Of a stretch of 64,000 nucleotides of DNA, positions 1 through 64,000 are shown one piece after another (position 1 is the stretch's first letter; the number at the start of each line of letters is the position of its first letter). The stretch is from Methanomassiliicoccales archaeon (lineage in GTDB: Archaea; Thermoplasmatota; Thermoplasmata; RBG-16-68-12; SOIM01): NCBI GenBank assembly GCA_030593885.1, contig JAUVGH010000006.1, positions 180-64,179 of the forward strand, read 5' to 3'. The notes under the pieces were generated by a model that searched no databases, was not told the origin of the DNA, and saw only the letters and a program-made list of their open reading frames with translations. The translations under genes and the position numbers were made by a program.

Positions 1-65
1 CAGAGACACCTCCCGAGGAGACTCCCCCGGAGACACCTCAGGAAGGATATCCTCCCGAAGAGTAG
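1..65 (+). CDS. 3' end of an ORF entering from upstream, with a Pro/Glu/Thr-rich low-complexity tail
   Basis: Frame 3 reads ETPPEETPPETPQEGYPPEE and then TAG at 63-65. The DNA shows imperfect tandem GAGACACCTCC units. There is no other support. Confidence 0.3.
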   Translation, partial: ETPPEETPPETPQEGYPPEE

Positions 66-90
66 TATCTCCGCTGTCAATGCACATCAA

Positions 91-114
91 GGCTGGTCTA
101 GTACAAGACCAGCC
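91..114 (+). terminator. Perfect 9-bp stem hairpin downstream of the upstream ORF stop
   Basis: GGCTGGTCT (91-99), a 6-nt loop, then AGACCAGCC (106-114), 26 nt after the TAG. No oligo-T tract follows, so a terminator role is uncertain. Confidence 0.25.
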
Positions 115-166
115 AGTCTTCCCCTATTTCAATCCTTAGAATCCTTTCTAGCCACAGCTTTCAATG

Positions 167-230
167 CGTCTCAGCACTCATAGGGTTAATCATCCCCGAA
201 GGTCATCTGACCTTCTTCTCATCACAGACG
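167..230 (-). ncRNA. C/D box sRNA (2'-O-methylation guide)
   Basis: The minus strand reads CGUC-U-GUGAUGA(C box, 225-219)-GAAGAAGGUCAG(12 nt)-AUGA(D', 206-203)-CCUUCGGGG(9 nt)-AUGAUUA(C', 193-187)-ACCCUAUGAGUG(12 nt)-CUGA(D box, 174-171)-GACG. It has the canonical 12-nt spacers and a 4-bp terminal stem (CGUC/GACG). A TATA-like element lies about 26 nt upstream. Confidence 0.65.
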
Positions 231-249
231 TTCTCAGAATGCAACTCCT

Positions 250-260
250 CGATTATAAGG
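250..260 (-). promoter_or_regulatory. TATA-like box for the C/D sRNA
   Basis: The minus strand reads CCTTATAATCG, centred about 25-26 nt upstream of the predicted sRNA 5' end at 230. Confidence 0.4.
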
Positions 261-346
261 CTTGTCAAGCCTCCCAGCAGACATCAGAGTATCAAGTTGG
301 CACTTTATCACGAAATCTTTATGAGAAATGAGCCGATAGTCGCGAA

Positions 347-2716
347 TTGATGGAACTCCCGCCGGGTAAAACGGTCGAATCCCTTTTCGGAGGAAAAGAG
401 GTGCTTGTCAACCTGCTTGACAGCCTGGACCAGCACGATCTTACTGGCTTCGTCAGGACCAGCCTGTTTCGGGACGATGTTCGGTCCGAAGGCATGATGG
501 TATTCCACAAAGGATCTGCGGTGATGGCCGACCACAAGTCAGATTCGCATCTGCTAGGTGTCGATTCGATCAAGGAGATCCTGAGGGATTCTCTGGACGA
601 AGACTGCGTTCTGGAAGTCCATTCCTATGATTACAAGTCCTCAATGATAAGCGTCCCACATCTTGCTGGGAATTACCCTGATGCTGCGGTCTCGGATCTA
701 CCAAACATGACCTTCCTTCTGACCGAGGTTGAGTCCGAGGAGCGTAGGCGAAGGGAGGAACACCTCAGGGCGCTCGAGGAGAGGGAGGTCAGCGCGGACA
801 AGGCCACTGCAGACCTTGAGGTATTGCAGAGCCAGAAGATCAGGTTCGAGCAGGAACAGAGGAAGTATCAACAACAGGAAGGCGAACTTCGGCAGCTCCG
901 GGAGGAGATGCAGACGGTCAAGGACAAGAGCCTGGAACTGATGAGACAGATCAGCGTCCAGAGGGAGAAGGAGCAGGCCCTGTCAGAAGCCGAGAAGAAG
1001 CTGGAACAGATCAAACTCAGCAAAGAGAGGGAGGAGCTCAAGGATTTCGGTCTAAGACTCCAGGCAAAGGAAAAGGAACTTCTGGGAAAGGAAAGGGAAC
1101 TCAGCGGTAAGGAAACGGCACTGGCGGCAATAGAGGAGCAGAGAGAGAACGAGAAGCAGGTCATCAATCGGGAAAGGACCGAACTGAACAACATATGGAA
1201 GGAATTGTCCAATGAGACTGGTCGGATCTCCGAGGCCAGAAAGCTCTTCGAGAAGAGGGCCGAGGAGGCGATCCACAGGGAGAAGGAACTGGCCAGAATG
1301 GAAAGCACCCTGGAGAAGCTCAAGGAAAAGCAGGAATCCGAGAAGTATGAGATGGATGAGGATGAGACCCTCCTCAAGGAGAAAGAGATCGAGGTGGAGA
1401 AGAAGGAGGAGTCAGCGGACCAAAGGGCAAAGGAGCTCGAGTCACTTCACTCCAGATTGAAGGATCTGGATAATGCCCTCAAGAACAGGGAGAATGAGAT
1501 CAGGTCTCTGGAAAAGGAAACGAAATCCGAAGGTAAGGGGCTCCGGTCCGAGATGGACAAGCTCGCCGCCGAGAAGATATCACTTGACAGAGTGGACTCG
1601 GATCTGAAGGAGAGAGAAAGGAATCTCAGGAGCTCGGAGAAGAGACTCCAAAAGAGGGAGAAGGAGTTCGAAAGGAGGTTCAGGGCCCTGGAGGACGATA
1701 GAAAGGAGCTGAATGCCACCAAGAAGGAACTGGACATGGAGGAGGTCCAGAACGCAGCCTGGTACCAGAAGGTGGAGAACAGGTCGAAGTCACTCACTGA
1801 ATTGGAGGAGGAGCTCAAGAGCAGGAGCTCCCGGGCGAAGGAGCAGTTGGCCGAGGCGAAGAAGAGAGCCAAGGTGGCTAGCCAGATGGAGCGAGAACTT
1901 AAGAAGAGGCGGTCGGAACTTGACAGATTGGAGTTCGAGTTGGCCGCGGTCTCAAAGGACCTGGAGGAAAGGGAAAGCTCGTCCGAGAAGAAGGACCATC
2001 AGCTGGCGATGAAGAAGATCGAACTGGAGGAGAAGTTCTCGGTCATCAAGAAGGACCTGGAGGACAAGAAGGCAACCGCCGAAGAGAAGGCCAAAGACCT
2101 GGAATCCAGGGGGAAGTCCTTAGAAGAATTCGACGGGGAATTAGCCTCAAGAGAAGGCGAGCTGGAAGAACTGGAGAGGAACCTCCTCGTGAAGAAGAAG
2201 GAAATGATGTCCATGGAGAAAAAGCTGGAGAAGACGGCGAGTTCGCTTCGATTGACCGAGGATGAGCTGGCCAAACGGACCGAGATGTCCAGAGAGCGTA
2301 CAGAGAAGGAATCCAAGGACCTGAACAAGAAGGAAAAGAAGCTCAAGAGCAAAGAATCCTCACTCACTTCCCAGGAGAAGGAACTCGCCCAACTGGAGGA
2401 GACCTTGGGGGCCAGGGAGAAGGACCTCACTGACAGGGCTGCTGGACTGAGGATCGGCCTGGTCGAGATCGAAAAGGAGAAGGATGAGCTGGGTGAGACG
2501 CATGAAAGGCTGGCCGCCCTTGATAAGAAGCTGAAGAAGAGAGAAATGAGGGCCACAGCAAAAGAGAAGCGGACCAAGGAGAAGCTGGAAAAAGAACTCG
2601 TCCAGAAGGAGAGGGAGCTTGCTCAGAAGGAACAGAGGCTTCTGGAGAAGGAGAAGCAACTTGCGAGAAGCGCACAGGAACTGGAAGAGCTCAAGGAGAG
2701 CCTCCGGTCGCTCTAA
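347..2716 (+). CDS. Long coiled-coil protein: a ~120-aa globular head (PATAN/DUF4388-like pattern) followed by ~650 aa of E/K/L/R-rich coiled coil
   Basis: A 789-aa ORF starting at TTG 347 or ATG 350. TATA-like CTTTATGA lies at 317-324, about 27 nt upstream. The head reads KEVLVNLLDSLDQHDLTGFVRTSL..EGMMVFHKGSAVMADH..LLGVDSIKEILRDS..CVLEVHSY. The rest is heptad-like KE/EL repeats, and there is no P-loop. Confidence 0.8.
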   Translation: MMELPPGKTVESLFGGKEVLVNLLDSLDQHDLTGFVRTSLFRDDVRSEGMMVFHKGSAVMADHKSDSHLLGVDSIKEILRDSLDEDCVLEVHSYDYKSSMISVPHLAGNYPDAAVSDLPNMTFLLTEVESEERRRREEHLRALEEREVSADKATADLEVLQSQKIRFEQEQRKYQQQEGELRQLREEMQTVKDKSLELMRQISVQREKEQALSEAEKKLEQIKLSKEREELKDFGLRLQAKEKELLGKERELSGKETALAAIEEQRENEKQVINRERTELNNIWKELSNETGRISEARKLFEKRAEEAIHREKELARMESTLEKLKEKQESEKYEMDEDETLLKEKEIEVEKKEESADQRAKELESLHSRLKDLDNALKNRENEIRSLEKETKSEGKGLRSEMDKLAAEKISLDRVDSDLKERERNLRSSEKRLQKREKEFERRFRALEDDRKELNATKKELDMEEVQNAAWYQKVENRSKSLTELEEELKSRSSRAKEQLAEAKKRAKVASQMERELKKRRSELDRLEFELAAVSKDLEERESSSEKKDHQLAMKKIELEEKFSVIKKDLEDKKATAEEKAKDLESRGKSLEEFDGELASREGELEELERNLLVKKKEMMSMEKKLEKTASSLRLTEDELAKRTEMSRERTEKESKDLNKKEKKLKSKESSLTSQEKELAQLEETLGAREKDLTDRAAGLRIGLVEIEKEKDELGETHERLAALDKKLKKREMRATAKEKRTKEKLEKELVQKERELAQKEQRLLEKEKQLARSAQELEELKESLRSL

Positions 2717-3636
2717 TCGCCCCTTCCGATATCCACCATCCTCTGCAATGGTATTTTCGCCAGACGCATCGTTTCATCGTCAAGTTCAATGACTGGGCTG
2801 AGACTTCTTAATGATTCAAGGACATTCTCGATCCGCACCTGCTTCATGTTGGGGCAGACCGCTCTCTTTCCGAAGTAGAACTGCTTGTCTGGGTGTGCCT
2901 TTCTCAAACGATGACCCAACTCCCGTTCCGTTCCGACAATGAACTCTCTTGCATCCGAGGACTTCACGTATTTGACCATCCCCTCGGTCGAAAAGACCTC
3001 GTCTGCGATGTCCACCACTTCACTGGTGCATTCAGGGTGGACTATTATGATCGCTTCGGGGTGATCTTCCTTCAGGTCCAGAATCTCCTCTGTGGTTATC
3101 CGAACGTGGGTCCTGCAGTAGCCAGGCCAGAGGATTATCTCCTTATCCTTGACCGATCTCTTCACCCAATTGCCCAGATGTTCATCAGGTACGAAAATGA
3201 CCTTGTCCTCTGGAACTTTGGAGACGATCTTCACTGCATTGGATGATGTGCAGCAATAATCACTGACCGCTTTCACCTCAGCGGTGGTATTGACGTACGA
3301 GACCACGGCGGCCCCAGGATGTTCGTTCTTGAATCCCAGAACCGTTTCCCTATCGGCCATTGCCGCCATTGGGCATTTTGCGATCAGATGCGGAGGAACG
3401 ATGGGATGTACCACCTTCTTGTCCGGGTTCAGTATCTTCGCGGACTCCGCCATGAAGTCCACACCGCAGAAGATTATGTTCTTTCTGTCAATCTTGGACG
3501 CTTCCATCGCCAGACCGAGAGAATCGCCCAAGAAGTCTGCCACATCCTGAATCTCTGGCCTCTGGTAGTTATGCGCCAGGAGTATCGCGTCCTGCTCCCC
3601 CTTCAGCCGGGCTATCTCCCCGGCGATGTCTTGCAT
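2713..3636 (-). CDS. nadA: Quinolinate synthase A
   Basis: 307 aa. The N-terminus LLAHNYQRPEIQDVADFLGDSLGL..CGVDFMAESAKIL is typical of NadA. The palindromic GTTTAAAC TATA-like box is centred about 27 nt upstream of the ATG. Confidence 0.9.
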   Translation of the reverse strand: MQDIAGEIARLKGEQDAILLAHNYQRPEIQDVADFLGDSLGLAMEASKIDRKNIIFCGVDFMAESAKILNPDKKVVHPIVPPHLIAKCPMAAMADRETVLGFKNEHPGAAVVSYVNTTAEVKAVSDYCCTSSNAVKIVSKVPEDKVIFVPDEHLGNWVKRSVKDKEIILWPGYCRTHVRITTEEILDLKEDHPEAIIIVHPECTSEVVDIADEVFSTEGMVKYVKSSDAREFIVGTERELGHRLRKAHPDKQFYFGKRAVCPNMKQVRIENVLESLRSLSPVIELDDETMRLAKIPLQRMVDIGRGD

Positions 3637-3717
3637 GGCGGTGGAATATCTGAATCTCTGTTTAAACTTTTTCTGGTGCGGAAAGACATATAAGAAGGGA
3701 GGTTTTTAACCTCGAAT

Positions 3718-4947
3718 GTGGCTCCGAAGAAGATACTTATGATCATACTGGACGGCTTGGCCGACAGACCCGTGGCCGACCTCGGGAACAAGACCCCGCT
3801 TCAGGTCGCAGAAAGGCCCAATTTGAACTGGTTCGCAGAGAATGGAATGTGTGGCCTGATGGACCCAATAGCGCCGGGGATACGGCCCGGGAGCGACACA
3901 TCCCACTTGGCCATACTCGGCTACGACCCGCACAAGGTGTACACTGGTAGGGGCCCCTTCGAAGCTGCTGGAGTCGGGCTTTCCCTTGAGCCGGGGGATG
4001 TCGCGTTCAGGTGCAATTTCGGTACGATCGATCAAGAAGGACTTGTAAGGGACAGAAGGGCAGGGAGGATCCGAGAAGGAACTTCAGAGATCGCCAGTGA
4101 TTTGGATGGTCTGGCCATCGAGGGAGCCGATATAACTTTCAAGGAAGGGACCGAACATCGGGCGGTCCTGATTCTGAGAGGAAAAGGACTTTCTCCAAAG
4201 GTAACCGATGTTGACCCCCACAAGGTCGGTGTCAGATACCTGAAGTGTCAGCCTCTGGAGCCAGAAGCCTCAAAGACGGCTGACATCGTCAATGAGTTCG
4301 TAGAGAAGTCCAGGAAGATACTGGAGAACCATGACGTCAACAAGAAGAGGCTGGAGAACGGAGACCTTCCGGCCAACATAATCATGCCTCGGGGAGCCGG
4401 CGTGTATCCCCACATTCAATCGCTGGAAGAGAAGTTCGGCCTCAGAAGTGCGGTAGTGGGGGGCGTGACATTGGTCAAAGGCATCTGCAAGGTGGCCGGG
4501 ATGGACACCATAGACGTTCCTGGAGCGACGGGGGGATTGGACACTGATATGATCGCCAAGGGCCAAGCAGCCATCAGGGCACTGGAATCATACGACCTCG
4601 TCTTTTTGAACGTAAAAGCAGGGGACATCTGCGGCCATGACGGAGATGCAGACGGGAAGGTGAAGGTCGTTCAGAGGCTCGACCAGATGATGTCCATAAT
4701 TAGAAAAGAGATCCCGGACGACGTCGTAATGGCTGTAACGTCGGATCACACCACTCCAGTATCTATCAGGGACCACACTGGTGACCCTGTTCCTCTCATG
4801 ATATACGGAAAGGACATTCGCGTGGATGATGTGACCTCTTACGACGAGATGGCAGTCGCCAAAGGTTCCTTGGGCAGGATCAGGGGCTCCGATCTTATGC
4901 CTATTCTGATAAACCTGTCCAATCGGGCCGAGAAGTTCGGGGCTTGA
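3718..4947 (+). CDS. apgM: 2,3-bisphosphoglycerate-independent phosphoglycerate mutase, archaeal type
   Basis: 409 aa with a GTG start. [23 protein letters not shown] plus the C-terminal SDHTTP motif match the ApgM family pattern. Confidence 0.88.
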
Positions 4948-4949
4948 GA

Positions 4950-5492
4950 TTATCTCTGGATGTTGACCGCTTCTCCCTCCAGCCTTCTGGCCTCTGACTC
5001 GTGCTCCCTCCTCAACGTGCTGTGCTCCTCCGCTTGTTTCAGAATCTCATTCGCCTTCTCGTCGATGACCTTTATTTGTCTATCGCGCATCCTAGCCTGT
5101 TTGCTCAATGTTCTAGATTTGATGTGTCTGGACTCAGCTGCGTTCTTGAAGGAATCCACACCTTCTTCCTGGTGGTACTTGTCATACTCATGCGCTCTGG
5201 ACCTGAAAAGCCTGCTCCTGGCATTCAGGCGTGCCATTTCCTCCTCATAGATCGCCTTTCTCACGAGGATCTTGGCCGCTCTGCTCTCGTACCCCCTGGC
5301 CTTCGCCAGGTGCTTCTGCGCTTGGACCATCTCCTCAGCGGCTTCGGCTCTTAAGACCATACTCTCGTACACCGCAGTTTCAAAAGCGAGAGCCTCTGCA
5401 TCCGATCCCAGAGCCATTGGACATGGTAATTCATGGAAGACATAAAATCCTTTTGCATTCAATACTGATGACGATTCTAAGTCTACCATCAT
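4950..5492 (-). CDS. Hypothetical, largely alpha-helical charged protein
   Basis: A 180-aa ORF that fills the gap between apgM and hppA. Coding-like composition; no recognisable motif. Confidence 0.55.
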   Translation of the reverse strand: MMVDLESSSVLNAKGFYVFHELPCPMALGSDAEALAFETAVYESMVLRAEAAEEMVQAQKHLAKARGYESRAAKILVRKAIYEEEMARLNARSRLFRSRAHEYDKYHQEEGVDSFKNAAESRHIKSRTLSKQARMRDRQIKVIDEKANEILKQAEEHSTLRREHESEARRLEGEAVNIQR

Positions 5493-5574
5493 CTTCGATT
5501 TTGAAATGATTTATAAGCGAAAGCGTTATCTATCACAGACCCATCGGCAACGCTGGCTAAGAAAGGGTGACTGA

Positions 5575-8061
5575 ATGAGTGTTATTGGTTCATCAGGAAC
5601 GAAATATCGGGCCGTAGTCCTATTCATGGGACTCATGGTGGCTTTCTCTGTGGCACTCCAAATGGGAGCGCAGACAGCCTTAGCTCAGGGAGGGCTGGAG
5701 GTCGAGTTCTTCAAGGGCGATCTTTTAATCGAGGAACCTGTGGATGGAGACACGGTGACTATCAAGTTCTGCAACAAAGGGGAATCCTCCAGGACCCTAC
5801 TGGACTTGGAGGTCTTGAAAGATGGGAGCAGAATCTATGGCCCCCAGAGTCCTACTCTGGACCCAGACCAGTGTGAGGTCCTGGCCACCGACGAGGACTT
5901 CTCCGAGGGGGACACGCTTGAGATCAGGGACTTCTCTGGGGTTTATTACGATTCGACGATCAAGAAACCGTCAGAAGGGTCGTCACTGGTTTGGATGATC
6001 CTCATCGGGGGACTGATCGGTCTGGGATTCGCCGTTTACATGATACGTAAGGTCATGAGTTTCGACCAGGGTACGGAGAAGATGAGGGAGATCTCGGACG
6101 CCATTCAGGAAGGTGCCAAAGCCTTTTTGAACACCCAATACAAGACCATTCTGATAATCACAGTCGTCTTTGCGGTCGTCTTTGCAGTTGCCATGGGCTT
6201 CGCGATCACCGAATACTACGGTCTGGATGGCTGGACGTTCGGCATAATGACATCTTCTGCGTTCCTGATGGGAGCGCTGTTCTCTGCAGTATCAGGCTAT
6301 ATCGGCATGCACATGGCCGTCCGTGCCAACATTCGATGCGCATCCGCTTCGAGAAGGAGCTACGACGAGTCCCTGAGGGTCGCGATGTGGGGCGGTTCTG
6401 TTTCAGGGTTCTCAATTGTGGCCCTCAGCTTGCTTGGTGTGATGCTCATCTACTTCATCTTTGGTTACGGCCAGGATCCGAGATTGACCCCGTTGATAAT
6501 CGTCGGATTCGGTTTCGGCGCCAGTCTGGTAGCTCTTTTCGCTCAGTTGGGTGGCGGTATATACACCAAGGCGGCTGATGTCGGCGCTGATCTGGTCGGA
6601 AAGGTGGAGGCCGGCATTCCCGAGGATGATCCCCGCAATGCAGCCGTTATTGCAGACCTGGTTGGGGATAATGTTGGAGATTGCGCTGGCAGAGGTGCCG
6701 ATCTGTTCGAAAGTACTGCTGCCGAGAACATCGGCGCTATGATCCTGGGAATCGCTCTCTATCCCGTATTCGGGATCAACGGAATCATATTCCCGCTTGT
6801 CGCTCGAGCCTTTGGGCTTCTGGCGTGCATGGTCGGAGTGGCATTCGTCAGGGCGAAGGAGGACGAGGTTCCCATGAAACCGTTGAATAGAGGGTACTAC
6901 GTCGCATCCTTCCTTTCTGCACTATTCTTCGGGATAGCGACCTATTTCATGCTCGGGGACGCTTGGCTCTATTACGCTGGCTGCGGGATAATTGGCATCC
7001 TCACAAGCATCGCCTTCGTTTTCATCACCCAATACTACACCGAGGCCAGGTTCAAGCCTGTTCAGGAGATCGCCAAGGCTTCTGAGACTGGTCCAGCTAC
7101 AAACATCCTTTCAGGTTTCTCATATGGACTGGAGACTGTATTCGCACCTATACTCGTGATCTCCGCCGCATTGCTCGGGGCCTTCTTCTTGGGGCAGGTT
7201 GGTGGAGAAGCCGCGGGCTTGAACCCGTTCAATGCAGGACTGTACGGAACCGCGATGGCAACAATGGGTATGCTGGCAACATGCGCCTATATCCTGGCCA
7301 TGGACACTTACGGGCCAATCACCGATAACGCCGGAGGAATCAACGAGATGTCCGGCGATTCACCCGAGGAGGCAAAGGTCATCACCGCCAAACTGGATGC
7401 ATCTGGTAACACTACCAAGGCCTTGACCAAAGGTTATGCCGTGGGCAGCGCAGCCTTGGCGGCATTCCTGTTGTTCTCGGCCTACATGACCGAGGCCCAC
7501 CTGACCTCTGTTGATCTGGCCAAGCCAGTCGTCTTCGTAGGTGCCATGATCGGTGCTATGATGATCTTCCTCTTCAGCGCCTTCGCAATCAGAGCCGTTG
7601 GGAAGGTAGCAGGCAAAATAATAGAGGAGGTCAGAAGGCAGTTCAAGGAGATGCCTGGAATCATGGAAGGTACCCAGAAACCCGATTACGCACGGTGCGC
7701 GGACATCACAACCCGTGGAGCGCTCAAAGCGATGGTACTTCCCGGGATGATCGCGATCATCACCCCCATTGCGGTCGGACTGTTGCTGAGGGCTGAAGCG
7801 CTTGGTGCTACGCTCATGATAGGGACAATAGTCGGAGTCGTACTGGCCCTGGTGCTGAACAATGTGGGCGGTGCCTGGGACAACGCCAAGAAGTACATTG
7901 AGGACGGACACCACGGAGGAAAAGGGTCGGACCCCCACAAAGCCTCGGTTATTGGCGATACCGTGGGCGATCCGTTCAAGGACACCGCTGGCCCTTCATT
8001 GCACATCGTGATCAAACTGCTCAGTACAATTACATTGGTGTTGGCTCCCCTCTTTATATAG
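5575..8061 (+). CDS. hppA: Membrane-integral H+-translocating pyrophosphatase (K+-independent signature) with an N-terminal signal peptide and extra ~140-aa domain
   Basis: 828 aa. Motifs GDNVGDCAGRGADLFES, DNAGGI, DASGNTTKALTKGYA (Lys codon at 7417-7419) and GDTVGDPFKDTAGPS. The SD-like GGGTGA lies just upstream. Confidence 0.95.
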   Translation: MSVIGSSGTKYRAVVLFMGLMVAFSVALQMGAQTALAQGGLEVEFFKGDLLIEEPVDGDTVTIKFCNKGESSRTLLDLEVLKDGSRIYGPQSPTLDPDQCEVLATDEDFSEGDTLEIRDFSGVYYDSTIKKPSEGSSLVWMILIGGLIGLGFAVYMIRKVMSFDQGTEKMREISDAIQEGAKAFLNTQYKTILIITVVFAVVFAVAMGFAITEYYGLDGWTFGIMTSSAFLMGALFSAVSGYIGMHMAVRANIRCASASRRSYDESLRVAMWGGSVSGFSIVALSLLGVMLIYFIFGYGQDPRLTPLIIVGFGFGASLVALFAQLGGGIYTKAADVGADLVGKVEAGIPEDDPRNAAVIADLVGDNVGDCAGRGADLFESTAAENIGAMILGIALYPVFGINGIIFPLVARAFGLLACMVGVAFVRAKEDEVPMKPLNRGYYVASFLSALFFGIATYFMLGDAWLYYAGCGIIGILTSIAFVFITQYYTEARFKPVQEIAKASETGPATNILSGFSYGLETVFAPILVISAALLGAFFLGQVGGEAAGLNPFNAGLYGTAMATMGMLATCAYILAMDTYGPITDNAGGINEMSGDSPEEAKVITAKLDASGNTTKALTKGYAVGSAALAAFLLFSAYMTEAHLTSVDLAKPVVFVGAMIGAMMIFLFSAFAIRAVGKVAGKIIEEVRRQFKEMPGIMEGTQKPDYARCADITTRGALKAMVLPGMIAIITPIAVGLLLRAEALGATLMIGTIVGVVLALVLNNVGGAWDNAKKYIEDGHHGGKGSDPHKASVIGDTVGDPFKDTAGPSLHIVIKLLSTITLVLAPLFI

Positions 8062-8120
8062 GGAAACGGAAAAAGACCAAATAAGAGATTGCTCATTCCA
8101 GACAGAAGGTCGTCATTCAG

Positions 8121-8717
8121 ATGTATCTGAAAGCAAGAAGAGAAGATGTTGTCCGCATACCTCCGGAGAGGTTGGACGAGGACTTGGATCAGCTCACGCG
8201 AGAACTGACCCGAGAATCATTGGAAGGAAGGATGGACGCTGAGAAGAATCTCATTCTCATCACCAGCGACATCGAGAGGATAGGCGACGGCAGAATAGTC
8301 CACGGTGACGGGGCCGTGTATCAGAGGATCAGCTTCGATGCCATAGTCTTCAGACCTGTGTTGCAGGAAGTCGTGGAAGGTGAGGTATGCGAGGTCCTGA
8401 AGTTCGGGGCCTTCGTCAGGTTCGGCCCTCTGGACGGTCTTCTGCACATCAGCCAGATCATGGACGACCGCGTGGATGTGGATGTGGACGGTGGGCGGTT
8501 GATAGGAAAGGACACGAGAAAGGACCTGAGGGTCGGAGACAGGGTGAGGACAAGGATAGTCGCAATCAGCATCAATGAGAGGAATCCGCGAGAGAGCAAG
8601 ATTGGCCTGACAATGAGACAGCCAGGCTTGGGGAAGCTGGACTGGATGAGAGAAGAGAAAGAGAAAACAGAAGCGCCCAAACCCAAGAAGAAGAAGAAGA
8701 AGAAAAAGAGGAAGTGA
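8121..8717 (+). CDS. rpoE: DNA-directed RNA polymerase subunit E' (Rpo7) with an S1 domain and a poly-Lys C-terminal tail
   Basis: 198 aa. GEVCEVLKFGAFVRFGPLDGLLHISQIMDD is an S1 fold motif. The gene sits in the conserved rpoE'-spt4 context and ends in KPKKKKKKKKRK. Confidence 0.85.
   Translation: MYLKARREDVVRIPPERLDEDLDQLTRELTRESLEGRMDAEKNLILITSDIERIGDGRIVHGDGAVYQRISFDAIVFRPVLQEVVEGEVCEVLKFGAFVRFGPLDGLLHISQIMDDRVDVDVDGGRLIGKDTRKDLRVGDRVRTRIVAISINERNPRESKIGLTMRQPGLGKLDWMREEKEKTEAPKPKKKKKKKKRK
8685..8702 (+). repeat. (AAG)6 trinucleotide run encoding the Rpo7 lysine tail
   Basis: aagaagaagaagaagaag, followed by aaa aag agg aag tga. Confidence 0.9.
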
Positions 8718-8721
8718 GATA

Positions 8722-8913
8722 ATGGCAGTCAAGAATCCTAAGGCTTGTAGCAACTGTTCGAAGATAACCGATGACGATAAATGCTCCCGCTGCGGGAACA
8801 AGACCTCCAAGGACTGGCAGGGCTATGTAGTGATCATAGAAGCCGGGAAATCGGAGATCGCCAAGAGGATGGGCATAGATGTCGATGGAGAATACGCGCT
8901 TCGGGTCCGGTAG
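8722..8913 (+). CDS. spt4: Transcription elongation factor Spt4 (RpoE-double-prime), zinc ribbon
   Basis: 63 aa with the CSNC..x..CSRCG zinc ribbon, located immediately after rpoE'. Confidence 0.8.
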   Translation: MAVKNPKACSNCSKITDDDKCSRCGNKTSKDWQGYVVIIEAGKSEIAKRMGIDVDGEYALRVR

Positions 8914-9433
8914 TCTGAGAGCCGATCTCTTTCTTCCTGTTGAACTCCGGCAAGAGCTTCGAGAACCGCTTGGTGAGATAATGCCCGGAAAGATGGCCAT
9001 TGATGCTTTGGAGGATGGGGAGAAGTTGTATACAATCGGGGACCAGTGCACGCTGACGTTCGTCGAGGAGAACATAATCCCGGACGTTTTCATAGTGGAC
9101 TACCAGATCAAAAGGGAACCCAATCCCCAACTGGAGCCAAAGTTCGAGAGCGTCTCCGAGGCAACGATCAAGGTTCATAATCCTGCCGGGACGATCACAA
9201 AGGAGCTTTGGTCAGCCATATCAGGGTCGCTCCTCTCTGAGAAGAAGGTCAGGATAGAGGTGGATGGAGAGGAGGATCTGGCAACGCTACCGTGCATAAG
9301 TCTCGCCCGGAACGGGTCGCAGGTGGCCTATGGGCTTCCGGATGAGGGTCTCGTGCTGGTTGAGGTTGATGACGGTGCAAAGGATTATGTAAGGAAGATT
9401 CTTGAGAGAATGAGGGAGAGCAATGCAAGCTGA
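8879..9433 (+). CDS. DUF359 family protein (GTP-dependent dephospho-CoA kinase family)
   Basis: 184 aa. LREPLGEI..LYTIGDQCT..IIPDVFIVDYQIKREP matches the DUF359 pattern, and the position between spt4 and S24e is the conserved one. The only in-frame starts (8879, 8885) overlap the spt4 3' end. Confidence 0.6.
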   Translation: MSMENTRFGSGSLRADLFLPVELRQELREPLGEIMPGKMAIDALEDGEKLYTIGDQCTLTFVEENIIPDVFIVDYQIKREPNPQLEPKFESVSEATIKVHNPAGTITKELWSAISGSLLSEKKVRIEVDGEEDLATLPCISLARNGSQVAYGLPDEGLVLVEVDDGAKDYVRKILERMRESNAS

Positions 9434-9866
9434 GATAATTTCCAGGAAGGAGAATCCGTTACTGAAGAGGATTGAAATCCAGTTCAAGGTGGTTCATCAC
9501 GGAGAGGGAACCCCTCAAAGGGACACCATCATAGAGGAGATAGCCAAACTCGCCAAGGCGCCCAAGGACCGGGTCGTCATAGACCATATGGACTCCCAGT
9601 TCGGGACGACTCACACTCTTGGTTATGCCAAGATTTACGATTCAAAAGAGGATGCACTGGCCTTCGAGAGAAAGCACATCTTGGGACGGAACAAGCTCAT
9701 CGTACTCGAAGCGAAGAAGAAAGTGAAGAAGGTGGAAGCCTACAAACCGGTAAAAGCGGAGGAGGAGGCACCTGCCGAAGAGTCCGAGGAGAAACCCGAA
9801 GAGGAGCCAAAGGCCGAAAAGGAAGAGCCGAAAGAGGCCCCAGAAGCCGAGAAAGAAGGTGAGTGA
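9423..9866 (+). CDS. rps24e: 30S ribosomal protein S24e with a ~45-aa acidic E/K/P/A-rich C-terminal extension
   Basis: 147 aa. [23 protein letters not shown].. is S24e-like. The tail is [37 protein letters not shown]. Confidence 0.85.
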
Positions 9867-9868
9867 AC

Positions 9869-10054
9869 ATGGCAGAAGGCGAGAAATCCAAGAGGCATCT
9901 GTACGAGGTCAAGGACGACAAACTTGTCCGACTGAGGAGTGAATGTCCCAAGTGCGGACCCGGGATATTCATGGCAAAACACAAGGACCGCGTTGCTTGT
10001 GGCCAGTGCGGATATACTGAGTTCTCGATACAGAAGTCCAAGCCCGCTGAATAG
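9869..10054 (+). CDS. rps27ae: 30S ribosomal protein S27ae
   Basis: [24 protein letters not shown] zinc ribbon located after S24e. Start is ATG 9869, or GTG 9863 overlapping the S24e stop. Confidence 0.85.
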
Positions 10055-10056
10055 TC

Positions 10057-10776
10057 TCATATCCTCAGAATCGTTTTGACTGGATTTGCCCTTATTCTAA
10101 GATAGAACACGTTCTGTCCGTCATCAATCTTCACTTTCAGGACCGCCTTTGATCTTCCCTGGATATGTGGGTTGAGGCCATCATCGCGGAGCGTTTCCAA
10201 GATCTTGTCTAGATAGCTGGAGGACCTATCCACGTATTTCTGTTCAAGATCTGTCGCCTTGTTCCCCACTTGGTAGACCTTCTTCCTTCCTGAGGCCACC
10301 GCAGTGAGGAATCCGTGACGCTCCAAGTCAGCCAGGTGTGGTTGCACATATTGCTGATACTTGCCCATCTTTCTCGCAATGTCCGTCTGGCTCAGTCCTT
10401 TGTTCTTCTCAACAAGGAAGTAGATGTCCTTGGTGGTCCTGTCCTGGAGAGCGCTCAAGCATGCCAGATCTTCGCTCTCTATCCAACCCGTGGGATAGTA
10501 ATGGCGTCGGTTCTTTTCCTCAAAGGTCGAGATTATGTGCTCTTGAGTGAGTATTTTCAAGTGCCAATCAGCGGTGCCGACAGGTATCTCCGTCTTCCTT
10601 GCTAGTTCTCTGAGGTGCGTCAATGGGTTCTCCATCAGATGCTGGAAGATCTCCCTCCGCTTTTCGTTCATCAAGATGGAGACCCCACCCTCTCTGGGTT
10701 TTATTCTGGAAAGTACATCATCCCTACCAATCACCCTTCTCAGGGCTCTACCAACGCCTTCCTTCATGACACTCAA
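10057..10776 (-). CDS. Winged-helix transcriptional regulator (ArsR/TrmB-like, two wHTH-like segments)
   Basis: 239 aa. RREIFQHLMENPLTHLRELARKTEIPVGTADWHLKILTQEHII. A 4-nt ATGA-type overlap with the upstream aminopeptidase gene suggests an operon. Confidence 0.6.
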   Translation of the reverse strand: MSVMKEGVGRALRRVIGRDDVLSRIKPREGGVSILMNEKRREIFQHLMENPLTHLRELARKTEIPVGTADWHLKILTQEHIISTFEEKNRRHYYPTGWIESEDLACLSALQDRTTKDIYFLVEKNKGLSQTDIARKMGKYQQYVQPHLADLERHGFLTAVASGRKKVYQVGNKATDLEQKYVDRSSSYLDKILETLRDDGLNPHIQGRSKAVLKVKIDDGQNVFYLRIRANPVKTILRI

Positions 10777-11870
10777 ATCAGGAACTTACCATTGGACATT
10801 ATTCTCTTTCCGTCCACCTCGATGTCAGGCTTCATCATGACCATGTCCCAGTGCAGGGTGGATTCGTTCTTCCCGCCAAACATCCTGTTCTCTCCGACCG
10901 CGATGTGGATGGTGCCGATTATCTTCTCATCGGTTATGACATAGCCGATCGCCTTCTTGACCTTGGGGTTGATGCCGATGCCGAACTCCCCAATCCTGTC
11001 CTTGTCTCCCTGTGAGTTCTTGAGCACCTCCTTGAAGAGTTTCTCGTTCTTCTTGGCCTTGACCTTGACTATTCTTCCTTTCTTGAAGGTCACATCTATG
11101 TCCTCTATCCTCTTCCCCTTTCTAAAGGCCAGGTCGAACACGGCTCTTCCATTTGCCGAGGTCTCTACGGGTGGGAAGAACACTTCTCCGCACGGGAGGT
11201 TGTTGCCCACGTCCTTGTTCCTGATATCCTCTGGCGAGATGACCCCGTCATCTATCAGTGGCTTCCTGTTCTTCACTGAGAAGGTAAGGTCAGTGCCTTT
11301 CTTGGATGTCAGGTGGACCTTGTCTGCGCCCTTGAACGCTCTGGCTATGGTCTTTCCCCTTTCGTAGAGCTTGTCGTAATTGACGTTGACCGCGGACCAG
11401 AACATGTCCCAGAATTCGGCGTATGGTACGCCAAATGTGGCCGCCAGCTCTTTGGTCGGATAGCCCATCCCCGTCCACCTGATCTCCTCCTGGATGAACT
11501 TGTCCTGGACCTTTCTCGATCCTTCCCTGGCCGCACCCATCCTGTTCTCGGATACGGCCGAGAGGCTCCTCGGATCGCATGTCGGGTCTATGGATATCGC
11601 CCCGTCAACGTCCTCATACCAGTTCAGCCAGAACTTCGGGGTCTTCTTCAAGTACTTGATCGGGACCTCTTGATACATCCTTCTGGTCAGCTCATCCGAA
11701 TAGGTCTGGAACAGCACGAACGCCCCTTTCTTCCTAACATTCACGGCGATCTTCTCGGCCAGTTCGAAATTGTGTATGCCCCCCCTCACAACAATGACCT
11801 CTCCTTCCTTCACTCGCATACACTTGTTCACAATCTTCTTCGCGACTGATTCGAAATCGACCTTCATCAT
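10773..11870 (-). CDS. Aminopeptidase, M29 (AmpS/PepS) family
   Basis: 365 aa. The length and motifs (EGEVIVVRGG..ELAEKIAVNVRKKGA, ..GEFGIGINP.., TLHWDMV) match thermophilic metalloaminopeptidases. Confidence 0.75.
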   Translation of the reverse strand: MMKVDFESVAKKIVNKCMRVKEGEVIVVRGGIHNFELAEKIAVNVRKKGAFVLFQTYSDELTRRMYQEVPIKYLKKTPKFWLNWYEDVDGAISIDPTCDPRSLSAVSENRMGAAREGSRKVQDKFIQEEIRWTGMGYPTKELAATFGVPYAEFWDMFWSAVNVNYDKLYERGKTIARAFKGADKVHLTSKKGTDLTFSVKNRKPLIDDGVISPEDIRNKDVGNNLPCGEVFFPPVETSANGRAVFDLAFRKGKRIEDIDVTFKKGRIVKVKAKKNEKLFKEVLKNSQGDKDRIGEFGIGINPKVKKAIGYVITDEKIIGTIHIAVGENRMFGGKNESTLHWDMVMMKPDIEVDGKRIMSNGKFLI

Positions 11871-11939
11871 ATGAATCGATTGATTGTATGGGTGGATTCA
11901 TAATAAGGTTTTCTGGGTTCTCTCTCCGATGTGGGATGA

Positions 11940-12839
11940 TTAGAAGTCCGCGGTAAACTCTTCTTTCCTCAGGAGCAGCTCCCAGTTCCTGTCGGTATCT
12001 CTCTGGATCTTTTCAATAACATCCTCAGGAAGATGTCTGAATCTGCCTTGAAGTCTCAGATAATCCTTCACCGGTATCTTCTTCTTGGGCTTCCTGGTGA
12101 TCCTATACTTGCCCTTCTCCACCTCGAACAGCGGGAAAAGGTTAGAGTCCACTGCCATCTTCGCGATCTTGACCATGTGTTCTGGAGGATGCCTCCATCC
12201 AGTGGGACACGGCGCGAACGCATGATAGAACTTGGGGCCCACGAAGTCCTTACCTTTGGCGATCTTCTTCACGAAGTCCTCTGCAAAAGCGACGTTCACC
12301 GTTGCGGTGTACGGAATGCCATGTGCCACCATGATCTCAACCATGTTCTTCTTGGGACCTTTCTTCCAATCCTTGGTCGTCCCTACGGGGGTGGTTGTCG
12401 TCCATGCACCCTCTGGTGTGGCTCCGCTTCTCTGTATGCCGGTGTTCATGTATGCCTCGTTGTCGTACATCACATAGAAGATGTCGGTGTTCCTCTCCAC
12501 AGCACCTGAAAGTGCTTGTATCCCGATGTCCGCTGTTCCTCCATCTCCGGCGAAACCGACCACGTTGACGTCCTTTATCCCCTTTGCATCCAATGCCGCT
12601 CTGATCCCTGAGATGGATGCGCCAGTCACTTCGAATGCCGTATTTACAAGGGGTACGTCCAAAGCAAAGCTGGGATGTTTTCCGTGCATTATCGCCCAGC
12701 AGCAAGCGGGAACACTGACTATGGTCCTCCTTCCCAGTGCCTTGAGCATGTATCGCATTGCGAGGCCTCCGCCGCAGCCCAGACACGCAATGTGGCCCGG
12801 ATGCATCAGTTCCTCTTCTGGGATGGTTATCTTTCCCAT
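11940..12839 (-). CDS. porB: Pyruvate:ferredoxin oxidoreductase beta subunit
   Basis: TPP-binding GDGGTADIG and a CxGCG motif. I place the start at ATG 12839, which overlaps the porA stop as ATGA, so the 15-codon upstream extension in the ORF track is unlikely. Confidence 0.9.
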   Translation of the reverse strand: MGKITIPEEELMHPGHIACLGCGGGLAMRYMLKALGRRTIVSVPACCWAIMHGKHPSFALDVPLVNTAFEVTGASISGIRAALDAKGIKDVNVVGFAGDGGTADIGIQALSGAVERNTDIFYVMYDNEAYMNTGIQRSGATPEGAWTTTTPVGTTKDWKKGPKKNMVEIMVAHGIPYTATVNVAFAEDFVKKIAKGKDFVGPKFYHAFAPCPTGWRHPPEHMVKIAKMAVDSNLFPLFEVEKGKYRITRKPKKKIPVKDYLRLQGRFRHLPEDVIEKIQRDTDRNWELLLRKEEFTADF

Positions 12840-14035
12840 CAGGGCACCTCCCCTTGTGGCGCACCATCCTTGAGATCGACCCACTTTATCTCCTGACCAG
12901 GTCCGTTCTCCTTCATCTGAAGCAACTCATCGTACAGGCCCCTCAGAGTTGCGGGAGTGATGTCCCTGCCTCCGAGACCTGCGATGTAGTTCTTCAGCAT
13001 CGGTTTGCTGGGTGAATTGTATAGAGCACCGGCGACCTCGGTGTAGAAGGCCCCTCCGTGTGCGAAGGTGAAGCTCCGGTCCAGAACTCCTATGGAATCC
13101 ACTTCCTTGGCTAAAGATCTCAACTCGTCCGCTGGGAATGGTCGGAAGAACCTCATTCGAGCCAGACCTATCTTCTTTCCCTGTTCTCTGTACTCATCGA
13201 CGACCTCTCTTGCCGTGGCGGCGGCAGTTCCTGCAGCGATTAGAACTACATCAGCATCATCGCATCTGTAATTGTCAAGAAGTGCTCCGTGGTTCCTCCC
13301 GAACTTCTGCTCGAATTCCTCCACCACGTCATAGATGATCTTCCTGGCCTTGTTCCAGGCCTCGTACATCAGATATCTGAACTCCATGAACCAGTCGGGC
13401 ATTACGAGGGAACAGAAACCTTTGGGATCGTCCACATCGAGCTTCTCAGGGGGATCGTAAGGCGGAAGGAAAGCGTCCACGTCGGCTTGTTCGGGTATGT
13501 CCACGGCCTCTGTTGTGTGCGAGAGGAAGAACGCATCCTCCATTATCATGATGGGAAGTAGTACGTCATGGTTCTCGGAGATCTTGTAGGCCTGGATGAT
13601 CGAGTCCAGAACCTCTTGGTTGGTCTCGGCATATATCTGCATCCAACCCGTATCCCTTTGAGCCACACTGTCCAGATGGTCCGCCCACACGCTCCAGGGG
13701 GGTGCCATTGCCCGGTTGATGTTTCCCATGACTATGGGTGTCCTTGATCCTGAGGCCCAGATAAGGACCTCATGCATGAGGGTCAAGCCATGGGCGGATG
13801 TTGCCGTGAATGTCCGGGCCCCAGTCAGGGAAGCCGAGATACAGGCCGCCATGGCGCTGTGCTCGCTCTCGACCTTGATATACTGTGTGTCCATCTCGTT
13901 GTTGGCGACGAAATCGGCGAGCTTCTCGACCACCGTGGTTTGGGGAGTTATTGGATAGGCAGCGACGACCTCAGCTCTGCACAGCTTGCAGCCGTAGGCC
14001 ATTGAGTAATTGCCAGTTATGACCTTCTTCACCAC
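12839..14035 (-). CDS. porA: Pyruvate:ferredoxin oxidoreductase alpha subunit
   Basis: VITGNYSMAYG..AYPITPQT is the PorA signature. The likely start is GTG 14035 or 14032, right after the porD TAG. The ORF track extends to 14089. Confidence 0.88.
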   Translation of the reverse strand: MVKKVITGNYSMAYGCKLCRAEVVAAYPITPQTTVVEKLADFVANNEMDTQYIKVESEHSAMAACISASLTGARTFTATSAHGLTLMHEVLIWASGSRTPIVMGNINRAMAPPWSVWADHLDSVAQRDTGWMQIYAETNQEVLDSIIQAYKISENHDVLLPIMIMEDAFFLSHTTEAVDIPEQADVDAFLPPYDPPEKLDVDDPKGFCSLVMPDWFMEFRYLMYEAWNKARKIIYDVVEEFEQKFGRNHGALLDNYRCDDADVVLIAAGTAAATAREVVDEYREQGKKIGLARMRFFRPFPADELRSLAKEVDSIGVLDRSFTFAHGGAFYTEVAGALYNSPSKPMLKNYIAGLGGRDITPATLRGLYDELLQMKENGPGQEIKWVDLKDGAPQGEVP

Positions 14036-14037
14036 GG

Positions 14038-14328
14038 CTATCTCTCCCTTTCCATCTTGATGCACTTGACCGGACATTCCTCGGCGCATACGCCGCAGCC
14101 CTTGCAGTGGTCATAGTCGATCTCGACCTTTCCGTCTTCCTCTTTCACTATTATGATGGCAGCGTCCGGACAGAACTTCCAGCATATGTAGCACTTGGTG
14201 CACTTCTCATAATCTATGATTGGTTTGAACGTCCTCCAGACTCCGGTTATGTTGTGGGTCGTGGGCTTGTCCATTATTGGTGTGTAAGGAAGGTCTTTGT
14301 AGCTCTTGGGGTCCCATCTCTTCTTCAC
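14038..14328 (-). CDS. porD: Pyruvate:ferredoxin oxidoreductase delta subunit (2x[4Fe-4S] ferredoxin)
   Basis: 96 aa with [12 protein letters not shown] and [12 protein letters not shown] cluster motifs. Confidence 0.9.
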
Positions 14329-14885
14329 TGAGATGATCTCACCTCCACCTTTTCGTAAGCGTCCTTGGCAGCTGCTGCGTTCTCCTCTTTCTTGGCAGGT
14401 GCGGACTCGAGAATGCTGTCGATCAGAGAATCCAAGCTCACCAGTCCGGAGACCTTCGCGAAGGCTCCGAGGATGGCGCTGTTCACTATTGGGGCCGTCT
14501 TGCTACCCAAGCCATGTTCGATAGCGATGCTGGTGCCATCCACCGTTGCGACCTTCTTGACCTCACCAAGCTTCAGTTCATCAGGGGGTTTCTTAGTGTT
14601 CACCAGGACCATGCCGTCTTCCTTCAGTCCCTCGGTCACGTTCACTACCGTTACCAGAGAAGGATCCAAGACCAGGACGTAATCAGGCGTGTAGATTTCG
14701 GACCTGTCCCTGATAGGATTGTCGTCAATCTTGGCGAAAGCCGTCACAGGAGCGCCTCTTCTCTCAACGCCAAAATAGGGAAAAGCCTGGACATATTTGC
14801 CTTCTCTAAAAGCCGCTTCCACAAGGATTTGAGAGGCAACCACGGAACCCTGGCCTCCCCGTCCGTGGAATCGAATCTGAATCAT
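14325..14885 (-). CDS. porG: Pyruvate:ferredoxin oxidoreductase gamma subunit
   Basis: 186 aa. [24 protein letters not shown] is the gamma-subunit signature, and this is the first gene of the porGDAB order. Confidence 0.9.
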
Positions 14886-15033
14886 ATGGTACCGGTTCTG
14901 CTTAAGTCAGACCGAATATATTATGTTTGCTTAGACGCCCTAGCCATATTCCGAATTTCGATAATCATTGGAGATAATCTTGACGAAACGTATAGACCCC
15001 CCCAGGTTAATCGATTTACGAGGAGTTAGAAGA

Positions 15034-15288
15034 GTGCCAAAGATAGAAGACGACTATACCAAGAAAATACTCATGGGTCTCTCCATCTCTCCAAAATGCC
15101 CTAGAGAACTAGGCAGGATCTATGATATACCCATAGCCACTTGTTACGAAAGAGTACGTATGCTTGAGACCAAGGGAATCATTGAGCAAATCCTGACGTT
15201 GTTCACCAAGAACGGGAAAGCCTTACGCTTCTATCGAATCTCATGTAAGAACCGGAAGATCCTGGTTCAACCTCTCACCCATACATGA
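15034..15288 (+). CDS. Small winged-helix DNA-binding protein
   Basis: CPRELGRIYDIPIATCYERVRMLETKGII is an HTH. I chose GTG 15034, which has a GGAG about 9 nt upstream. The ORF could extend to TTG 14968. Confidence 0.5.
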   Translation: MPKIEDDYTKKILMGLSISPKCPRELGRIYDIPIATCYERVRMLETKGIIEQILTLFTKNGKALRFYRISCKNRKILVQPLTHT

Positions 15289-15304
15289 GTGAGTTTTCAT
15301 ACTG

Positions 15305-15958
15305 CTAGCCCAAAACACCCCGCACGCTTCTAATTTCCTCCACTATCTTTTTGGCGGAGCCACTTGGGTCCGGAGAATTGTATATCGACCTTCCCACTAT
15401 GCAGTAGTCTGCTCCCGCCTCAATGGTTGCGGCCGGAGTTCCTCCCTGCGCACCCACGCCCGGTGACAGGATGGTCAGTTCTCCCACAATCTCTCTCAAC
15501 GCCTTTACCCTCTCAGGCCTTGTTGCTGGGGCGATAATCCCTGATGCGCCCGCGTTCACTGCCAGACGCGCCAACTGATCCGCTATGGGTGCTGTGTACT
15601 CCTGCCCTCCAGGATGGCTCATCTCGGTGACCACGAAGACGTCGCCCTCGGCCGCATCAACGCAGGCTTTCACCGAGTCCTCGCCCACGAAACCCTGCAC
15701 TATGACCCCGCTGGCACCGTGTCCGAACACCTGCTCGACGATCAACCTGTTCGTGTTGGGGATGTCCGCGACCTTGAAATCGCATATCACGTCCTTTCTC
15801 TCTGCCAGTTCAGTGATGATCTCCATGCCGCAAGAAAGGGCGAGAGGATAGTTCACCTTTATCGCGTCAAGGTACTCAGAAACCTCATCTGCGATGTGGA
15901 TGGCCTGGCTCCTCTCGGTGACATCAAGTGCCAAAACCAGTCTCGTGTCCCTCTTCAT
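15305..15958 (-). CDS. pyrF: Orotidine 5'-phosphate decarboxylase
   Basis: 217 aa with LVLALDV.., [11 protein letters not shown] and the GVGAQGG motif. Confidence 0.88.
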
Positions 15959-16009
15959 CGCACCCGTATGGGAGCACGTGTTAAAACTCTTTTTGAGAAT
16001 TAAGGCAAC

Positions 16010-16020
16010 ACTTTTAAGTA
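16010..16020 (+). promoter_or_regulatory. ACTTTTAAGTA motif, copy 1 (TATA-like, palindromic core), upstream of GTPase 1
   Basis: The identical 11-mer occurs only at 16010, 16671 and 17347 in my reading of the window. Confidence 0.5.
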
Positions 16021-16068
16021 GAAACGGAAGGCTGGAATTCCCATACTGCCAGCGTTGGACTTGCGGGT

Positions 16069-16644
16069 GTGACTATCGTGAGCGAACTCGAAAAGGTAAA
16101 GGCGAAGATATGTCTCGTTGGAGAGGCCGCAGTGGGTAAGACCTCACTCATAAGGCGGTACGTTCTCGACGATTTTGACGACAAGTACATTACGACGCTT
16201 GGTGCGAAGGTGTCCAAGAAGATGATGGAGTTCGATGTGCCTAATAACGGTATACGCATCGGAATGGACCTGACCATCTGGGACATTATGGGCGAGAAGG
16301 GGTTCAGGGACCTGGTCAAAGAAGCTTTCTTTGTTGGGACCCGAGGGATACTGGCAGTGTGCGACATAACTCGATATGATACGCTAAAGGAACTGGATGA
16401 TTGGGTCCAGTCCGTTTTCAAGGTGGTCGGGAACATCCCGGTGATATTCGCTGTCAACAAGGTCGATCTTAAGGACGAGGTTCTTCTGATGTACGGTGAC
16501 TCCGAGCTCGACCAGGCATCCAGAGCGTTCGATGCAACCTATTTGTACACCAGTGCAAAGACGGGTGAGAACGTCGAGGAAGCTTTCAGGTTGATGGGCG
16601 AAAAGATTGTTGAATCCAGTATTTCTCCTCGATTGGCAAAGTGA
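16069..16644 (+). CDS. Small Ras/Rab-like GTPase, paralog 1
   Basis: 191 aa. G1 GEAAVGKT, switch I YITTLGA, G3 WDIMGEKGF (Glu where Ras has Gln61), G4 NKVD, G5 [13 protein letters not shown]. Start is GTG 16069, or GTG 16078 after an SD-like GGGTGTGA. Confidence 0.88.
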
Positions 16645-16667
16645 TAAACACCCGTGAGAATCCCCAC

Positions 16668-16683
16668 GATACTTTTAAGTATC
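16668..16683 (+). promoter_or_regulatory. GATACTT-TT-AAGTATC perfect inverted repeat containing motif copy 2, upstream of GTPase 2
   Basis: The centre lies about 28 nt upstream of ATG 16706, which fits a TATA box driving a leaderless mRNA. The 7-bp arms are perfectly complementary. Confidence 0.55.
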
Positions 16684-16705
16684 TCAGAATTATAGAAATA
16701 CCTCG

Positions 16706-17311
16706 ATGTGTCCTGACTTTTCTGAAGATGGAGAATCCGTGTCGACATCCGGAGCGCAGACCAAGAAGGTCAAGAGCAAGATCTGCCTCATCGGAGAGAA
16801 GGCTGTAGGTAAGACCAGTCTGATCAGACAGTACGTTACGAACATGTTCGACGACAGATACATCACCACCGTCGGTACGAAGGTCTCCAAGAAGGAGATG
16901 TTGATAAAGAAGCCTGAGCACGGTTTCGACGTTCAGATCGACATGACCATATGGGACATCATGGGGGAAAAGGGATTCAGGGAGCTTCTGAAGGAAGCTT
17001 ATTTCTACGGCGCCAACGGAATACTCGGGGTGGCGGACATCACCCGGGAGAAGACATTGGATGACCTGGACGATTGGATCGACTCCACACTGAAGACCGC
17101 TGGAAAGGTACCGCTTTTGATCGCGATTAACAAGACCGATCTGGAAGAGGCAGTGGAGGTAGGCGACAAAGAGGTTCTTCAGTTGGCGAAGGCCTTCAAT
17201 TGCCCTTTCATCTACACGAGTGCCAAGGAAGGCGGCAATGTCGAGGAAGCGTTCTACCAGTTGGGTGAGATGACCTTGGACGCCCAGTTGGGTTTTGTGA
17301 AGCCTGAGTGA
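16706..17311 (+). CDS. Small Ras/Rab-like GTPase, paralog 2
   Basis: 201 aa. G1 [43 protein letters not shown]5 run at 17322-17326 follows the stop. Confidence 0.9.
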   Translation: MCPDFSEDGESVSTSGAQTKKVKSKICLIGEKAVGKTSLIRQYVTNMFDDRYITTVGTKVSKKEMLIKKPEHGFDVQIDMTIWDIMGEKGFRELLKEAYFYGANGILGVADITREKTLDDLDDWIDSTLKTAGKVPLLIAINKTDLEEAVEVGDKEVLQLAKAFNCPFIYTSAKEGGNVEEAFYQLGEMTLDAQLGFVKPE

Positions 17312-17343
17312 CATTCGCTCGTTTTTGAGCCAGACCGCTATCC

Positions 17344-17359
17344 GATACTTTTAAGTATT
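17344..17359 (+). promoter_or_regulatory. GATACTTTTAAGTATT motif, copy 3, 160 nt upstream of the giant surface-protein gene
   Basis: The 16 nt CGATACTTTTAAGTAT (17343-17358) are identical to the copy-2 stretch at 16667-16682. Confidence 0.5.
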
Positions 17360-17518
17360 TCTGGCTTAATGAGAACGGTTGCATTCCCTTGTCGATTTGC
17401 GTGTATATTTGGTAACGCCCCTATTGGAGAAGACGCCAGCAGACTTGAGCTACTGGGGCTGAAGCCAGCATCGGGGTGTGAAGAAGGGGGAACTGTTCCC
17501 TAGCCTCGGGGAAAAGCC

Positions 17519-20500
17519 ATGAGAGATCCCAACCTCACACGGAAGGCAATCCATCTCCTCGTTCTAATCGTTGTAGTGCAGAGCATGATGGTAGGATTCT
17601 CAAATAGACCTGTCTCCGGCCAAGAGCCAGTGGTCTCTGATGTTGGTAGTTGGAGGAGAACAGCCACCTGGACCTTGAACGATCCCGGATACTACACCAG
17701 CGAGAACGTGACCTTCCAGGGAGGAGGTGCGAATCTCTCACTTGACGGGTATTCTTGGAACGAAACCTCATCAAGCGACTTCTCGGATGGTTCCTGGGAT
17801 GATAATGTTACCATCACCTCAGATGGGAATCTTACCCTGAAACATGATGATACGAACCTCGTCCAGAACGGGGATTTCAGCACAGGCTCTGACTGGAGCT
17901 ATGCTGACGGAGCGGGAGGAAATGTGCTGTCCGAAAGGGATGGCCTGCTTGAGAACGCCCACCTTCACCATTATGCTGCACCTGGATCTGCCATGCTATT
18001 TGAGGACTTTGAATTCCCTGGCAACGTCACCAATTGGACTAACCTTGGTGCCGGCACGACGCTTTCCTTCAATAACACCGGACATCTGAGCTCTCGATCC
18101 ATGGATATTGGGTGGTTGCCTCTTCTTCCGACAGATGCAGGTGGCGCCCGAAGATCAGCGGTGACATCATGGGACTGGTCCCTGTACAATAGACTGAGTC
18201 TCTGGATAACGACAGACATATCATCGGGGAATCTCAATGTCCACATCAACATCATTGACATCACTATGTCCTCATGGACATCGTCGCCGAAGAACGTGTC
18301 CCTTATCGGAGGGTGGAGAATGTACACTTTCGACTTGGAGGGTACAATTGACTACTCTCAAATCAAATCTCTGGACATACTATTCGACAATCTCCCTGGC
18401 GATGGAATCACTGAGAAGATGGTCACTATCGACGATATCCAGCTATTTGGTTTGAAGGTCTTTGATGAGACAGCCTATGCCAACCAGACCTTCTCCAAAT
18501 CGAATTGGACAGATAGCAGCCCCGGAAGTGTTGCACTTAGCTTTGATGTGGCAATAGAAGACGAACTGAACATCGCCGAATTCAACCTTTCTCTTTCAGT
18601 CTCTAACTCAACAAGCTCGTACAAGTGGGAGAAGACCAGTGTTGTTACGCCCTATCAGGCCAACGTAGTTGTCGATATTAGCTGGTTGATGGCCGAACCG
18701 GGGAACTACGACATAAGCCTTCAGCTGCGTCTATCCATAAGCACTCGTCTCGAGACGAGCTTTTCTTCGAGATTCGACAACATCAGCATTGTCGCCCCCA
18801 ATCGAAATAGCGGAACATATTTGTCCGACCCTCGCGACACGCTCTCCCAGTCTATCTGGGGTACCGTCTTCTGGGGGGAAGGTCCTACAGATCCAGAGAC
18901 CGATATCCGTATCTCAACAAGGACTGGCAATTCCAGCAACACGGCTGATGGATCATGGTCTGGCTGGGACACACATCTCGCCAACTCAATCATGTCTCCC
19001 CCAAACAGTTACATCCAATACAGGGTCGATCTCAACACGACCAACGCCAGCAAGGGTCCGATACTCACCAACATCAGCTTGAGTTATGACCAATACCCTC
19101 GAATCGGCACCGTTGAAACAGACAACTTCACTGTACCAGATCTTCACTCCTGGGAGGTCTTTGAGGTAAACGAGACCATTCTCCCCGAGACCGAGATAGA
19201 CTACTACTTCTCTTCTGACCTAGGAAGTAATTGGGTCCCCATCGGTGACGGGGCAAACCTATCATTCGTCACCAACAACACCATCAAACTGAAAGCCGAG
19301 CTCAAGACATCCAACACCACCTTCACTCCACAGTTGCTTGAGTTGAGACTCACCTATGAGTACACAGGGCCGCTCGACCACATCCACATGTCCGATTCGT
19401 TCCTCTCCACGACAGCTAACACCACCCTCTTCCTGTCGGCCTGGGGCCACGACATACTTCATCGAAACGTCAGTTTCACTCAGAAGTGGGAGACCGACGA
19501 TCCGGTCGGGTCGGTCGATGCCTTCGGGAACTACACTGCCGGCAAGGTCGGGAGCTGGAGGGTCTACTGCAACAACACCGCTGACACGATCTCCAACTGG
19601 ACCACGGTCGACGTGTCCGCTGGTTCTCTATTCAGGATTGGGATCGATCCGTGGGACCCTGGAACGCTTACCGCGGATGATCAACTTCAGTTCAATGCCA
19701 CTGGCTACGACGTGATGGACAACCCCTTCACTATCACACCCAACTGGTCCGTATCAGGCGGCATTGGCACTGTAGATTCTGGCCCGAGCGCCACATCCCT
19801 CTTCCAGGCCACTCAAACCGGGACGGGTCGGGTCAGCATAACTGATGGAATCCACACGAACCAAACCAACCTGTTCTCTGTCGTCGCTGGACAGCTGGCC
19901 TCGATAGACGTTTCACCCTCTCCCGTGGACCTTCTGCCCGACGAATCAACTGTCTTCACGGCTGAAGGATTTGACGGAGACGGAAACTCACTAGCACTTA
20001 CTTCCACATCTTGGGAAACGAACGCAGGCACCATAACCGGGAGCACACCCAACATTGCCAACTTCACCGCCCAATCCACGGAGCTGTTGGGTGGATATGT
20101 GAGGGCAACCCAGGATTCCATTTCAGGTGATGCCGTTGTCAACGTGGATGACAATGACGATCCACCGCAGATCCAAGGCGTTGTGCCAGACCAGCTGAAG
20201 ACCGAGGACCATGGTACGTGGACACTAGACCTTTCTTCCTTCGCCAGCGATCAGGAGGACGACAATTCTAAGCTCAAGTGGAGGGTCACTGCCGATGATT
20301 CGTCCCTATACACGATTGCAGGAGAGGACCAACCCGGGAACCATGTTCTCACATTCTCCACAAAGCAGGACGCCAACGGAAATAACGAGGTCACGCTCTG
20401 GTTGATTGACACTCGTGGCCAGACTTCCCAGCAGTCACTCTGGGTCAACATCACCCCTGTGAATGACAGACCATCGATATTCGCCCCGGACAAGGTCTTT

Positions 20501-22387
20501 GTCAGGTTCGACGTGCCAAGCCCTGAGGACTACTCCTCTTATGTCGATGACGTGGACAACCCCATTGGAGATCTGACGATATCTACGGACGATCCTGGTC
20601 ACACATCAGTTCAGGGCCTGCAGGTCACCTACGAGTATCCAGAGAGCATGGTGGGGGAACCAGTCTTTGTCATCCTGACGGTTTCTGACGGGCTTGACCA
20701 GGCTCAGGATGTGGTGGAGGTCGTCGTAACCAGCAATTACCCTCCCCGCACTCTCACCCCAATCCCGGATGTTGTCATGAACGAGGATGAGATCCTCAAC
20801 GATCATTTCGACCTGAACGATCACTTCGAAGATCCGGACGACAGCCAACTCACCTTCGGGTCGCTCTCTCAGAGAGTGGGAATAGATATCGATTCCAATG
20901 GTTTGGTCTCCCTCCATCCAGAGGCGAACTGGTTCGGAGACGAACTGGTGATGTTCTCCGCCACGGACAGTTCTGGTGCCGTTGCGTACGATCCGGTGTC
21001 CGTCAGCGTGCTACCCCTAAACGATCCACCCAGCATTGGAGGCTTGCCAGACATAACGATTCACTATGGCATCACATTCGATTTTGATGTTTCACCCTAC
21101 ATTTCTGACGTTGACAATCTGATCAGTGAGCTGACGATCTTCTGCTTGGATGCTGTCTGCTCGACCATTCAGGGCACCACCATCTCGTTCATGTATCTGA
21201 CTGAGACAACGGTCGTGGCGACCGTTACCGTCAGCGATGGAGAGTATCAGGATTCTGATATCATGGGGGTCCGAGTGACAGACAACAATCCGCCCGTGTC
21301 CAAAGGCCTTCCAGATGTGTTCTTCAATGAGGATGAGGCTCTTCCATCTGCTTTCGCCCTTGAGGACTATTTCAGTGACCTGGAGAGCGCCACCCTGACC
21401 TTCTTGGTCAACCAGACCCAGTCCTACGTCCAGGTCTCAATTGGGATCGACACCGTGGTATCATTCTCATCAACAGAGAACTGGAGCGGCCAACAGATCA
21501 TTGTGTTCAGGGCCGTTGACGGGAACGGCGCGGTCGTTGAGGATTCGATCATTGCCACAGTGATCCCTGTGAACGATGCTCCCTTCATCTCCCCGATCCC
21601 TAGGCAGAGTGGCGAGAAGAACAAGGCCTGGCTACTCGATCTAAGTTCATACATCTTTGATTCCGACAACAAGACCGACGACCTTCGGATAGAGTCTGAC
21701 TTCGAGTATGTGATTGTGGCCGGACACTTCCTGATCTTCAATTGCGAAGAGAGCTTCGATTCGAGGAATACCAATGCAACCGTGAACGATGGTCTGCTTC
21801 AGAGCTCCAGCCCATTCGAGGTCAGCGTCACCTCTCCTGTCAACCCTCAGGTCGAGATGTACATATGGCCGACGTCGATAGGCATCATCCTGCTGGGATT
21901 GGTCGGATTGCTTTACTGGAGAGCATCCAGGGGTTTCGTGCTGGAGGACCTCTTCGTCATCGGAAAGGACGGTAAGCTCCGGGTCCACAAGACCACGCGG
22001 ACCAGACCCGACAGAGATGAGGATCTTTTCTCCGGAATGTTGACCGTCATTCGAGATTTCACCGCAGACACATTCAGGGAAGAGAAGGGCACCCTGAAGT
22101 CATTCGAGCTGGAAGAGGATAAGAAGGTCATCATGGAGTCTGCAGAGGGCTTCTATGTTGCATTGATTTTCTCCGGAAAGGAACCCGGGTGGGCGCCGAA
22201 GTCGCTTGAAGCCTTCTCCCAGGACATGGAGACCATGTACGGTCCTTTGATCACGTCTTGGTCGGGAGCCATGGATGAGTTGGGAGACCTTCCTAATATG
22301 GCCGATTTCTTCATACATAAAAGAAAATACAGCGTCGGGGACTGGCAACCAACTGAAGATGAACTACCGTTCGAAGAAGCGGACTAG
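17519..22387 (+). CDS. Giant sequon-rich surface protein: N-terminal hydrophobic anchor or signal, CBM/Ig-like regions, six cadherin-like modules, one TM helix and a 155-aa cytoplasmic Roadblock/MglB-like tail
   Basis: 1622 aa. N-terminal LLVLIVVVQSMMVGF. Dense NxS/T sequons (NVT, NLS, NET, NVT and NLT within about 50 residues). Modules end in PVNDRPS, LNDPPS and PVNDAPF. TM helix WPTSIGIILLGLVGLLYW at 21866-21919. The tail at 21920-22384 reads LFVIGKDGKLRVH..DLFSGMLTVIRDFTADTF..LKSFELEEDKKVIMESAEGFYVALIFSG. Confidence 0.9.
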   Translation: MRDPNLTRKAIHLLVLIVVVQSMMVGFSNRPVSGQEPVVSDVGSWRRTATWTLNDPGYYTSENVTFQGGGANLSLDGYSWNETSSSDFSDGSWDDNVTITSDGNLTLKHDDTNLVQNGDFSTGSDWSYADGAGGNVLSERDGLLENAHLHHYAAPGSAMLFEDFEFPGNVTNWTNLGAGTTLSFNNTGHLSSRSMDIGWLPLLPTDAGGARRSAVTSWDWSLYNRLSLWITTDISSGNLNVHINIIDITMSSWTSSPKNVSLIGGWRMYTFDLEGTIDYSQIKSLDILFDNLPGDGITEKMVTIDDIQLFGLKVFDETAYANQTFSKSNWTDSSPGSVALSFDVAIEDELNIAEFNLSLSVSNSTSSYKWEKTSVVTPYQANVVVDISWLMAEPGNYDISLQLRLSISTRLETSFSSRFDNISIVAPNRNSGTYLSDPRDTLSQSIWGTVFWGEGPTDPETDIRISTRTGNSSNTADGSWSGWDTHLANSIMSPPNSYIQYRVDLNTTNASKGPILTNISLSYDQYPRIGTVETDNFTVPDLHSWEVFEVNETILPETEIDYYFSSDLGSNWVPIGDGANLSFVTNNTIKLKAELKTSNTTFTPQLLELRLTYEYTGPLDHIHMSDSFLSTTANTTLFLSAWGHDILHRNVSFTQKWETDDPVGSVDAFGNYTAGKVGSWRVYCNNTADTISNWTTVDVSAGSLFRIGIDPWDPGTLTADDQLQFNATGYDVMDNPFTITPNWSVSGGIGTVDSGPSATSLFQATQTGTGRVSITDGIHTNQTNLFSVVAGQLASIDVSPSPVDLLPDESTVFTAEGFDGDGNSLALTSTSWETNAGTITGSTPNIANFTAQSTELLGGYVRATQDSISGDAVVNVDDNDDPPQIQGVVPDQLKTEDHGTWTLDLSSFASDQEDDNSKLKWRVTADDSSLYTIAGEDQPGNHVLTFSTKQDANGNNEVTLWLIDTRGQTSQQSLWVNITPVNDRPSIFAPDKVFVRFDVPSPEDYSSYVDDVDNPIGDLTISTDDPGHTSVQGLQVTYEYPESMVGEPVFVILTVSDGLDQAQDVVEVVVTSNYPPRTLTPIPDVVMNEDEILNDHFDLNDHFEDPDDSQLTFGSLSQRVGIDIDSNGLVSLHPEANWFGDELVMFSATDSSGAVAYDPVSVSVLPLNDPPSIGGLPDITIHYGITFDFDVSPYISDVDNLISELTIFCLDAVCSTIQGTTISFMYLTETTVVATVTVSDGEYQDSDIMGVRVTDNNPPVSKGLPDVFFNEDEALPSAFALEDYFSDLESATLTFLVNQTQSYVQVSIGIDTVVSFSSTENWSGQQIIVFRAVDGNGAVVEDSIIATVIPVNDAPFISPIPRQSGEKNKAWLLDLSSYIFDSDNKTDDLRIESDFEYVIVAGHFLIFNCEESFDSRNTNATVNDGLLQSSSPFEVSVTSPVNPQVEMYIWPTSIGIILLGLVGLLYWRASRGFVLEDLFVIGKDGKLRVHKTTRTRPDRDEDLFSGMLTVIRDFTADTFREEKGTLKSFELEEDKKVIMESAEGFYVALIFSGKEPGWAPKSLEAFSQDMETMYGPLITSWSGAMDELGDLPNMADFFIHKRKYSVGDWQPTEDELPFEEAD
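20147..21850 (+). repeat. Six divergent ~95-100-aa tandem cadherin-like modules (protein-level repeats) in the ectodomain
   Basis: Recurrent module boundaries: DDNDDPPQI, ITPVNDRPSI, VTSNYPPRTL, VLPLNDPPSI, VTDNNPPVSK, VIPVNDAPFI. Each module has acidic D-x-D/N-rich loops. Confidence 0.6.
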
Positions 22388-23013
22388 GCGGACTGGGACT
22401 TTTTCAGCATTTTCAGCCTGAAGATATTCTCCCTCTCTAGCTCTTCAAGTCTCAACCTGATGAACGCCTCTGCCGATTTCAGGTCCGGTATGATCTTGAA
22501 CTCCAGAGCATTGACCCTTCGCTTGGTCTTCTCTATCTCGTCCAGGAGCTTCCTCATCGTGGTCTCGGCTTCAGCTGCGACTATTATGTCCTCTACCAGA
22601 TCCTCGTAGGCTTCGGCCGCCTCATCTATACGTGCTGATGATTCAATTATCCCGTAGCCCCTCTCGTCCAGCCTTTTCCTGACGCTCTTGGCCTTTATCT
22701 GTGGGACAACGATTCCCATGACATTCTTGGTGGTCAGTTCCATGGACGGTACTTCAATGAGCGATAATGCCGCCGACTTCACCCCCACCGCACCCTCGAT
22801 CGCTTCCGCGACCGCGATCTTCTGTCTGGCAATCTTGTATTTTTCGGTGATCTGCCCTCGAATCTCCTTTGCCTTGTCGAGAACTTGGAAGAACTCCATA
22901 ATCAAGCTGTCCCTCTTCATCCTCAGCAGCTTGTAGCCTTTCTCGGACAGTTTGATCCTTTTCCTGAGTTCCAGGAGTTCCGATCTTGTGGGTTTGAACT
23001 CTCTCAATGCCAA
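22384..23013 (-). CDS. atpD: A-type ATP synthase subunit D
   Basis: 209 aa, PTRSELLELRKRIKLSEKGYKLLRMKRD. It is the last gene of the atpHIKECFABD order. Confidence 0.9.
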   Translation of the reverse strand: MALREFKPTRSELLELRKRIKLSEKGYKLLRMKRDSLIMEFFQVLDKAKEIRGQITEKYKIARQKIAVAEAIEGAVGVKSAALSLIEVPSMELTTKNVMGIVVPQIKAKSVRKRLDERGYGIIESSARIDEAAEAYEDLVEDIIVAAEAETTMRKLLDEIEKTKRRVNALEFKIIPDLKSAEAFIRLRLEELERENIFRLKMLKKSQSA

Positions 23014-24396
23014 TTATCCACTCTTCCTGTGCGCCGGGTGATACTTCTCTATGGTCTCTCTATCGATCTTGGTCAGCATGCTCTCGTCCACTTTGCTGAG
23101 CAGGTCCCATGTAATCTCCAGGGTCTTCTCTATGTCTCGGTCCTCTTCCCTTCCCTGCCGGACCAACTTGTCCTCGAAGACGTCCGCGAAGTCCAGGAGC
23201 TTCCTGTCCCTTTCCGTGAGAGCTTCCTTGCCAACGATGGCGACCAGGCCTCTGAGGTCCCTGCCTTCAGCGTATGCAGCGTAGCTCTGGTCGGATACCT
23301 GCTTGTGGTCCTCTCTGGTCTGACCCGGTCCTATGCCGGCGTCCATCAGTCTCGACAGAGATGGGGACACGTCCAGAGGCGGATAGATGCCCTTCCTGTG
23401 CAGCTCCCTGGAAACGACCAACTGACCTTCCGTGATGTACGCGCTGAGATCTGGTATGGGGTGCGTTATGTCATCATCTGGCATCGTAAGGATCGGAATC
23501 TGGGTGATCGAACCCTTCTTGCCTTTGATTTTGCCCGCTCTTTCATACATTGTGGCCAGATCGGTGTACATATAACCGGGATATCCTCGTCTTCCAGGAA
23601 CCTCTTCTCTTGCCGCTCCGATCTGTCTCAACGCTTCACAGTAGTTCGTGAGGTCGGTCAAGATGACCAGAATGTGATAGTCATGCTCGAAAGCTAGGTA
23701 TTCGGCGGCCGTCAATGCCATTCTCGGTGTGATCAACCGCTCGACCGCAGGATCGTCGGCGAGGTTCAGGAACAGAACAGCTCTCTTGAGCGCTCCAGTC
23801 CGCTCGAAGTCTCTCATGAATATCTGCGCTTCCTCATGTGTGATGCCCATTGCGGCAAAGACCACCGCGAAAGCCTCTTCCTTCCCCGGAACCTTCGCTT
23901 GTCTTGCGATCTGAAGGGCGATCTCGTTGTGTGGCAGACCGGATCCAGAGAATATGGGCAGTTTCTGACCCCTGACCAGTGTGTTCATGCCGTCAATGGT
24001 CGAAATGCCAGTTTGGATGAACTCCTTGGGCGAGTCCCTGGCGTAGGGATTAATCGCGGCGCCACCGATCTCGAGTCTCTTCTCTGGAATGACCGGCGGA
24101 CCTCCGTCCAATGGATTGCCACTGCCGGAGAGGATCCTTCCCAGCATGTCCTTTGACACGTTCAGCTTGGCGGTCTCTCCCAGGAACTTGACGCTCGATG
24201 CTTTGTCGATACCCGCGGTCCCCTCAAAGACCTGGACGACAACAAGGTCCTTGGAGGTGTCCAGAACCTGTCCTCTCTTCGTTGTGCCATCCGGTAAGCC
24301 GACTTCCACCAGTTCTCCATACCCAACCCATTCGGTCTTCTCCACGAAGACCAGCGGACCGGCGATCTCGGTTATCGTCCTGTATTCCTTGCTCAT
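23014..24396 (-). CDS. atpB: A-type ATP synthase subunit B
   Basis: 460 aa. [15 protein letters not shown].., the non-catalytic B-subunit pattern. Confidence 0.93.
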
Positions 24397-26168
24397 GAGG
24401 TCACCTCCAGGTCCCGGAATTCCTTTTCCATCAGTTCGCTGACCACCTTGAGCTTCCCGTCGAAGTCCTCCTCGAACTTCAACTTCGCCAGCTCGTCCCT
24501 CGATTTGAGATATGCAATGTCCTTTACCGGAACCTCCAGTGCCAAAGCCTTCTCCGCAAGGTCCGAGTACTTCTTTATCTGGTTAAGGAGGATGAACTGC
24601 TTGTTCAACTCGCAGTAGGTGTCCACCTTGTGGAACGCGTTCTGCTGAAGGACGAATTCCCTTATCATCCTGGCGATCTCCAATGTAAGTTGCTGTTGTT
24701 CGGGCAGCGCATCGGAACCAACCAGCTGGACAATCTCCTGCAGTTCCGCTTCGGTCTGCAGTGTGGCCATCGACCATTCCCTGAGTGACGACCAATCGGA
24801 ATTCACTTCCTTGTCGAACCAATCCTTCACTATCTGGTTGTAGAGGCTGTAAGATGTGAGCCAGTTGATGGCCGGGAAATGCCTTCTTTCCCTCAGCTTG
24901 GTGTCCAGAGCCCAGAAGACCTTCACGATACGCAGTGTCCCTTGTGTGACTGGTTCTGAGAAGTCTCCCCCGGGAGGTGAGACCGCTCCAACGACCGATA
25001 CTGATCCTTCCTTTCCGCTGAGGGTTGAGACGCGACCAGCCCTCTCGTAGAACTCTGAGAGCTTTGACGAAAGGTAAGCTGGATATCCTTCCTCTCCCGG
25101 CATCTCTTCCAGTCTGGATGAGATCTCCCTCATCGCCTCCGCCCATCTGCTGGTACTGTCCGCCATCAAGGAGACGTCGTAGCCCATGTCCCTGTAGTAC
25201 TCTGCAATCGTGATTCCGGTGTAAACGGATGCCTCTCTTGCTGCGACCGGCATGTTGCTGGTGTTGGCTATGAGCACAGTCCTTTCCATCAACGGAGCTC
25301 CGGTTCTGGGATCCTCCAGTTTAGGGAAATCGGACAGAACCTCGGTCATCTCGTTCCCCCTCTCTCCGCAGCCGATGTACACGACGATCTCGGAGTCACA
25401 CCACTTCGCCAGCTGATGTTCAGTGACCGTCTTTCCCGTGCCGAAACCTCCGGGGATGGCAGCAGTTCCACCTTTGGCCAGCGGGAAGAACATGTCCAGG
25501 ACTCTCTGCCCAGTGATTAGCGGGATATCCGGCATGAGTTTGTCCTTGCTCGGCCTCGGGAATCTCACCGGCCACTTTTGCATCAGTTTTATCTTCGATC
25601 CGTTGTCGAGCGTGCAGACAGTGTCCTCCACGGTGTACTCGCCTTCTTGTATGCTTGAAATCTTCCCACTTATTCTCGGGGGGATCATGATCCGGTGCTC
25701 CACGTTCTTCGCCTCTTGCACGGTTCCTATGATCTGACCGCCGGTGACATCTTCGCCTACGCTTGCCGTGGGAACGAACTTCCATCTCTTGCTCCTGTCA
25801 AGCCCGGGAGCGGAGACTCCTCTCCTGATGTACTCTCCCATTTGCTCAACAAGGACCGGAAGGGGCCTCTGAACGCCATCGTAGATACTGCCCAGCAACC
25901 CAGGTCCGAGCTCTACCACAAGGGGCAAGCCAGTGTCTATGACCTTCTCACCCGGCCTGATGCCGGTGGTGTCCTCGTAGACCTGGACGATCGTCTTGTC
26001 CCCAACGATCTTTATGACCTCTCCCATTAGTTGTTCTTCACCCACCTGGACAACGTCGTACATCTTAGGAGCAATGCCTGTGGCTGTTACGACGGGTCCC
26101 GCGACCCTGTATATCTCACCACGGTGTCCCAATGCAGACGATTCCGGTTCTTCGGTTCTCATTTCCAC
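24393..26168 (-). CDS. atpA: A-type ATP synthase catalytic subunit A
   Basis: 591 aa with Walker [10 protein letters not shown]. There is no intein-sized insertion. Confidence 0.95.
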
Positions 26169-26177
26169 TATACCACC

Positions 26178-26480
26178 TCATCCAGTTTGATACAAATCAA
26201 CGCCAATTGCTCTCTTGACCTTGCTTCTAAGGTCCTCTTCTTCCTCCTCACCCACGGATATGACCACGGGCTTGGGGCTATTTACCAATTTTTCCTTGAA
26301 AGCAGCGGGAACTTTGGCCATGGAGCTTGAATGGATTATCAATACGCCGATTCTCTCGTCTTCCATGACCTCGGTGATCTTTGCCTCCAGACCCTCATCG
26401 GGAACCGCGTAGGTCTTTCTGATGCCGACGAGCTTGAAGCCCAACACGAATTCCTCATCACCGACTGCAGCCAGTTCCAA
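26178..26480 (-). CDS. atpF: A-type ATP synthase subunit F
   Basis: 100 aa, AAVGDEEFVLGFKLVGI, in the expected operon position. Confidence 0.85.
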   Translation of the reverse strand: MELAAVGDEEFVLGFKLVGIRKTYAVPDEGLEAKITEVMEDERIGVLIIHSSSMAKVPAAFKEKLVNSPKPVVISVGEEEEEDLRSKVKRAIGVDLYQTG

Positions 26481-26481
26481 C

Positions 26482-27564
26482 TTAGACCACCAACATCTCC
26501 TTCATCATATCGTTGCTCAGTCCAGCCTGCTTTCCTCTAGCGATTATCCTGATGTTCTCAACCTCTCTCTCCTTACGGGAGAAATAATCCAACACTGGCA
26601 GTATTGAGAGAGGATGGATGTGCGAATACTTGGTCGCACGCCTTATCAACGACTTCTCGAGCGCCCTCATCACATCGCTCAGTCCCTTCTCCTCGATGTC
26701 CTTCAGAAGGGGTGAGACGACCGCTTGGAACGAGGTTCCCTTCAACCTGGCCTCCAGTTGCTCAATGGGCAGTCCTATCATATCGTTCAGGTCCGCCACC
26801 AGTATCTCGAGCCCACCCTTCACGAAGACCTCGCCCTCAATCTCGCACTGAATGTACCTTACCCTGAGTAACGTCTTCATGTTGAGGGTGTCGATTTCTC
26901 TCTGGATGTGCCTTCTGAAGCGCACGTTGGGCTCGGTCGTCGGGGGGATGACCTCCAGCAGATACGAGTAGTACTTGTGGGTCAACGCATCTTCGAAGGG
27001 GGCCATGGTGCCCGACGCTTCCACCTTGTCCTCGACCTCCTTCAGGGATTCCCAGTAGATGGTACCTTCCAGACCGTCGATTATCTCATCTATTGTCTCC
27101 AGTTCCACAAGGCTCTCCAAGAACTGGGTCCTGAACGACCCTGCGGGTACGATGGTCTCCCAGATTTCCTCGTTGGTAGAGCCGGAGAACTTCCCCCTCA
27201 GTACGCTCTTGATGTTCCACACGTCCCATCTGTCCAGATATCTTGAGATCATGGTCCTCAGGTGCCCCTCAGAGAACTCATATATCTGGGTGAAGACCTT
27301 CGCCAGGTTGTTCCTCGTTGCCATCTCTATCAGGTCCACTCCCGACAGCTTCGCACCCAGGTTTAGGATCTCCTCGGCGTACTGTCCTTCACCTATCGAC
27401 CTCGCTATCTGGGGGATGTCCATCTGCAGGTACCTCGTGTACACGTCCGGGCTCAGAAGCCATTTCTTCTTGGCCTTCACTCTGGCGCAGACGTAGGGAT
27501 AGTTCCCACTCTCGAATGGTAGTGCCGATCGCACTCTCTCTTTCAAGTCCTTGAGAGTCGTCAT
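26482..27564 (-). CDS. atpC: A-type ATP synthase subunit C
   Basis: About 360 aa. ATG 27564 overlaps the atpE stop as ATGA; the ORF track extends to 27576. Confidence 0.85.
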   Translation of the reverse strand: MTTLKDLKERVRSALPFESGNYPYVCARVKAKKKWLLSPDVYTRYLQMDIPQIARSIGEGQYAEEILNLGAKLSGVDLIEMATRNNLAKVFTQIYEFSEGHLRTMISRYLDRWDVWNIKSVLRGKFSGSTNEEIWETIVPAGSFRTQFLESLVELETIDEIIDGLEGTIYWESLKEVEDKVEASGTMAPFEDALTHKYYSYLLEVIPPTTEPNVRFRRHIQREIDTLNMKTLLRVRYIQCEIEGEVFVKGGLEILVADLNDMIGLPIEQLEARLKGTSFQAVVSPLLKDIEEKGLSDVMRALEKSLIRRATKYSHIHPLSILPVLDYFSRKEREVENIRIIARGKQAGLSNDMMKEMLVV

Positions 27565-28118
27565 TCCTCGCCCCACAAGAGGTCAGAGACTTCCTTTATC
27601 GAGTCGTCCCAGATCTCCCTGAGAGCCGTTTCGTATCTGAGATCGATCCGCATCTGGCCGTCCTGACTCTCGATTATGAGCCCACCGATGCAGTCCGTAG
27701 TCCCGGCGAAGTTGCCGCCCACCAGGCCTTTCACAAGAGGGGAGTCCTTCTCGTTGCAGAACACCTTTCCAGAACTGATCTCCGTTTGGTTCTGCATCAC
27801 CATGGATCTGAGAATGTTCTCGTTCTGCGGGAGATTTCCGAGCCTGTCAAGAGCTCTCTGATAGACGGCGTCGAGCATGTCCTTCTGACTGCCCAGCACT
27901 ATCTTCTTGGATTCCAGCTCCGTTCTGGCGATCTCTTGTGTGTTCATTCTCACTACGAGTTTCTTGGACTCTTCTACCTTGGAGTCGAGAAGCAACTGCC
28001 CTTCGGCCTGAGCTTCCGAGACCTGCTTCTTCTTCTCTTTTTGGCCCTGCTCGATGATCTGCCGCGCTTCCTCTTTCCCCGTGTTGAGGATACTCTCTAT
28101 CACTTTGTCTAGTGACAT
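27561..28118 (-). CDS. atpE: A-type ATP synthase subunit E
   Basis: 185 aa from ATG 28118 (MSLDKVIESIL..), with a charged helical N-terminus. The upstream 16 codons in the ORF track run back into atpK and are unlikely. Confidence 0.82.
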   Translation of the reverse strand: MSLDKVIESILNTGKEEARQIIEQGQKEKKKQVSEAQAEGQLLLDSKVEESKKLVVRMNTQEIARTELESKKIVLGSQKDMLDAVYQRALDRLGNLPQNENILRSMVMQNQTEISSGKVFCNEKDSPLVKGLVGGNFAGTTDCIGGLIIESQDGQMRIDLRYETALREIWDDSIKEVSDLLWGEE

Positions 28119-28134
28119 AGGTCTGTCGCCTTGA

Positions 28135-28371
28135 TTATCCCATTTTGCCCAACAACATAAGCGCAATAACCAGCCCGAAAATGACTATAGTCTCTGGTAG
28201 AACCATGAAGACTATACCCTTTCCGAACAACGATTCGTTCTCTGCCATTGCCCCCACAGCCGCTGCTCCCACGACCTTCTCAGCCCATGCCGTAGCTACG
28301 GCTGAACCGACCATCGCGATCGCGGCTGCCAATGCTATTAAGCCATCACCTATTTCTCCTGCCATTTTCAT
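28135..28371 (-). CDS. atpK: A-type ATP synthase proteolipid subunit K (single hairpin, 78 aa)
   Basis: Two Gly/Ala-rich TM helices, with the carboxylate in LPETIVIFGLV. Confidence 0.88.
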   Translation of the reverse strand: MKMAGEIGDGLIALAAAIAMVGSAVATAWAEKVVGAAAVGAMAENESLFGKGIVFMVLPETIVIFGLVIALMLLGKMG

Positions 28372-30320
28372 ACCTCCTTAGACATTGCTCCCGGCTCTCC
28401 AAAGGGTTTGAATCTCTCTCCATTCCCCTCGTAGAACTTGAGGAAGAATTCCACATAGTTGAGCCTGATTGCCTGAATTCCCGCGGACAGCGCCCCCAGG
28501 ACGAATATCACGAAGTGAGACAGTATCAGGAAGATACCACCTAAGATCAGCCCTTCGATGGCCCCGCTGACTGCCCATGGCACCAGCATTTCATTGAACG
28601 CGTTCGCCATTGCCCCCTTCGCCACGGCCACACCTGCCAGCCTTGCGTACGAGAACATGTTAGCGAGGAGACCTATTACCTCCACCAGACCCATGGGTTC
28701 GCCTATCCCCAAGAGAACAGCTCCGATTACCAGCAGGATTATACTCACATAAGAGACGATCCACCCGCCGAAATCGAATCCAAAACCGGCTGGAAATGCG
28801 ATGTCCAACCCTATGGTCTGGCCTATCCAGTGTGGGAGGTCCACTACGAAGACGGCCACTCCTGGCGGATAAGGTCTGTTGTAGGCCGTGACCATGATCA
28901 GGATGAAGAAGGCGAAGAGAATCAGCATCCATCCGACCTTGGCCATTGCGTGTCTCTTCTTCCCTTTCTTGAACTCGTTGATGAAACCGAATGCGTATCC
29001 TATCCCCAGGTGGATGAGAGCGGCGATAAAGGACACCATGATGAGGTCCATCACGTCATCGAGTTTGTGGAATAGCGGGAACTTCAGAGACAGGAAACCT
29101 ATCTCAACCTCCAGATGTTCCCAGATTGGGAACCCAAAGGCGTCCCCGAACACGAACAGACCGAAGAACACCGAGAACACACCACCCCAGAACATGACCA
29201 ACATCAGATTCCTGAAATCTGGCATGCTCTTCAGTTTCGCCTGCATGATAAAGGCGGTGACCATCATCGCTACTCCGTATCCTATGTCACCGATCATGAA
29301 GCCGAAGAAAAGCGGGAAGACGAAGAACAGAATCGGTGTGGGATCCAGCTCAGTGCTCTTGGGGGTAGAGAACATGTGAACGAAAAATTCGGCCCGGCTG
29401 GCGGGTTCTGGACTGTCCAGGAGGACAGGCGATTCCTCCTCTTCCTTTTCTATCTCTTCGATGTAGAGCGTGCCCATCTTGGACAGGGAGGACTTGACCT
29501 CCTCGGCTCGTTCCTTGGGAATCCATCCATCAACGGCGAACGAGTGTTCTGTGGATGCGAATCTCAAAGGAGCTTCGGCCTTCTCCACCTGAACTGTAAG
29601 GAAATCCTCGGCTGACAGGACGAAATGTGCATGTTTCTCCTTGAGTTTCTCCAACGTATCCTGTGTCTGCTCCAGTCTCTTCTTGAGATTCTTCTTCTCG
29701 GTCTCAAGGTCCTTGGTCACCTTCAACGGTAGTCCGTCTCCCTCTGGAACCTCGACAGCCACGAAACCGCGGTCATTCAGGAATGTCTGTACCTCCGAAG
29801 CCTTCTTCTCAGATACAAAAAGGGCAATGAACTTCTCATGCTGGTAGACCTCGAAATCCAGGGCGACCTTTGCCAGCCCTTCCAGGGATTTGGATGTCCG
29901 ACCGACAAAGACATGCAGGTTCTCATAACCTCTGTACAACCCGAGTGGAAGTGGAATATGTGAGAATGGCTCCAGAGTCCTCAATCGAATGTCTATGTTG
30001 CTCAATCTGGATTCTATTTGCTTCCTGGCATTGTCCTCATCGGATATCTGCAGTTCAAGGCTCGTGATCTTGCCCTCTATCTCCCCCGTGACAGGGCCCC
30101 CCTTCCTTGCCTGCGATTCATCCAGTTCCAGTACCGAACAGATTGATCGAAGCTTGATCAGACTGGTGGATGCCGAGGATGCCTTCTCCAAGGGCTTCCC
30201 GATCTTGAAGGTCTCATCTTCTTCGACAAAATCCAGAAGGTGCAGAGTCTCCAGAGAATAAAGGACCTCTATTGTAGGTTCAAGGTCCTTCTTGGGACCC
30301 ACAATAAGAATCCTAGACAT
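28368..30320 (-). CDS. atpI: A-type ATP synthase subunit I (stator/a subunit)
   Basis: 650 aa: a soluble coiled N-terminal half plus a polytopic C-terminal half with the conserved YARLAGV Arg motif. Confidence 0.9.
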   Translation of the reverse strand: MSRILIVGPKKDLEPTIEVLYSLETLHLLDFVEEDETFKIGKPLEKASSASTSLIKLRSICSVLELDESQARKGGPVTGEIEGKITSLELQISDEDNARKQIESRLSNIDIRLRTLEPFSHIPLPLGLYRGYENLHVFVGRTSKSLEGLAKVALDFEVYQHEKFIALFVSEKKASEVQTFLNDRGFVAVEVPEGDGLPLKVTKDLETEKKNLKKRLEQTQDTLEKLKEKHAHFVLSAEDFLTVQVEKAEAPLRFASTEHSFAVDGWIPKERAEEVKSSLSKMGTLYIEEIEKEEEESPVLLDSPEPASRAEFFVHMFSTPKSTELDPTPILFFVFPLFFGFMIGDIGYGVAMMVTAFIMQAKLKSMPDFRNLMLVMFWGGVFSVFFGLFVFGDAFGFPIWEHLEVEIGFLSLKFPLFHKLDDVMDLIMVSFIAALIHLGIGYAFGFINEFKKGKKRHAMAKVGWMLILFAFFILIMVTAYNRPYPPGVAVFVVDLPHWIGQTIGLDIAFPAGFGFDFGGWIVSYVSIILLVIGAVLLGIGEPMGLVEVIGLLANMFSYARLAGVAVAKGAMANAFNEMLVPWAVSGAIEGLILGGIFLILSHFVIFVLGALSAGIQAIRLNYVEFFLKFYEGNGERFKPFGEPGAMSKEV

Positions 30321-30669
30321 CTGTTTCGGACGGAACAGCTACGACCCCCTCCTCGAAGCGTTTCAGCAGCAATGAGACCGCCGGATCGATCTTCGCCTCT
30401 CCCTTCTGTTTAATGACCGCAGCCTCCTGCCTCCCTTGCTCCAGAATACTGGCAGTCTTGACCTCGATCTCCTTCTTTTCTGCGTCCAATCGTCCTCTAA
30501 GTGTTTCATCTGCCTTACGCCTGGACTCATCCTGAATCCGGAGTACTTCCTTTTTGCCTTCCTTCAAAATCCTCTCTTTCTCGTCCATTGCCCTCTTCTT
30601 CATCTCCTGGACGTCCGCCTCCGCCACCTTAACCTTGACTAATGCCTCACCCTTCCTCATGGAACCCAT
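30313..30669 (-). CDS. atpH: A-type ATP synthase subunit H
   Basis: 118-aa charged helical protein and the first gene of the operon. CCTTTAAGT TATA-like box at 30689-30697, about 25 nt upstream of the ATG. Confidence 0.75.
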   Translation of the reverse strand: MGSMRKGEALVKVKVAEADVQEMKKRAMDEKERILKEGKKEVLRIQDESRRKADETLRGRLDAEKKEIEVKTASILEQGRQEAAVIKQKGEAKIDPAVSLLLKRFEEGVVAVPSETDV

Positions 30670-30829
30670 TGGGTAAATGAAATAATCGACTTAAAGGTTT
30701 CGTGAAACGGCATCTTGAGAATCCCATGGCCAGATATTCCGAGTAGTTCTCGGTGTATTCGTCGCTTCTCCCTTTTCGACAAAGACACCATGCCAAGGTT
30801 GGATTATTGGAAAGAAGGGACTCCCATTC

Positions 30830-31636
30830 CTACTCAGGGGGTGCTATGCCGAGCCCCAACCCTATCGTCCCCAGCAGGTCTTCGAAGGTCGGGTTCTTTG
30901 GTGTTATCATCACCCCGATACCTTCCTCTTCCAGCCGTTTTTTGGTGGAGCGATTCATGGCCGCGACTATCTTGTCGTTCAGTATGTCCGCTACCTTGTC
31001 TCTCACCCCGAGTTCGTTGGCAATCTCCAGGAAATAGGTCACCGTTCGGGCGCTGGTGAAGGCAAAGATATCGATATCCCTTCGAATGGCCATCTGAATG
31101 AGCTTCTTGGGCTCGGACAGGTCTTCTGGAAGGTCGATCGTATATAAGGGCAGAACACGGACCTCCACACCCATGTCTATCAATCTCTCCGCCAGCATCT
31201 TCGATCCTTTCGAGCTTGTCAGGATCTCCACTCTCTTCCCGACCAGATCATATTGGCTGGAAAGGTAGCTGATCAGTCCTTTGATTGTCACAACCTCAGG
31301 AACATCTGAAGGTTCCAAACCCACCTTTCTGAGAGACTCAGCGGTCTGGTCCCCAACGGCAATCACATGACAATGACCCAGCTGGCCTAGGAAACGATCC
31401 TTCGGAACATACGCGTCCGCGTTCTCAATCGCGAATTTGATCACATTCTCGCTCATGACCAGGCAGAGGTAGATAGAACGGTTCGATAGCGCAATCAGAA
31501 AACTCCGGAACTCATTGCCCGAGACCTTCTTCATCTCAATCATCGGTGCCCCAACTGGATCGAAACCCAGTCCTCTGGCAAGCTCCATCGACTCTGGAAG
31601 CGATTCTATTGGCCGCATCAAAGCGATTCGATTCAA
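30830..31636 (-). CDS. hemD: Uroporphyrinogen-III synthase-like protein
   Basis: 268 aa with a two-lobe HemD-like pattern (..MRP..LGFDPVGAPMIEM.., ..IAVGDQTAESL.., ..IFAFTSARTV..). The start codon is uncertain: TTG 31636 sits too close to a GGAGG. Confidence 0.55.
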   Translation of the reverse strand: MNRIALMRPIESLPESMELARGLGFDPVGAPMIEMKKVSGNEFRSFLIALSNRSIYLCLVMSENVIKFAIENADAYVPKDRFLGQLGHCHVIAVGDQTAESLRKVGLEPSDVPEVVTIKGLISYLSSQYDLVGKRVEILTSSKGSKMLAERLIDMGVEVRVLPLYTIDLPEDLSEPKKLIQMAIRRDIDIFAFTSARTVTYFLEIANELGVRDKVADILNDKIVAAMNRSTKKRLEEEGIGVMITPKNPTFEDLLGTIGLGLGIAPPE

Positions 31637-31901
31637 GCCTCCTCACCCGTGCCTTATCTCCGAAATCCATTCCTTCAGAATGCTCTCGTCTACCTCTGTG
31701 TCTACGGTTATGTGAAAGGGGGTATTTGCCCTTTTCTCACGTTCAGTATCAGCGAAATAAGAACGAATGAATTGAGACTTCGTCATATCAGTGTGTTTCG
31801 ACAAGACATGTTCATTTCGTCACCTAAGGTTACGATATCAGAGAGAAATCCAACGAAAACCGTTAAGTATTAATAAGTATGCGACGATTCCCCTATTGGT
31901 T

Positions 31902-32429
31902 ATGAACATGACGGCTAGTTCCACTAAGAAAAAAATCCCCTCGGAATTGGCAACAAGATGGGAAGGGTTGGACCTCAAGCTTTTGCCAATAGACCAGATT
32001 GACATCCAGATCCTTTCCATGCTGAGGCTGAACTCCAGGGCCGCTAATATCGAAATCGCGAGGGATCTTGAGATAAGTGAGGCGACTGTGAGGAGGAGGA
32101 TAAAGAACCTCGAGCAGAAAGGGATCATCAAGGGATACAGTACATACATCGATTATCAGCTAATAGAGAATCCAGTCAAGGCATACGTCCACCTTGGCGT
32201 GTCCAGCGAGAACAGGGATGACGTCGTGAAGAAGATAGTCGCGCATAACAGAGCGGTTGCAGTGTATCGCGTGACCGGCGACTTCGAGATTCTCTGCGTG
32301 ATGCTCTTCGTTGATATGTCGGAGATGCAGACATTCATCGATTCCTATCTGAAGATGGACGGAATCACCCGAGTCCTTACCCAGATTGTAATGAGTCCAT
32401 ACAAGGGAGTTCCCTGGACAGGAGTCTGA
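31902..32429 (+). CDS. Lrp/AsnC family transcriptional regulator
   Basis: DIQILSMLRLNSRAANIEIARDLEISEATVRRRIKNLEQKGIIKGY plus a RAM-like C-terminal domain. ATG 31902 lies about 29 nt downstream of the AT-rich AAGTATTAATAAGTAT. Confidence 0.85.
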   Translation: MNMTASSTKKKIPSELATRWEGLDLKLLPIDQIDIQILSMLRLNSRAANIEIARDLEISEATVRRRIKNLEQKGIIKGYSTYIDYQLIENPVKAYVHLGVSSENRDDVVKKIVAHNRAVAVYRVTGDFEILCVMLFVDMSEMQTFIDSYLKMDGITRVLTQIVMSPYKGVPWTGV

Positions 32430-32507
32430 GCACACTTCACATCAGGCCAAGTGGGGACAAGGGGGAGGAAGAAAGGCGTATCGGCACCTTCAGATGGATG
32501 TTTGAAA

Positions 32508-33158
32508 ATGCACAAGACCGTCGACATCGATGTTGGCAAGGACATTTTGGACAGAAACAGGGAGTTGGCAAGGAAGAACCACACATTTCTGGTAGAGAAA
32601 GGCATCAGGTCCTTCGATTTCGTGGGGGCCATCGGCTCCGGCAAGACACTGCTCATTGAAGGGATCATTGAGCTTCTGAAAGAAAAGGGACTCAGAGCGG
32701 GGGTCATCGCCGGTGATGTTGCGGGAGAGGAGGACTACATAAGATTCAGGGAACATGGGGTCCAGGTGGTAAACATCAACACAGGCAAGGAATGCCATCT
32801 CGACGCACATCTCGTTGAGCATGCAATGGACAAGCTGAACCTGGATGACCTGGATGTGCTGTTCGTGGAGAATGTCGGGAACCTGGTGTGTCCGGGCGAT
32901 TTTCCGCTTGGTACGGATGTCAGGGCGGTCGTGGTTTCGGTTACCGAGGGGGACGATATGATCAAGAAGCATCCCGTGATATTCGCGTTATCCGATGTCA
33001 TCGTGATCAACAAGATAGATCTGGCCGATGCCATGGAGGTCGATCCAAGGACATTGCAGAATGACGCGCATGCTCTGGGAACCAAAGCCGTGGTCGTGCA
33101 GACCGATGCCAGACACGGAAAGGGAATGACCGAATTGATGGATGCGCTCCAGATCTGA
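32508..33158 (+). CDS. hypB: Hydrogenase nickel-incorporation GTPase HypB
   Basis: From ATG 32508: MHKTVDIDVGKDIL..FDFVGAIGSGKTLLIE.., ENVGNLVCP and NKIDL motifs. Confidence 0.9.
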   Translation: MHKTVDIDVGKDILDRNRELARKNHTFLVEKGIRSFDFVGAIGSGKTLLIEGIIELLKEKGLRAGVIAGDVAGEEDYIRFREHGVQVVNINTGKECHLDAHLVEHAMDKLNLDDLDVLFVENVGNLVCPGDFPLGTDVRAVVVSVTEGDDMIKKHPVIFALSDVIVINKIDLADAMEVDPRTLQNDAHALGTKAVVVQTDARHGKGMTELMDALQI

Positions 33159-33169
33159 AAGAGAGGCGT

Positions 33170-35398
33170 TTGTACGTGATACTGAAGATATTCGGTGTCG
33201 TGCAGGGGGTGGGGTTCAGACCAACCGTCTTTCGCGTCGCCAACTCGATGGGTGCCAGAGGTTATGTCAAGAACAAGGGGTCATACGTGGAGGTCTGCAT
33301 CGATGGAGATGCGGATGAGTTCATCGTGAGGCTGGAAGAAGAGCTTCCTGTCCTCTCCAAGATAGAGAGGGTCGAGAAGGTCGAGAGCGAAACGAATACC
33401 GACTTCGATGGTTTTATCATCCTTCCGAGCGAGGAAGGCAGGCGGGACCCGTCCATACCTCCGGACGTTGCCACCTGCGACAGCTGCTTGGACGAGATCT
33501 TCGACCCTGGGAATAGGAGGTACATGTTCCCCTTCACCAACTGCACCGATTGCGGTGCCAGGTTCTCTCTGATTGAGGATTTCCCCTATGACAGGAAGCA
33601 TACCTCCATGGGGGACTTCTCTCTTTGCGAGGTCTGCAATGAAGAGTACAATGAGCCACTGGACAGGAGGTTCCACGCTCAGACCATTTCGTGCACCGAT
33701 GACGGACCGGCATATGTTCTATACAACGGACGAGGCGATGTGATTGAAGAGGTGGATGCGGTAGCCGCCTTCGCAAGGGAGATCGACTCCGGCAAGATTG
33801 GCGTGGCCAAGAGCTGGGGTGGTATGCACATCGTGAGCACCTTGGAGGCGATACATGAGCTCAGGGAATGGTATGGCAGACCACACAAACCCTTTGCGGT
33901 CATGGTCAGGAACCTGGAGGTCGCCAGAGAATATGCGGAGTTTGGGGAGTCTGAGGAACGGCTTCTGACATCATTCCAGGCGCCGATTGTCCTTCTGCAG
34001 AAGAAACATGGAATTCACGATGAACTGATGGATGCCGTGTCTCCCGGTCTGGGCAACATCGGGCTTTACCTTCCGTACACTGCTATCCAGCACATTCTTT
34101 TCCACCATGTTCAAAGCGACGCCCTCGTCATGACGTCGGCCAATCTTCCGGACGAACCGATGCTCATTAGGAACCAGGACGCCTTCTCACTTGGTCTGGA
34201 TTTTCACCTGTTGCACAACCGCAGGATTGTGAGCCGCGTGGACGACTCGGTGCTAATCCCCTTCGAAGGGCGCAGGCTGTTCATCCGGAAATCCAGAGGT
34301 TACGTCCCTGACCCTTTGAACGTTTTTCATGGGCACAGCATTCTATCCCTGGGAGCTGAAGAGAACGTCACTACCAGCATCTCAAAGGACGGGAAGGTCG
34401 TCACGTCCCAGTATATCGGAAACACACGGAGATACGAGGTTCAGAACTTCCTCAGGGAGAGTATTGACCGTCTCCTAGATCTGTTCGGCGTCAATGAACT
34501 GGACGCTGTCGCCATCGATCTTCATCCGCAGTATTCCACCAGGAAGGTCGGGGAGAAGTTTGCGGAGAAGTACGGAGTTGACGTTCTTGAGGTACAACAC
34601 CACTGGGCCCATGTTTCCAGCTTGATGGTTGACAACGAACGGGATGACCCCATCGTGTCTCTATCTGTTGACGGCGTCGGATACGGCACTGACGGGAAGA
34701 TCTGGGGCGGGGAGGTCATTTACTCACAGATGGACTCGTTCGAGAGACTGGCACACCTTGAGTACCTTCCTATGATCGGAGGCGACCTGGCAACAAAGGA
34801 ACCCAGGAGGATTCTTTTCGCCATCTTCCAGCTACTTGGCATATCCAAGAACTACTTCGGTCAGAAAGAATCTGAGGTTTTCGAGAAGGCTATGGGCAAC
34901 TCACCACAGTCCTGCAGCCTGGGTAGGGTGCTGGACGCGCTTTCAGCGTACCTCGGGATCTGTGACCGTATGACCTACGATGGGGAACCTGCAATCAGAC
35001 TTGAGCGATATCTCGAAGCAGGAAGACCCACCCATGAATTCGAGACAGAGATAATTGGATCGGATTCATCCACAATCGCGACCCTCCCGATGTTCGAGAG
35101 ACTGGATTCCATTGCCAAGGGGAAGGAACTTTCAGAAAGAGTGAGGGCGGACCTATCCAGATCCTTCGTAGAGGAGCTCATGAGGAGAATGGTGGAGATC
35201 AGTGTCCTCAAAGCCCAGGAGAAAGACGTTATGAGCATCGGACTCACTGGTGGGGTCTCCTACAGCCTTCCAATCGTACGGATGGTCGACCGTTTTGTTA
35301 AGAAGGCCGGTTTGGAATTGGTGCTCCACAACTCGGTCCCCAACGGGGACGGGGGAATATCCGTCGGCCAGAACGCAATAGCTGGTAATCTACTGTAG
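33170..35398 (+). CDS. hypF: Carbamoyltransferase HypF
   Basis: 742 aa: an acylphosphatase-like N-terminus (VQGVGFRP), two CxxC-x18-CxxC zinc fingers, and YrdC-like and Kae1-like regions. Confidence 0.92.
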   Translation: MYVILKIFGVVQGVGFRPTVFRVANSMGARGYVKNKGSYVEVCIDGDADEFIVRLEEELPVLSKIERVEKVESETNTDFDGFIILPSEEGRRDPSIPPDVATCDSCLDEIFDPGNRRYMFPFTNCTDCGARFSLIEDFPYDRKHTSMGDFSLCEVCNEEYNEPLDRRFHAQTISCTDDGPAYVLYNGRGDVIEEVDAVAAFAREIDSGKIGVAKSWGGMHIVSTLEAIHELREWYGRPHKPFAVMVRNLEVAREYAEFGESEERLLTSFQAPIVLLQKKHGIHDELMDAVSPGLGNIGLYLPYTAIQHILFHHVQSDALVMTSANLPDEPMLIRNQDAFSLGLDFHLLHNRRIVSRVDDSVLIPFEGRRLFIRKSRGYVPDPLNVFHGHSILSLGAEENVTTSISKDGKVVTSQYIGNTRRYEVQNFLRESIDRLLDLFGVNELDAVAIDLHPQYSTRKVGEKFAEKYGVDVLEVQHHWAHVSSLMVDNERDDPIVSLSVDGVGYGTDGKIWGGEVIYSQMDSFERLAHLEYLPMIGGDLATKEPRRILFAIFQLLGISKNYFGQKESEVFEKAMGNSPQSCSLGRVLDALSAYLGICDRMTYDGEPAIRLERYLEAGRPTHEFETEIIGSDSSTIATLPMFERLDSIAKGKELSERVRADLSRSFVEELMRRMVEISVLKAQEKDVMSIGLTGGVSYSLPIVRMVDRFVKKAGLELVLHNSVPNGDGGISVGQNAIAGNLL

Positions 35399-35435
35399 GA
35401 TAGTGTTTAATATGTCTCTCATATTGTACGGTCTG

Positions 35436-35657
35436 ATGTGTCTGGCTGTCCCGGCCAAGGTCGTTCGGATCAAGGGCGATGTCGCTGAGGTCGATTTTGG
35501 AGGAGTGGTGAGAGAGGCGAACATATCCCTCGTTGACACCAAGGTCGGTGAATACGTTATCGTTCACGCCGGATACGCAATTCAGACGCTCGATAAGAAA
35601 GAGGCAGAGGAGACCCTGGAGTGGTTCCAGGAGATCTTGGAAGATTCTCATGCATGA
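35436..35657 (+). CDS. hypC: Hydrogenase maturation factor HypC
   Basis: The start is set at ATG 35436 so that the protein begins MCLAVPAKV, giving the obligatory N-terminal Cys2. The ORF track begins at GTG 35403. Confidence 0.85.
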   Translation: MCLAVPAKVVRIKGDVAEVDFGGVVREANISLVDTKVGEYVIVHAGYAIQTLDKKEAEETLEWFQEILEDSHA

Positions 35658-36027
35658 ATTCTCGGTCATGTCCGATGTCATGGAGGCCCTCAAAGAGGAG
35701 TCACTCAAACACGATTTCAAAGGAGTGAAGGAGGTAGTTCTGGAAGTTGGTGTATTGACCTTCCTGGCCCATGAGCAGTTGAGGTTCTCTTACAAGGTGC
35801 TCTCTGAAGGGACGGTCTTCGACGGGTCCGAGCTCTCAATCGAGAACAGGCCAGCAATGGTCCGATGCGACTCGTGCGATTATGAAGGAGAGGGGGGTTT
35901 CAGAGATGAACCAGGATTCCATCGGGTCATGCCCACCTTCTCATGTCCCAAGTGCGGAGAGCCGACCTCGGTCGTGTCTGGCAATGAATGCATAATCAGA
36001 AGAATCGTGGCGGACGTTGAGGAATGA
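35650..36027 (+). CDS. hypA: Hydrogenase nickel-insertion protein HypA
   Basis: Starts MHEFSVM (the MHE motif) and has CDSC..x..CPKCG zinc sites. Overlaps hypC by 8 nt. Confidence 0.88.
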   Translation: MHEFSVMSDVMEALKEESLKHDFKGVKEVVLEVGVLTFLAHEQLRFSYKVLSEGTVFDGSELSIENRPAMVRCDSCDYEGEGGFRDEPGFHRVMPTFSCPKCGEPTSVVSGNECIIRRIVADVEE

Positions 36028-37106
36028 TGTACCAATACCGAGACCGAGAGATGGGCGAGAGGATTATTCGGAAGATCGCAGATCTCAACCTTGAACTGAC
36101 TCTCATGCACGTGTGTGGCACCCATCAAGACACTCTAATAAGGCATGGTTTACAGGGCTTGTTGGCAGACGTGGGTGTCGATATCAGACAGGGCCCCGGG
36201 TGTCCTGTGTGCGTGACAACTCCCAAGGAGATTGAAGAATCACTGTTACTCGCCAAGAGCGGGAAGACAATCCTGGTCTTCGGGGACATGTTGAAGGTCC
36301 CCGGCGCTTCCTCATCCCTTTCCCAGGCAAAGACCGAAGGGTGCGACGTGCGTGTCGTGTACGGCGTGGACGACGGCGTGAGGATCGCCAGAGGGATTGA
36401 CAGCGATTGTGTCTTCATGAGCATCGGGTTCGAGACAACCACTCCGAGCTCCGCCGCGGCGTTGAAGGCCAAGACACCGGACAACTTCTACGTCCTTACA
36501 TGCAACAGGTTGGTCCCCCCAGCGCTCAAGGCCATTGCACAGATGGGAGAGATCCGCCTGGACGGCCTCATCGAGCCTGGCCACGTCAGCACCATCATTG
36601 GATCCGAACCATACATGTTCCTCTCAGAGGAGTACGGGATTCCTCAGGTCATAGCAGGCTTCGAACCGTTGGACCTTCTAATGGGAGTCTACATGCTTGC
36701 CAAACAGAAGATGAAAGGCGAATGCAAGATGGAGATCGAGTACACAAGGGCCGTTCGTGAAGAAGGCAACCCAAAAGCCGTGGAGGTCATGGACTCGGTT
36801 TTCGAACACACGGATGTGAAGTGGAGAGGTTTCCCCGTCATACCTGGTAGTGGGCAGGAGCTTCGAGAGGAGTACGGATCTAAGAACGCCAGATTGGTGT
36901 TCGAGGATATACTGGTAGAACTCGAGGGAAGAGAGTTCCCAGAGCCTGAAGGTTGTCTTTGTGGCGAGGTTCTCAGGGGTATCGTGAGCTCAGACGAATG
37001 TCCGCTCTTCGGTACAGCATGCACACCCGAATCCCCGGTCGGGCCTTGTATGGTCAGCTCTGAGGGAAGCTGTAACATCGTGTACAAATATGGAAAGATG
37101 GGCTAA
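36024..37106 (+). CDS. hypD: Hydrogenase maturation factor HypD
   Basis: 360 aa with MHVCGTHQD, GPGCPVCV and FETT motifs. The start overlaps hypA as ATGA. Confidence 0.92.
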   Translation: MMYQYRDREMGERIIRKIADLNLELTLMHVCGTHQDTLIRHGLQGLLADVGVDIRQGPGCPVCVTTPKEIEESLLLAKSGKTILVFGDMLKVPGASSSLSQAKTEGCDVRVVYGVDDGVRIARGIDSDCVFMSIGFETTTPSSAAALKAKTPDNFYVLTCNRLVPPALKAIAQMGEIRLDGLIEPGHVSTIIGSEPYMFLSEEYGIPQVIAGFEPLDLLMGVYMLAKQKMKGECKMEIEYTRAVREEGNPKAVEVMDSVFEHTDVKWRGFPVIPGSGQELREEYGSKNARLVFEDILVELEGREFPEPEGCLCGEVLRGIVSSDECPLFGTACTPESPVGPCMVSSEGSCNIVYKYGKMG

Positions 37107-38170
37107 CATATTCTGGGGACTGGATCCCCGGCTGGCATGTCCACAATCCGCTTGCCGCCGACAAGCGTTTCCATCACCACACCATTTATGTCCTTCCTGG
37201 CTTCGCCGATGATTGCAGATTTCTTGCCAGGTTCGGTACCTTGAAGGATTCTAAGGACGTCATCAGCTTTTTCTTTGACTACAGCGATGGCCACTTTGCC
37301 TTCGTTCCCTATTGTCAGAGGATCCATGCCGAGGATCTCGCAAGCCGATGTCACTCCCTCCGTCATCGGGATGTTCTCCTCATGTATCAAGACCCCAACT
37401 TCCGACTTCTCGCTCCACTCGTTCAGGCAGTTCGCCAATCCTCCCCTGGTCGGGTCCTTCATTGCGGCGATACCGCCTTCCTCCAGGGCTTCTGAGATCA
37501 TCTTGTTGAGAGGGTATATGTCGCTCTCGACCGCACCTTCGAATCCGTAGCCCTCTCTCTTGGAGAGTATGGTCACTCCATGGTCGCCCATGGTCCCCGA
37601 GACGATTATTACATCTCCATCCCTGACATTTGAGTCCCTGATCCATTTTTCATTGAATTCGCGGTGCTGTTTAACAACCTCGATGTTCCTCTCCAGACTC
37701 TCTCCCCCAAAGCCAATTCCAGATGTGTTGACAAAGATACCGTCCATTGCCCCTCTTTCAACGACCTTGGTGTCTCCCGTGACCACAGGAACTCCAGCGA
37801 GCTTGCTGGTCGCGCTCATGCTCTTCAGGACTATCTCCAGATCATCGATCGGAAAACCCTCTTGGAGTATCAGGGCGCAGGAGATAGCTGCCGGGTCAGC
37901 TCCGACCACCGAGAGGTCGTTCACCGTTCCTGCAACGGCAAGGCTCCCGATGTCGCCCCCCGGAAAGAACAACGGCTGAACAACATATGAGTCCGTGCTG
38001 AAAACAACGCCACCCACGGCAGCCGAATCATCCAGATCCTCCAATGCGATCTCCACTTCAGGCAGGTCCTTGCTCCCGCCCAGGTTCTTGAGGATGCTTT
38101 CCTTTATCAGCTTCCCCATGAGCGATCCGCCCGCTCCATGGGCCATTGTTATGAGCCTCTTCTGAGCCAT
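37103..38170 (-). CDS. hypE: Hydrogenase maturation carbamoyl dehydratase HypE
   Basis: 355 aa with a PurM-like fold and the diagnostic C-terminal PRIC. Confidence 0.92.
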   Translation of the reverse strand: MAQKRLITMAHGAGGSLMGKLIKESILKNLGGSKDLPEVEIALEDLDDSAAVGGVVFSTDSYVVQPLFFPGGDIGSLAVAGTVNDLSVVGADPAAISCALILQEGFPIDDLEIVLKSMSATSKLAGVPVVTGDTKVVERGAMDGIFVNTSGIGFGGESLERNIEVVKQHREFNEKWIRDSNVRDGDVIIVSGTMGDHGVTILSKREGYGFEGAVESDIYPLNKMISEALEEGGIAAMKDPTRGGLANCLNEWSEKSEVGVLIHEENIPMTEGVTSACEILGMDPLTIGNEGKVAIAVVKEKADDVLRILQGTEPGKKSAIIGEARKDINGVVMETLVGGKRIVDMPAGDPVPRIC

Positions 38171-38286
38171 GATCGCACCCGTTCAGTGCTAATCGCACAT
38201 GTTGTTATATGATTTGTGATTGGACCTCCGCCTGAGAAAGATTAATTAGCTCTCTGGGAGTTGCAGTTAAGGAAAGGGGGTAGAAC

Positions 38287-39021
38287 TTGGCCATTGAGAT
38301 CGAGATCAGAAAATTCAAGGACATGAACCTGACTGGAGGCACCGTCCTGGAGGCCTTTCCCAGCGTTGGACTTGTGAGCACAATCGCGTCGAGCTACCTG
38401 ATCTCCACGCTAGAGCTGGATCAGATTTGCGCTCTGGAATCAGAGCATTTCCCTCCCGTGTCCATGGTGTACTCGACCAAGCCCAAGTTCCCGGCTCGGA
38501 TCTACGCCCGGGAAGACCTCAAGCTGGCAATTTTCATGTCCGAATTCCCTCCCCGCACAAACCTCCATAGGCCGTTGGCGAAGAGACTTCTTTCATGGTC
38601 AATGGACCAAGGCTGCAGGAGAATACTGTCCCTGGAAGGGCTGCCCAAACCCGGGTCCCACGATGCAGAACCTGAACTGAAAGGTGTCGGTAGCATCGAT
38701 GCGGCACGCGCCCTCCTGGAGAAAGGCGGTATCGAGCAAATGAAGATTGGTATGGTCCCTGGTGTGTCCGGCGTACTACTGAATGAGGGGAGATGGGTGG
38801 GTTTCAATGTCATTTGCCTTCTTGCGGACGCGATTCCGGATCACCCCGATGCTTTTGCTGCGGCCAAGCTGGTCGAAGGCATCAACAAGCTGATTCCAGA
38901 GATAGAGATCGAGTCCGAGCCTCTTCTGAAGCAGGCAGCCGAGATGGAGACCTACATTAACACTTTGAAAGAACAGGCAAGACCCGCTATGACCGAACCA
39001 TCGGTGCAGATGTTCAGATAA
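38287..39021 (+). CDS. PAC2-family proteasome assembly chaperone-like protein
   Basis: 244 aa, LEAFPSVGLVSTIASSYLI.. pattern. TTG start preceded by SD-like AAGGGGGT. Confidence 0.6.
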   Translation: MAIEIEIRKFKDMNLTGGTVLEAFPSVGLVSTIASSYLISTLELDQICALESEHFPPVSMVYSTKPKFPARIYAREDLKLAIFMSEFPPRTNLHRPLAKRLLSWSMDQGCRRILSLEGLPKPGSHDAEPELKGVGSIDAARALLEKGGIEQMKIGMVPGVSGVLLNEGRWVGFNVICLLADAIPDHPDAFAAAKLVEGINKLIPEIEIESEPLLKQAAEMETYINTLKEQARPAMTEPSVQMFR

Positions 39022-39765
39022 CTAGACCATAAGGTATCCGCCGTTGGCGTGCAGTGTCTCTCCTGTCATGTAACTAGATTCTTCTGAGACCAGGAATGAG
39101 ACGACCGAAGCTATCTCCTCGGGTTGTCCCACCTTTCGAACAGGAGTCGTTTCTATCCTCCTCTGTCTCTGTTCTGGTGAATCGTACGCTATTATTTCGG
39201 TCTCTATCGCTCCAGGTGCGACGCCGTTGACCCTGATGCCGTGGGGAGATAGTTCAAGTGCGAGTGATTTTGTGAATGCGATCACGCCCGACTTGGACGC
39301 CGCATAATGGGCTCCGTGGGATGTACCCTTGAACCCAAGCATGGATGATATGTTCACTATGTTCCCCTCTTCCTTCTCAAGCATTCCTGGGACCACAGCC
39401 TTGGCACAATTGAAGCATCCGGTCAGGTTGACATCGATAGTTCTCTGCCAGTCATCCAGTGACAGGTCCGAGAAGGTGCTCCTTTGATAGATCCCGGCGT
39501 TGTTGACCAATACCCCGATCTGTCCGAGGTCGTTGCCAATGTCAGAGACCATCTTCTCCACTGCGTCAGAATCTGCCACATCAGCTTTGTACGATCTCGC
39601 CTTCCACCCCTTCTCCTCGATCTTGGCCGTGACCTCATCGGCCCCATCATGGTTGCTCAAGAAGTTGACCGCAACATCGTACCCGTCCAAAGCCAGCCTC
39701 AGGGCGATCGCCCTTCCAATACCTCTCGAAGCACCTGTGACCAGGGCCACTTCATTCTCAGACAT
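39022..39765 (-). CDS. Short-chain dehydrogenase/reductase (FabG-like)
   Basis: VALVTGASRGIG, NNAG and the YxxxK motif (YAASK). Start is ATG 39765 or GTG 39795. Confidence 0.85.
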   Translation of the reverse strand: MSENEVALVTGASRGIGRAIALRLALDGYDVAVNFLSNHDGADEVTAKIEEKGWKARSYKADVADSDAVEKMVSDIGNDLGQIGVLVNNAGIYQRSTFSDLSLDDWQRTIDVNLTGCFNCAKAVVPGMLEKEEGNIVNISSMLGFKGTSHGAHYAASKSGVIAFTKSLALELSPHGIRVNGVAPGAIETEIIAYDSPEQRQRRIETTPVRKVGQPEEIASVVSFLVSEESSYMTGETLHANGGYLMV

Positions 39766-39824
39766 CCACCTGCCCCCGGACGGGAATGTGACCACAAGTT
39801 AAAAAGATGGAGGTGTTGGACCCG

Positions 39825-40439
39825 TCAGGGTTCCAGCATGAACTGGACGAACTCCTCGACCGTCCTGGGTTCAAGGGTGTAGTTGCCTCTCTTCTGATTG
39901 CCCAGGGAATCATGCGGAAGTGGCCCATAATCGTGTCCTGGATACACCTCCAGATCATCATCCATCTTCGCTATCTTGTTGAAAAGGCTGTCCCACAGAT
40001 GTTCCGAGCTACCGCCACCAATATCCGTTCTGCCGCACTCGTTGATGAAGAGTGTATCACCCGTGAAGAGGTTCCTGCCGATTATGACGCAGATGCTGTC
40101 CGGACTGTGACCCGGTGTGTGAATTATCTCAACATCGACATCTCCAATCTTCAGAACGTCCCCATCATTGACACCGATGTCCGACGAACTTGCACTGCTC
40201 ACATGTTTGACCATGCTGGCCCGAGTACTGGCCGCTATCTCCGCGTTCCCACCCGTGTGATCTCCGTGACCGTGGGTGTTGATCACGTACTTGACCTTGA
40301 CTCCTCTCTGGGCGACCGAGTCCAGTATCTTCTTTGTCATGCCTGATGGATCGATTACCACACCCTCCTTGCTGATCTCATCAGCAACAATATAAGCGAA
40401 GTTGGCTCCAAAACCTCCCTTAATCTGCTCGAGCATCAT
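39825..40439 (-). CDS. Metallo-beta-lactamase fold hydrolase (glyoxalase II-like)
   Basis: 204 aa with the NTHGHGDHTGG motif. Confidence 0.8.
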   Translation of the reverse strand: MMLEQIKGGFGANFAYIVADEISKEGVVIDPSGMTKKILDSVAQRGVKVKYVINTHGHGDHTGGNAEIAASTRASMVKHVSSASSSDIGVNDGDVLKIGDVDVEIIHTPGHSPDSICVIIGRNLFTGDTLFINECGRTDIGGGSSEHLWDSLFNKIAKMDDDLEVYPGHDYGPLPHDSLGNQKRGNYTLEPRTVEEFVQFMLEP

Positions 40440-40448
40440 CTGGGGTCA

Positions 40449-41207
40449 CTACCTCATGTGGTTCCAATCTTCGGTCCCGTATTTCTCACCGGCGACCTTG
40501 TCGGCCATGGACAGCTCAGTCTCGCTCAGCTCCGACCTTTCGAATTCCACTCCAAGCGACCTCTCAAATCCCCCTGCAAGCGCTGAAACGACGTCTTCGA
40601 AGGAGACGTGGCTTGTGAGGATATCATTGATGCTGGTCACCCTCTCCTTGGCGCTGTCGATCAGTTTCTTCCTGGTCTTCTCGGATGGGACCTTCAGCAG
40701 GGTGAACATCCTCTCCAGGTCGATACCCATGAGTATTGTCCCGTGCTGGAGTATCATACCCTTCCTTCTTGTTTGGGCGTTTCCCGAGATCTTCTTCCCC
40801 CCAGCTGCAATATCATTCAGACCCTGAAAGCGGGCGTCGATCCCCAGTCCTTCCAGTCCCTTGAGGATGCCCCCACATATGTACTCATAGGATTCAGGGA
40901 TCGAATCCGGCACCGACCTCCAGTTCTCAGGGATGACGGCGCTGTAAGTGACCTCATCATCGTGGAACACAGCACCTCCTCCGGTTATGCGTCTCACGAC
41001 CTCCACTCCCAGTTCATCGCACACATCGAGGTCCACCTCCTCGGACAGGCTCTGGAAGTAACCTATCGAGACCGCTGGCGGTTTCCAGCCATACAATCGA
41101 AATGTGGGGGGAGAGTCGCCCGAGGCAACGTGATGGAGAACGGACTCGTCTATTGCCATGTTCCTCGCTGCAGTGCTGTACCCCGTGAGCAGAAGTCTAA
41201 CCGTCAT
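40449..41207 (-). CDS. lplA: Lipoate-protein ligase A, catalytic domain (split LplA type)
   Basis: 252 aa: RLYGWKPPAVSIGYFQ, RRITGGGAVFHD, GKKISGNAQ. Confidence 0.85.
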   Translation of the reverse strand: MTVRLLLTGYSTAARNMAIDESVLHHVASGDSPPTFRLYGWKPPAVSIGYFQSLSEEVDLDVCDELGVEVVRRITGGGAVFHDDEVTYSAVIPENWRSVPDSIPESYEYICGGILKGLEGLGIDARFQGLNDIAAGGKKISGNAQTRRKGMILQHGTILMGIDLERMFTLLKVPSEKTRKKLIDSAKERVTSINDILTSHVSFEDVVSALAGGFERSLGVEFERSELSETELSMADKVAGEKYGTEDWNHMR

Positions 41208-41493
41208 CCTCCCCCTCCAGACATTCCATTATCCCTTTGTATAAACCCTCGAAGCTTATGCCGTACATACGTACTCCCTTCTCCTCGAAGAAGTCCTCGA
41301 GTATCCTCTTGATCTCTCCGGACTCCGCCTTTGCTCCTGTGAGGTTCTCCTGCAGCTCGTCAATGGCCTGTTCTGGGTGGGCAAAGAAATCCCCGGTTAT
41401 TACTATCTCATTGATGATTTCGTCGAAGTCCATATAGATCTTCAGAAACTTTCCTTTTGGGTCCTCGACAAGCACTTTCTTCTTCATTTGCAC
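41197..41493 (-). CDS. Lipoate-protein ligase accessory C-terminal domain protein (LplB-like)
   Basis: 98-aa stand-alone protein (..IVITGDFFAHPE..) immediately upstream of lplA and overlapping it, like the split Thermoplasma-type ligase. Confidence 0.65.
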   Translation of the reverse strand: MQMKKKVLVEDPKGKFLKIYMDFDEIINEIVITGDFFAHPEQAIDELQENLTGAKAESGEIKRILEDFFEEKGVRMYGISFEGLYKGIMECLEGEDDG

Positions 41494-42440
41494 GTCTCCT
41501 GTAGCTCCATCTGAAACTCGCTCTCGGTCAGATCTCTTGGGTAGTTGTAAGGTCGACCTGTGGGTCTCTCATTGTAATACGGTCTGTTGCAACCTTCGCA
41601 ACCCTGGGTCTTGAAGATCTCAGGTGGAATGGCTTCCAGTTCCGTCCCCTGTGGACCGAAGGATAATATCGCTCCTCTATTATCAAAACTTATCCCTTCA
41701 CCTTTCTGAGAAGTTATCAGGTATTTCGCCAATTGGATGTTCCTGTATTGAGAGAGCGACGGTGGATCGGATTTCTCCATCCTCGTTCCCCTGCAAGGTG
41801 TGAAAGCGAATAGACCGATTGGCATCTCCCTCTCCGCTATCTGCTCCATGACCTCGACCATCTCCTTCTCGGTCTCCCCAAGTCCAACGATCACGTGTGT
41901 CCCGATCCTGCCCTCGAATGATTTGCCGGCCTCGAACAGGAAATCCAGGTTATCTTCCATCGATCCTCCTCTCAGATCAGGGTAGAGCTCTCTTGATGCG
42001 ACATCCAGCGGAAGCCCCACATATTCTGCACCGATTTTGAGAAGCGTTTCAACATCCTCCATCTTTCTCGTCCTGATCTCAACGCTGATGGGCAACGAGG
42101 AGATATCGCTCATTCTCTCCACATACTTGGAAGCCTCTTGGACGTGTCCTTCGCTGTTCACTATCTGAAGGCAGATTCGTGAGAATTCGTCTTGCCTTTC
42201 AGCCAAAGCCTCATATGCTCTTTCCTCATCGTGGGCGGGCCACGGCACTCTGCAGAGGTACTCCCCCGATGCCTGGCTTGTTCTCGCCCTAGTGCAGTAA
42301 GCACAGTTGTACACGCATTTGCCACTGTTCATGAAGTGTGCCGTTCCGGGCCTGACCTGAGGATCGCCCTCGGCCAGTCCAAGCATGTTTGCCGTCCCAA
42401 GTGCAACGTGTATCAAAGAATGCAGCACTCCTCTCTCCAC
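41484..42440 (-). CDS. Radical SAM protein, candidate archaeal two-component lipoyl synthase subunit (LipS1/LipS2 type)
   Basis: 318 aa with the CVYNCAYC CxxxCxxC motif. Adjacent to a second rSAM gene and to lplA/lplB. The start is uncertain (42440 or ATG 42386). Confidence 0.6.
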   Translation of the reverse strand: MERGVLHSLIHVALGTANMLGLAEGDPQVRPGTAHFMNSGKCVYNCAYCTRARTSQASGEYLCRVPWPAHDEERAYEALAERQDEFSRICLQIVNSEGHVQEASKYVERMSDISSLPISVEIRTRKMEDVETLLKIGAEYVGLPLDVASRELYPDLRGGSMEDNLDFLFEAGKSFEGRIGTHVIVGLGETEKEMVEVMEQIAEREMPIGLFAFTPCRGTRMEKSDPPSLSQYRNIQLAKYLITSQKGEGISFDNRGAILSFGPQGTELEAIPPEIFKTQGCEGCNRPYYNERPTGRPYNYPRDLTESEFQMELQETCK

Positions 42441-43207
42441 TCGATCTCCAGCCCCTTCTTTACGGCAAGACCGCGAGATGGCTTTGAAGGGTTGACTATG
42501 CGATCGATACCCTCATCTAGGGCCATGACGTCCAGTTCCTTCCTGTACCTTCCGCCCGGTCTCATGCAGCCCATGTAGACATCGTCAAACGAATCCCTTG
42601 CTCGTTCAATGACCCTTCTCACATCCTGCAGAGAAGGCGGTGGTACGTCTCCAAGTTGAGTTCCTTCCGTGGGGATGAAGACGTTCAGGACAACTGACCG
42701 CGTCCCAAATCCGCTCAGAAGATCCAGTGCCTCCAATTCACCAGCCAGTCTTCCCCTGTTCAATCCGATGGTCAGGTGCGGAAACGTGGGAATCCGGCGT
42801 GACAGCCAAGAATACGATTTGATGAAATCACTGGCAGATTTATCCAGGCCGTAGATGTCTCTTATCGTTCCATCGTCTATAACGAAATCGAATGATGCTA
42901 CGTCGATTAGTTCAGAAAGCTGTTCTACTTCGTGTTCATCCACGAGTCCTGTGTGCCCTATCTTCGTGGATTCCTTCGGTAAGGAACTGAGATCGTCCAG
43001 ATGCTCCAGGATCGGCACCTTCCCCTCGGCATCGCATCCACCCGTAATCAGATATGAACTGGCCTCGGATAGTCCGTTCAGCTCATGCACGTCGGTCTTG
43101 CCTTCCAGATAGTTACCAGCGCAGTGCAGACAGTCTAGGGCACACTTGCTCCCCGTGACGCTTATGGGGATTGTTCTGGTTGGACGCACGAATGAGATCT
43201 TGCTCAC
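42413..43207 (-). CDS. Radical SAM protein, second candidate LipS1/LipS2-type lipoyl synthase subunit
   Basis: 264 aa with the CALDCLHC motif, in tandem with the previous rSAM gene. Confidence 0.6.
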   Translation of the reverse strand: MSKISFVRPTRTIPISVTGSKCALDCLHCAGNYLEGKTDVHELNGLSEASSYLITGGCDAEGKVPILEHLDDLSSLPKESTKIGHTGLVDEHEVEQLSELIDVASFDFVIDDGTIRDIYGLDKSASDFIKSYSWLSRRIPTFPHLTIGLNRGRLAGELEALDLLSGFGTRSVVLNVFIPTEGTQLGDVPPPSLQDVRRVIERARDSFDDVYMGCMRPGGRYRKELDVMALDEGIDRIVNPSKPSRGLAVKKGLEIEWREECCIL

Positions 43208-43249
43208 TTCTCTCCTTCCTGTCGGTGTGGGTGTATTACGAACTGACCT

Positions 43250-46200
43250 CTAAAAGTTTACAATCCAGAGGGTGTCGGTCGGAACGTAAATCCAGTAACC
43301 ATGTCCGGGGATCAGCATATCTGAATCAGAGAGTCTCTTCAGATTGTAGATGGGGGCCGAATAATCGGAGGTCTCGACCTCCGTCGCACCCGTCTCCATC
43401 TTCAGGTCCGCCACCGTATACTGAGCGTTGATGGAAGGATACCCGACCAGGTTCCAGCCGGCCTTGAGGTTGATATTGGTGGTCACCCAAACATCCCCGA
43501 TTATCTGCAGCAGACCGTCCTCGTGGAAGTCTATCCAGTATGCAGTCGCCCTGTCCACGTTCCAAGCCGGGTCCAGGTCACCGATGAGCTTGCCAGGTAC
43601 GGAGGCCTTCCACTTGTTTGTGGGATCTGCGTCATCGTATACCCATGCCCTGTCGAAACTGAGCGGTCCGAAGACGTTCGGTAGGCTCTGTCCCGGCACG
43701 TTGAGGACCGACGAGACCAGTTGCATGCCGTAGCAGACCTGGACGGCCACTTTAGCTGCCTGGTTCGGACCCCGACCTTCGTTGAAAGAACCGTCCACCG
43801 CAGAGACCAAGAAGAAATGAGGCAGATGGTCCGCACCCATTCTGGGAACGTCATAGCTGGTGATTCCAGGTCCTACTGAAGCTATTATTGAATATCCCTT
43901 TCCGGCGGGGTTGTACTCGGATGAAGAGTAGATATCGTATCTGACCACGTCATTCTCGCCTGCTCCGTCATCCGGGGATGCTGGCCAGGTGAGAGTTATG
44001 TACCCGAGGCTCGGGCCAGAGAGCTGGGCGGAGACCGGTCCGGGTGGCAGCACTTGAACGTCAGGCGGTTGACCGCTGTCCTGCAGGGAAGCCTCGATAT
44101 TGACCAACTTGGAGGTCTCAATCGAATCTCGGTTGGACAGAACAACATACCAGTCATCAGCGGATGGAATGTCGAAAGACAACGTGTAAGACTCTCTGTT
44201 CGAGGTGGCGTTGTAGCCTTCGAAAGGATACCCCTTGAGGAACTTATCGAACTCGGTCCTGTTCACTATGAAGGCGTCCAGATGTATCCCGGTGAATATC
44301 TCCTCGTCATGGTAGAGCTTCTTTGTGATCGTTGAGTCGTCCATGCCGAACCCATTGGCGGGATGCTGTATCCCGACCTCCACGTCGAACCTGAAGTTCA
44401 AGCTGAACGTCCCTGGTAGCAACGGAACTGCCGGCGAGATTAGCGGAAACGGTCTGGAGTTGTTGGTGGGCGCTGTCCAGTTCACGTAATACATCGGTTC
44501 GTTGTTAATCCCCGGCACGTTGATTATGAGCCTGTTGGGATAGCCGCGGTTCCATATCTCCTCTCCGTAACGGCTGTTCATGTGGATCAGCAGACCCTCG
44601 TTGTAGGCGTTGTCTCCCATGCTGTTCTGCCTGCTTTCTGAGGTTGTGAAATATGCGATCCCGTCCCCGTCCGTGTAAAGCCATGCACCCCCAAAGGAGG
44701 TTCCGAAGGGAGGCTTATAGTTCCAGTCAGCCAGCGAAACTCTGACACCATCTATCGGGTTGCCGTTCCAATCTGTGACCTTGACGGTCACGTTCCCCCT
44801 GTCGCTCCCTCCATTCCCATTGTGATCGTCTATTCTGTGGGTCTCGTTTATCGGGAAGGGTGCCTGCATGGCCCCATCTCCCCTGTACGTTATCAGGCTG
44901 CCCCAATCTCGGTTCCAGCCGTAGTGGTAGAGGTCCCAATTGTCGACTATGGTTGTCGAAGCGCTCCAGTGATTGTCCTGTTGATGCCACCCCCTCTCAT
45001 AGAAGGTGCCGTAGCAGTGATCCCCTGCTATCCCGAGGACCTCCATGTACGGTATCAGCGTCGCCCTTGCCGCAGCGAGGGTCAAATCGCCCAATTCACC
45101 ACAGTTGCCGTTGTGCTCGAACTGGATCCTGACCATTTGTCTGGGACGGTTCCCGTCGTTGTCCTCCTGGGCGTTCAATGCGAGAGTGGATTCTACCCAG
45201 TGTGTCATTACCTCAATCGCGTGCGTGTCCTTGGTCCAGGGTCTCAGAGGCAGGCCGTCATTCCCTCTTGCCGTCTCGCCGGAGTTGTTGTACAATCTGG
45301 GTGTGGTGTATGGTACGCCGTCCCACAGGTATTTGATGCCCGCGATCTTGTCCTTCAACAGCGGCGGGTTCTCCTCCTTGGGGTACTTGACACTCAGTGC
45401 AGAATCGTCAGGCCAGTGGGTGTCCGCCATGTTGAAGACCGACCATCGCCAGAAGGTCCCGTTCCCTGCCGGCCAGCGGGGTTCCGCTCCGAAGTGGCCC
45501 GAGTTGACGAACCTGGGGTTGATGAACGTGGGTAACTCATCCGAGCCTTTCGGATGCACGATCCACCAGTAGTAGATGTAGGGCGGATATTCTTGCCTGC
45601 TGAGATTGCAGCATCCCTCTTCCTTCACCCAATACTCAACGGTCGAGAACTGGTCGGGGGTGCCGAGATTATAGTCCACGATGTTCGCATAATCCAAGTG
45701 GGCGTCATTGTGGTAGAGGGTCTCGGTGTTGTTGAGCCAAACCTCTGCCCAAGTCGAACCGTGCATGAGGGATGCGGTACCTGAATGAGCTATCGAGAAG
45801 ACCAGTTCGTCCACCATCTTCTGCGGGACAGTGTTGATGTAATCCGCGAACTCCACCGCTCTGGCCGGTACGTTCCTCTCCATCAGGAACACAGAGTTGT
45901 TATCCGAGTAGAATTGCCTGTGGTTTGCATAGTTGAAGCTCGTTCCCACGCTGTCGTACATCAACCATTCGGGTTGGGCCACGGTTCCAATGTTCTGATA
46001 GTAATGGAGCTTTCCGTTGTTCTCCCCCAGGACTAGGTCAGGTATGTAATCCAGATTGAGGTCAATCAGGGCTGGTGCGGCATCTGCGGGAAGATCGATG
46101 TAAGGGAATACCAATGTGTCCATTGTCCAGTTTATGGTTTCATTCCAGAACTGCTTCACCGTGCCCGTGTTGTCTCCCACGGTCAAGTCAAAGTCGCCGT

Positions 46201-47161
46201 CGTCGTCAAGGTCCGCGAAGCATGGTGCGCTGTTATCTCCAACATCCGTCCATTCCAGGCCGACCATGATTTCGGTGAAGATACCTGCAGTGTTCTCGAA
46301 GTAGTGAAGTGTCCCGTTAGCCTCACCCATTATCAAGTCAGGATAGTTGTTTCCGTCGATGTCCTCGAGGTCGATCGAGGCCGAACCGCTGTCAGCCGTC
46401 ACATTTGGAAGAACTACCCCAGGGGCCCAGGACGGAACACTTGCAGTTCCTTGGTTCTCATAGAAGTAGACCTCCCCGGCTTGGGTCCCAACGACCAGAT
46501 CCAGCAATCCATCGAAGTCCACGTCACCGACTGCTGGGTCCACTCTGCCCACGTAAGATATGCCTGAGAACATCGATGTGTTCCTCTTGAAGACACCTCC
46601 GACAAAGACGTCATGTCCTTCCAGGTAGTGCAGGGCTCCATCCAGGTTCTCGTAGTAATCCAGGTATCCGTTTGAGTTGCCCACGATCATATCAATGTCC
46701 CCATCCCCGTCCAAGTCCGCGAACTCTGGAGTGCTCCTGCTGCCAACGTCGATGTTCACATCTGCAAGCTGCTCGAACTTCCTGGTGATGTTGTCTTTCA
46801 GCCAGTTAGGTGATCTGTCGATGGCGTCCAGGATGGACTGTGGCATGCCCGCCGTTGCATCGGGCTCCTTCATCGGGATCAAGCTTTGGGTGGCTTGATC
46901 GAACTTGAGATAGTACTGTCCTCCCTGGGGTATCCAGATTGTGTCTGACAGATAATCCACCGACTGCTGCGGTACGGGATCATCCGACCCTCTTGTGCTC
47001 GGCGGGTCATCCGAACCTGTCCCCTCTCCGGAGTTCAAACTCGTCACACCCGCGAGAGGCCCTAGCTGGAAGACCAGGGAAAGACCAACGATAAGAACTA
47101 GTATCCGGCCCACTGGAGACGTGATTCTCCGCTTCATTGATAATCTCCTCCGTGTCGACAA
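43250..47161 (-). CDS. Secreted 1303-aa protein: signal peptide, FG-GAP/VCBS beta-propeller repeats, transglutaminase-like Cys-His-Asp core, CarboxypepD_reg-like and Fn3-like domains
   Basis: Five DxDGDGxxD...G..G.L.Y(Y/F)EN repeats at aa ~145-390. GNCGELGDL..GDHCYGTFY..WHQQD at aa 685-730 (nt ~44957-45124). LTWPASPDD..RYDIY is Fn3-like. There is no C-terminal TM helix. Confidence 0.88.
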   Translation of the reverse strand: MSTRRRLSMKRRITSPVGRILVLIVGLSLVFQLGPLAGVTSLNSGEGTGSDDPPSTRGSDDPVPQQSVDYLSDTIWIPQGGQYYLKFDQATQSLIPMKEPDATAGMPQSILDAIDRSPNWLKDNITRKFEQLADVNIDVGSRSTPEFADLDGDGDIDMIVGNSNGYLDYYENLDGALHYLEGHDVFVGGVFKRNTSMFSGISYVGRVDPAVGDVDFDGLLDLVVGTQAGEVYFYENQGTASVPSWAPGVVLPNVTADSGSASIDLEDIDGNNYPDLIMGEANGTLHYFENTAGIFTEIMVGLEWTDVGDNSAPCFADLDDDGDFDLTVGDNTGTVKQFWNETINWTMDTLVFPYIDLPADAAPALIDLNLDYIPDLVLGENNGKLHYYQNIGTVAQPEWLMYDSVGTSFNYANHRQFYSDNNSVFLMERNVPARAVEFADYINTVPQKMVDELVFSIAHSGTASLMHGSTWAEVWLNNTETLYHNDAHLDYANIVDYNLGTPDQFSTVEYWVKEEGCCNLSRQEYPPYIYYWWIVHPKGSDELPTFINPRFVNSGHFGAEPRWPAGNGTFWRWSVFNMADTHWPDDSALSVKYPKEENPPLLKDKIAGIKYLWDGVPYTTPRLYNNSGETARGNDGLPLRPWTKDTHAIEVMTHWVESTLALNAQEDNDGNRPRQMVRIQFEHNGNCGELGDLTLAAARATLIPYMEVLGIAGDHCYGTFYERGWHQQDNHWSASTTIVDNWDLYHYGWNRDWGSLITYRGDGAMQAPFPINETHRIDDHNGNGGSDRGNVTVKVTDWNGNPIDGVRVSLADWNYKPPFGTSFGGAWLYTDGDGIAYFTTSESRQNSMGDNAYNEGLLIHMNSRYGEEIWNRGYPNRLIINVPGINNEPMYYVNWTAPTNNSRPFPLISPAVPLLPGTFSLNFRFDVEVGIQHPANGFGMDDSTITKKLYHDEEIFTGIHLDAFIVNRTEFDKFLKGYPFEGYNATSNRESYTLSFDIPSADDWYVVLSNRDSIETSKLVNIEASLQDSGQPPDVQVLPPGPVSAQLSGPSLGYITLTWPASPDDGAGENDVVRYDIYSSSEYNPAGKGYSIIASVGPGITSYDVPRMGADHLPHFFLVSAVDGSFNEGRGPNQAAKVAVQVCYGMQLVSSVLNVPGQSLPNVFGPLSFDRAWVYDDADPTNKWKASVPGKLIGDLDPAWNVDRATAYWIDFHEDGLLQIIGDVWVTTNINLKAGWNLVGYPSINAQYTVADLKMETGATEVETSDYSAPIYNLKRLSDSDMLIPGHGYWIYVPTDTLWIVNF

Positions 47162-47284
47162 TCAACAAGACTGGCGTACATTTTGGTATTCCGTCCTATC
47201 TATAAGTATCTTTTTCACTACTTGGCAATGTCTAATATACCACAATCACTTATCAGCTCGTCCACGAAGGACGGAGGGTAGAGA

Positions 47285-48268
47285 ATGGTCGCACAACCAC
47301 CGATGCCGGGTATGGGTTACCAGCAACCTCAACCTTTTTACCAGAGGGAACTGGAGACTCTGAAAGGTCTGAAGCACATCAACTGGGGAATAATACTGTA
47401 CATCGTGGCCACGCTTCTTCTGCTGTTGGTGGCGGTGGTGGCAGTCATCACTGTGTTTTCTATCATAGAATCGTCAGATCCGACTCCGGATCTGGGACCA
47501 TTGCTTGGCCTGGCTGCATTAGCCTGCGGCGGTCTATTGCTGTATCTGACAACCATCGTTCTCTGGTTACTCGGGATTTATGAGATGAACAAAGGCAAGG
47601 ACGAGTTCAGCTCTGAGCATTCTGCGAATGTAAGTAGGGCGGTCATGCTCATCGTACTTTTCATCGTGTTCGTCGTGATCAGCTTTGTCGTGACCATGAT
47701 CCTTGCGCTCAGTTGGGCCGATCCGTTTGCTACCCCATCCACAGCCGAGATGATCGATTCGCTAAGACTCACTGTTCTGGTCAGCGGAATCTTCGGCATA
47801 ATAACCACCGCCATGCTGGGCTTGGCCATTGTTTACCTGATATTGTCTCTCTGCGACGAGAAATACAAGAAGATCCTTTGGGCGGCCTTCGCCGTGAATA
47901 TGATCGTCACCGCGGTAGGCACTGCGATTTCAATAGCCGTGGTGTACGGCGATCTGAGCGCCATCACTGACGTCAACGACTTAGCCAGCGTCTCTAGCGC
48001 AGGAGATCTGGCCCAAGGCATGTCCTTCATCGCTTTCATCTTGTTTCTCTTGGCCTACAGGCATGCATACAATAGAGTCAGAACCGGAGAGCTTCAACCA
48101 GTCCCCATGCCCCAACCGCAGATGGGTTATATGCCACCTCCCCCGGGTCCTTACTATCAAACCGGCCCACCACCGACAGCAGCCCCACCTCCGAACGTAT
48201 GCCCAAGCTGCAACTCGCCAGTAGTTCCAGGGGAAACGTTCTGCGCAAACTGTGGAGCGAGGCTGTAG
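47285..48268 (+). CDS. Polytopic membrane protein with a P/Q/M-rich N-terminus and a C-terminal zinc ribbon
   Basis: 327 aa, starting MVAQPPMPGMGYQQPQPFYQ. About 6 TM segments, then a PPPPGPYYQTGPPP linker and CPSCNSPVVPGETFCANCG. SD GGAGGGT lies upstream. Confidence 0.8.
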   Translation: MVAQPPMPGMGYQQPQPFYQRELETLKGLKHINWGIILYIVATLLLLLVAVVAVITVFSIIESSDPTPDLGPLLGLAALACGGLLLYLTTIVLWLLGIYEMNKGKDEFSSEHSANVSRAVMLIVLFIVFVVISFVVTMILALSWADPFATPSTAEMIDSLRLTVLVSGIFGIITTAMLGLAIVYLILSLCDEKYKKILWAAFAVNMIVTAVGTAISIAVVYGDLSAITDVNDLASVSSAGDLAQGMSFIAFILFLLAYRHAYNRVRTGELQPVPMPQPQMGYMPPPPGPYYQTGPPPTAAPPPNVCPSCNSPVVPGETFCANCGARL

Positions 48269-48270
48269 GG

Positions 48271-48993
48271 CTAAGGCAGATAGTCTACGGACATATGCTT
48301 CCTGATCGATTCACAGAAGTCTTCATCCAGAGCTGGGTCTCCAAACAGACTCTCGGCAACCTTCTCGCTCGGGACCCCCTCCTTCGCACCTCTTGAGACG
48401 ATTTCAGCGACTCTCCCTGCAGATTCCTTATCTTCCAAGAATGATGCCAGTACCTGGACGAAATCCTTGATAAGATCTGCCGATGAAGAGAAATAGAGCT
48501 TCGAATGTCTGTTTGCGAGGTGTTCGGACACATCTTGCACCAGTTCTTCGGGCTCAAGGTCTTCGATGAGTGAGATCTTCCACACATGCCTCACAAACCC
48601 GAATGGACCCATCTTGTCGACGGTGTCGGCATCATGAACTACCTTCGCTTCCGGTGTTTTGGCCTCGACCTCTCCGTCATGAGCCTCAATGCAGTGAGTG
48701 ACCATTTCAATATCTTCGGGATCTACGCCGATTTCTGTCAAGTACTCCTTCGCCGGTTCGATCCCTGCAAAACAGTGACCTTTGTTCCCATTTATCAGAC
48801 CAAGATCGTGAAGCCAACCGCCGGCTACGCAGATGTCATGTCTCGCATACTCGACGTCGGCCAAGTATTCGACTATCTTGTTGACCCTGTGCAGGTGCTG
48901 ATTGCCCTTGGATTTTCCATCGAACGCCACGACCCAATCCATGCAGATCGCGTAGTCCATTATGACCTCCAACTTGTCCTCACCTATTGTCAT
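48271..48993 (-). CDS. HD-domain phosphohydrolase
   Basis: 240 aa with GWLHDLG, HCIEAHDG and HDADTVDKMG motifs. Confidence 0.8.
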   Translation of the reverse strand: MTIGEDKLEVIMDYAICMDWVVAFDGKSKGNQHLHRVNKIVEYLADVEYARHDICVAGGWLHDLGLINGNKGHCFAGIEPAKEYLTEIGVDPEDIEMVTHCIEAHDGEVEAKTPEAKVVHDADTVDKMGPFGFVRHVWKISLIEDLEPEELVQDVSEHLANRHSKLYFSSSADLIKDFVQVLASFLEDKESAGRVAEIVSRGAKEGVPSEKVAESLFGDPALDEDFCESIRKHMSVDYLP

Positions 48994-49006
48994 GCATATC
49001 CCTCTC

Positions 49007-50440
49007 TCAACCAGGTGGGGCCTGGAACAGGAACCCTGGGTCCTCCATCATAAGATATGTGGGGCTTCCTTCTTTCTCCAGTCCGTCTATGAACTCCCTG
49101 ATCCTCTTCAATGGGGAGTCACCAGCATCGCCGACATAATCGAACGGGAGCAGATCCATCTCTTCCATCGACAGACCATCCTGAATGATGTGGAGATGCC
49201 CCCAGCCCAGGTGTTCGAGCACCCTCAGCAGGTCCACCGGCTTCTGCTTCCCTATCTTGAAGTCCCTCATGACCTCCTCCTGAACCTCTCTCCTTGCCCT
49301 TTCTATCGCTCCAGAGACGACCTCTTGATCCGGCAAGTGCCCCAAATCCTCCTCCATCTTCTCGAAGATCTCGGCCGAGAAGCGCATGAGGTCTTTGAAC
49401 ACCTCGTTCCCGATGCCATCTGGACATGGAGCCAGTAGTAGGATTCTTCCACCTTCTTTGGTTGCCCTGTAGGCCGCGTTGATGGCCTTTCCTGCCTGGT
49501 ACACATCTATCCCCTTCGACATTGCACTTACGACCGTCACGTCCGCCTTCTTCTCAATTGGATGGACGTACACCTTTTCCAGTATCTTGCGGTCCCTCTC
49601 ATGGGTCTCGAAGATGTCTCCTCCGGACAACTGCACGAGCCTTCCTTCCGGGTCCACGACCGATAGTATCGAGTACACCAGCGTTCCCTTTTCGGACAGT
49701 TTCTTCAGTATCAAGCTAACAATCTCGATCTTCCGATCGAAGACTGGATTGCCATTAACCACGCCAGTATCCACGTTGTCCGCGAACCCCAGTTCTCCGA
49801 ACATTCGAAGGTGCTCATCGGTGATTATCCTCTCACCGCATATCCCCGGACATATCTGTTTGGGTCCTCCCGCAACGCCTGCGAAATAGTGGTAGTCAAG
49901 GTCGCTCAACGGGATCAGTATCTCCGATTCGAAGGCCACCCTGTCGATCTCAACCGGCACTCCATCCAGATTACCGACTGAAACCAGGTTTTCGGTGCAA
50001 CTGTGGGCGAATACCTTGTCCCGATGCCTGGGCCAGATCTCTCCACCCAGCATCTTCCGATACTCACTTTCAGAGGGCGCTCTGTGAGTTCCGCCGCAGA
50101 CCAGGATCCTCAGGTTCTCCTCACTCAGACCAAGATGGATCAGCTCTTCGAACAACAATGGCAACAGGATCCTCGTGTGTATGTTCTCACGGGTATGATC
50201 GTCCACCATGATGGTGCAATGTCCGCCCCTGTATCTGCTCTGGATGAACTCCTTGAGCGGCGGCGTATCCTGTCCTATCGAGTTGGAGATTTCCTCCTTC
50301 AACCTCTGCCTGACGTCCTCGATGGGGGGATGCCCCTCTGGCGCGCAGCACTCAATGAGCCTCCCTTCTTCCACGATTGACTTGGGTAAGATGCCCTCCA
50401 GCAACTCATCTCCGTAGATCATCTGGCCGATGTACTCCAT
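49007..50440 (-). CDS. LarA-like (lactate racemase / DUF2088 family) protein
   Basis: 477 aa. MVDDHTRE, CGGTHRAPSE, YHYFAGVAGGPKQICPGI and GNPVF parallel the LarA ITRP / GxHR / HxFAGxSGGxK / GNP motifs. Confidence 0.72.
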   Translation of the reverse strand: MEYIGQMIYGDELLEGILPKSIVEEGRLIECCAPEGHPPIEDVRQRLKEEISNSIGQDTPPLKEFIQSRYRGGHCTIMVDDHTRENIHTRILLPLLFEELIHLGLSEENLRILVCGGTHRAPSESEYRKMLGGEIWPRHRDKVFAHSCTENLVSVGNLDGVPVEIDRVAFESEILIPLSDLDYHYFAGVAGGPKQICPGICGERIITDEHLRMFGELGFADNVDTGVVNGNPVFDRKIEIVSLILKKLSEKGTLVYSILSVVDPEGRLVQLSGGDIFETHERDRKILEKVYVHPIEKKADVTVVSAMSKGIDVYQAGKAINAAYRATKEGGRILLLAPCPDGIGNEVFKDLMRFSAEIFEKMEEDLGHLPDQEVVSGAIERARREVQEEVMRDFKIGKQKPVDLLRVLEHLGWGHLHIIQDGLSMEEMDLLPFDYVGDAGDSPLKRIREFIDGLEKEGSPTYLMMEDPGFLFQAPPG

Positions 50441-50510
50441 CCTACACCCCTGACCTCACACTACATATGCCCATTCAGAATTCGGTATAAAGGGTTTTTG
50501 AGTAAGATGG

Positions 50511-53423
50511 TCAGGAAGACTTCTCGATCGCTATTGAGATCTCTTTGTCCCCGATGGTGTAGCCCTTCAGTTCCTCGTGCTTCTCAAGGAGAACTTCCTC
50601 AGAAAGCGTCTCACGCTTAAGATAATCCTCCCATTGGCCCAGTACTTCGGCCACCCTTCCTGTGCTGTCCTCGACGAACAGGCGGATCTTGTCCTCCACG
50701 TGGAGGTCCTTCTCTTTCCGCAATCTTTGCACCCGGCGTACCAGTTCTCGCACGAATCCCTCGTCCCTCAGCTCTTTGGTCAGTTCGGTGTCAAGCAGTA
50801 TCTTCAGATTGTGCCCTTCGTAGTCCTCTTCCACGAAGTCTCCCCAGAACTCCCCGTCATAGGTCTTTATGTTCAGTTCTTCAAGCAGGATGTCACGAAG
50901 GTTCTCGTTCAGGTCCGAGTCGTCTATGAACACCCTTGCCTTGGCCAGGGGCTGCCTGGTCTTCAACTTCTTCTCCGCCCTCACTGACAATCCAATCTCT
51001 GTTATCCTTCTCAGGAGCAGCATCTCTTCCTCGAGCTTCTCGTCCACCAGTTCTGGATTTGCGACTGGGAAATCTGTGAGATGAACGCTCTCGGGGGACG
51101 ACTCGTCCACAGACCTCACGAGGTTCTGATATATCTCCTCCGCCAGGAAGGGAGTCAGAGGGGCTAACATCTTGGTGATCGAGTTCAGAACATGGTAAAG
51201 AACGTCGTACGCCTGCTTCTTCTGCTCACTGCTCTCTGCCTTCCAGAATCGTCTCCTGGACCTTCGGATGTACCAGTTGGCCAGGTCCTGAATGAGCTCA
51301 TCGAGGATCCTGGTGGTATCGCAGACCTCGAATTTCTCCATGTGGTCGGTGAACGATGCCAGACTCGAGTTCAACCTGGAGATCATCCATCTGTCCAGAA
51401 CGTCATCCGATTTCGGAGCGGCTTCCGGGTCAAGGTCTGGCTGGTCCACTGACGCATAGGTGATGAAGAACCTGTACACGTTCCAGAGGATTGACAGCAG
51501 TCTTGTTGGTTGCTTGGCCGCGCCATACCCGAACCTCAGATCGAACCTCGGGTTCTGGGCACTGTACACCCATCGCATCACATCCGCTCCCATCTTCTCG
51601 ATGGCCTCATCGAACCAGATCACGTTGCCCTTGCTCCTGTGCATCGCATCCCCGTTCTCGTCGACCACCCTCTCGTACATCACGACGCTGTTGAACGGAG
51701 CCTTCCCCTCCAGAACGCAGCTCATGACCAGCAGGGAGTAGAACCAGAGACGCACCTGCTCCCTCATCTCCAGAACCAGCTCGGACGGGAACCATTCCTT
51801 CCAGTAGTCCCTGTCATGTCCGTACTCAAGTGTCGAATACGGTACGATGCCAGCGTCAAGCCAGCAGTCGCCCACCTCTCTCACCCGTGACATCTCCTCT
51901 TCGCATTCCGGGCATCTGATCTTGAAATCATCTATCCAAGGCCTGTGCAGTTCGGGAAGTTCGGCATCCTTGTCCACAGCCTTCTCTAGCAGTTCTTCCT
52001 TCGAGGAAACGATTTGGAAGTGTTCGTTCTTGCACACGTAGAATGGCAGCGGCAATCCCCAGTACCTCTTCCTTGAGATGCACCAGTCCCCCAATGCGTT
52101 CAACCAATCATCCATCAGTTTCTCGCCGAACTTGGGCTTCCAGTTCACTTTCTTCATCTCTTCCAGCATCAGGCCCCTGAGCTTGGGCACGGCCAGGAAC
52201 CACTCGTTCACCAGCCGGAACACGATTTCCTCGTGGCACCTCCAGCATTCAGGATATCTGTGCTCGTAGTCGTGAATCTTGTAGACCAGACCCTTCTGCC
52301 TCAGGTTCTCGAAGATCTCGTCATTGGTCTCGAACACCGACTTACCGGTCAGAGGTTCGAACCCTTCCATGAACACCCCGTTCTCGTCAATCGGACAGAT
52401 GGCCGGCAGGTCATGTTCCTTCGCCAGCTCATAGTCCTCCTGTCCGCAGCCGGGTGCGATGTGGACGATCCCGGTACCCTCTTCTGCGCCCACCTCGTCC
52501 CAGAGCAACACCCTGTGCTCGACGCCGCTTTGAGCCTTCAGCTCGTCGAACGGGCCTTTGTACTCCTTGCCTTCCAGCTCCGAACCCATCATGACATCCA
52601 GGATCTTGTTATCTCCATCCAGTGCCGGTACTGCATCCTCCGCAAGTATCAGGATCTCGCCTTCATTTGACACTTCAACATATCTCTCATCGGGGTTGAC
52701 CGCGATGGCAACGTTGGATGACAGCGTCCACGGTGTAGTCGTCCAGACCAGGAAATTCTTGTTCTCTTCCCCTATGATGGGGAACTTGAGGTAAATCGCC
52801 TTGTGGACCATCTCCCTGTAAGAGTCCATCAGCTCATGTTGGGAGAGGGACGTGCCACACCTGACGCACCACTGCATAACCCTCGCGCCCTTGTACAGCA
52901 TGTCCTTGTCGTTGCACACTTTCAAGAAATGCCAGATGCTCTGAATGTTCTCATCCGACATGGTGAAATATGAGTTGGGCCAGTCCATCCACTGACCGAG
53001 GACCTTGGACTGCTGCTCGATTATCCCTGCATACTTCATAACGCGTTCACGGCACTTCCTCGAGAAGTTGTCCAGACCGTAATCCTCGATGTCCTTCTTG
53101 GTCTTCAGGCCCAGGGCCTTCTCGGTCTCCACCTCCACCCAGAGCCCTTGGCAATCGAAGCCGTTCTGAAGCCTCTGGTTGAAACCTTGGAGCGCCTTGA
53201 ACCTCTGGATGACGTCCTTGAGCGTCCTTCCCCATGCGTGGTGCACACCCATGGGATTGTTGGCCGTGATAGGCCCGTCTATGAAGGAATAGTTGTGTCC
53301 GTTAGAGTTCTTCTCCATCAGTTTGTTCACGAACTCTCCTTCTTCCCAGTACGCAAGCCACTTGTCCGCGATCTCCTTGAAGTTGGGGTAGGAGCCGACT
53401 TCTGGGAATTTCCCTTTACTCAT
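50511..53423 (-). CDS. ileS: Isoleucyl-tRNA synthetase (type 2-like)
   Basis: GPITANNPMGVHHAWGRTLKD (HIGH variant), DWCISRKRYWGLPLP and HRSKGN (KMSKS variant). The start is set at ATG 53423, 8 nt after GGAGG. The TTG-extended ORF (53438) actually encodes the SD. Confidence 0.85.
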   Translation of the reverse strand: MSKGKFPEVGSYPNFKEIADKWLAYWEEGEFVNKLMEKNSNGHNYSFIDGPITANNPMGVHHAWGRTLKDVIQRFKALQGFNQRLQNGFDCQGLWVEVETEKALGLKTKKDIEDYGLDNFSRKCRERVMKYAGIIEQQSKVLGQWMDWPNSYFTMSDENIQSIWHFLKVCNDKDMLYKGARVMQWCVRCGTSLSQHELMDSYREMVHKAIYLKFPIIGEENKNFLVWTTTPWTLSSNVAIAVNPDERYVEVSNEGEILILAEDAVPALDGDNKILDVMMGSELEGKEYKGPFDELKAQSGVEHRVLLWDEVGAEEGTGIVHIAPGCGQEDYELAKEHDLPAICPIDENGVFMEGFEPLTGKSVFETNDEIFENLRQKGLVYKIHDYEHRYPECWRCHEEIVFRLVNEWFLAVPKLRGLMLEEMKKVNWKPKFGEKLMDDWLNALGDWCISRKRYWGLPLPFYVCKNEHFQIVSSKEELLEKAVDKDAELPELHRPWIDDFKIRCPECEEEMSRVREVGDCWLDAGIVPYSTLEYGHDRDYWKEWFPSELVLEMREQVRLWFYSLLVMSCVLEGKAPFNSVVMYERVVDENGDAMHRSKGNVIWFDEAIEKMGADVMRWVYSAQNPRFDLRFGYGAAKQPTRLLSILWNVYRFFITYASVDQPDLDPEAAPKSDDVLDRWMISRLNSSLASFTDHMEKFEVCDTTRILDELIQDLANWYIRRSRRRFWKAESSEQKKQAYDVLYHVLNSITKMLAPLTPFLAEEIYQNLVRSVDESSPESVHLTDFPVANPELVDEKLEEEMLLLRRITEIGLSVRAEKKLKTRQPLAKARVFIDDSDLNENLRDILLEELNIKTYDGEFWGDFVEEDYEGHNLKILLDTELTKELRDEGFVRELVRRVQRLRKEKDLHVEDKIRLFVEDSTGRVAEVLGQWEDYLKRETLSEEVLLEKHEELKGYTIGDKEISIAIEKSS

Positions 53424-53629
53424 AATTTGTTCCTCCAAGAGCCAGAAAACAGTATGAACTCAAGCACTCGGAGGGCTCAGCGCCCTATGATAATGATAAT
53501 CGTGCAAGAGCTCATTGGGCGTTCATCTGGATTGGGGTATAAGTAGTTTATGCGTTGAGGTGTCTGGCACTTTGGAAAGGCGTACCGATTACCAGCGCAA
53601 ATGAATAATACATCCTTCATGATTATTCC

Positions 53630-54598
53630 GTGGGTGAGACCATTCGTTGTGTGGTGACAGGAGGAGCGGGGTTCATTGGCAGCCATCTCGTTGAGAGACT
53701 TCTTGACGAAGGCCACCACGTCGTTTGTGTCGATACCTTTGACGATTACTATTCTGGAAAGGAAGTGAACATCGGGAGCATTTCGGAGCATCCCAGCTTC
53801 GAACTCCAGAGGACCAACATTCTGGATTACGATGCCCTTCTTGCCAGCTTCAACGGCGCAGAGGTGGTGTTCCATCAGGCCGCCCAGCCCGGAGTTCGCG
53901 TCTCCATCGCGAATCCTTTCAAGACGTATTCAACCAATGTCAAAGGGACGCTCAACGTGTTGCTGGCCTGTCGCGATTCCGATGTCAAGAAGGTCGTTTA
54001 TGCATCCTCCTCTTCGGTTTATGGGAACGGCGTTCCGAGGCCCACGCATGAAGATTGTGAGACGAGGCCCATTTCTCCCTACGGAGTCAGCAAGTTGGCG
54101 ACCGAGCACTACTGCAGGGTCTTCGGGGAGTTGTACGGAATGAAGATAGTCGCTCTAAGGTACTTCACCGTCTTCGGTCCGCGGCAGAGGCCGGACATGG
54201 CGATCAGGAAGTTCGTTCGGTTGATGGAATCCGGTCAACCGGTGAACATCTACGGGGACGGAGAGCAGACCAGGGACTTCACATTCATCTCCGACGCGAT
54301 TGAGGCGAATATGCTGGCTATGGGAGGCAGTGGGGCGGACGGGGAAGCTGTCAACATCGGCGGAGGCAGTAGCGTTACCGTGAACCAGGTCGTTCAGAAG
54401 ATCAGGGCGCATTATCCGGAGTCTCCGGAGCCCATATATCAGGAGGTCCAGCAGGGGGATGTTGACCATACCCTTTCAGACAACTCCAAGGCAAGGGAAT
54501 TGCTGGGTTGGAAGCCCGCGGTTTCGTTCGACGAGGGTCTGAATGAATTCGTCGACTGGTACCGCTCGAATGTTCAAGGCAAGGCCATTGGTGATTGA
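53630..54598 (+). CDS. NAD-dependent nucleotide-sugar epimerase/dehydratase
   Basis: 322 aa with VTGGAGFIGSHL and YxxxK (YGVSK). GTG start about 25 nt downstream of the AT-rich AATGAATAATAC. Confidence 0.85.
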   Translation: MGETIRCVVTGGAGFIGSHLVERLLDEGHHVVCVDTFDDYYSGKEVNIGSISEHPSFELQRTNILDYDALLASFNGAEVVFHQAAQPGVRVSIANPFKTYSTNVKGTLNVLLACRDSDVKKVVYASSSSVYGNGVPRPTHEDCETRPISPYGVSKLATEHYCRVFGELYGMKIVALRYFTVFGPRQRPDMAIRKFVRLMESGQPVNIYGDGEQTRDFTFISDAIEANMLAMGGSGADGEAVNIGGGSSVTVNQVVQKIRAHYPESPEPIYQEVQQGDVDHTLSDNSKARELLGWKPAVSFDEGLNEFVDWYRSNVQGKAIGD

Positions 54599-56049
54599 GT
54601 TTGGTGGAAGACGACAGTTCTGAAGAACCTCCTCAGGAGGACGGCCCTGCCCCCAGAGATGTCTGGGCCGCCAGAATCGCGCTATCCATCTACGCCTTCT
54701 TCCTCATCCTCCTGGCAGGCATTGGTTTCTACATTCTGTTCTACATCGTTCTCCTAATCTCTTTCCTCGCTCTCGTGATGCACATCGACAAACTGGAGAC
54801 GTTCAAGATCGTTAACACACTGAATCTCAAGAAGAAGATGGTCCTCATATTCATCATCGCCCTTCTGACCCGACTGGTGATGCTGGTCCAGGACCAGATA
54901 ATCACTGACGACATACTCAACTACGTTCTTCGTGGAGACTGGATGCTTGACGGAAGGATCCCGTACGTTGATTTCGACGGGGGAAGCAAGCCTCCCCTGC
55001 ACAATCTGGTTCTTCTCATGGTATCCGGTGCCTTCGGTGCTGGCGAGGTCCAGTTCCGGGTCGTGTTCTCCATCATCGATGCTATGATCGCCGTGCTGAT
55101 ACTCTTCCTCTCCGAGAAGAACCGAGGGAGCAGATTCCTTCTGTCGGCGGCTCTGCTGTACGCTCTTTGCCCGATCAACGTGATCACCATCGGACTCTCA
55201 GGTCATTACGATCCAGTTCCCGTGTTGGCTGTCGTCATATCGACCATATTCATCATATCAAGAAGACATCGGTTGTCATCTCTGTTCCTTGGTCTGGGTC
55301 TCGCTCTCAAGGTGTTCGGTGCCGTCCTGCTGCCGTATTATCTTTGGAAGACCAAGTTGCTCAAGGAGAGAGTGTTGTATGTCATTCTGTTCGCCATACC
55401 TATGGGTCTTTCGCTTCTGGGCCTTTACATCCTGTCTCCCGATGGCCCTGGATCCTACTTCAGCGAGACCTCAGGATGGGGGGGCTGGTGGTCATTCACT
55501 CATTTGTTCTCAACGGCAATTGGCTCCGATTGGCTGGGTGGCCTGAAGGTCTCTTGGATGATCATGGGCTTCTTCCTGCTTCTGATACTCGTCATGTACG
55601 TTTCCATCTGGAGAAAGAAGGACGAGGAGGAGAGAATGACCCTTCTATGGTACGAGGTCGTCGTTTTCATTTCCGCTGCATACTTGGGACTCATGATCCT
55701 GGACGGTTGGGCACAGGCACCCCCTGGAACCGACCTTGCCCCCTCTTTGGCAGTGTTCATTGGCTATGCAATCGTTCTGAGCCTCGTTCTTATTCGATAT
55801 CGGGAAACCATATTCCCAAAGAAGCTGTCCGGCGGTCGGACCGAGAGGATACTCATCATCACTAGCCTTGCCATCATCCTGTTCTGCTTTGGGCTGCCTA
55901 ACTATGCCCCCTGGTACATAATCTGGTTCCTGCCCTTCCTGCTCGCGGTGAGAACCAACAGCATCAGATTCACACTTCTTTTCCTTCTGGTCTGGCATAT
56001 AATGGGAAAGGGCGTTTCCATATTCCCTGGACTTCCGCCGATCAGGTGA
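54595..56049 (+). CDS. Polytopic membrane protein, GT-C-like glycosyltransferase (DUF2029/PMT-like pattern)
   Basis: 484 aa with at least 10 TM segments and a GRIPYVDFDGGSKPPLH loop after the early TM helices. Overlaps the epimerase stop. Confidence 0.5.
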   Translation: MSLVEDDSSEEPPQEDGPAPRDVWAARIALSIYAFFLILLAGIGFYILFYIVLLISFLALVMHIDKLETFKIVNTLNLKKKMVLIFIIALLTRLVMLVQDQIITDDILNYVLRGDWMLDGRIPYVDFDGGSKPPLHNLVLLMVSGAFGAGEVQFRVVFSIIDAMIAVLILFLSEKNRGSRFLLSAALLYALCPINVITIGLSGHYDPVPVLAVVISTIFIISRRHRLSSLFLGLGLALKVFGAVLLPYYLWKTKLLKERVLYVILFAIPMGLSLLGLYILSPDGPGSYFSETSGWGGWWSFTHLFSTAIGSDWLGGLKVSWMIMGFFLLLILVMYVSIWRKKDEEERMTLLWYEVVVFISAAYLGLMILDGWAQAPPGTDLAPSLAVFIGYAIVLSLVLIRYRETIFPKKLSGGRTERILIITSLAIILFCFGLPNYAPWYIIWFLPFLLAVRTNSIRFTLLFLLVWHIMGKGVSIFPGLPPIR

Positions 56050-56067
56050 TCGTCTTGGATGCTCAAC

Positions 56068-56769
56068 CTACTTCCTTTTCATGTGTTCCCTTCGGAACCT
56101 AAAGAAATCTCGCAGTGTTATGAACACCACCGTTGACGGCTTGATGTATGATTTCCCACCTTCTCGATCATAATGCTTGATGTCCACCTCGGTTACAGAA
56201 TAACCCTTGACTTGGGCAAGTGGCAGGATGAATCTGTGCAGACCCAGGTAGCCGTCCGGTTTGAAGCCCATACCCAGAGCCGCCTCCTTGGTGAACGCCT
56301 TGAACCCGCTGTTCTGGTCTTGGATGCTCAATCCCAGGAATCCCCGAACGATGACCTTGTTGTACACCCTTGAGATTAGCCGTCTTATCCAATCATCCGC
56401 CCTTTCGAAGCGATTCCCACTTACGACGTCATATCCTTCCTCGATTTTCTTAAGGAACTTGGGGATCTCTCTAGGCTCGTACTGGCAGTCGCCGTCAATA
56501 ATGAAGAACACGTCACCTTTGGCGTTCTCAAAACCCGTTTCAATGGCCCAAGAGCGTCCCTTGTTCTTATCGTGGTGGACGGTTCTGACATTCGGATACT
56601 TCTGGGAGAGTTCGTCACAGATTTTTCCCGTGTCATCCAGGCTTCCGTCATCCATCAATAGAATTTCACCCTCTATTCCCAGTTCCCCGTAAGCCTTCAC
56701 AAGATCGATCGTCTGTCTTTCCACATTGTCCTTTTCATTGTATAGAAGGACTATCGTGCTGCATCGCAT
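56068..56769 (-). CDS. Family 2 glycosyltransferase (dolichyl-phosphate sugar synthase-like)
   Basis: 233 aa. IVLLYNEKDN, LLMDDGSLDDT and IDGDCQY are the GT2 DxD-type motifs. Confidence 0.82.
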   Translation of the reverse strand: MRCSTIVLLYNEKDNVERQTIDLVKAYGELGIEGEILLMDDGSLDDTGKICDELSQKYPNVRTVHHDKNKGRSWAIETGFENAKGDVFFIIDGDCQYEPREIPKFLKKIEEGYDVVSGNRFERADDWIRRLISRVYNKVIVRGFLGLSIQDQNSGFKAFTKEAALGMGFKPDGYLGLHRFILPLAQVKGYSVTEVDIKHYDREGGKSYIKPSTVVFITLRDFFRFRREHMKRK

Positions 56770-56795
56770 GATATCAGATACCGCCTGGTTGGAGC

Positions 56796-57926
56796 CTAAT
56801 CCTTGATCTCCGAAGGTTTTGCCATCTCAACAGGGACCAGTTTCTTCTCCTCAGCGCCTTTTGAATTCGCCAGGTTCCTGACGACTATGACTATTCCCAA
56901 CGGAATGAGGATCCAGATCGATGTGAGCGTCATCAGCAATCCCGCAGTGGTGGCCAGTGCGATGCTTATGCCAGAAGCGTTGAACACCATCGCGATCAGA
57001 GCCACGTTGAAGGTTCCACCGGGAACGAAGGACCCCAGCAGCGTCGCTAGACTCGCAGCAATAAGGACGAATCCGACAAAAGGCGCGGATTCGGGCGCAA
57101 GTGCGTACATCACCAGGAATACCCTCATTGCCTCATTCAGCCAGATGATTACCGTCAGGGAGAAAGTCGTGAGCGTTGTCCTCTTTGATCTCAGGATGAC
57201 CCTGAACCCGTCACTGAAGTTGTTGATCGTGCTGCTGACCGCCCTTTCCCACTTCGGAAGAGGCCTCCTCACTATTCTGGACGCCGTCCTCACGAACCAG
57301 TTCGCAAACCTGTCCAGCGTGGAGAGATGAAGTGCAAGGTACACAACTGCACCCAGAAGGAGAACCACCAAGATTATGAATAATACCAGGAACAAGCCCC
57401 CGGCAAAAGGAAGGAATGTCAATATCAGAGCCAGTCCGATGATAGCGAACAAGGCGAGAACCAGGAGATCCATGACCTTCTCTGTGAATACGGTGGCCAG
57501 ACCGCTCCCGAAATGCAGGCCGGACTTCTCCCTGAGCATGTATGCCCTTACAGGTTCACCAGCGATCCTTCCAGGTGTGACGCTGTTCACGGAGAGACCT
57601 ACGATGACAAATGACAATGCTGTTCTGAAGGATGTCCTATGGCCAGATGAGTTCAAGAGGAAGAACCACCTAAGAGCCTTCGTCAGCAAGTTTGCGAAGT
57701 AGAGAAGGAAGACCGCACCTATGATCGCCAGATTCGCTCCTGAAAGGATGGAAACCAGTCTACCTGGATCCGCCAACCAGAGCATTGCGAGAAGCAATAT
57801 GACGGAGATTACCACGAGGGCCACCGTTCTGGGCCTTATCTTCTTTCTATTTCCCCTTACCCCACTCCCTTCCATTGATGCCAAGTGATGATATGAGGAT
57901 ACAAAATACTTGCGAAGACCAGTCAT
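56796..57926 (-). CDS. Flippase-like (UPF0104 / lysyl-PG synthase TM-region-like) membrane protein
   Basis: Up to 376 aa and polytopic, with TPGRIAGEPVRAYML as the family-like motif. The start is uncertain. Confidence 0.55.
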   Translation of the reverse strand: MTGLRKYFVSSYHHLASMEGSGVRGNRKKIRPRTVALVVISVILLLAMLWLADPGRLVSILSGANLAIIGAVFLLYFANLLTKALRWFFLLNSSGHRTSFRTALSFVIVGLSVNSVTPGRIAGEPVRAYMLREKSGLHFGSGLATVFTEKVMDLLVLALFAIIGLALILTFLPFAGGLFLVLFIILVVLLLGAVVYLALHLSTLDRFANWFVRTASRIVRRPLPKWERAVSSTINNFSDGFRVILRSKRTTLTTFSLTVIIWLNEAMRVFLVMYALAPESAPFVGFVLIAASLATLLGSFVPGGTFNVALIAMVFNASGISIALATTAGLLMTLTSIWILIPLGIVIVVRNLANSKGAEEKKLVPVEMAKPSEIKD

Positions 57927-58044
57927 CTGAATTCTTGTGGTCGGTCCCCTGGATTCTGCATACTGTTAAATACGAATAGGACTTTCTTAGAAGGCGAGCC
58001 TTCTAGATGACTAGGAGTCTCAAAGAACAATAAGGAAGCATAAT

Positions 58045-58212
58045 ATGGACGACGATAGAGGAAGGCGCGGCTACGATCGCCCGCCTCGAGAGATGCACAA
58101 GGTCACTTGTGCAGATTGTGGAAAAGAAGACGAAGTTCCGTTCAAGCCGGACGGGACTAGACCGGTATACTGCCGGGATTGCTATAGGAATCGCAGGCCT
58201 AAGAGGTATTAG
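58045..58212 (+). CDS. Small basic CxxC-x17-CxxC zinc-ribbon protein (55 aa), absent from the supplied ORF track
   Basis: My translation is MDDDRGRRGYDRPPREMHKVTCADCGKEDEVPFKPDGTRPVYCRDCYRNRRPKRY with stop TAG at 58210-58212. It is followed by oligo-T tracts. Confidence 0.7.
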   Translation: MDDDRGRRGYDRPPREMHKVTCADCGKEDEVPFKPDGTRPVYCRDCYRNRRPKRY

Positions 58213-58244
58213 TTAGGTAAGAGTAGAGAGATTTATCGGCATTC

Positions 58245-58286
58245 TTTTTTCGTGAAGGGAGTTTAACCTCCCATTTTCTTTCTTTT
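58245..58286 (+). terminator. Oligo-T tracts plus a GGGAG/CTCCC hairpin after the small zinc-ribbon gene
   Basis: T6 at 58245-58250, then the hairpin GGGAG-TTTAAC-CTCCC at 58257-58272, then ATTTTCTTTCTTTT. A further T8 lies at 58307-58314. Confidence 0.5.
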
Positions 58287-58418
58287 GCTCTAGGTTGAAT
58301 GCCAAGTTTTTTTTCGTTTACCAAGAGTCGTTTAGCCTACAGCTTGAGCTTTGCAGCACTGCTTGGATTTAGGGTCACAAATATATATGGCTTGTCTTAT
58401 GCACAAATGGGGTAAGTT

Positions 58419-58769
58419 ATGTATTGTCAGAAATGTGGCAACCAGAACCCGGATGAGGCGCAGTTCTGTCTCAGGTGCGGCGCTCCGCTCCATGCTGCAG
58501 CGACACCTCAATGGCAGCCAAAGAGGAATGACTGTGACAAAGGGGACGATCCGTGTACTGGTACAAAGCGTGGGGATGCGATCTTCTGGGGAATCATAAT
58601 CGTCCTGGTTGGGATATGGATACTGATTGAGTTCGTCCTGAAGAGAGTCCTTGAGACTTCTCATTGGATACACACTGTTGAGTTGTGGTGGATTTTTGGA
58701 TTGGTGATTGGAATTGCCATCATAATCGCGGGACTCAGATTGGTGTTCAAGCGCGGAAGAGCTCAATAG
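58419..58769 (+). CDS. Zinc-ribbon membrane protein
   Basis: 116 aa: N-terminal YCQKCGNQNPDEAQFCLRCG followed by two clear TM helices. CAAATATATATGG TATA-like box lies about 34 nt upstream. Confidence 0.75.
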   Translation: MYCQKCGNQNPDEAQFCLRCGAPLHAAATPQWQPKRNDCDKGDDPCTGTKRGDAIFWGIIIVLVGIWILIEFVLKRVLETSHWIHTVELWWIFGLVIGIAIIIAGLRLVFKRGRAQ

Positions 58770-59467
58770 GCCTTGCACGATTGGTCGCACGCCTTGCAGA
58801 TATCTCTGTGACGTTTGCTAGACAACTGAATCCTCGTGTCCAGCCACAGGAATGAGATGATTATGGCAATGAGGCCGAATGCTGCACTTCCAGTCAGTTG
58901 ATGCACGCTCACGACCACGAGGAAGAACCCCGTCACCAAGAATGTGTTAATCCGATTGTGTAGCCTGGCTTCCCCTAGAGAGAGGATGATATCAGTTAGG
59001 CTGATAGCGACGAGTACTATGCCCACAATTAGAAAGACAAACAGGATCCAGGCGTCCGCATTGACTTGAAGAGCGATGTAGGCTATCGTGAAGACGATTG
59101 CCACAATTGACCCCAAGGCCAGACCGGTGCAGCCGGAGCACACTGTACGGCCCATGAACTCCATTACATGACCGTTGAATCCCTCACAATCTGGATGGTG
59201 GCCTGTCATTCTCCTGCCGCTCCTCTCCCTCTTGTCGGCAATGTGGGCGTGATCTCTTGCTCTCGACGACCTCCTTGTCCAACCGGGTCTCAGAGCCAGT
59301 GATATCCCGAACAGGCAGCTGGCAATGAAGGCTCCCCCCACCATCAACTTGTCATTGAATGTGATTGAGGGAGATTCAGAGAATCCCAGCCAGGCTATCA
59401 GAAGTATGAAAATGCCCCCAATCACCGATAGAATCAGGTATATTGATGCGCTCCTTCTAGGCGTCAA
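58763..59467 (-). CDS. Polytopic membrane protein with Cys/His clusters
   Basis: 234 aa with HHPDCEGFNGHV..VCSGCTG and a C-terminal CKACDQSCKAY. Its start overlaps the stop of the upstream radical SAM gene by 4 nt. Confidence 0.7.
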   Translation of the reverse strand: MTPRRSASIYLILSVIGGIFILLIAWLGFSESPSITFNDKLMVGGAFIASCLFGISLALRPGWTRRSSRARDHAHIADKRERSGRRMTGHHPDCEGFNGHVMEFMGRTVCSGCTGLALGSIVAIVFTIAYIALQVNADAWILFVFLIVGIVLVAISLTDIILSLGEARLHNRINTFLVTGFFLVVVSVHQLTGSAAFGLIAIIISFLWLDTRIQLSSKRHRDICKACDQSCKAY

Positions 59468-60888
59468 ATGAGACTCCTCAGCGTCTTCAGGACCTTCTGC
59501 CCAGCCATGTGACGATAGGCCCTCCTTTTGATCTCGTTCTTAGAGAAGATCCCTTTAATGTTCCGTACCGCTGAACCGTAGAACTCGCGATAGCACTGGA
59601 AGAGCTCCTCCTGGACCTCTTTTCTGGAGAGCGTCTCTGTAGGCATGATCGCATGGGACATGTCGTAGTTGGCGTAGTTCAGATCCTCCAGCCATCCGTT
59701 CTCCCTTGCCTCGTCGAACACTTCGGTGCCTGGAAACGGCGTCAGCGTGGTGTACACGTTCAGGTCCGAATCCAGATCGAACGAGAACTGCCGAAGTCTC
59801 TCTATAGATTCTGCAGTATCCTTTCTGGAACCTATCACCATCATGGCCTGTGCGAACACGTCCCTCTCTTTGAGGGTCTTCACTGCCTTGATCGAATCAC
59901 CCACGCGCGCCCCTTTCTTGAAGTACTTCAGGACCTCTGGCGAATCGTTCTCCACCCCTATCAGGATCCAGTTGTTGCCAACTTCCCGCAGCTTCCCGAC
60001 CAGTTCAGGGTTGTTCGAGATGTCATCCGTCCTCGCCTGGAAGAACCAGTTGATGTCGTCTGTGAACTCCCTTTTGCGCAATTCCTCCCACAGACCCATT
60101 CCACGTTTCCTGTATTCGAAATTATCGTCCGTCAGCCACAGGAACACTCCCCCGTACGTCTTGTGCAGGAACTCCATCTCGTCCGCGATCCTTTTGGGAG
60201 ACTTTGTTCTCCATCTGCCTTGCCAGTGTCTCCATTGAGTGCAGAAAGAGCATTTGTGAGTGCAACCACGCCCACCTTCGAGGATCATGTATTTCTTCTT
60301 GCCGGCCATCAACGCGAAGTGGTACCTGTCCATGTTCTTCTCGATCAGGTGGTATGCGGGGTAAGGTAGGTCATCCAGGTTCTCTATCAATGGACGGTCG
60401 GGCGTATTCACGATCTCACCGTTGTTCCTGAGTGCCAGCCCCTGAACCTTGCCCATGTCGCCGCCCCCGCGTATCGTCTTTATCAGCTCCACGAGCGTCA
60501 ACTCCCCTTCTCCCCTCACGATGTAATCTATTTCGGGGAAGTCTCTCAGGGACTCCTCGGCCACGGCCGTGAAGTGCTGTCCGCCCACTATGGTAACGAT
60601 ATCCTGGCTCACTCCCTTGGCCATCTGCGCGACCCTTGCACAAACGTATGCGTTACACGTGAACCCAGATGTCGCGACGAAAGATGGGGACATGGATTCT
60701 ATTACCCTTTGGACATAATCCCAGCTCTTCTTCTCGGCCTGGCAGTCTATCACCTTGACCTCCATGTCCGGAAGCTCTCTCTCCACGTATGCAGCCAGAA
60801 CCAGCAGTATTGTTGGTGGCGGCAAGTACTCTCCCATCAAGAACCAGTAATCCTTCGGTGGCTCGACGAAAAGTATGCTCGAAGACAT
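59464..60888 (-). CDS. Class B (cobalamin-binding domain) radical SAM enzyme
   Basis: 474 aa with an N-terminal B12-binding-like Rossmann region (..VATSGFTCNAY..IVTIVGGQHFT..) and GGRGCTHKCSFCTQW. Confidence 0.82.
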   Translation of the reverse strand: MSSSILFVEPPKDYWFLMGEYLPPPTILLVLAAYVERELPDMEVKVIDCQAEKKSWDYVQRVIESMSPSFVATSGFTCNAYVCARVAQMAKGVSQDIVTIVGGQHFTAVAEESLRDFPEIDYIVRGEGELTLVELIKTIRGGGDMGKVQGLALRNNGEIVNTPDRPLIENLDDLPYPAYHLIEKNMDRYHFALMAGKKKYMILEGGRGCTHKCSFCTQWRHWQGRWRTKSPKRIADEMEFLHKTYGGVFLWLTDDNFEYRKRGMGLWEELRKREFTDDINWFFQARTDDISNNPELVGKLREVGNNWILIGVENDSPEVLKYFKKGARVGDSIKAVKTLKERDVFAQAMMVIGSRKDTAESIERLRQFSFDLDSDLNVYTTLTPFPGTEVFDEARENGWLEDLNYANYDMSHAIMPTETLSRKEVQEELFQCYREFYGSAVRNIKGIFSKNEIKRRAYRHMAGQKVLKTLRSLI

Positions 60889-61119
60889 ATTTCCAAGCGT
60901 AGATAATCAAATCGATACTGAAATATGTTGTTGTATTTGCCTCGAATGAAAGATTTAAGAACATGTTGAGCATGTCAGTAAGTTGCCAGGCTATCGGGAA
61001 GGCGGAGAACCTGTCTGGGCGAAAGAACTCGGGATTTGATGCCCGGACTGAAGGAATTGCGTTTAAGACGGCCGAATGGAATGTTATGAGCCGCCATCAG
61101 TGGGGAAGGAGGAATTAAC

Positions 61120-62400
61120 TTGGAGAACGTGGGGAGTGAGAAAGACTGGGAGAATGATTCTGCTGAAGGAGATAACAATCCTTCTCATGACGGTAGAGAG
61201 CCGAAGAACAACTTCAATCCAGCAATGAAGAACATACACCTTTCTCCGATAGTCAGGATAAGTGAACGGGCTCTGGAGATGGGTCCTGCATACCGTGAAA
61301 AGACCGGAAAGGATTTCGTCTATTTCCAGAGGGGAGAAGTTGATTTCCCCACTCCCGAGTACATCAAGGACGCCGCTAAGAGGGCCCTGGATGAGAACCG
61401 AACCAAGTACCCCAGGTCTGGAGGGGAACCCGAATTCAAGGACGCGATCCTGAGAAAACTGCTGGACTTCAATAAGGCAGAGAACCTCACCAGGGAGAAC
61501 ATTGTCTGCACCTACGGTGGAATGGAAGCTCTGCAGTTGTCGTTCAAGCTCTTCGAAGGCGGGAAGGCCGCCACCTTCGCACCGTACTGGAGTCCCATAT
61601 CGGAGAACTTCGTGCCCTTCCTGCAGATGGATCTCACCGAGATACCGATGAAGGAGGATTTCAGCATTGATTACGACCTGCTGGATGAAGTTCTGGAAGA
61701 TGTCAACATATTCTACTTCAACACGCCCAACAATCCCACCGGGAAGGTGTTTTCTGAAGAAGAGGTGAAGAAGATCGCCGAACTGTGCTACCAGAATGAT
61801 GCTTATCTTCTCTCGGACGAGCCATATGAGAGGATCATATTCGATGGAAAGAAGCACTTCAGCGCAGCCTCACTGGACTATGACAACATAATCTCAGCAT
61901 TTTCTTTCTCAAAGACCTATTCAATGACCGGATGGCGCATGGGCTATCTGGTTGCCAGGGATCCCAAGGTCGCTGGGATGTTGAAGCTGGGGAATTACAG
62001 CTGCACGGCCGGAGTGGTCCAGTTCCTGCAGTTTGCCGGAAAGGAAGCTCTCGACAATCGCGAGGAAGGGGAGAAAGCCATAGGGCAAATGGTGGACGAG
62101 TACAAGCGCAGGAGGGACGTTCTATGCTCGGAACTTGCGAGTGTTGACGGTGTCAGGTTTGAGAAGCCAGAAGGGGCGTTCTACCTCTTTCCGAACTTCA
62201 CCGGGCTGATTCCAGAAGATCTCCAAGGAAAGGACCGGGATGAGTTTGTATTCGACAGACTGATGGAGAACGGTGTTGCCACCGTCTACGGTAATTGCTT
62301 CGGAAAGAACTTCGGGGACAACATCAGGATTTCATTCTCAACGACTCCGGTACCCACGATTGTTGATGGCGTCGAGAGGCTTCGCGAGGCGTTCAAGTAG
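61120..62400 (+). CDS. Class I/II pyridoxal-phosphate aminotransferase (aspartate aminotransferase-like)
   Basis: NNPTGKVF and FSFSKTYSMTGWRMGY (PLP Lys). TTG 61120 lies 7 nt after AAGGAGG. The homology-like core begins at ATG 61225 (MKNIHLSP..), so the 35-aa acidic N-terminal extension is uncertain. Confidence 0.85.
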   Translation: MENVGSEKDWENDSAEGDNNPSHDGREPKNNFNPAMKNIHLSPIVRISERALEMGPAYREKTGKDFVYFQRGEVDFPTPEYIKDAAKRALDENRTKYPRSGGEPEFKDAILRKLLDFNKAENLTRENIVCTYGGMEALQLSFKLFEGGKAATFAPYWSPISENFVPFLQMDLTEIPMKEDFSIDYDLLDEVLEDVNIFYFNTPNNPTGKVFSEEEVKKIAELCYQNDAYLLSDEPYERIIFDGKKHFSAASLDYDNIISAFSFSKTYSMTGWRMGYLVARDPKVAGMLKLGNYSCTAGVVQFLQFAGKEALDNREEGEKAIGQMVDEYKRRRDVLCSELASVDGVRFEKPEGAFYLFPNFTGLIPEDLQGKDRDEFVFDRLMENGVATVYGNCFGKNFGDNIRISFSTTPVPTIVDGVERLREAFK

Positions 62401-62416
62401 GATTGTAGAAGGACAG

Positions 62417-62491
62417 CGGGCCCAGAGGGATTCGAACCCTCGATCTTTTGGTCCGAAGCCAAACGCCATATCCTGGCTAGGCTATGGGCCC
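62417..62491 (-). tRNA. tRNA-Arg (anticodon TCG), no encoded CCA
   Basis: The minus strand reads GGGCCCA-TA-GCCT..GGC-G-TTTGG-CTTCGGA-CCAAA-AGATC-GAGGG-TTCGAAT-CCCTC-TGGGCCC-G. It forms a full cloverleaf with a 7-bp acceptor stem and a GTTCGAAT T-loop. GGTATTATATC TATA-like box lies about 36 nt upstream. Confidence 0.9.
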
Positions 62492-62540
62492 ATATTACTG
62501 GATTCCAAAAAGAAACGATGGGATATAATACCAACTACGG

Positions 62541-64000
62541 TCACATTCTGTCAGGCGATTCGATTCCCAGAAGTGAAAGGCAATTTCTGAGAGTCTGCCT
62601 GGTCGCCTTGACCATCGCTATCCTCGATTCCTTCACTTCAGGTTCTTCCGCCCCCAGCACCGGGGACTTGTGGTAGAACTCCGTGAATTGTGTGGCAAGT
62701 TTGTAGGCGTAATCTGGCAAAAGATGTGGCCGCCGTTCCGCTGCTGCTGTGAATATGATGGACGGGAAATGCGAGATCAACCGGGTCAAGTCCCTCTCCG
62801 ATTCGTTGGTGAAGACTATATTCTCTGGTATGGACGTATCTTCGAACACGCCCCCTTTCCTCAGTATGCTGGATGCCCTTGCATGCGCGTACTGAACGTA
62901 GGGTGCCGCATCCCCTTCGAAATCCAGCGCATCTTCCCACGAGAACGTCAACTGCTTCATGGTCTGCACTTTCAGCATGTGGTACTTTATCGCTCCTATC
63001 GCGACTTGTTTGGCGATCTCCGCAACCTTCTCGTCGTCCAGTTCCTCGTTCCTGCTACGGACCTCTTTCTCCGCCCTGTCGATCCCTTCATCCAGCAGCT
63101 CATCGACCGAGACTATGACGCCTTTGCGTGTCGACATCCTCCGCCCCTTCATCCCAACGAAAGCGAAGTGAACCACGTCCAGGAGGTTATCATCCTTCAG
63201 GTCTCCCAGCAGTTTCAGAATCGTCTTCAGTTCCTTGTACTCCACCTTGTGATCCTCTCCGAGCACTATCAGGTTAGCGTCAGCCTGACCCAGCTTCCAC
63301 CTATGGTATGCAACATCCCTCACGATGTAGACCGACGTTCCATTAGGTCTTTGGAAGACCGTGCCTCCACCTCTTCTCTCCAGTCCGAACTCGGAAAGGT
63401 CGATGGCATTGGCCCCGGTGTCAAGTTCCAGGGATTGCGGTAGCGCCTTAAGATCCTCGATCGCCTTCTGAGCCGAACCGTCGAGGACAAAGCGGCTCTC
63501 GAAGTCAAAACTGTCGAACGTAATTCCCAGCCTTTCCAGTGTCTGCTTCTGCCCAGCGAGTACGTCTTCGACCACCTTCTTCAATCTGCCAATGGATTCC
63601 TCTTCCCCCTCCTCGCATCTCTCTGCAAGTTCGTCTATCTCTGAATCGAGGTTCTCATCTTCGATGAGTTTGGTCGTGGGAACGTAAGTGAAGAACACCT
63701 TGAAGTCCGGCTTATCTGCATACTTCTCGTACCTGCTCAGCAGTTCGTTCTCCGCAGGGCCGTCAGTTTCCTCCAATACCGGTTCTCCGCGCTCATCGAA
63801 TGTCAATGAATACTTCTCAGAGATCTTGTTCTCGATCCCCCACGCGATCGTTGCGACCTGCTTCCCCATGTCGTCCACGTAGAAATGGGTCTCAACGTCC
63901 CAGCCCACGGCCCTGGCCAATCCTGCCATTGTGTCTCCGATGAGAGAGTTCCTGACGCGACCTACGTTTATGGGTCCAGTTGGATTGATCGATGAGTGCT
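62541..64000 (-). CDS. argS: Arginyl-tRNA synthetase (5' end outside the window)
   Basis: The frame stays open to the window edge: ..HSSINPTGPINVGRVRNSLIGDTMAGLARAVGWDVETHFYVDDMGKQV.. is the ArgRS signature block, and the C-terminal anticodon-binding domain ends ..SPDRM. Confidence 0.88.
   Translation of the reverse strand, partial: HSSINPTGPINVGRVRNSLIGDTMAGLARAVGWDVETHFYVDDMGKQVATIAWGIENKISEKYSLTFDERGEPVLEETDGPAENELLSRYEKYADKPDFKVFFTYVPTTKLIEDENLDSEIDELAERCEEGEEESIGRLKKVVEDVLAGQKQTLERLGITFDSFDFESRFVLDGSAQKAIEDLKALPQSLELDTGANAIDLSEFGLERRGGGTVFQRPNGTSVYIVRDVAYHRWKLGQADANLIVLGEDHKVEYKELKTILKLLGDLKDDNLLDVVHFAFVGMKGRRMSTRKGVIVSVDELLDEGIDRAEKEVRSRNEELDDEKVAEIAKQVAIGAIKYHMLKVQTMKQLTFSWEDALDFEGDAAPYVQYAHARASSILRKGGVFEDTSIPENIVFTNESERDLTRLISHFPSIIFTAAAERRPHLLPDYAYKLATQFTEFYHKSPVLGAEEPEVKESRIAMVKATRQTLRNCLSLLGIESPDRM

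Follow-up and report, generated by a model that had tools for sequence, protein, structure and literature searches.

What are two small GTPase genes doing directly upstream of the gene for a giant archaeal membrane protein, and is the cytoplasmic tail of that protein what connects them? In the window, our term for the whole 64-kb stretch of DNA that was analysed, which comes from an uncultured member of the Thermoplasmata, the three ORFs proved to be as the first-pass annotation had described them, i.e., two paralogous small GTPases of 191 and 201 aa followed on the same strand by an ORF of 1622 aa, at 16069-16644 (with a GTG start), 16706-17311 and 17519-22387 of the + strand. An OMP decarboxylase gene lies upstream and an A-type ATPase operon downstream, and no motility or polarity genes were found in the neighbourhood, either in the window or at the locus of the closest homolog. 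The two GTPases, a and b, together with a glycosylated surface protein of type I, hereafter the receptor, constitute a conserved three-gene module of Thermoplasmatota archaea. We found no description of such a module in the searchable literature, and it is best read as a novel variation on the known partnership between longin/Roadblock domains and GTPases. Its parts are as follows.

16069..16644, + strand: GTPase a, Rab-like small GTPase of 191 aa (Pfam Ras, E 6.5e-30)
16706..17311, + strand: GTPase b, paralogous Rab-like small GTPase of 201 aa (Pfam Ras, E 1.3e-34)
17519..22387, + strand: receptor gene, 1622 aa, type-I membrane glycoprotein (from the ORF, topology, sequons and homologs)
17621..19660, + strand: conserved Trp-rich 'head' of the ectodomain, ~aa 35-714 (from the alignment of orthologs)
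20174..21838, + strand: stalk of six Ig/cadherin-like modules of ~90-95 aa each, aa 886-1440 (from Big_9, tandem-95, self-HMM and linkers)
21857..21919, + strand: single TM helix, aa ~1447-1467, followed by a positive-inside RASR (from hydropathy)
21935..22321, + strand: predicted cytoplasmic longin-type domain, tail residues 6-134, aa 1473-1601 (from AF2, Foldseek and the family)

The GTPases themselves held clues to their needs. The G1-G5 motifs claimed for both are indeed complete, those of GTPase a including the P-loop GEAAVGKTS, NKVD and TSAK, and the P-loop of GTPase b reading GEKAVGKTS, with Lys at Ras position 12, where both have a non-Gly residue. Both scored far higher with Pfam Ras than with Arf (Pfam Roc was also matched), and their complete motifs and closest similarities place them with the Rabs, in keeping with the name 'Rab family GTPase' that NCBI gives their relatives. 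The best PDB relatives of GTPase a were a Thorarchaeota Rab (7EZB, 1.3e-25), Rab21, Rab6 and Rab1, and those of GTPase b were Sec4, the Thorarchaeota Rab, Rab21 and Rab7; with Rabs and Ran as the best matches, neither belongs to the MglA family. Switch II reads WDIMGEKGF in both paralog groups, so that Glu replaces the catalytic Gln of DxxGQ, and this Glu fell opposite Gln when GTPase a was aligned to the Thorarchaeota Rab and Rab21. Because the catalytic Gln is missing and position 12 is not Gly, both GTPases probably require a partner for hydrolysis or nucleotide exchange. They consist of the G domain only (191 and 201 aa), with no C-terminal Roadblock dimerisation domain of the Rag type, and their C-termini (...SPRLAK and ...GFVKPE) are not conserved and have no Cys prenylation motif.

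The topology first proposed for the receptor also stood up well. A hydrophobic signal or anchor lies at ~aa 10-28, the one TM helix previously placed at 21866-21919 was recovered within a hydropathic stretch at ~21857-21919, and a 155-aa tail follows it in the cytoplasm; the abundance of NxS/T sequons was likewise real, as the ectodomain contains all 38 of them and shuffled sequences had 18.7 +/- 3.8. The six cadherin-like modules with VNDxP-type linkers were approximately right, in that a self-HMM search resolved three strong ~95-aa repeats (886-985, 1077-1171 and 1261-1355) alternating with three divergent modules, Pfam Big_9 and NCBIfam tandem-95 each matched three stretches, and NDxP-type linkers occur at aa 879, 982, 1073, 1168 and 1352. 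This cadherin-like part is an extra region of ~700 aa between the head and the TM helix, which the window's receptor has in common with relatives of similar length (L019, L020 and L006) and which is missing from orthologs of ~870 aa. A variable adhesin ectodomain set on a constant tail was ruled out, as every receptor ortholog has a homologous ~700-aa head, 25-49% identical over 600-740 aa, to which some lineages add the repeat stalk. The head had no match in the PDB or Pfam.

The tail domain, which begins ~5 residues after the TM helix (a TM helix and then the domain is also the layout of most family members), was elusive at the level of sequence. The window's own tail matched nothing in Pfam or NCBIfam (Robl_LC7 was absent even at E<=1), a PDB phmmer search returned spurious hits alone, e.g., tandem interferon-gamma constructs, and the tail-family profile found nothing real among PDB sequences. 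Even when it was queried with the alignment, a word-indexed homolog search yielded nothing beyond near-identical fragments, and a contig scan with the single tail sequence found a near-identical MAG contig and nothing else. The family is nevertheless a large one, unannotated, with 1321 cluster representatives at E<=1e-3. AF2 with a 55-sequence family alignment gave a confident model of the tail (pLDDT 89.2, pTM 0.84), the single sequence having given a poor one (pLDDT 43), and the model is an α/β/α sandwich with a five-stranded antiparallel sheet, its elements running β1 β2 α1 β3 β4 β5 α2 α3 (strands at tail residues 6-15, 20-25, 60-63, 68-74 and 78-86, helices at 30-51, 92-112 and 118-134). 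This bears out the strand-strand-helix-strand-strand-strand reading made from the sequence, and every one of the best 50 Foldseek matches in the PDB was a longin or Roadblock protein: Sec22b, VAMP7, sedlin, Tca17, TRAPP subunits, σ-adaptins and ζ-COP with the longin fold, and MglB (3T12, 3T1R), MglC (7CT3), LAMTORs, an Asgard Roadblock2 and dynein LC7 with the Roadblock fold. Most of these 50 are subunits of complexes that regulate or bind GTPases (TRAPP, Ragulator/LAMTOR, MglB, MglC, ζ-COP/Arf1 and AP σ), with E-values that were modest (2.6e-4 at best) and TM-scores of 0.4-0.63.

The claim of a Roadblock/MglB domain was therefore half right: the fold class held, and the topology did not. Roadblock proteins have the order αββαβββ, with an N-terminal helix before β1, but the tail lacks that helix and has two helices after β5. 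Its modelled order, ββαβββαα, is the one by which longin domains are defined (Levine et al. 2013, PMC3747258), and it superposed best on solved longin domains such as that of Sec22b (1IFQ; TM 0.63/0.75, rmsd 3.1 A over 135 columns). On the evidence of the model, the tail belongs to the longin/Roadblock superfamily with a longin topology. Family members gave sub-threshold hints in both directions, with weak Robl_LC7 matches in 10 of the 55 (best E 2.5e-5), one of which, on inspection, scored 15.1 bits against a 23-bit cut-off in an alignment that began at profile position 13, and matches to the first longin domain of MON1/FUZ (Fuz_longin_1) in four (best 2.2e-4) and to that of CCZ1/INTU (Intu_longin_1) in three. 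Conservation within the domain peaks in α1 and the β1-β2 hairpin and is lowest in the bottom helices.

Gene order in relatives, which the first-pass annotation had put forward as a check, turned out to be kept. Two of the outcomes that it had named as fatal to the idea, a tail with no structural match to the fold and a neighbourhood missing from relatives, thus did not come about. Both GTPase genes lie just upstream of the receptor gene, on its strand and in the order a, b, receptor, in 30 of the 33 metagenome loci with at least 1.4 kb of sequence upstream of the receptor, and in the other three an inserted gene of 425 aa, present or implied, displaces the GTPases off the contig. The locus of the closest homolog has an identical order, and complete operons span nine tail clusters below 70% identity, although many of the 30 loci come from related uncultured lineages and do not represent 30 independent events; the contigs of the closest fragments (L001-L003) end inside the giant gene and are uninformative on synteny. 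The two ortholog groups are separately conserved in fixed order with G1-G5 intact, b being in every case the second gene and in every case nearer to its counterparts at other loci than to copies of a, and this order and orthology persist across lineages whose tails are just 38-50% identical. The domain also occurs in other architectures: no GTPase gene adjoined the genes for soluble ~2300-aa proteins with two or three copies (two complete loci, a third being cut 381 bp upstream) or for a 4-TM protein with two copies (one short contig, 266 bp upstream), so that gene linkage to GTPases is not a constant feature of the domain. No Rosetta-stone fusion of the domain with a GTPase occurred among 153 representatives.

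A further thread joining the three genes was found in their upstream regions, along with one similar site elsewhere in the window.

16010..16020, + strand: promoter-like box ACTTTTAAGTA upstream of GTPase a, its core TTAAGTA at 16014-16020 (from a pattern count)
16671..16681, + strand: promoter-like box ACTTTTAAGTA preceding the ATG of GTPase b by ~31 nt (from a pattern search)
17347..17357, + strand: promoter-like box ACTTTTAAGTA upstream of the receptor gene (from a pattern search)
17358..17518, + strand: long 5' leader of the receptor gene (from a leader alignment)
31863..31869, + strand: the fourth and only other TTAAGTA in the window, ~40 nt upstream of an Lrp/AsnC-type regulator gene (likely start ATG 31903)

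The pattern ACTTTTAAGTA occurs three times in the 64-kb window, even when one mismatch is allowed, against an expectation of 0.28. Its TTAAGTA core recurs upstream of the orthologous genes in distant loci, where the consensus of the receptor-gene box is CGaAAtcaTTAAGTA. In 643 kb of such loci TTAAGTA occurs 98 times; 86 of these sites are no more than 260 nt upstream of a module gene, and the majority of the remaining 12 fall just inside ORF calls of module genes that appear to be over-extended. The core is almost absent from other genes, which ruled it out as a general TATA box of the lineage; as far as sequence can tell, it is a promoter-like, module-specific box that points to co-regulation of the three genes. 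The fourth TTAAGTA is kept in the close relatives L001-L003 with an identical CGAAAACCGTTAAGTA flank, and possibly links the Lrp/AsnC-type regulator to the regulation of the module. The receptor leader had no Rfam match and so is not a known RNA family, but blocks of its sequence are conserved among relatives, which also have a hairpin there with a stem of variable sequence. Across lineages, the inner hairpin exceeded shuffled sequences in stability (Stouffer Z -4.9); z-scores of whole single leaders were not significant, and RNAalifold on a MAFFT leader alignment gave no consensus structure.

How, then, might the tail and the GTPases work together? Dimers of longin and Roadblock domains are platforms for small GTPases, with the GTPase on the 'top' face formed by α1 (Levine et al. 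2013, PMC3747258). On balance, we favour as the best explanation that a membrane-anchored longin platform docks or regulates the two Rab-like GTPases. The grounds for it are the tail's confident longin fold, with matches mostly in complexes that regulate or bind GTPases, the position of α1, the known GTPase-binding face, among the most conserved parts of the tail, and the combination of synteny in 30 of 33 loci, fixed a and b ortholog groups and a shared TTAAGTA box. The weak Robl_LC7 and longin matches in family members, and the want of any membrane anchor on the GTPases, add to these grounds. Weighing against it are the lack of a significant sequence match for the window's own tail, the modest Foldseek scores, the architectures that have no GTPase gene beside them and the absence of fusions to a GTPase. 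The tail, probably dimeric as in other longin/Roadblock platforms, would serve both GTPases as a membrane docking and regulatory platform, and what happens to the ectodomain, be it ligand binding, contact or clustering, would be coupled to their location and bound nucleotide; the coupling could also run in reverse, from the GTPases to the ectodomain. Direct binding of the GTPases by the tail, its dimerisation, a GAP, GEF or anchor role, the direction of signalling and the cellular output are the inferred parts of this picture, as is the outside-in signalling or polarity role that was first proposed. What the module suggests is a receptor in direct connection with GTPases in an organism that is neither a eukaryote nor an Asgard archaeon.

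The most serious alternative, although we think it unlikely, is that the three genes are co-regulated without their products touching, the GTPases serving the biogenesis, export, glycosylation or turnover of the surface protein, or an unrelated process, and the tail binding something else, perhaps as a sorting or oligomerisation domain or a binder of small ligands. It would sit well with the architectures that have no neighbouring GTPase, with a module in which each gene has its own promoter-like box and a 208-nt gap precedes the receptor gene, i.e., not a tight operon, and with the longin domains of SNAREs and most coat subunits, which bind no GTPases (PMC3747258). It leaves unexplained why gene order and a/b orthology are so strict across lineages with such divergent tails, and why the tail should have, of all fold classes, that with the closest ties to small GTPases; moreover, since the GTPases have no lipid anchor of their own, there is no other obvious way for them to reach the membrane. 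Decidedly doubtful is a tail that is a true Roadblock/MglB homolog, acting as a GAP for the GTPases and setting polarity or motility as in bacterial MglA-MglB. MglB and MglC among the fold matches, the weak Robl_LC7 matches and the plausibility of a GAP-like helper for GTPases without a catalytic Gln speak for such a homolog, but the order of elements is that of a longin domain, the Robl_LC7 alignment omits the first 12 positions of the profile, Sec22b and its like superpose best, the GTPases are nearest to Rabs rather than MglA, and the neighbourhood has no motility or polarity genes. Chance juxtaposition, or a tail that is no real domain, could draw on the failed sequence searches and poor single-sequence model of the window's tail, and is refuted by the size of the family, the alignment-based model, the synteny and the shared box.

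Returning to the longin platform, its interest extends beyond this locus. Longin and Roadblock domains, together with small GTPases, are central to membrane traffic and nutrient signalling in eukaryotes, the prokaryotic roots of their pairing are debated, and longin domains have since 2013 been reported mainly from Asgard archaea. A review of that year stated that there are none in prokaryotes (PMC3747258), and operons in Asgard archaea do not as a rule combine GTPase genes with those for Roadblock or longin proteins, which leaves the partners unmatched from the genome (PMC10933270). In this module, the pairing is visible in the genome as one TM-fused longin-type domain, exactly two adjoining Rab-like GTPases and a promoter signature of its own. 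It offers a small, defined and expressible system for learning how a longin platform handles GTPases without the catalytic Gln, and for asking whether surface receptors and Ras-superfamily switches are directly coupled in prokaryotes. Rather unlikely, but of great consequence, is a bolder version in which the longin domain recruits and switches the two GTPases and so drives local membrane remodelling in archaea other than Asgards, with the budding of vesicles, contact or fusion between cells, or the sorting of surface proteins as conceivable outputs. Were it true, the module would be a prokaryotic counterpart of the longin-Rab trafficking modules of eukaryotes, and the longin arrangement (not Roadblock alone) and Rab-type partnerships would extend well beyond the Asgard-eukaryote lineage.

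Comparison with known systems shows where the module stands. The GTPases are most similar to archaeal Rab-like GTPases (7EZB, Thorarchaeota) and to eukaryotic Rabs, and a survey had recorded single divergent Rab-like sequences, without gene context, in a Thermoplasmatales archaeon and in Aciduliprofundum; it describes neither a pairing of a with b nor a receptor partner (Surkont & Pereira-Leal 2016, PMC4915359). ArvA/ArvB/ArvC (OapABC) of Euryarchaeota is likewise a conserved cluster centred on a small GTPase with a proposed membrane role. There, however, the lone GTPase, ArvA, is Arf/Sar-like and carries an amphipathic helix, and it is partnered by the SepF-like DUF2073 protein ArvB and by ArvC, a Zn-ribbon protein of DUF2072 (Mills et al. 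2024, PMC10927574). With no adjacent DUF2073 or DUF2072 genes, Pfam Ras scores far above Arf, and two Rab-like GTPases beside a longin-tail receptor, identity with ArvABC was ruled out. MglA-MglB pairs a Roadblock GAP with a Ras-like GTPase in bacteria and archaea, and the module shares with it, as with other Roadblock/LC7 proteins (LAMTOR2/3, DYNLRB), a fold superfamily and a partner gene that adjoins a small-GTPase gene, but MglB is small and soluble, and the module's GTPases are Rab-like, not MglA-like. Like the Rag heterodimer on Ragulator, the module has two paralogous GTPases, and Rags work with membrane-anchored scaffolds of the Roadblock/longin fold; yet Rags dimerise via their own C-terminal Roadblock domains, whereas GTPases a and b are G domains only, and Ragulator is lipid-anchored through LAMTOR1 and has no transmembrane receptor, whereas the module's tail is on one. 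The closest parallel is with the longin platforms for Rab, Arf and Rag GTPases of eukaryotes and Asgard archaea, i.e., TRAPP Bet5/Trs23/sedlin, Mon1-Ccz1, DENN, FLCN-FNIP, GATOR1 NPRL2/3, C9orf72-SMCR8 and the SRX domain of SRα with SRβ, in the last of which it is the GTPase that is the membrane-anchored partner, the longin domain being anchored here instead. Unlike all of these, the module is found in Thermoplasmatota, its domain, which forms the tail of a type-I surface glycoprotein and follows the TM helix after ~5 residues, has no significant sequence match to any longin Pfam family, and it pairs with two G-domain-only paralogs that have Glu at the catalytic Gln position. Like them, the tail has in its model the ββαβββαα order and the α/β/α sandwich, with α1, the helix of the top face, as its best conserved element, and, by gene linkage, Rab-like partners.

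The window, which derives from an uncultured Thermoplasmata archaeon, carries a conserved module made up of two intact Rab-like GTPases and a surface protein (hereafter the receptor) with a longin-type domain apposed to the membrane. Its three plus-strand ORFs, within 16069-22387, are present exactly as the first-pass annotation had claimed:

16069-16644, plus strand, GTPase a (191 aa, GTG start)
16706-17311, plus strand, GTPase b (201 aa)
17519-22387, plus strand, receptor, a giant protein of 1622 aa

An OMP decarboxylase gene and a pyruvate:ferredoxin oxidoreductase cluster lie 5' of the module on the opposite strand, and a convergent A-type ATP synthase operon lies 3' of it. MAG contig JAGLME010000014.1 has a locus with the same genes that is 97% identical to the window's, and the gene order is also the same around the closest homolog, whose tail (the cytoplasmic C-terminus of the receptor) is 63% identical. 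The first-pass annotation had asked whether this neighbourhood is conserved in relatives, and a metagenome scan with a 12-sequence tail alignment indicated that it is. The scan produced 80 loci, with tails 38-50% identical to the window's, and in 30 of the 33 that were testable (i.e., had 1.4 kb or more of sequence 5' of the receptor gene) both GTPases were immediately upstream of the receptor on the same strand. In the other three (L065, L074 and L084), an all-helical gene of 425 aa is present or implied as an insert between GTPase b and the receptor, and it leaves too little contig for both GTPases to be visible. The gene for this soluble protein is an insertion of one clade (L051:6268-7545, L065:920-2197 and L084:3-1334, also L052, L057, L062 and L076). 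Complete operons cover nine tail clusters below 70% identity. Some lineages have added a second receptor gene downstream, and at several loci this paralog is without its own TTAAGTA box (described below). In the related genus to which the closest homolog belongs, the gene directly downstream of the receptor is of the archaeosortase/exosortase family (Pfam Exosortase_EpsH; L089:15097-15978, minus strand); the window has no such gene in this position.

The two GTPases matched Pfam Ras (E-values of 6.5e-30 for a and 1.3e-34 for b), and for both the matches to Ras and Roc were far better than those to Arf or Gtr1/RagA. Their closest solved relatives are Rabs, including a Thorarchaeota Rab (7EZB; 1.3e-25 and 7.8e-23), Rab21, Sec4, Rab7, Rab6 and Rab1. 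Several relatives are labelled "Rab family GTPase" at NCBI, and all of the named relatives are from Thermoplasmata, Methanomassiliicoccales or unclassified euryarchaeal MAGs. Alignment of the GTPase pairs from 28 complete operons showed that the first gene was 58-70% identical to GTPase a of the window and 50-56% to GTPase b, and that the second gene had the reverse pattern, being nearer b than a, in 28/28 operons. Given this strict pattern, the duplication is old, with both paralogs retained in an unchanged order ever since. The full set of G1-G5 motifs reported earlier for both proteins was confirmed and extends to both ortholog groups: GE[A/K]AVGKTS, Y(I)TT(L/I)G(A/T) with the 14 residues that follow it, NKxD and TSAK. 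The catalytic Gln of DxxGQ is replaced by Glu in both paralogs (WDIMGEKGF), and the residue at Ras position 12 is Ala in GTPase a and Lys in GTPase b (GEKAVGKTS); the Glu in both and the Lys in b are conserved across all operons, from which an unusual hydrolysis chemistry is predicted. Neither GTPase has a C-terminal Cys or an extra domain beyond the G domain. Ras/Rab proteins with such features should hydrolyse GTP poorly alone, and would have no membrane anchor of their own.

Judged only by its sequence, the tail is an orphan in Pfam, NCBIfam and the PDB. The AlphaFold2 model, based on a 55-sequence alignment (A1), had a pLDDT of 89.2 and a pTM of 0.84, with the element order β(6-15) β(20-25) α(30-51) β(60-63) β(68-74) β(78-86) α(92-112) α(118-134). 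The top 50 Foldseek matches of the model in the PDB were longin and Roadblock proteins only, the former being ζ-COP, AP σ subunits, TRAPP Trs20/sedlin/Tca17/Bet5/Trs23, and the longin domains of Sec22b and VAMP7, and the latter LAMTOR2/3/4/5, MglB, MglC, an Asgard Roadblock and dynein LC7. The best superposition was on Sec22b (TM 0.63/0.75, rmsd 3.1 A). Longin is defined as ββαβββαα and Roadblock as αββαβββα, the two being related by circular permutation (Levine et al. 2013, PMC3747258), and since the modelled order fits the former, we assign the tail as longin-type. Independently of the model, weak Pfam Robl_LC7 matches were found in 10 of 55 family members (best 2.5e-5), and a few members matched the first longin domains of MON1/FUZ/HPS1 and CCZ1/INTU; in the one member inspected, Robl_LC7 profile positions 13-45 fell on β1-β2-α1 and the Roadblock N-terminal helix was skipped. 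The Roadblock family proper was rejected for the tail on both topology and profile. The earlier interpretation, a Roadblock/MglB tail acting on the two GTPases, is partly supported: its fold class and the conserved linkage hold, the element order is that of a longin, and the functional coupling is putative. As β1 begins about five residues past the TM helix, the domain must sit directly beneath the membrane. Across the family, α1 (2.69 bits per position) and the β1-β2 hairpin are the best conserved elements and α2 and α3 (1.6-1.8 bits) the least conserved; His23, Arg26/27 and Asp33 (tail numbering) are conserved next to α1. In known longin/Roadblock platforms, α1 is the GTPase-binding face and part of the dimer interface (PMC3747258).

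An exhaustive HMMER search gave the orphan tail a large family: 1321 cluster representatives passed E<=1e-3, and 270 passed E<=1e-10. The dominant architecture is that of a signal peptide, ectodomain, TM helix and C-terminal tail domain. A second consists of soluble ~2300-aa proteins (range about 1900-2400) with two to three internal domain copies, CARDB and DUF5915 (P0005-P0008, P0010, P0027 and others, one from a Methanomassiliicoccales MAG), and a third of ~570-aa proteins with four TM helices followed by two tandem domain copies (P0071, P0072, P0078 and P0082). Loci L085-L088 belong to this multi-copy/4-TM set; in the two with full flanks (L087 and L088) no GTPase gene adjoins the multi-copy gene, and the contigs of P0005 and P0071 end 381 bp and 266 bp upstream, respectively, leaving little room for neighbours. 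No fusion of the tail domain with a GTPase was found among 153 representatives. Given these multi-copy loci and the lack of fusions, the gene linkage is a property of the single-TM receptor class. In some proteins the tail domain is extended by a common unannotated C-terminal region of ~290 aa (P0129, P0143 and P0140) or by a long coiled coil (P0117 and P0115), which points to more partners of the domain.

The receptor begins with a hydrophobic signal or anchor. Topology analysis bore out the single TM helix (at about aa 1447-1467) and 155-aa cytoplasmic tail proposed in the first-pass annotation, and its many ectodomain sequons are also real, with 38 N-x-S/T sites, all on the ectodomain side, vs 18.7 +/- 3.8 expected. 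The six cadherin-like modules it had described correspond to three strong ~95-aa repeats alternating with three divergent ones in the membrane-proximal ~560 aa (aa 886-1440), joined by NDxP linkers and recognised by Pfam Big_9 and NCBIfam tandem-95. Contrary to expectation, the first ~700 aa (the head; window 17621-19660) is not lineage-specific: it can be aligned to the entire ectodomain of the ~870-aa orthologs, with 25-49% identity across 600-740 residues, so that head, TM helix and tail make up the family's conserved core. In the long forms (window, L019, L020 and L006), head and TM are separated by an additional ~700 aa, and in the window this segment holds the repeat stalk. Several Trp of the head are invariant, and the head itself is conserved in every receptor; it had no match in the PDB or Pfam, and is an extracellular domain family without a detectable relative in either.

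Each module gene is preceded by the same promoter-like 11-mer, ACTTTTAAGTA, which occurs at exactly three sites in the 64-kb window, even when one mismatch is allowed, vs 0.28 expected. Its core, TTAAGTA, has four sites, both strands counted:

16010-16020, plus strand, ACTTTTAAGTA before GTPase a
16671-16681, plus strand, ACTTTTAAGTA before GTPase b
17347-17357, plus strand, ACTTTTAAGTA before the receptor gene
31863-31869, plus strand, fourth TTAAGTA, ~40 nt 5' of the probable start of an Lrp/AsnC-type regulator gene (31903-32429)

Module genes of L004, L089 and about 80 metagenome loci have the box as well. A count over 643 kb of distant loci (mean GC 65%) gave 98 TTAAGTA sites, where chance would give ~12, spread anywhere; 86 of the 98 precede a module gene by no more than 260 nt, and the remaining 12 are mostly just inside apparently over-extended ORF calls of module genes. 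It was on this distribution that a general TATA box of these genomes was rejected. The flanks are conserved separately for each gene class, that of the receptor being the BRE-like CGaAAtcaTTAAGTA, and we read the box as a putative module-dedicated TATA/BRE-type promoter variant, or an operator overlapping it. A module-specific box before each gene speaks for three genes that have separate promoters and a common regulation, and they are probably co-regulated. The Lrp/AsnC-type gene, with HypB- and HypF-like genes after it, keeps its TTAAGTA in close relatives (L001:9607, L002:10218 and L003:10218), has the CGAAA...TTAAGTA flank in common with the receptor promoter, and is a candidate regulator of the module or a candidate co-regulated gene.

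Between box and start codon the receptor gene has a leader of roughly 100-170 nt (window 17358-17518; leaders also in L011, L016, L024, L040, L051, L054, L072, L078, L079, L083 and others), with the blocks GATGG, CCCCTGA, GGGGAGGGG and TCTCGGGCCGGGAGCAGGGG conserved in GC-rich lineages. A hairpin lies between CCCCTGA and GGGGAGGGG, and its stem sequence changes from lineage to lineage. Over 28 unique segments it was overall more stable than shuffles (Stouffer Z -4.9; single z-scores down to -4.9). Z-scores of whole leaders vs shuffles were unremarkable, no Rfam family matched, and RNAalifold on the MAFFT leader alignment returned no consensus structure. The hairpin may be a regulatory 5' UTR structure, for which support is partial.

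Longin and Roadblock domains, usually as dimers, serve as platforms, GEF cores or GAP helpers for small GTPases, e.g., MglB, Ragulator, TRAPP, Mon1-Ccz1, FLCN/GATOR1/C9orf72-SMCR8 and SRX-SRβ. In the module, the tail would dock both GTPases at the membrane and control their nucleotide state, as GAP, GEF or plain anchor, and through the tail the GTPases would be linked to the state of the ectodomain, outside-in or inside-out. A catalytic-helper role of the tail is considered because the catalytic Gln is missing from the GTPases and the conserved His, Arg and Asp lie next to α1.

The module is not described in the 2014 survey of prokaryotic Ras-superfamily GTPases (PMC4316618) or the 2016 survey of archaeal Rabs (PMC4915359), and in Asgard archaea, as a rule, GTPase genes do not share operons with those for Roadblock or longin proteins (PMC10933270). 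In the searchable literature, whose coverage is incomplete, no description was found of paired Rab-like GTPases together with a TM receptor that bears a longin tail. As to known systems, Rag-Ragulator was rejected, as GTPases a and b are without a C-terminal Roadblock domain, as was MglA-MglB, the module's GTPases being Rab-like, and the euryarchaeal ArvABC vesiculation operon, the partners there differing from those of the module. By analogy, the module would work like a longin/Roadblock-GTPase pair.

Follow-up and report, generated by a model that had tools for sequence, protein, structure and literature searches.

A predicted longin domain behind the membrane helix of a giant surface protein, encoded next to two Rab-like GTPases in a Thermoplasmata archaeon

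Longin and Roadblock domains are universal platforms for the regulation of small GTPases, and the longin-Rab pairs of eukaryotes define membrane identity. In these platforms, helix α1 provides the top face to which the GTPase binds and also forms the dimer interface, and a 'long form' of this helix is associated with dimerizing longins (PMC3747258). Longins have an extra C-terminal helix, α3, which takes the position of Roadblock α1 (PMC10933270; PMC3747258). Longin platforms for Rab/Arf-type GTPases are known from eukaryotes and Asgard archaea, among them TRAPP Bet5/Trs23, Mon1-Ccz1, Fuzzy-Inturned, the DENN/FLCN type and the Lokiarchaeota Roadblock-Longin 8yqg. Discussion of prokaryotic longins has so far centred on Asgard archaea, whose genome layout hampers partner assignment; in the Asgard archaeon MK-D1, small GTPase genes are reported to lie generally outside the operons with Roadblock/longin genes (PMC10933270).

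Several other systems bring such a platform, a small GTPase and a membrane together. In the MglA/MglB system, the gene of the soluble platform MglB, a Roadblock-domain GAP, adjoins that of the Ras-like GTPase MglA. In the actinobacterial conservon, a single locus functionally couples a membrane sensor with a small GTPase and a protein of the Roadblock superfamily (PMC4316618); the CvnA sensor kinase, the Roadblock protein CvnB, CvnC and the Ras-like GTPase CvnD are encoded as separate proteins. The longins of the SNAREs Sec22b and VAMP7 are parts of membrane-anchored proteins in which an N-terminal longin is followed by the SNARE motif and a C-terminal anchor. In the SRP receptor (SRX/SRbeta), a longin-type domain and a small Arf-like GTPase meet at the membrane, and the transmembrane (TM) anchor is carried by the GTPase.

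The locus described here belongs to a Thermoplasmata archaeon, neither an Asgard archaeon nor a eukaryote, and comprises the following features in the window (the whole stretch of 64,000 nucleotides that was analysed):

16010..16020, forward strand: 11-mer ACTTTTAAGTA, copy 1, 59 nt before the G1 start
16069..16644, forward strand: G1, Rab-like small GTPase, 191 amino acids, GTG start (Pfam Ras 6.5e-30, Roc 1.7e-24; TIGR00231 small_GTP)
16671-16681: 11-mer ACTTTTAAGTA, copy 2, before G2 (sequence scan)
16706..17311, forward strand: G2, G1 paralog, Rab-like small GTPase, 201 amino acids (Pfam Ras 1.3e-34; 55% identity to G1)
17347-17357: 11-mer ACTTTTAAGTA, copy 3, before the receptor gene (sequence scan)
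17519..22387 including the stop codon, forward strand: receptor gene, 1622-amino-acid single-pass surface protein (ORF translation)
17546..17602, forward strand: hydrophobic stretch at the N-terminus (residues 10-28), either signal peptide or signal anchor (Kyte-Doolittle scan, sequence)
17621..21862, forward strand: ectodomain, residues 35-1448, Ig/cadherin-like repeats, rich in N-glycosylation sequons (sequon count, Pfam and NCBIfam repeat matches)
21863..21919, forward strand: TM helix I1449-W1467, 19 residues (Kyte-Doolittle scan; 1443-1470 in the AlphaFold2 model)
21920..21934, forward strand: basic 5-residue linker RASRG, 1468-1472 (sequence, AlphaFold2 model)
21935..22321, forward strand: predicted longin-type domain, residues 1473-1601 (AlphaFold2 model, structural alignment, hhalign)
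22322..22384, forward strand: acidic end of the protein, residues 1602-1622, net charge -5; less confidently modelled (block pLDDT 63-71)

The ectodomain of the surface protein, which matches Big_9 (1.5e-6, Pfam) and the tandem-95 repeat (3e-15, NCBIfam), contains 37 NxS/T sequons compared with 18.9 +/- 3.7 expected from 500 shuffles. The tail, whose coding sequence opens with the R1468 codon (first base 21920) and closes with that of D1622 (last base 22384), contains none. This split, together with the two arginines C-terminal of the TM helix, is consistent with a cytoplasmic location of the tail. Pfam and NCBIfam scans detected no kinase domain in the protein. Across the related loci, the ectodomain varies in length (proteins of 806-1743 amino acids), and the tail and the GTPases are retained.

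The tail was modelled with AlphaFold2 (pLDDT 89.6, pTM 0.79), and all statements on its fold refer to this prediction rather than to a solved structure. The model consists of β1 (1473-1482), β2 (1487-1492), α1 (1497-1521), β3 (1527-1532), β4 (1535-1541), β5 (1545-1553), α2 (1559-1579), a short helix (1585-1588) and α3 (1591-1601), with DSSP assigning, in model numbering, strands E34-43, E48-53, E88-93, E96-102 and E106-114 and helices H58-82, H120-140, H146-149 and H152-162. The segment LEAFSQDMETMYGPLITSW corresponds to α2, MDEL to the short helix and PNMADFFIHKR to α3. A longin is defined by a five-stranded antiparallel sheet in the order β1-β2-α1-β3-β4-β5-α2-α3, packed against a single helix on one side and a pair on the opposite side, and by the lack of an N-terminal helix; the predicted order ββ-α-βββ-α-α conforms to this topology. 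The domain is predicted to be neither disordered nor of an unrelated fold, and its predicted start, at F1473 in the first β-hairpin, lies where the first-pass annotation had placed it, about five residues past the TM helix, a description that holds given that the helix ends at 1470 in the model. The near-direct tether, here the linker RASRG, and the acidic end had likewise been recognized correctly.

Structural comparisons place the modelled tail among the longins. In the VIA-align search, the best solved match is Sec22b (1ifq_A; Z 14.7, 125/127 residues, 2.6 Å, model residues 35..164), followed by Ykt6 (3bw6; Z 13.7), VAMP7 (4afi_B; 13.1) and AP2 sigma (13.0), and the best 50 matches are all longins. 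A search of 48,161 chains independent of Foldseek returned exclusively longins or Roadblocks among its best 50 matches, the former with Z 10-13.1 over 120-139 residues and the latter (MglB, MP1/p14) with Z 8.6-9.6 over 92-104 residues, ending at about model residue 141. The Roadblock chains, aligned from their own residue 15-27 on, thus cover the tail from β1 to α2 only, and over the whole domain the modelled tail superposes clearly better on longins. The TM helix is part of almost none of the structural alignments, whose rows span model residues 33-179. Because the Roadblocks reach no further than α2, it is the C-terminal helix 1591-1601, and not the TM helix, that appears to replace Roadblock helix 1. 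The predicted fold is accordingly that of a complete longin domain, a longin-type member of the Roadblock/longin superfamily.

At the level of sequence profiles, the tail is related to Roadblock proteins. When the tail alignment A1 was compared by hhalign with 34 bona fide Roadblock proteins of related Thermoplasmata genomes, the match reached 91.5% (E 8.8e-7, 102 columns) versus 0.3-0.4% for controls; the shallower alignment A2 gave 57.8%. Positions 1-12 of the Roadblock profile, which form helix α1, have no counterpart in the tail, and a paralog on contig C90 has a weak Robl_LC7 match (15-16 bits, E 0.016) that starts at model position 14. The tail itself matched nothing in Pfam (E<=1) or NCBIfam, including Robl_LC7 (PF03259; gathering threshold 23 bits), and the A1 profile found nothing below E 0.16 among PDB sequences. 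Among 150 family members, Robl_LC7 matches were detected in 12 (E<=0.1, best 3.1e-5) and Fuz_longin_1 matches in three (best E 7.4e-4). The profile-profile comparison thus recovered the proposed Roadblock link, and with the structural matches it bears out membership in the superfamily; the original label 'Roadblock-like' is apt for this homology but not for the predicted fold, with its C-terminal helix α3. The loss of the Roadblock N-terminal helix is corroborated as well, whereas the suggestion that the TM helix stands in for it does not fit a complete longin domain from whose alignments that helix is nearly always excluded.

Compared with the described systems, the tail shares its predicted fold and strand/helix order with the eukaryotic and Asgard platforms (sedlin 2j3w_A, Z 11.7; Fuzzy 7q3d_C, 11.6; Mon1-Ccz1 5ldd_E, 11.4; Loki longin 8yqg_B, 10.5) and, judging from gene order only, it probably also has Rab-like GTPases as partners. 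It differs from them in lacking a sequence match to any longin Pfam model and in being joined directly to the TM helix of a very large extracellular protein. With MglB (6hjm_A, Z 8.6; 3t1r_A, Z 8.9) and the archaeal Roadblock/LC7 proteins, it shares a homologous core and the adjoining GTPase gene, but the N-terminal helix is absent, an extra C-terminal helix and the longin topology are predicted, and instead of a soluble platform there is a membrane-tethered one with two Rab-like GTPases. The arrangement of the SNAREs is reversed, with the TM helix first and the longin no more than 5 residues on; a SNARE motif is absent, and the ectodomain measures 1400 amino acids. The anchoring is inverted also with respect to the SRP receptor (SRX chains, Z 9.0-9.6), the longin being fixed to the membrane and the GTPases soluble. 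Unlike in the conservon, with its histidine-kinase sensor and separate Roadblock protein, platform and membrane protein form one polypeptide, and neither a kinase gene nor a CvnC-like one occurs at the locus.

G1 and G2 lie directly upstream of the receptor gene on the same strand, in agreement with the first-pass assignment of the tail to a GTPase locus. The nearest solved chains to G1 are the Thorarchaeota Rab 7ezb (1.3e-25), followed by Rab21, Rab6 and Rab1, and also Ran, with no MglA chain among the best 60 PDB matches. Neither G1 nor G2 ends in a cysteine, the residue that bears the prenyl anchor in eukaryotes, and both have Glu where Ras has Gln61. Related loci were collected with a 20-sequence alignment, and 43 of them, each from a different Thermoplasmata species genome, could be evaluated. 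Two GTPase genes are located directly upstream on the same strand in 25 of these, a GTPase pair lies 0.8-3.1 kb upstream in four more, and an upstream GTPase gene is absent in 10, so that linkage is common without being obligatory. Between G1 and its orthologs at related loci, identity is 64-79%, and G2 orthologs hold the second position in 25 loci. As in the MglA/MglB type, therefore, a platform gene adjoins a small GTPase gene across genomes, and this strong linkage (25/43) sets the locus apart from the Asgard MK-D1. In the host genome, a Rab-like GTPase gene also adjoins three of the five soluble STAND-TPR proteins with the same domain. Tail and G1 distances are correlated (r 0.93, partial r 0.78), a weak signal confounded by shared ancestry. 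The genes flanking the locus encode OMP decarboxylase, POR subunits and the A-type ATP synthase operon.

The 11-mer ACTTTTAAGTA, a putative promoter or regulatory site, has exactly three matches with at most one mismatch in the 64 kb, all at the GTPase-receptor locus; the mean in shuffled controls was 0.28, and three matches were reached in 0 of 100. With a promoter-like 11-mer of its own before each of the three genes, their co-transcription is at most putative, which weighs against the platform reading given below.

The tail is not a chance feature of one protein, given the size of its family and the recurrence of the TM helix. With a cutoff of E<=1e-3 the family comprises 1406 clusters (50% identity), and a cutoff of E<=1e-10 leaves 339. 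The proposed search for other tethered copies was fruitful, with a TM helix located within 45 residues upstream of the domain in 92 of 150 aligned copies; the median gap between this helix and the conserved 'ED' with which β1 begins is 6 residues. Paralog arrays of giant surface proteins share the tail, and the domain is found also in STAND-TPR, CARDB and response-regulator contexts. Soluble members that have no TM helix retain it, and the fold is thus independent of that helix. Conservation is strongest in β1-β2, the β2-α1 loop (RxRxDRDED) and α1, which, at 25 residues in the tail, is close to the 'long form'.

These observations are best accommodated if the tail is a membrane-anchored platform for the docking and regulation of G1 and G2, with the predicted longin domain placed behind the TM helix, and we consider this reading probable. 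The 5-residue linker behind the single TM helix would hold the longin against the inner membrane face, and the longin would recruit G1 and G2, which have no C-terminal cysteine of their own; through the tail, what happens at the ectodomain would be coupled to the nucleotide state of these GTPases. One or both GTPases may dock on the face that bears α1, and the tail, by analogy with other longin/Roadblock platforms, may dimerize via α1 and β3; its role could be that of a GEF, a GAP or a scaffold, and the signal could run outside-in or inside-out. Against the platform proposal stand the 10 of 43 loci that have no GTPase gene upstream and the GTPase-free roles that longins also play, for example in SNAREs and adaptor sigma subunits, which rank highest among the structural matches.

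The same matches speak for a tail that works independently of GTPases, as a protein-protein, membrane-proximal anchoring or autoregulatory module, with G1 and G2 sharing regulation only. The 10 of 43 loci that have no upstream GTPases and the STAND-TPR, CARDB and response-regulator contexts of the domain point the same way, but the rank among longin structures tells little of function, the G1-G2-receptor order is conserved in at least 25 species genomes and the soluble STAND versions in the host genome again adjoin GTPases, so that we regard this alternative as clearly unlikely. We give somewhat more credit, while still deeming it rather unlikely, to control from the inside out, whereby the GTPases would be the upstream switch and the tail an effector site on an adhesin, with no inward signal from the ectodomain; by analogy, the state of the GTPases would then determine how the surface protein is placed, clustered or turned over. 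The ectodomain is indeed adhesin-like, with Ig/cadherin-like repeats and many sequons, the paralogous giant surface proteins that share this tail occur in arrays, MglA-GTP governs bacterial focal-adhesion complexes, and binding of MglA to motifs on the cytoplasmic side of a gliding-machinery membrane protein is documented (PMC11135422). Direction, however, is not given by any sequence feature, and the described longin/Roadblock platforms are mostly GEF/GAP regulators or scaffolds, not effectors (PMC3747258).

The remaining alternative retains the original picture of a Roadblock/MglB-type tail with the TM helix in place of α1, in which clustering of the ectodomain would drive homodimerization and thereby regulate the GTPases. 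The profiles tie the family to Roadblock and not to longin Pfam models, the TM helix is located at exactly the sequence position of the unmatched Roadblock α1, and Roadblock and longin platforms are generally dimers (PMC3747258). The Roadblock order α-ββ-α-βββ, however, requires a helix before β1, and β1 starts 6 residues past the TM segment; in the model, the two C-terminal helices of the tail superpose on longin α2 and α3, the latter filling the place of Roadblock α1; and the TM helix is almost never included in the structural alignments and is lacking in the soluble family members, which keep the domain. This scheme therefore seems to us very doubtful, and the platform built on a complete predicted longin domain is preferred.

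The conserved trio of the tail gene and two Rab-like GTPases suggests an undescribed module linking a surface protein to GTPases outside Asgard, and full-text literature searches found no published description of it. The Thermoplasmata family stands out by its membrane-wired longin behind a very large, variable ectodomain, by the two Rab-like GTPases genetically linked to it in many species, and by its many paralogs and soluble STAND-TPR versions, and its more than 1400 sequence clusters are not placed in any Pfam model by the tail sequence. Tentatively, it might represent a widespread non-Asgard receptor/adhesin family with a TM-tethered longin platform that recruits and regulates a dedicated Rab-like GTPase pair. 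If so, this would be a prokaryotic receptor-to-small-GTPase pathway using the longin-Rab pairing of eukaryotic membrane traffic, and both this pairing and membrane-localized longin platforms would have arisen or spread outside the Asgard-eukaryote line. The family offers a regulator-GTPase pairing that is directly testable, and also a candidate case of small-GTPase signalling coupled to a receptor in archaea. Binding, if confirmed, would bear on the time and place of origin of the longin-Rab partnership.

Some minor observations concern the tail and odd-sized members of the family. A phmmer comparison of the tail with PDB matched nothing but interferon-gamma, and the two 'significant' matches (3.7e-5) are regarded as spurious because these single-chain tandem constructs score one weak 52-residue match twice. 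Pfam scans of the odd-sized members detected no fusion to a GTPase. In a relative with two tandem copies of the domain (P0075:240-572), the model of which (pLDDT 72, pTM 0.42) is too low in confidence for the packing of the two domains to be read, both copies are predicted from a 6-sequence alignment to have the order ββ-α-βββ-α.

The cytoplasmic tail of the surface (receptor) protein, residues 1468-1622, occupies the last 155 codons of an ORF that lies downstream of two Rab-like GTPase genes, G1 and G2. The coordinates are those of the window unless residues are indicated:

16069..16644, + (receptor strand): G1, Ras-family GTPase gene of the directly upstream pair
16706..17311, + (receptor strand): G2, Ras-family GTPase gene of the directly upstream pair
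17519..22387, +: surface-protein ORF, 1622 aa
residues 10-28: N-terminal hydrophobic segment
~1400 aa: ectodomain with Big_9 and tandem-95 repeat matches
residues I1449-W1467: hydrophobic TM helix
residues 1468-1472: basic linker RASRG
16010-16020, 16671-16681 and 17347-17357: copies of ACTTTTAAGTA

The ectodomain contains 37 NxS/T sequons, compared with 18.9 ± 3.7 in shuffled sequences. The first-pass annotation, which described a TM helix followed by the RASRG linker and a hairpin, was accurate; position 21920 opens the R1468 codon. At its outer end, the TM helix carries a conserved Trp-Pro-Trp/Ser-type motif (region 21848-21880; IWPTS here, YWPWSG in many relatives in the shallower family alignment A2).

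Residues 1440-1622, used as a query against 1.84 billion representative proteins, matched a family of 1406 clusters at E≤1e-3, 339 of these at E≤1e-10. The AlphaFold2 model of the tail, built from an alignment of 150 homologous segments (A1), has a pLDDT of 89.6 and a pTM of 0.79, and includes the following elements:

to 1470: TM helix
1473-1482: b1
1487-1492: b2
1497-1521: a1
1527-1532: b3
1535-1541: b4
1545-1553: b5
1559-1579: a2
1585-1588: short helix
1591-1601: a3

The acidic end after a3 is modelled with lower confidence. The domain begins at the first beta hairpin, as originally noted, with b1 directly following RASRG. The anticipated folded domain of the longin/Roadblock type is thus predicted, albeit in the longin rather than the Roadblock arrangement: in the model, the order of the elements, bb-a-bbb-a-a, is that of longins, whereas Roadblock domains have a-bb-a-bbb(-a).

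Structural comparisons point in the same direction. The first-ranked Foldseek matches in the PDB were AP sigma subunits, zeta-COP, Sec22b, Mon1-Ccz1 and TRAPP longins; when these candidates were aligned with VIA-align, the top 50 were longins throughout, with Sec22b the best (1ifq_A, Z 14.7, rmsd 2.6 Å, 125/127 residues), followed by Ykt6 (Z 13.7), VAMP7 (13.1) and AP2 sigma (13.0). A second search of 48,161 chains, independent of Foldseek, returned only longin or Roadblock superfamily chains among the top 50. In this search, longins reached Z 10-13.1 over 120-139 residues, extending to model residue 164-181 (model residue 34 is protein residue 1473), compared with Z 8.6-9.6 over only 92-104 residues for Roadblocks (MglB 6hjm_A, 8.6; MP1/p14 3cpt_A, Thorarchaeota Roadblock 7f8m_A and Streptomyces 3kye_A, 9.3 each). 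The Roadblock alignments start at Roadblock residue 15-27 and stop near model residue 141, and the TM helix is almost never included in the structural alignments.

No Pfam or NCBIfam model matches the tail itself, and no match was found among PDB sequences; among the 150 family members, 12 match Robl_LC7 (best 3.1e-5) and three match Fuz_longin_1. A paralog from the same genome shows a weak match to positions 14-90 only of the Robl_LC7 model, that is, without helix 1. Profile-profile comparison, proposed in the first-pass annotation, connected the families: hhalign of A1 against 34 soluble Roadblock proteins from the host genome and 20 related genomes gave a probability of 91.5% (E 8.8e-7, 102 columns), pairing tail positions 29-133 with Roadblock positions 13-117 of 119, compared with 0.3-0.4% for controls against a GTPase alignment. 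Taken with the element order, this match indicates that the tail family is homologous to archaeal Roadblock proteins and has the longin arrangement. Helix 1 is indeed missing from its Roadblock position, but the suggestion that the TM helix stands in for it is not supported: the C-terminal helix 1591-1601 fills that position, and soluble family members lacking any TM helix retain the same domain. In published comparisons, the additional C-terminal helix of longins sits where Roadblocks have a1 (PMC10933270; PMC3747258), longin a3 corresponding to Roadblock a1 by circular permutation (PMC3747258).

The membrane tether itself is common in the family. In 92 of the 150 aligned copies, a TM helix precedes the domain by no more than 45 residues, the median distance to the conserved ED that opens b1 being 6 residues. 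In a class of ~570-aa proteins, two tandem copies of the domain come after four TM helices (P0075, P0076, P0079, P0083, P0099 and P0148; alignment A4); when modelled, the TM-proximal helix is continuous into b1, although the pTM of a two-copy relative, 0.42, is too low for interpreting domain packing.

Scanning prokaryotes at one genome per species revealed 56 related loci, nearly all in MAGs titled Thermoplasmata, Thermoplasmatota or Methanomassiliicoccales, and a minority with only the broader label 'Methanobacteriota archaeon' or 'Euryarchaeota archaeon'. The association with GTPase genes extends beyond this genome: among the 43 loci with a visible upstream region, a GTPase pair is located directly upstream on the same strand in 25 and 0.8-3.1 kb upstream in four, four have a single GTPase gene, and 10 have none upstream. 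G1 orthologs are 64-79% identical, and tail identity is 34-45% in most related loci and ~60% in the nearest genera, while the length of the whole protein varies from 806 to 1743 aa, so that the module combines a variable ectodomain with a conserved cytoplasmic end and its GTPases.

The nearest solved relatives of G1 are a Thorarchaeota Rab (7ezb, 1.3e-25), Rab21, Rab6 and Rab1. The P-loops of G1 and G2 are GEAAVGKT and GEKAVGKT, with non-glycine residues at the Ras Gly12/13 positions in both, and the switch (WDIMGEKGF) has Glu instead of the Gln61 of Ras (Ras numbering). Both features are conserved across orthologs; intrinsic hydrolysis may accordingly be low, or the GAP mechanism unusual. The 64-kb window contains exactly three copies of the 11-mer ACTTTTAAGTA, one preceding each of the genes for G1, G2 and the receptor (172 nt from the ATG in the last case); three matches were reached in 0 of 100 shuffles. 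A convergent A-type ATP synthase operon lies downstream, and OMP decarboxylase and POR genes lie further upstream of G1/G2.

The best-supported reading is that the tail would act as a longin platform, fixed at the membrane, for G1, G2 or both, whether as GEF, GAP or scaffold. Conservation peaks in b1-b2, the b2-a1 loop (RxRxDRDED) and a1. In longin/Roadblock platforms, a1 is the GTPase-binding face and, with b3, forms the dimer interface, and its 'long form' is linked to dimerising longins (PMC3747258); the conservation peak, this role of a1 and its modelled length of 25 residues, near the 'long form', all fit a platform. Such a tethered platform would bring G1/G2 to the membrane, which would explain how they arrive there because both lack a C-terminal cysteine for prenylation. 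The nearest known systems are the longin-Rab platforms found in eukaryotes and in Asgard archaea, MglA/MglB, longin SNAREs, with the reverse domain order, SRX-SRbeta, with inverse anchoring, and the actinobacterial conservon, which consists of separate proteins with a kinase sensor (PMC4316618). Full-text literature searches retrieved no account of Thermoplasmatota in which a TM-tethered longin domain is linked to tandem Rab-like GTPases. For a Thermoplasmatales archaeon and for Aciduliprofundum, one earlier paper recorded no more than single divergent Rab-like proteins (PMC4915359).

The 2.1-Mb host genome encodes 14 Rab-like GTPases and matches the domain 11 times, ten times strongly and once marginally (E 0.0025). 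Contig C90 (41735-56032; L006) carries two to three tandem giant paralogs with the same TM-plus-tail end (1634, 1664 and >1416 aa, the third cut by the contig end), one of which matches the domain at E 0.0025 only. Five soluble ~1000-aa proteins carry the domain as an insertion within an AAA_16 (STAND) NTPase that precedes long TPR arrays; a single Rab-like GTPase gene directly adjoins three of the five. Their positions are:

C47:6653-9628, C50:23349-26501, C87:59406-62480, C43:36108-39137 and C43:52669-55812: STAND-TPR proteins (L018-L022)

A CARDB/DUF5915 protein of the host genome contains two copies. Proteins of this type, 1900-2400 aa long (C66:18303-23912, L023; P0003, P0004, P0007), contain 2-3 domain copies, each preceded by CARDB, and a C-terminal DUF5915; a hydropathy scan of these multi-copy proteins detected no clear TM helix. 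Across the phylum, the domain is present at E≤1e-10 in 40 of 301 sampled genomes and 26 of 138 genera, usually in many copies. Shape search of the ESM Atlas (query TM-scores 0.59-0.65) retrieved the TM helix followed by the tail fold in OmpA-family proteins of bacteria (Pseudomonadota, Cyanobacteriota), in Chloroflexota SH3_3 proteins and, for Thermoplasmatota, in fusion with response-regulator receiver domains. Elsewhere in the host genome (C80:8947-11337; L024:3921-6371, - strand), four tandem Rab-like GTPase genes are followed by a LonB-type protease gene, with genes for a KaiC-like ATPase and a 7TM-DUF835 protein divergent from the array.
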